A stretch of DNA of 12,951 nucleotides from Candidatus Sumerlaeia bacterium (lineage in GTDB: Bacteria; Sumerlaeota; Sumerlaeia; SLMS01): positions 1 to 12,951 of the forward strand of contig JBBQYG010000119.1 in assembly GCA_038208905.1 (NCBI GenBank). The letters run 5' to 3'. Below are positions 1 through 12,951 of this stretch, piece by piece. The position numbers and the translations under genes were made by a program. The notes under the pieces are model-generated. The model was not told the DNA's origin. It saw only the letters and a list, made by a program, of their open reading frames with translations, and did no database searches. How positions within the stretch are numbered: position 1 is the stretch's first letter; each line of letters begins with the position of its first letter.

Positions 1-1470
1 GGGCTCTACCGGTCTGCCCTGAGATTCCAACAATTGCAGGTTCTCCGCATCCAGCTCAACCGGCGTTCCATGCAGGCCGACGAAGATCGGCATTACGAAA
101 CGCTCCTTCTTCCCCGGATTCCAGAATTGGTATGCCTTCTCCACCTTGGATCGGTGGTTGAAATTCCAGAAGGTGAAGTATCGCAGATGATGCGGCATCC
201 CCGCCAACGGCCCACCCATGCCCTTGAGGATGCCGCCGTTGATCGCGTCATACAGCGTGACGTAGGGTTGTCCCGAGTGCGAATCCATGCGCTGCTCGGG
301 GCCCATCTCGCATCGCCAATAAATCGTACCGACCCCTTGGTACCCCATGCTGGGCCCGTGCCACATGAGGGCGCGATCCTCCAGCAGGCCGCCCAGAAAC
401 CCGTAGCCCGCGCGCGCATGAATCGCGAAGTGCCCGGGACTCCCCGCGAAGATGACCTGAAGGATGGATGTCTGGGAGCAACTCCGGACGTTGATGGCGT
501 GGTTGGTATTAATGAACGAGCAGCGCCTGACCCACGAGTTGGCCAAGCTATCGAGTTCGAGGATACTCCAACCGCCGTCGTCGAGCGCCGTGCGGTGGTG
601 AACGAAGCGCTGGCGCCAATTGCCCATGAAGCAGATGTCTTCCACGCCCACGTTTTCGGCGACGTTGTATGGCTCCAGCGTCCATCCATAGCTGGAGGTC
701 ACGTTGGTGTGGAGTGGCTCGCGAAAGGTGACCGTGTTCCCTTCGATGGCGGCGATGCGGTGGCGCTCCGTTACCTGAATTCCACCCTTGACGAGGCGAG
801 TCATCGTGGCATCGGGCGAGTGGGGCGCGAGGAACTCGGGAATCGCGTCGGTGCTTTGCATGGCGAGCGTCACCCGCTGGCCCACGCGGAGCCGCGCCGT
901 GCTATCAACCGTCACCGAGAAGGTTTCGCGCCGCGCGTCGTCAGTGACTTTCGCAAAGGTGCCCTGCTCCGGATTCTCGAACTTGGGAAGGAACGTGATC
1001 AGGAATGGCGTGCTGTACATCTTGTCGGGGTCGTCGGGAGGGAAGCAGTTCACCATCTGGACGATGGTGCCGCCCTCGGCCATGCCGCTGCCGCGGAGGA
1101 CGATATTCCCCGTCGTGATAAAGGTGGGCTTGCCGTCGTCGTCGAAGGTGTTCATCAGGAACTTGCCGGGGGGAAAGAAGACCACTCCCCCGCCAGCTTC
1201 CTGGGCGGCGGCGATCGCGTCGCGGATCGCCTTCTGGTCGGAGACATTGTCATCGCCGACGGCTCCGTACTTCGTCACGTCGAAGATGGGGCCCGCCACG
1301 TCGGGAATCGGAACCTCGCTGTCCATGTAGCCCGCCCAGGAATAGTCGGGCAGAACCGGTTCCGCCCCGGTCTTGCGCGCCTCGACGAACTGCTCCCACA
1401 CGGGGGTGGCCGACATGGCGGCGCCGGGGAAGGCAACCAATGTGGCGAGGATCCAGCGGTTCAGCGGCAT
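1..1470 (-). CDS. Secreted right-handed beta-helix polysaccharide lyase-like protein (pectate-lyase-superfamily N-terminus; DUF4955/PL29-like); 3' end outside window
   Basis: Missing from the ORF track because there is no stop before the window edge. Manual translation from ATG 1470 (GGAGG 7 nt upstream) gives MPLNRWILATLVAFPGAAMSATPVWEQFVEARKTGAEPVLPDYSWAGY...IFDVTKYGAVGDDNVSDQKAIRDAIAAAQEAGGGVVFFPPGKF...NIVLRGSG...NVGVEDICF...DSHSGQPYVTLYD...PHHLRYFTFWNF...ESQGRPVEP (490 codons, open). It has a signal peptide and the FDVxxYGAxGDD...DxxAIxxAI...GGVVxFPPG beta-helix cap. The DUF4955/PL29 assignment is from recall of family motifs, not a search. Confidence 0.85.
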   Translation of the reverse strand, partial: MPLNRWILATLVAFPGAAMSATPVWEQFVEARKTGAEPVLPDYSWAGYMDSEVPIPDVAGPIFDVTKYGAVGDDNVSDQKAIRDAIAAAQEAGGGVVFFPPGKFLMNTFDDDGKPTFITTGNIVLRGSGMAEGGTIVQMVNCFPPDDPDKMYSTPFLITFLPKFENPEQGTFAKVTDDARRETFSVTVDSTARLRVGQRVTLAMQSTDAIPEFLAPHSPDATMTRLVKGGIQVTERHRIAAIEGNTVTFREPLHTNVTSSYGWTLEPYNVAENVGVEDICFMGNWRQRFVHHRTALDDGGWSILELDSLANSWVRRCSFINTNHAINVRSCSQTSILQVIFAGSPGHFAIHARAGYGFLGGLLEDRALMWHGPSMGYQGVGTIYWRCEMGPEQRMDSHSGQPYVTLYDAINGGILKGMGGPLAGMPHHLRYFTFWNFNHRSKVEKAYQFWNPGKKERFVMPIFVGLHGTPVELDAENLQLLESQGRPVEP

Positions 1471-2570
1471 GGGGAAGCCTCCAATTGGAATTCGCGATTC
1501 GAATCAGTCTCGGCGGCCCGCAGTGCGGCCCGCATATACCCGAGCGCAAACGCCATCCCCGCGTGCCACGGCGCGCCGCAGGTCATCAGCGGCGTGTGGT
1601 CGGGAATCAGCACTCCGGAAAATCCACCGCGACAGAGCGCCGCCAGCACCCGCGGCATGTCCACGTCGCCGTCGTCCACGAAGGACTCTGTGTAGGTAGG
1701 GACCTGACCGCGGACATTGCGGAAGTGGACATAGCCAATGTGGCCGCCGCGCGCAAGGTCCTCCGCCAGCGTATAGACATCGGCCCCGGGCATCTCGGCC
1801 ACGGTGCCGATGCAGAGTTCGATGCGGTTGCTGGGGCTCGGGTAGGAATCCACCATCTCGCGGAAATGAAGCGGGCGGTGCATGAAGCGGGCCTGACCCC
1901 GGACGGTCTCCAGCGGCGGATCGTCGGGATGCGCGGCGAGAACGACGCCTGACTCCTCTGCAACGGGAAGGACGGCCGCCAGAAAGTCGCGGTGGCGACG
2001 CAGGAGCGCTTCGCGCGGGACTGGCGCAAGGACGCCCTCCGGCGCAGTGGGATCGTACACCCGGTTCCAGACCTCTCCATTGCGGATCGGCTTCTGCACG
2101 ACCGGATCGGCGGCGTCGAAGCTGGACGCGCCGGCGCCGCCGCGCCCGCTGGGCAGGCGCCGCGGACCCCAGACCCCGGCGAGGGTGAAGTTGTAGCCAA
2201 GGCACAGAATGCCGGCCTGGCCCATGCGTCGGATGATCGTGCGGATGCCCTCCAGCTGAGACTGCTTTTCCGCCCCGTCGAGAAGGACATCATACCATAG
2301 CGCGGGGTTGAGGTTCTCCAGTGCGGCGAGGCGCAGGCCTTCGCTCTCGACGAGTTCGCGCAGCGCGACGAGTTCCTCCACCGTCCAGAGCTTTCCACGT
2401 GCGCCTGAGACATCCCACCCCTTCGCATCCGCGTCGAAGTGGGAATGTCTCGGCCCGTCGGTCGTGTAGTCGGCCATGTGCACCACGATGGCCGTGGCGC
2501 CCGCCTGGCGCGCAAACGCCAAGTTATCGCGGGTGAGCATCCGCGCGTAGAGTCCGAGGCCGAGTTCCAT
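1461..2570 (-). CDS. uxuA: Mannonate dehydratase (UxuA family)
   Basis: Motifs CLGYNF, VLPVAEESGVVLAAHPDDPP, ELCIGT, VHFRNVRG, ESFVDDGDVDM, LIPDHTP and AFALGYMRA match the UxuA family. The stop overlaps the downstream lyase start by 10 nt. Confidence 0.88.
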   Translation of the reverse strand: MELGLGLYARMLTRDNLAFARQAGATAIVVHMADYTTDGPRHSHFDADAKGWDVSGARGKLWTVEELVALRELVESEGLRLAALENLNPALWYDVLLDGAEKQSQLEGIRTIIRRMGQAGILCLGYNFTLAGVWGPRRLPSGRGGAGASSFDAADPVVQKPIRNGEVWNRVYDPTAPEGVLAPVPREALLRRHRDFLAAVLPVAEESGVVLAAHPDDPPLETVRGQARFMHRPLHFREMVDSYPSPSNRIELCIGTVAEMPGADVYTLAEDLARGGHIGYVHFRNVRGQVPTYTESFVDDGDVDMPRVLAALCRGGFSGVLIPDHTPLMTCGAPWHAGMAFALGYMRAALRAAETDSNREFQLEASPCR

Positions 2571-2591
2571 CGTCGCGATCGCCGTGATCCC

Positions 2592-3611
2592 CTATCGAAT
2601 CCGGCATTCGGCGCCCGACTGCCAGTAGTCGGGGCTGGAGCCGAGGATTCGCAGCAGCGGATCCGTGATCTCGTCTAGTCGCTTCACCACGTCGTCGGGG
2701 AGCGCGCGCGTGACGCCCTCGTAGTTCGAGCGCAATTGCTCCACATTCCGCGCGCCAACGAGGACGCAGCTAACACCGGGCTTGGCGGCGACCCAGCCGA
2801 GGGCGAGTTGTTCCATGGCGAGCCCCGTCTCTTGGGCAAGCTCGCGAATCTCGGCCAGTGCCTTGTTCACTTCGGGCTCGGCACCAGGCCCGCCGTGGCG
2901 GGATTGCGGGCGGTCTCCGCGGAAGTGGCGCGTCCTCAGGCGAATCTCGGGAATCTCGTCGATGGTGGCATACTTGCCGGAAAGGATTCCCTGAAGCAGC
3001 GACATGTAGCTCATCACGCCAACGCCGTTCTTCTGGCAGAGTGGGAGGAGTTCCACTTCGATGGCGCGCGAGAACAGGTTGTAGTGAAGCTGATTGAGGC
3101 CGATCTGGACACCGGTGGAGAGCGCCGCTGCCAAGTCGATGGGGCCGAAGTTGCTAACGCCGATGACGCGAATTTTTCCCTCGGATTGCAACTGCCCGAG
3201 CATCTCGAAGGCGGGCTCGATGGGGATGTCGCGGATGGGCCAGTGTACCATGTAGATATCAACGTAGTCGGTCTGGAGGCGGCGCAGGCTCGCCTCGCAG
3301 TGCTTGCGCAGCGTGGCGGGTTCGCAGTGGAGCGGGTTGATCTTGGTGCCGATCACGGCCTTCTCTCGACGGCCCTTGAGGGCGCGGCCAAGGGCCTCCT
3401 CGCTGCGCCCTGCGTTGTACATCTCGGCCTCGTCGAAATAGTTCACGCCCATGTCGAGCGCCGCGGAAATCAGGTCGTATGCCTCGGCGTCTGTATATCC
3501 ACCCCAATAGTCGCCTTCGTCGCCGCCGAACATCCAGCAGCCGAGGCCGAGGACGGAAATTTCGAGACCGGAAGCGCCGCATGGCCGCAGGTCGATCTGG
3601 TTGATGCTCAT
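2592..3611 (-). CDS. Aldo/keto reductase (NAD(P)H-dependent oxidoreductase)
   Basis: SGLEISVLGLGCW, catalytic tetrad in FDEAEMY (D,Y) / IGTK (K) / YMVHWP (H), SLRRLQTDYVD, GKIRVIGVSNF, NQLHYNL and LLQGILSGKY. AAAGGG upstream of the ATG. Confidence 0.93.
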   Translation of the reverse strand: MSINQIDLRPCGASGLEISVLGLGCWMFGGDEGDYWGGYTDAEAYDLISAALDMGVNYFDEAEMYNAGRSEEALGRALKGRREKAVIGTKINPLHCEPATLRKHCEASLRRLQTDYVDIYMVHWPIRDIPIEPAFEMLGQLQSEGKIRVIGVSNFGPIDLAAALSTGVQIGLNQLHYNLFSRAIEVELLPLCQKNGVGVMSYMSLLQGILSGKYATIDEIPEIRLRTRHFRGDRPQSRHGGPGAEPEVNKALAEIRELAQETGLAMEQLALGWVAAKPGVSCVLVGARNVEQLRSNYEGVTRALPDDVVKRLDEITDPLLRILGSSPDYWQSGAECRIR

Positions 3612-3648
3612 CGGTAATGGGTCCCTTTGCGAGTTTGGTATTTCGAGA

Positions 3649-4677
3649 TTATTTCTTCGCGATGAGCCGCATGTCGTCGAACTTCAGAACGGTATCGGCC
3701 TTGGCCTCGCCGACGCCATAGCCGCTCGCCACGAAATAGACATCCTGAATGGCCTGGAATCCGGCGGGAGCGCGCACGGCCCTCATGTCCGCGAGGGGGA
3801 TGCTGAGTTCCTTCCATCCGCTCCAGTCCACGACGAAGGTGTGGGCGTAGTAGTCCTTTTCGGGCGTCGCGGCATCGTCGGAGTGGAGGATGAATCCGAT
3901 CTTGGCACCATTGGCGACGGCGGAGTGAACCCACATGTTCACCGAGGCTACGCCGGAAAGGTCCTTCGGAAAATTGCGATTCCTGACGCGGTCGGTGGTC
4001 GGCGTGTCCATCCACTTGCCGGAGTATGTCCCACCGTGCGGCTCCTCTGTATCGGGCACCAGGCCACGCCACGGCTCGACGTTCTCGAAGGCGAGCATCG
4101 CCGCGGTGGCCGCATCGAGAGAGAGCGAGGTGGCGGCCCCGGCGGGCGCGACGGCGGGAAAGGAAATGCCGTCGAGCTTGAGGGTTGTGGTCACCTCGGG
4201 CTCGCCAATGCCGTAGCTTGACGATGCGAAGATGATGCTGGTGATCTTGCCGAAGCCCTTCGGCTCGCGGGTTTGCTTCAACCGGGCGAAGGGAATCTCG
4301 ACCTGACGCCAACCTTCCCAATCCAGCGTGATCGTATCGCGATAGTAGTCATCGCCCTCGGTCTCGGGATTGTCGGCACCCAGAACCACGACGATCTTGG
4401 CGCCGGTGGCGGACGGCGACTGAAGCCAGAACGACATGCGGTCGCTGCCGGAGAGATCGAGCGACAGGTCCGTGAGGCGGACGCGGCTATTGACCTTGGT
4501 ATCGGCCCAGATCGCGCACTGGATACCTTCCTTCGCCTCGTTGGGGTCGGCGACCAAGCCCTTCCACGGCTTGATGTCCTCGAAACCGAGGACTGCGGCG
4601 TTGTCTGCGCCGGCAAGGGAGGGAGCGAAGAAGCCCCCCGCAAGCAGCGCGGCGATGCTCCAAAAAGTGGAGCGCAT
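3649..4677 (-). CDS. Secreted protein of two tandem CBM-like (CBM11/CIA30-type beta-sandwich) domains
   Basis: Signal peptide MRSTFWSIAALLAGGFFAPSLAGA starts at ATG 4677 (GTG 4704, preceded by AAAGGG, is an alternative; ATG 4827 lies in the promoter region). Two ~147-aa repeats share FExxxPWxGLV, DLSG, W.xSxxAxGAKI, DYY, DWxGW, IP, PxGF, FxxSxYGxGE and TLKxD. No catalytic domain recognised. Confidence 0.8.
   Translation of the reverse strand: MRSTFWSIAALLAGGFFAPSLAGADNAAVLGFEDIKPWKGLVADPNEAKEGIQCAIWADTKVNSRVRLTDLSLDLSGSDRMSFWLQSPSATGAKIVVVLGADNPETEGDDYYRDTITLDWEGWRQVEIPFARLKQTREPKGFGKITSIIFASSSYGIGEPEVTTTLKLDGISFPAVAPAGAATSLSLDAATAAMLAFENVEPWRGLVPDTEEPHGGTYSGKWMDTPTTDRVRNRNFPKDLSGVASVNMWVHSAVANGAKIGFILHSDDAATPEKDYYAHTFVVDWSGWKELSIPLADMRAVRAPAGFQAIQDVYFVASGYGVGEAKADTVLKFDDMRLIAKK
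3664..4599 (-). repeat. Intragenic tandem domain duplication (units ~4599-4159 and ~4104-3664, period 165 codons)
   Basis: The two halves of the protein align, e.g. DDYYRDTITLDWEGWRQVEIPF vs KDYYAHTFVVDWSGWKELSIPL, joined by an Ala/Pro-rich linker PAVAPAGAATS. Confidence 0.85.
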
Positions 4678-4809
4678 CGGGCGGGATCGGGTGGGCAGCC
4701 CCACAACTTCGCCCTTTACGCTCTTCAGTCGTCCGGTAGCATGAAGGCCAGATATAGTGTTCATCGCGGAAATCGGTTCCATGTGTGGGGTGGGGAACGA
4801 TGGGTTCAC

Positions 4810-4855
4810 TTGACTTGCTTCCCCCATGCAAGAGTAGGCTCTACGCGAATGTCAA
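4810..4855. promoter_or_regulatory. Putative overlapping opposite-facing sigma70-type promoters (rightward for lacI, leftward for the catabolic operon)
   Basis: + strand: TTGACT 4810-4815, 19-nt spacer, TAGGCT 4835-4840. - strand: perfect TTGACA at 4855-4850, but its best -10 (TACTCT 4836-4831) is only 13 nt away. Both spacings are non-canonical. Confidence 0.4.
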
Positions 4856-4856
4856 T

Positions 4857-4873
4857 ACTAACCCGCGTTAGCA
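4857..4873. promoter_or_regulatory. Putative LacI-family operator, copy 1
   Basis: ACTAACCCGCGTTAGCA. Its reverse complement TGCTAACGCGGGTTAGT matches 6055-6071 at 16/17 positions. It is a near-palindrome with a central CpG, in the divergent intergenic region just upstream of the lacI ATG. Confidence 0.8.
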
Positions 4874-4900
4874 AACGCCCCAACACAAAGGCCCCACCCC

Positions 4901-5923
4901 ATGCCCCCCGTCCGCGCGAAACCAGTAACCATGGCTCATATCGCCGAAGAGGCTGGAGTCGCGCGCACCACAGTCAGCTTTGTCCTGAGCGGTCAACACC
5001 GCGAGCGCGGCATTTCGGACCGCACGGCGGAGCGCATCCGCGAGATCGTGGACCGCTTCAAATTTGTGCCCAACGCAACGGCCCGCAGCCTGAGTCGCCG
5101 ACGCACCGGCATGATCGGCGTCTTCCTCCCGGGATTCAACTCCGTTTGGGGCGAAACCGTCGTCCGGGGCATCCGGGCGCGCCTATTCGATTCCGATGGC
5201 TATGTCCCCCTGATCGCCAGCCAGCACGACGATCCCGACTGGGAGGAGCGGGAGATCAAGCTCCTGATCGAGCGCGACGTGGAGGCCATCGTCTGCTGCC
5301 CCACCGTGAAGACCGAAAACTATCGCCGCATCATGGACCGCGGGATCCCCCTAGTGTTCATTGGGCACCGCGCGAAGGGAATCACCGACGCCAGCTTTGT
5401 CGCGTGGGATGGGCACCGAATCGCGGCGGCGGCCGTTCGCCATCTTGTATCGCGTGGGCGCCGCCGCATCGCCTTCATTGGCCGCGGCGACGAAAACCCC
5501 ACCAGCAGCGAGCGATTCGAGGGATATCGCGAGGCCTTGAAGGAAAACGATCTGGAGTTCCACCGCAATTGGAAGATCAACGTGCCCGACTATCAGGACG
5601 CGGGCCGGATGGTCGCCAAGCTATTCTCCGCCAAGGACCGCCCCGATGCCCTGCTTTCGGACCTGTGGATACAGGCGCTCTCGGCGATGGAGACACTCGA
5701 CGAAAACGGGGTCCGCATTCCGGAGGACGTGGCGCTTCTGGCGCTGGGCGACGCGCCGTTCTGCCGCCATGCGCGCATCGGGCTCTCCTGCGTCGTGGAG
5801 CCAGCGGAGGACCTCGGGCGGCAGGCGGCGGAAATCGCCCTGCACCTCCTTAAGAATCAAGGCGCCCCCGCGATCCAGCGGCTGATTCAGGAGCACAGGA
5901 TCGAAGACCGAAAGACCACGTAG
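4901..5923 (+). CDS. LacI/GalR-family transcriptional regulator
   Basis: N-terminal HTH VTMAHIAEEAGVARTTVSFVLSG, hinge FVPNATARSLSRRRTGMIGV, and a sugar-binding domain with HLVSRGRRRIAFI, ERFEGYREAL and GVRIPEDVAL. Confidence 0.96.
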   Translation: MPPVRAKPVTMAHIAEEAGVARTTVSFVLSGQHRERGISDRTAERIREIVDRFKFVPNATARSLSRRRTGMIGVFLPGFNSVWGETVVRGIRARLFDSDGYVPLIASQHDDPDWEEREIKLLIERDVEAIVCCPTVKTENYRRIMDRGIPLVFIGHRAKGITDASFVAWDGHRIAAAAVRHLVSRGRRRIAFIGRGDENPTSSERFEGYREALKENDLEFHRNWKINVPDYQDAGRMVAKLFSAKDRPDALLSDLWIQALSAMETLDENGVRIPEDVALLALGDAPFCRHARIGLSCVVEPAEDLGRQAAEIALHLLKNQGAPAIQRLIQEHRIEDRKTT

Positions 5924-5938
5924 CCCCGCCCACGCGCC

Positions 5939-5978
5939 ACTTTCCCGCACGCTCGCAAGCCCACAATGGCGGGAAAGT
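5939..5978. terminator. Inverted repeat after the lacI stop (possible terminator or stabilising stem)
   Basis: ACTTTCCCGC (5939-5948) and GCGGGAAAGT (5969-5978) form a perfect 10-bp stem with a 20-nt loop. No U-tract follows. Confidence 0.45.
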
Positions 5979-6021
5979 AGCCGGGCGCCAAGAATTTCAA
6001 TAAACCGGTCCAAGAAAAGCG

Positions 6022-6051
6022 TTGACAGGGGAGGCTCGATATCCGTATTCC
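6022..6051 (+). promoter_or_regulatory. Putative sigma70 promoter of the pilin-lyase operon
   Basis: Perfect TTGACA at 6022-6027, 18-nt spacer, weak -10 TATTCC at 6046-6051, with A-rich sequence upstream (AAGAATTTCAATAAA...AAGAAAAG). Confidence 0.55.
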
Positions 6052-6054
6052 CAC

Positions 6055-6071
6055 TGCTAACGCGCGTTAGT
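6055..6071. promoter_or_regulatory. Putative LacI-family operator, copy 2
   Basis: TGCTAACGCGCGTTAGT contains the perfect 14-bp palindrome CTAACGCGCGTTAG (6057-6070) with a central CpG. It overlaps the predicted transcription start, a typical repressor position. Confidence 0.85.
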
Positions 6072-6139
6072 CGCCCTTCGGCGGCCTCAGCTCACCAGCA
6101 GCGCACACTCCAAACGAGAGAGACCCCGAGGAGAAACGA

Positions 6140-6820
6140 ATGAAACCCGCCAAGGCCTTTACGCTCATCGAACTGCTGATCGTGGTCGCGATTATCGCCA
6201 TCCTCGCCGCCATTGCCGTCCCCAATTTCCTGGAGGCCCAAACGCGGTCCAAGATTTCCCGCGCCCAGGCCGACATGCGCAGCCAGGCGACCGCCATCGA
6301 GGCCTATCGCATCGACAACAACCGCTATAACCCGGGGTACATGACCATTCGCCAGGGAGCGAATGTCTATGCCCAGACATACTTCCCCACCCAGCCCGAA
6401 GATCGGCTTCCGTATGCGTGGAAATACCTCACCACGCCGATCGCCTACATGACCTCCACCCTGATCGATCCCTTCACCGTCGGTGACTATGAATTCGACC
6501 GATTGAGCGTCAAAGGAAGCAATGGCATCGAGTACTGGTATGACGACTATCAGCAGTATGGCTGGGCCCCCGCCGGGCAGAGCGGATACGTGTATTCCCG
6601 CTTTCTCAGAATCGTCAATCGCGGCTATGTTTGGTCGATCTCCAGCGGTGGTCCCGAGAAGCGCACCCAGCAGATGTGGATGGCTCTGGACGGCGAGGAT
6701 CTCGCAGCCGCCAACGGCCACATCAGATTCCCCTACGACCCCAGCAACGGCACCATCTCCGAGGGCTTTGTCGCCCGCACGAGCCGCGGCGTTTACAAGG
6801 AAGTACACCAGACCCAGTAA
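6140..6820 (+). CDS. Prepilin-type N-terminal cleavage/methylation domain protein (type IV pilin/pseudopilin, GspG/PulG-like)
   Basis: Class III signal MKPAKA|FTLIELLIVVAIIAILAAIAVPNF with F+1 and E+5, followed by ADMRS.ATAIEAY, LTTPIAYMTS..DPF and C-terminal YDPSNGTIS. RBS GAGGAG at 6128-6133. Confidence 0.92.
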   Translation: MKPAKAFTLIELLIVVAIIAILAAIAVPNFLEAQTRSKISRAQADMRSQATAIEAYRIDNNRYNPGYMTIRQGANVYAQTYFPTQPEDRLPYAWKYLTTPIAYMTSTLIDPFTVGDYEFDRLSVKGSNGIEYWYDDYQQYGWAPAGQSGYVYSRFLRIVNRGYVWSISSGGPEKRTQQMWMALDGEDLAAANGHIRFPYDPSNGTISEGFVARTSRGVYKEVHQTQ

Positions 6821-6856
6821 CGCGCGAATGCCGGAACTCTCTCAGGAGTGCCTGAC

Positions 6857-7999
6857 TTGAAGCCATCGAGTACCACGGGGAGGCGCGACGCCCAGTTGCG
6901 CCTCCCCTTTCGTATAGACGTTCACGAGCGCGCGCGCGTCGTGGCGCAGGCGACCGCCTTTCTGGCGGAGGAGCCGGTGACCGTGACCGCCAGCCGATGC
7001 GACCGCAGCGCCGGCGGGCTCCACGACTACTACAGCGAGGGCGACTATTGGTGGCCTGATCCGGAGAACCCCGGTGGTCCCTTCGTCCGCCGCGACGGGC
7101 TCAGCTATCCCGATGTTTTCTCCGACCATCGACGCGCGATGCGGCGGCTCAGCATCCAGTCCGCCGCGCTGGCGGCAGCCCATCGCATCACCGGCGAGGA
7201 ACGATTTGCGAAGCATGCGGAGAGGCACCTTCGCGCGTGGTTCGTGAATCCCGGGACGAGCATGACGCCGCACCTTCTCTATGGGCAGGCCATCAGCGGC
7301 ATCACCACGGGCCGCTGCATCGGCCTGGTGGATACCGTGCACCTGATCGAGGTCGCGCTCGCCGCGCGCCATCTCGACCGCGCGGGAGCGCTCTCCCCCG
7401 CCACCGCCGCCGGAGTGCGCGCGTGGTTCCGTGCCTTCATGGACTGGATGATGAACGACCCCATGGGGATCGAGGAGCGCGACCACGGCAACAACCACAG
7501 CACCTGCTGGGCCGCTCAGGTCGCCGCGTTTGCGCTCTTCCTTGGCGACGAGGCGGTGCTCGCGGGCTGCCGCGAGCGCTTCCGCTTTCTCCTAATCGAC
7601 CAGATGGCCCCCGATGGCAGCTTCCCGCTGGAGCTTGCCCGCACTCGCCCCTACAATTACTCGCTCTTCAACATCGAGCTGATGGGCTCCCTATGCCACC
7701 TCGCGTCCAGCGCGGAAGAGAGCCTCTGGGACTTCGAGGCCGCCGACGGCCGCTCCACCCGCCTCGCCTTCGAGTTCGTGATGCCGTATATACTAGACAA
7801 GGCCTCGTGGACATACGGCGAGGACGTCGCCTACTGGGAGGACTTCCCCATCCGCAACGTCGCCACCTTCCTCGCCGCGCTCGCCTATGGCCGCGCGGAT
7901 TGGTTGGAGCACTGGAAGACCCTCCCCAACGACCCCACCGAGGACGAAGTCGTCCGAAACATGCCGATGCGGCAGCCGGTGCTATGGGTGGGTGAGTGA
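6857..7999 (+). CDS. Alginate-lyase-family (alpha/alpha)n polysaccharide lyase (PF05426-like; possibly PL38), no obvious signal peptide
   Basis: HDYYSEGDYWWPDP...RRDG, LRAWF, MTPHLLYGQAI, catalytic-type GNNH, QMAPDGSFPLELARTRPYNYSLFN. AGGAG (6844-6848) overlaps the GTG at 6848 but lies 8 nt before the in-frame TTG at 6857, which is the preferred start. Confidence 0.88.
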   Translation: MKPSSTTGRRDAQLRLPFRIDVHERARVVAQATAFLAEEPVTVTASRCDRSAGGLHDYYSEGDYWWPDPENPGGPFVRRDGLSYPDVFSDHRRAMRRLSIQSAALAAAHRITGEERFAKHAERHLRAWFVNPGTSMTPHLLYGQAISGITTGRCIGLVDTVHLIEVALAARHLDRAGALSPATAAGVRAWFRAFMDWMMNDPMGIEERDHGNNHSTCWAAQVAAFALFLGDEAVLAGCRERFRFLLIDQMAPDGSFPLELARTRPYNYSLFNIELMGSLCHLASSAEESLWDFEAADGRSTRLAFEFVMPYILDKASWTYGEDVAYWEDFPIRNVATFLAALAYGRADWLEHWKTLPNDPTEDEVVRNMPMRQPVLWVGE

Positions 8000-8005
8000 G
8001 GAAGA

Positions 8006-8058
8006 GGTCGCGGGATCGTAGCGCCCAATTGTGAACACATCTCCACGATCCCGCGGCC
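8006..8058. terminator. Long-loop stem after the lyase stop (terminator/stabiliser or repeat-like element)
   Basis: GGTCGCGGGATCGT (8006-8019) pairs with ACGATCCCGCGGCC (8045-8058): 14 bp including one G-U, 25-nt loop, no U-tract. Confidence 0.5.
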
Positions 8059-8484
8059 AAGTTGGGTCTGGCTGATGCTCCAACTCCTCAAATCGGCGCA
8101 TCGCTTCGGCGTCGTCCGGCTCGAAGTCTGATCTGGGATTCAATTCAAAGTATCCATTGGGTCCGCGCGAAATCAGGAGGAGGGCGTCCCCGACTGATTA
8201 GTACACGTAGGGCTCGGCCCAGCCGGGGCTGTGGCGGTCGGGAAGGGTATCTCCTTCACGCGCAGTGGCCCACTCGTCAAAACAGGCGACAGGTGTTGTT
8301 AGAATCGCAGGATAGTTTTCGATGATGGCCAGGCGCCTGATCGGTATGCCCCTGGCAAACATCCGGTGGTTGAGCGGGCCGCGTCGACGCCCGCGGTTGG
8401 AATCTAATCGGATTCAAATTGAAATTCCGCGAAATTCGGAGCGAATGGCCTCCTATGATAGCTCTCAATCGAGTCACAATGCGC

Positions 8485-8516
8485 TTGACCCCGTCTCGCC
8501 TCACGTATGGTACAGT
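8485..8516 (+). promoter_or_regulatory. Putative promoter of the Lys-rich protein gene
   Basis: TTGACC at 8485-8490, then TATGGT (15-nt spacer) overlapping an extended -10-like TGGTACAGT (8508-8516), about 105 nt upstream of the ATG. Confidence 0.35.
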
Positions 8517-8622
8517 CTTTGCGGAGATGGAAAAGCGGCAATTTGAATTCGCTGCCCCAATGCCCCCTCGCATGACGCGCCTTTCCGACCCGGGGCATGA
8601 CAATACAAACAGGAGAAGCCAA

Positions 8623-9183
8623 ATGGCCGAGTTGGTAAGTTTCTACAGAGTGACAGACGAGGAGGAGGCGATCCTCCTGGCTGCTGTTGACCGTGCCGCC
8701 TACAAGGGCGTGGAGGCCGTCGGCTCGAAGACGGCTCACGTCTTTGCCGTGACGAAGAAGACCGAGAAGGCCGTCGCCGACTACAAGAAGGGGACCGCGC
8801 TGCTCGGGCTGACGCAGCTCAAGGAGGGCCTTCTGGCCCTGGGCATTGGCTTTGGCACGTTGGGCACCCCTGCGGCTGCCACGAAGGGAAGGCGCGGTCG
8901 CCCGCCCGGCTCCGGCAAGAAGGCTGCCGCTGCCCCCGTCGGCAAGCCGGGACGCAAGACGCGCAAGCCGCGCGCACGGCTGGCCGACGACCACAAGAAG
9001 TGGATCGCCGCAGAGGCCGTGAAGGGCGGCTCCTCCGCCTCGATCTTCAAGGCCTTCGTGGAGAAGTTCGGCTTCGCTCCCTCCTATCAGACCGTGAACA
9101 ACTACGCCAAGGCGGCGAAGCCCCAGAAGCCCGCCGCAGCCAAGCCCAAGGCGACGAAGCCCAAGGCGAAGGCCAAGAGCTGA
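8623..9183 (+). CDS. Basic Lys/Ala-rich DNA-binding protein (AT-hook + HTH-like + histone H1-like tail), candidate nucleoid-associated protein, 186 aa
   Basis: AGGAG at 8611-8615 precedes ATG 8623. AT-hook KGRRGRPPGSGKK; helical module LADDHKKWIAAEAVKGGSSASIFKAFVEKFGFAPSYQTVNNY; tail AKAAKPQKPAAAKPKATKPKAKAKS. All 28 Lys codons are AAG. A terminator follows. Confidence 0.85.
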   Translation: MAELVSFYRVTDEEEAILLAAVDRAAYKGVEAVGSKTAHVFAVTKKTEKAVADYKKGTALLGLTQLKEGLLALGIGFGTLGTPAAATKGRRGRPPGSGKKAAAAPVGKPGRKTRKPRARLADDHKKWIAAEAVKGGSSASIFKAFVEKFGFAPSYQTVNNYAKAAKPQKPAAAKPKATKPKAKAKS

Positions 9184-9204
9184 TCAGTCGGAATCGTTCA
9201 AGTG

Positions 9205-9243
9205 GCGCCCCCGCGAGTAGTTCGCGGGGGCGCTTTGCTATTG
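9205..9243. terminator. Rho-independent terminator hairpin between convergent genes
   Basis: Perfect 12-bp stem GCGCCCCCGCGA (9205-9216) / TCGCGGGGGCGC (9222-9233), 5-nt loop, followed by TTTGCTATT. It sits between the stops at 9183 (+) and 9238 (-). Confidence 0.85.
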
Positions 9244-12200
9244 TGGTGTCGGTGTCGCGATGCGTCCCGGCATGGCCGGATAGGGGCTCGCAGTTTCGAT
9301 GAGCCGCGTGAGGAGATCGACGCACTGACGCTGGAGTTCCTCGCCGGAGGGCTCCATGACGCTTTCGATATTCCAATTCTTGACACCACTCACCTCGTAC
9401 TTCCAGTTCTTCCCGGTGGGCGCATTGTCCTCGATAAACAGTCCGAGCTTCTCCGAGGAAATCGGCTGGGAAAGGTCCGGCCAAAGGTCGGCGGGAATCT
9501 CCATCGTGAGGGCGGGTTCGCTGGCGGGGCCGGTCTGCTTCAGGAGTCGCCCGACGCGGGCCATGATGGGATGACCGTCTGAGATTCTCGCAATGCGGGC
9601 AAGCAGCGCGGCCCGGACCGCGAATGGCCGCGCCAGGGCCGGATCGATCGCGCGCAGTGCGTCGGCCATCTCGCATTGGGCGCGAATCCATCCCGATTCG
9701 CGGGGATTCGACATGCAAGTGATGGAAGCTTCGGCGCGCCCCTCCCAGGACTCGCGAAGCCAGTTGGCCACAACAAGATGGAAGTTGGCGAGATCGGGCC
9801 GCTCGTTGCGCTTCAGCTCCAGTTCCAAGCAATAGAGTGTGCTATCCAGCGCGTTGACGTGCCGCGCGGGTAGTATCTTGCGCGAGTATTCGGAGTTTCG
9901 CAGGTAGAGCAGCCGTGCCTCTTCGTCGAGCCCCAGCAGAATGCAAAGCTCTCCGATATTGTCGAAGTAGAGCGCGGATTCCGGATTGTCGATTTTCAGA
10001 TCCTCGAAGCGATTGCGTAGCGCCGTGCCCGCCTGCTCCCGGGCCTCGTCCATTCGTCCCTGCAGCGCATAGATCGCCGCCAGCCGACGATGGATGTGTT
10101 CGTTCGTCACTTCGAGTCCATAGAGGACATCCATCGCCTCGCGATAGATTTCCTCCGCCTCCTCGAATCGACCCTCGGCGGCCCTTACGTCGCCACGATA
10201 GACCATGCCGAGCGTCTTTGTCTGCGGAAAGGTTCCCTGCGCCGTCTTCGCGATCTCGTACTCGCGCATCAACGTTGTGTAGGCCTGATCGTAGCGACCG
10301 AGCGTCGTGTCGAGGAGCGCCTGCATCTGCAGGACGCGGGCGACCTCGGTGTGCACGGGACCAAGTGATCCCTCGCGGACGGCGAGCGCCTGTTGCAACA
10401 GCTTGTCGGATTCGCTGAACCGCCCCGTGGCGCGATACTGCCGCGCCAAGTCGCGATAGGCCTGACCCATGGCCGGGTGGTCCGCTGCAAGGGACTCCTT
10501 CAGGATCGTGTCGGCGCGGCGTCGCATCTCACGTGCCTCGAAGTGGCGCGATTGCGCCGCGCGATAGTCGGCCAGAAGTCGCAGCGTCTCGGCGACGCGG
10601 GGATGCCGGATTCCGTAAGCTGTCTCGCGGATGGCGAGAGCCCGCTCCAGCATCGCGCTTCCCTCCGCGACGATAGATGGGAGTTTTTCCTGCCCCTTGG
10701 AGTACTGGCCGACAAATAGCAGGACGTCGGCGATATCGTTCAGGATGGATGCGATTTCGGGGTCGTCGGCGGGGAGCAGCTTTTCGCGAATCGCGAGAGC
10801 GGTCTTCCAGTCATCGATTCCAAGGTCGCGCCGGGACGTCCGCGCGCGGACGCGACCCCGATGCCAAAGCGCATTGGCGACGGGAAGGCTCTCCTGGCCG
10901 AAGTTCTGCACACGCTCGGCCAGTTCCGCCTCGATGAGCGGTTCCAATTCCTGGTACTCCGCCAGCATGAACATGCCGAGGGCATATTCGTTGAAGGCGT
11001 TCATGTGGATCGGGTCGGCAGTCTTGAGGTACTCCTTGGTAACGGGCTCGATACCACGCGCATACTCCACCCCACGGCGGTAGTCGCCAAGGAGGCGTCT
11101 ATACAGCGCCAGCTTGAGCGACAGCTCTGCCCAGTTGGTCTCGAGAATCTCGAGGCTCCGGCGATAGTAGGTCTTGTAGGAGTCCGCGCGGTCGCCCGAG
11201 TCGCGATAGGCCTCTGCGGTCAGCGCGAGCAGGCGCGCATACTCCGGCGAGCGTGCGCCACTGCGCTCGCGGACGATCTCCGCCGCTTCTTCCAGATGGC
11301 GCGTCGCAAGGTCGGGATTTCCGCGGAGGAATGCGGCATATCCCATGCCCACCAGCGGAGCGGCCGATCCCGGCCGGGCGGCATTGGCCTGGCGATAAAT
11401 CTCGTACGCGCGCGGATAGTCGTCGCGGCTGGCGGCCTCCGCCACAAGCAAGTTCGCCTCCGCAAGCAGCAGCGGGAAGGGCTCGCTCTCCAGACGGTTG
11501 CTGACCATGGGATTCTCGGCGAGACTCTCCCGCTCCTCGCGCAGAATCTGGCGCTGCTTCATCAGGGCGTTGTAGTCGGCCTTCTGCCCGGGCGTGGTCT
11601 GGCGGGGGCTCGACGCCTCCGCCAGCGTGGAGGGAAGCGCGATGTTCAGCGCGAGGCGCTCCGCCAGTTGATTCTCCGCGCTGCGCAGAGCGTTCACCCG
11701 GTCGAAGGTTTCCACGGCGCGATTGCGCTCAAGGATGCGGTAGCTGCCGAAGGCCACGCCGAAGAGCAGCAATGCCGTAGCCACCAGCAGTACGCGGCGC
11801 TGCACTTTCAGCCACGCCGAACGCATCTGGCGCTGGTTGATTTCCACCATGAGCGCGTTGCGCGTCCCTTCGTGCCTGAGGCGTTCCGCTTGAACGCGCG
11901 CCAGCACCAGATCGCCATTGGAGATCGCCGCGCGGGCGAATTCCAGAACCACCGCCTCGCGCAGGGGAGGATATCCTGGATTCGCGGGCCACAGGACGCG
12001 GGCGCGGCTGAGCTGGCTACTCAGGTCCGTCAGCGCGCGATAGTCGCCATTTGCTTCCTTGAGTCGGCGCTCAACGACCTCTATCAGCGTCGCCGCCTCC
12101 CGCCTTCGGCCTGCGCCGGAGAGATAGTCCTGAAGGCCGGTGAGGAAAGCCTTCACAGTGGGCACACGGTCTTCAGGCCGGATCTGCATCGCGCGGAGCG

Positions 12201-12951
12201 CCAAGTCCATCAGCTCCTCCGGCGGCTGCTGCTGTCCTTCTCCATAGGTGGGCATCGCGATGGCGCCGACGCTCGCCATAACGAACGCCTCGGCAGAGTC
12301 CTCCGAGCTGTGGGGCGGCGCGCCGGTGAGGATGTAGAAAAGCGTGGCGCCGAGGAGATAGACGTCGGTCCAGGGCCCCGTTTCGCGCGCCGTGCGAAGG
12401 GTCTGCTCCGGTGCCATGAACGCGACGGTCCCGCTGGGGCTCGGGGCGGTTTCGCGCGTGGGCAGGATATCCAGCGCGGGAAGCGACTCGTCGTCGCCGC
12501 GCGCCAGGTCCATATCGAAGACCATCGCCATGCCCCAATCCATCAGGAGCACTTCGCCGAATTCGCCGACCATCACCTGCGATGGCTTGATGTCGCGATG
12601 CACGATCCCGCGGGAGTGGGCGAATGCCACGGCCTGCGCCACCTGGGTCAGGATCGGGAGGTGCTTGGCGATGTACTCCTCCTCCTGGGTGCCGCGCTCC
12701 GACCGAAGAAGGGTGTTCCACTGGCGCCCGCGCACCAGCTTCATCGCGATCATCGGGCGGCCATCGTCGTCGATCGTCAGGTCATAGATCGGGAGCACGT
12801 TGGGGTGCTCCAGCGCGCCCATGATGATGGCCTCGCACTGGAAGACGGACTCAAGAAAACGGCCCTCGGCACTGGTGGGCGAATGGCTCTTGTAGATGTC
12901 GTCGCGAAGGCGCTTTGCGGCGATGAACCGGCCTAGCGACTTCTGGTAGGT
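9238..12951 (-). CDS. Hanks-type Ser/Thr protein kinase with a transmembrane helix and C-terminal TPR repeats; 5' end outside window
   Basis: The frame is open to the window edge: TYQKSLGRFIAAKRL...FQCEAIIMGALEHPN (subdomains II-IV), HRDIKPSQV, DWG (DFG variant), GTVAFMAPEQ, DVYLLGATLF, RPEDR. TM RRVLLVATALLLFGVAFGSY at ~11740-11800. TPR-like units include LPADDPEIASIL, GIRHPRVAETL, LAADHPAMGQAY and LGPVHTEVARVL. Confidence 0.95.
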   Translation of the reverse strand, partial: TYQKSLGRFIAAKRLRDDIYKSHSPTSAEGRFLESVFQCEAIIMGALEHPNVLPIYDLTIDDDGRPMIAMKLVRGRQWNTLLRSERGTQEEEYIAKHLPILTQVAQAVAFAHSRGIVHRDIKPSQVMVGEFGEVLLMDWGMAMVFDMDLARGDDESLPALDILPTRETAPSPSGTVAFMAPEQTLRTARETGPWTDVYLLGATLFYILTGAPPHSSEDSAEAFVMASVGAIAMPTYGEGQQQPPEELMDLALRAMQIRPEDRVPTVKAFLTGLQDYLSGAGRRREAATLIEVVERRLKEANGDYRALTDLSSQLSRARVLWPANPGYPPLREAVVLEFARAAISNGDLVLARVQAERLRHEGTRNALMVEINQRQMRSAWLKVQRRVLLVATALLLFGVAFGSYRILERNRAVETFDRVNALRSAENQLAERLALNIALPSTLAEASSPRQTTPGQKADYNALMKQRQILREERESLAENPMVSNRLESEPFPLLLAEANLLVAEAASRDDYPRAYEIYRQANAARPGSAAPLVGMGYAAFLRGNPDLATRHLEEAAEIVRERSGARSPEYARLLALTAEAYRDSGDRADSYKTYYRRSLEILETNWAELSLKLALYRRLLGDYRRGVEYARGIEPVTKEYLKTADPIHMNAFNEYALGMFMLAEYQELEPLIEAELAERVQNFGQESLPVANALWHRGRVRARTSRRDLGIDDWKTALAIREKLLPADDPEIASILNDIADVLLFVGQYSKGQEKLPSIVAEGSAMLERALAIRETAYGIRHPRVAETLRLLADYRAAQSRHFEAREMRRRADTILKESLAADHPAMGQAYRDLARQYRATGRFSESDKLLQQALAVREGSLGPVHTEVARVLQMQALLDTTLGRYDQAYTTLMREYEIAKTAQGTFPQTKTLGMVYRGDVRAAEGRFEEAEEIYREAMDVLYGLEVTNEHIHRRLAAIYALQGRMDEAREQAGTALRNRFEDLKIDNPESALYFDNIGELCILLGLDEEARLLYLRNSEYSRKILPARHVNALDSTLYCLELELKRNERPDLANFHLVVANWLRESWEGRAEASITCMSNPRESGWIRAQCEMADALRAIDPALARPFAVRAALLARIARISDGHPIMARVGRLLKQTGPASEPALTMEIPADLWPDLSQPISSEKLGLFIEDNAPTGKNWKYEVSGVKNWNIESVMEPSGEELQRQCVDLLTRLIETASPYPAMPGRIATPTPQ

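Follow-up and report, generated by a model that had tools for sequence, protein, structure and literature searches.

The prepilin gene described here, from an uncultured bacterium of the phylum Sumerlaeota, is a conserved member of a predicted alginate regulon, and its product may, as our tentative preference, be the subunit that adapts a shared type 4 filament to the capture or import of alginate. The window (the whole stretch of 12,951 nucleotides that was analysed) comprises one entire contig, the leftward operon of which runs on into contig C3. Joining the two via a near-identical contig yielded a single alginate locus of approximately 25 kb that encodes PL6, PL29-like, PL38-like and PL39 enzymes, an SSS transporter and uronate catabolism. 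The sequence-only reading of the window from which this work set out had missed this continuation into contig C3, which carries the inner-membrane SSS transporter. The features of the window are listed in Table 1.

Table 1. Positions of genes and predicted regulatory elements in the window.
Feature	Position	Strand	Basis
Secreted DUF4955 / BT3328 (PL29)-like lyase, cut at contig end	1..1470	-	PF16315, PF12708
UxuA-like mannonate dehydratase family	1461..2570	-	PF03786 128 bits; under NCBIfam uxuA cut-offs
Aldo-keto reductase, candidate uronate/DEH reductase	2592..3611	-	PF00248
Secreted tandem CBM11-like protein, heading the leftward operon	3649..4677	-	PF03425, two stretches; start by codon model
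Predicted operator, 1 mismatch, between lacI and divergent operon	4858..4871	.	sequence; same position in G003
LacI-family regulator, start 4901 or 4931	4901..5923	+	PF00356, PF13377
TTGACA, -35 element of predicted pilin promoter	6022..6027	+	sequence
Perfect 14-bp palindrome, predicted LacI operator across pilin transcription start	6057..6070	.	sequence
Prepilin, alginate-locus subfamily of expanded Sumerlaeota GspG-fold (pseudo)pilins	6140..6820	+	226 aa
PL38-like alginate lyase, predicted cytoplasmic	6857..7999	+	PF05426 249 bits; 3NFV E 8e-56; 8BDQ E 5e-38
13-bp GC hairpin and short T tract after pilin (missed by the sequence-only reading)	6877..6907	+	-30.8 kcal/mol, z -5.6

Pfam searches bore out the identities first given to the PF05426 lyase, LacI, UxuA-like, aldo-keto reductase and DUF4955 genes, and a scan of the nine window proteins likewise detected no pilus assembly or transporter gene. 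The DUF4955 lyase has a full length of 531 aa in L244, and its paralogue on C3 matches NF058554 below the cut-off. The substrate, originally read as a uronic-acid glycan, could be narrowed to alginate, since the best matches of the PL6, PL39, PL38 and CBM32 proteins are alginate proteins; on these matches alginate was preferred over a glycosaminoglycan, which the PL29-like genes had raised. Glucuronan could also be a substrate of the PL38-like enzyme. As in a SusC/D-type PUL, CAZymes, a regulator and a transporter are clustered for one glycan.

The 17-mer at 4857–4873 and the reverse complement of 6055–6071 do agree at 16 of 17 positions, as had been claimed, and the palindrome has two matches in the window versus 0.04 by chance (two or more in none of 200 shuffles). 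The suggested genome-wide scan identified six sites at one mismatch or fewer, against an expectation of 0.057, all of them at alginate-type genes. Sites at alginate genes also occur in the genomes G003, G020 and G024, while in G001 and G009, which are devoid of alginate genes, only one unrelated site was found at the same threshold. The operator is kept ahead of the pilin gene in four of six genomes, thereby substantiating the notion that the pilin belongs to a conserved uronate-glycan regulon. A TTGAC element lies 23–29 nt upstream of the operator at four pilin and five tailed-protein promoters (the tailed proteins are introduced below), giving both groups one common promoter architecture. 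The claim that the promoter start overlaps the palindrome stood in part: the TTGACA element places the predicted start there, but the -10 element is poor and the promoter is absent from the scan's list. Farther upstream lies another palindrome, a noisy one with 41 intergenic sites at three mismatches.

The regulator possesses an HTH and a sugar-binding domain, and the palindrome precedes its predicted targets and is conserved with it, as is characteristic of a LacI regulon; orthologues with 62–72% identity are present in 5 of 30 relatives. LacI would act at the palindrome and be released by uronate. A strict dependence of the pilin on LacI did not hold, as two of the six pilin genomes are without a LacI orthologue at E 1e-60 and two LacI genomes are without a pilin of this kind.

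The pilin is one of about 33 GspG-fold paralogues in the genome. Its orthologous head was found in 6 of 75 phylum genomes, all of them among the seven that carry PL39, and a family of secreted beta-helix proteins with a short C-terminal tail is present in the same seven. The nominal hypergeometric significance of the pilin–PL39 overlap, computed over the order's 25 genomes (p 4e-5), is overstated by kinship. In relatives, seven of the eight orthologue matches have alginate genes around them and often head the catabolic operon; G020 has one copy outside such genes; head identity among orthologues is 51–59%. The aldo-keto reductase gene is situated directly 3' of the pilin orthologue in G014, G020 and G024. 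Across six genomes in two families the pilin was kept despite reshuffled gene order and a changed regulator, and it is inherited with the cluster across genera. One genome with PL39 and the tailed protein (80% complete) yielded no pilin orthologue, its contig-end candidate being of another subfamily. A metagenome scan returned five loci, namely one near-identical strain, one orthologue, which adjoins an alginate-locus dehydrogenase, and three weak matches that were dropped. In a quick tree the 12 subfamily sequences form one branch (SH-aLRT 97), and all share Y67, R71, Q72, R89, W133, D135, Y137, Y152, R154, Y163 and W180, residues that are nearly absent from 31 paralogues.

The class III signal assigned to the prepilin was confirmed by PF07963 (33.4 bits; cut-off 21.2) and TIGR02532 (29.3 bits; cut-off 16.3). 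The gene has a ribosome binding site (GAGGAG, 6128–6133), and the protein a short basic leader, a G/A|F cleavage site with Ala at -1, Glu at +5 and a hydrophobic alpha1. The structure prediction and search proposed for it gave a model (helix 9–60, pLDDT 89.9), for which Foldseek found nothing at E 0.001. Among solved structures its fold comes nearest to the T2SS major pseudopilins EpsG (Z 7.8, below 8; rmsd 2.5 over 99 aligned residues) and PulG (Z 7.0), and the Atlas structure rows were named T2SSG (TM 0.62–0.64). The likeness to GspG lies in the class III signal and the long alpha1, GspG proteins also being the nearest solved match for the head, but the Sumerlaeota pilin lies outside a gsp operon, its neighbours being lacI and the lyase, has about 80 extra residues in subfamily-specific insertions, is one of 33 paralogues, and falls short of the GspG equivalog TIGR01710 (48.5 bits versus a cut-off of 88.85). 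Other known families fit no better: the PilA family NF041775 scored 58.9 against 400 and the head contains no Cys for a PilA C-terminal disulfide region; only PF07963, and not the DUF1559 (SBP_bac_10) family PF07596, matched at E 0.001; and the Verru_Chthon models TIGR02596 (25.6 versus 70) and TIGR02599 (18.9 versus 256.5) remained below cut-off for this single gene, which is not in an A–D cluster. With 15 K+R versus 16 D+E, the head carries no net positive charge.

A special link between the pilin and the adjoining lyase, as first envisaged, was not supported, and the pair was rejected as a functional unit: the two genes are adjacent in just two of six genomes, the lyase has no signal peptide and no hydrophobic stretch at its N-terminus, and a hairpin lies between them. 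The NNH motif of the lyase could be aligned. With TTG 6857 as the lyase start (ribosome binding site 6843–6848) the gap does measure 36 nt, GTG 6848 and TTG 6896 being alternative starts. The hairpin is predicted to be a partial terminator or an mRNA stabiliser; comparable structures follow the pilin in G003 (-28.5 kcal/mol) and G014 (-20.6 kcal/mol), and that in G018 is weak.

As had been expected from the window, pilus machinery is encoded elsewhere in the genome: four secretins, six PilB/GspE proteins, PilC/GspF, ten PilT-family ATPases over the cut-off and one PilD (on C123), so that both a prepilin peptidase and assembly machinery are present. The PilT copies may have other roles in twitching or DNA uptake. 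PilM genes are found on C1 and C12, away from the pilin and not in a MUL2-type pilin–PilM locus. The view that a SusC/D-type importer is missing also held, in that the 93.9% complete genome contains no match to the TonB receptor (PF00593), SusD (PF07980) or KdgM. The search covered these three families, so that alginate may yet enter by another route, such as a general porin, OprB, LamB or an AlgE-type pore. Of the 75 phylum genomes no more than 12, G020 among them, have a TonB receptor, with one match each; at PL39 loci a receptor was detected in at least 5 of 80 by an insensitive motif screen, the five being confirmed by Pfam.

On the preferred reading, alginate breakdown products would be likely to induce the pilin, through release of LacI on uronate, and (i) PilD would process the prepilin; (ii) the pilin would probably be exchanged into a common type 4 filament machine gated by a secretin, giving an alginate-specific filament; (iii) alginate would be bound by the subfamily-invariant Arg, Tyr, Trp and Gln residues or by the co-regulated tailed beta-helix protein; (iv) filament retraction, doing the work of SusC/D, would bring alginate up to the outer membrane or across it; (v) PL6, PL29-like and PL39 enzymes would cut it in the periplasm or at the surface; and (vi) the SSS transporter would import the products, to be finished in the cytoplasm by the PL38-like lyase, a cupin, a reductase, UxaC/UxuA, KdgK and an aldolase. 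For this reading speak the operator sites, the co-inheritance with PL39, the subfamily branch with its invariant residues, the missing matches to the TonB receptor, SusD and KdgM, the machinery genes and the alginate-induced pseudopilin of a Verrucomicrobiota operon described below. Against it count the charge of the head, the nearness of its fold to T2SS pseudopilins, the lack of CAZyme enrichment among neighbours of the paralogues, the G020 copy outside alginate genes, the single TonB receptor match in G020 and the rarity of prepilins near PL39 in other phyla.

The tailed proteins bear on the strongest alternative, which we regard as somewhat unlikely: the pilin would be a cargo-specific export adaptor, an alternative T2SS major pseudopilin that recognises the co-regulated tailed beta-helix proteins, PL29-CBM32 and PL6 and pushes them through a secretin, with oligomers entering by some other pore. 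T2SS pseudopilus filaments push cargo outward and do so without PilT, and the GspG-like fold and shared promoter architecture are in keeping with such a role. A Trp-centred C-terminal tail was identified on 43 proteins, as opposed to 0.35 expected after shuffling, and 33 of these begin with a hydrophobic stretch. Of the 33 pilin paralogues, 6 adjoin a tailed gene (0.71 expected, p 1e-4), a pairing that recurs in relatives for two other pilin subfamilies, but 27 paralogues and 37 tailed genes have no such adjacent partner. The secreted tailed protein of the locus is a beta-helix by Atlas features and fold search, with one match at E <0.001 and no specific family, and none was found in Pfam or NCBIfam; it may be either an enzyme or a binder. 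Complex prediction of the pilin head with the tailed protein of contig C173 scored 0.00 in two runs, in which the controls did not fold, and was given no weight. Against an export adaptor stand the separate canonical GspG/H/I/J-type genes beside GspE/F (a gsp-like cluster lies on C33); to our knowledge, moreover, known T2SSs run one GspG for all cargo, and the entry of alginate oligomers across the outer membrane is left unexplained.

Export was also the authors' interpretation of the closest known case, in Verruconatronum alginivorum (Verrucomicrobiota), although its mechanism was not studied (PMC13274419). There, a PulG-like pseudopilin (pgaptmp_000050) lies within an alginate operon with PL39, two PL29/DUF4955 genes, SSF, LacI and a hydroxyacid dehydrogenase, and is the most abundant protein of genes 046–060 and strongly alginate-induced (0.513 versus 0 and 0), the canonical GspG, GspE and secretin not being induced alongside it (PMC13274419). 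The likeness is one of gene context, in a genome with 67 paralogues; the organism belongs to another phylum and has TonB systems, and the operator, tail-motif and co-inheritance analyses are particular to the present work.

Distinctly unlikely is an alginate-specific adhesion pilus that would hold the cell fast on an alginate gel or in a biofilm matrix, so that secreted lyases work nearby, with no part in import. The regulation and co-inheritance described above would suit it equally, pili adhering to biopolymers are described for Planctomycetota in the accessible portions of PMC11131199 and PMC5394234, and adhesion was proposed for Akkermansiaceae MUL2 (PMC13174399); however, the fold is nearer to pseudopilins than to long surface pilins, the head has no Cys, and the missing importer would not be supplied. 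Improbable, lastly, is a passenger, the locus having picked up an orphan paralogue, or a non-polymerising protein that is anchored in the membrane and binds glycans or signals in the periplasm. Most of the paralogues do occur singly, dispersed among unrelated genes, and in G001 a different one is divergent from the LacI orthologue, yet the retention across genomes, the intact class III signal and the head identity noted above argue otherwise.

The filament reading has partial parallels elsewhere. In Akkermansia MUL2, also diderm, type IV-like pilus parts are tied to mucin/glycan uptake, with one conserved machinery locus including PilM, according to PMC13174399; the putative substrate-specific part in the present genome is instead one of 33 presumably interchangeable GspG-fold subunits, and its gene belongs to a catabolic regulon away from the machinery. 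Bacteroidota SusC/D PULs similarly co-regulate lyases, esterases, binding proteins, an inner-membrane symporter and a regulator for one glycan, but here the pilin and tailed secreted proteins fill the regulated surface-side slots. Planctomycetota have large DUF1559 prepilin expansions and fibres that bind polysaccharide (dextran), the subunits of which the accessible part of PMC5394234 does not name; the Sumerlaeota pilin, by comparison, lacks PF07596. Of 75 PL39 loci outside Sumerlaeota, only 3 were found to have a prepilin at a distance of 10 kb or less, and DUF1559 genes were seen near PL39 at two planctomycete loci and one Opitutaceae locus.

Within the genome, the predicted enrichment of paralogues beside CAZymes was not observed (6 of 111 neighbours, glycogen enzymes among the six, versus 3 of 119 controls, p 0.32; Pfam at E 1e-15, with 119 of 131 control proteins scanned), nor was enrichment beside LacI genes (1 of 33 adjacent). 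A broader and rather unlikely proposal is that in Sumerlaeota a retractile secretin-gated type 4 filament replaces TonB-dependent SusC/D, its major subunit being swapped per nutrient, so that each of approximately 30 GspG-fold subfamilies with its Trp-tail partner would bind a single polymer (alginate in this case, and polyglutamate, galactosides or phytate in others) and haul it into the periplasm, much as competence pili take in DNA.

These findings bear on the route by which glycans cross the outer membrane of diderm polymer degraders that have few TonB receptors or none, and on the role of orphan prepilins, which number in the dozens in PVC-type and neighbouring phyla. The locus links a single pilin subfamily with a single substrate, operator and family of partner proteins, and the question is therefore testable with purified domains and with a cultured analogue that has proteome support. 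This pilin subfamily could mark alginate use, and other subfamilies the use of other substrates.

The assembly is 4.24 Mb long and 93.9% complete, and the window covers its contig C119 in full. The left end of C119 is bridged to the beginning of contig C3 by contig L244, which is near-identical (99.7%) and overlaps the two, so the window is the right-hand part of one locus of approximately 25 kb. Besides the window genes, this locus holds genes for a Zn dehydrogenase, an SSS symporter, a cupin, PL39-like and PL6 lyases, a hydroxyacid dehydrogenase and a GDSL esterase. The closest solved relatives of the locus proteins tested are alginate proteins throughout, namely 3NFV and 8BDQ for the window lyase (the PL38-like enzyme adjoining the pilin), AlyGC for the PL6 lyase (E 6e-78, against 4e-22 for chondroitinase B), 6JPH for the PL39-like lyase (1e-204) and the AlyQ CBM32 for the CBM32. 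Judged from its sequence, the window lyase has no signal peptide, which makes a role as cargo or as an enzyme borne on the pilus unlikely. PL29 (BT3328-like) proteins, encoded in the window and at C3:12139-14457, are annotated as chondroitin/hyaluronan lyases; their conservation in the alginate loci examined and in that of PMC13274419 makes them candidates for an unrecognised alginate activity. The 186-aa basic protein, possibly a nucleoid protein, had no match in Pfam or NCBIfam, and the kinase-TPR gene showed no connection to the alginate locus.

Features of the window, with strand where applicable
Feature	Position	Strand	Remark
PL29 (BT3328-like) protein	1-1470		
Operator, second copy	4858-4871		one mismatch
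LacI regulator	4901-5923	+	
Weaker palindrome	6000-6013		just upstream of pilin -35
Pilin -35 hexamer	6022-6027		canonical
Operator	6057-6070		perfect 14-bp palindrome ahead of pilin
Pilin	6140-6820	+	226 aa, GspG-fold
Window lyase	6857-7999	+	PL38-like
Very basic protein, 186 aa	8623-9183	+	AT-hook-like RGRP stretch, Lys/Ala/Pro tail
Terminator, 14 bp	9204-9234		after the basic protein gene
Ser/Thr kinase fused to long TPR region	9238-12951	-	5' end beyond contig

All coordinates of the sequence-only reading were confirmed, as were the perfect palindrome that it placed ahead of the pilin and the second copy of this operator, two matches being obtained in none of 200 shuffles. The pilin promoter, whose -10 element is weak, was missed by a promoter scan of the window. 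A genome scan returned six sites with at most one mismatch (two in the window, two on C3 and one each on C41 and C173) against 0.057 expected under a genome-wide fifth-order Markov model, and an additional site with two mismatches at uxaC on C211. Outside the window, operator sites precede genes for a PL29-like CBM32 protein, a BD-FAE esterase and two secreted proteins without a family match; a uronate isomerase and a nickel hexonate epimerase also lie behind one. At C211:1786-5934 (L059) a nickel-pincer hexonate epimerase and a gluconokinase are divergent from uxaC with a degenerate operator, which suggests a route for saturated mannuronate/guluronate. The weaker palindrome recurs just upstream of the -35 at promoters of tailed proteins (secreted proteins with a short Trp-centred C-terminal tail) and before several other sugar-catabolic genes (C173:5201, C3:11936, C49:10062, C55:5792, C57:13047 and C85:9770), and may be the site of a global sugar regulator, the signal being noisy. 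Behind the pilin lies a 13-bp hairpin (-30.8 kcal/mol, z -5.6), and strong hairpins are commoner after its paralogues (median -23.4, n = 32) than after control genes (-17.7, n = 206; p 0.001), so that extra pilin message is plausible but not general, as the hairpin is weak at two of eight orthologue ends.

Orthologues of the pilin head, its soluble part, occur in 6 of 75 phylum genomes, this one included, and PL39 in 7. A secreted beta-helix family occupies precisely the PL39 genomes; as its profile was built from six of these seven, only its absence elsewhere and its match in G005 are new. No pilin orthologue was found in G005, a genome 80% complete. Seven of the eight pilin matches in relatives lie among alginate genes, the orthologue preceding a PL38-like lyase in G003, PL39 in G018 and a reductase-PL29-SSS-PL39 operon in G014, G020 and G024, while the remaining context is ahead of dehydrogenase-cupin genes. 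The operator precedes the pilin in this genome, G020 and G024 (at most one mismatch) and in G003 (two mismatches). A TTGAC hexamer stands 23-29 nt before it, an arrangement shared with the tailed-protein promoters. Neither such an operator at the pilin nor a LacI orthologue at E 1e-60 was found in G014 and G018, a GntR-type regulator lies upstream in G014, and G001 and G009 retain LacI without PL39 and without this pilin. The pilin had been tied to the LacI regulator and the adjoining lyase; because of these contexts, we conclude that it tracks the substrate genes instead. In G001 the LacI orthologue and a pilin of another subfamily are divergently oriented, with a two-mismatch site (L015:9510-11496); G009, which belongs to the same genus, has no such pilin there. 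The reading frame of the G014 pilin orthologue appears to shift close to the 3' end (L047:9600-10300), possibly through an assembly error.

The genome encodes 52 PF07963 genes, 33 of which form one paralogous family. The structure model of the pilin is confident (pLDDT 89.9) and, among solved structures, comes nearest to EpsG (Z 7.8, rmsd 2.5, 99 residues) and PulG (Z 7.0); a Foldseek search with the model gave nothing under E 0.001, and the pilin scored below the GspG equivalog cut-off. Its head shares 51-59% identity with eight database proteins and at most 43% with the next; where database entries related to the pilin or to one locus lyase carry a name, it is Candidatus Sumerlaeota. In a quick tree 12 sequences formed one branch (SH-aLRT 97), six of them known here from database entries alone and one a G020 copy outside alginate genes. 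Residues invariant in this subfamily are rich in Arg, Tyr, Trp and Gln and would resemble uronate-binding sites; the head carries no net basic charge.

Enrichment of the paralogues next to CAZymes was not borne out (6/111 versus 3/119 neighbours, p 0.32), nor was an association with LacI genes, which one of the 33 adjoins. A tailed gene adjoins six of the 33 (0.71 expected, p 1e-4); the tail matrix, trained on this same genome, scored 43 of 3185 proteins, compared with 0.35 in shuffled sequences and 0.25 at internal cut points. Both beta-helix proteins of the alginate regulon carry the tail and are predicted to be right-handed beta-helices of no specific family. Context is kept in relatives for two other pilin subfamilies: that of C7 has gamma-glutamyltransferase genes at 3/7 loci and, judged by eye, tail-like genes at 3/7, and that of C48 has tail-like genes or homologues of tailed neighbours at 5/9. 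Five paralogues besides the alginate pilin, those of C7 and C48 included (C7:6814-7458, C44:7486-8100, C48:20510-21130, C49:11151-11747, C18:27013-27711), stand first in or next to nutrient modules (polyglutamate/GGT operon, GH27 galactosidase, phytase, DHDPS-like lyase plus SSS, M42 peptidase), and for four of them a tailed gene is at most two genes away. PilT genes adjoin tailed genes in two of ten cases (C12:9646-11980, C260:290-3865; p 0.02) and lie within two genes in three (p 0.005). In the same protein families some members have, in place of the Trp tail, a second tail type (Val-Pro ... Leu-Ser/Asp, no Trp; L052:9977-11323, L158, L163).

An outer membrane is indicated by LPS genes, Mla genes and four secretins. 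The lack of a SusC/D or TonB importer, claimed for the window, extends to the genome, in which PF00593, PF07980 and also PF06178 have no match while control genomes do; PF00593 occurs in 12 of 75 phylum genomes, once in each. Filament machinery is encoded elsewhere in the genome (six PilB/GspE, ten PilT over cut-off, one PilD, PilM clusters and a gsp-like cluster). Competence pili bring in DNA by retraction, and type II secretion systems are not known to have PilT.

Among 80 PL39 loci, many of them short, prepilins were found at 3/5 in Sumerlaeota (one whole, two as contig-end heads), 2/10 in Planctomycetota, 1/41 in Verrucomicrobiota/Kiritimatiellales and 0/24 of the others; at least five loci outside Sumerlaeota have TonB receptors instead. 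DUF1559-type prepilins lie within 10 kb of PL39 at two planctomycete loci and one of Opitutaceae (L178, L181, L189). According to PMC13274419, an alginate-induced PL39/PL29/SSF operon contains a PulG-like pseudopilin that has 67 homologues; the value for this pseudopilin, the top of genes 046-060, is 0.513 in the first of three conditions and 0 in the second and third, against 0.064 vs 0.035 for the canonical GspG of the same proteome, in a one-replicate table whose first column is taken as alginate from the sign of the fold change. MUL2 is summarised in PMC13174399, and the accessible parts of PMC5394234 and PMC11131199 cover planctomycete fibres. In those of PMC8092238 and PMC10866078, Sumerlaeota pili appear only for twitching or are unmentioned. 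Neither the Sumerlaeota pilin expansion nor the tail nor this locus is described in the literature searched, although subscription papers or supplements may do so.

Export agrees with the pseudopilin-like fold and with the tail motif as well as import does; a function as export adaptor is conceivable, if somewhat unlikely. Adhesion is improbable, and a passenger or sensor role still more so. Membership of the pilin in the alginate locus and its dedication to this substrate are well supported, and we tentatively propose that it may serve the capture or import of alginate.
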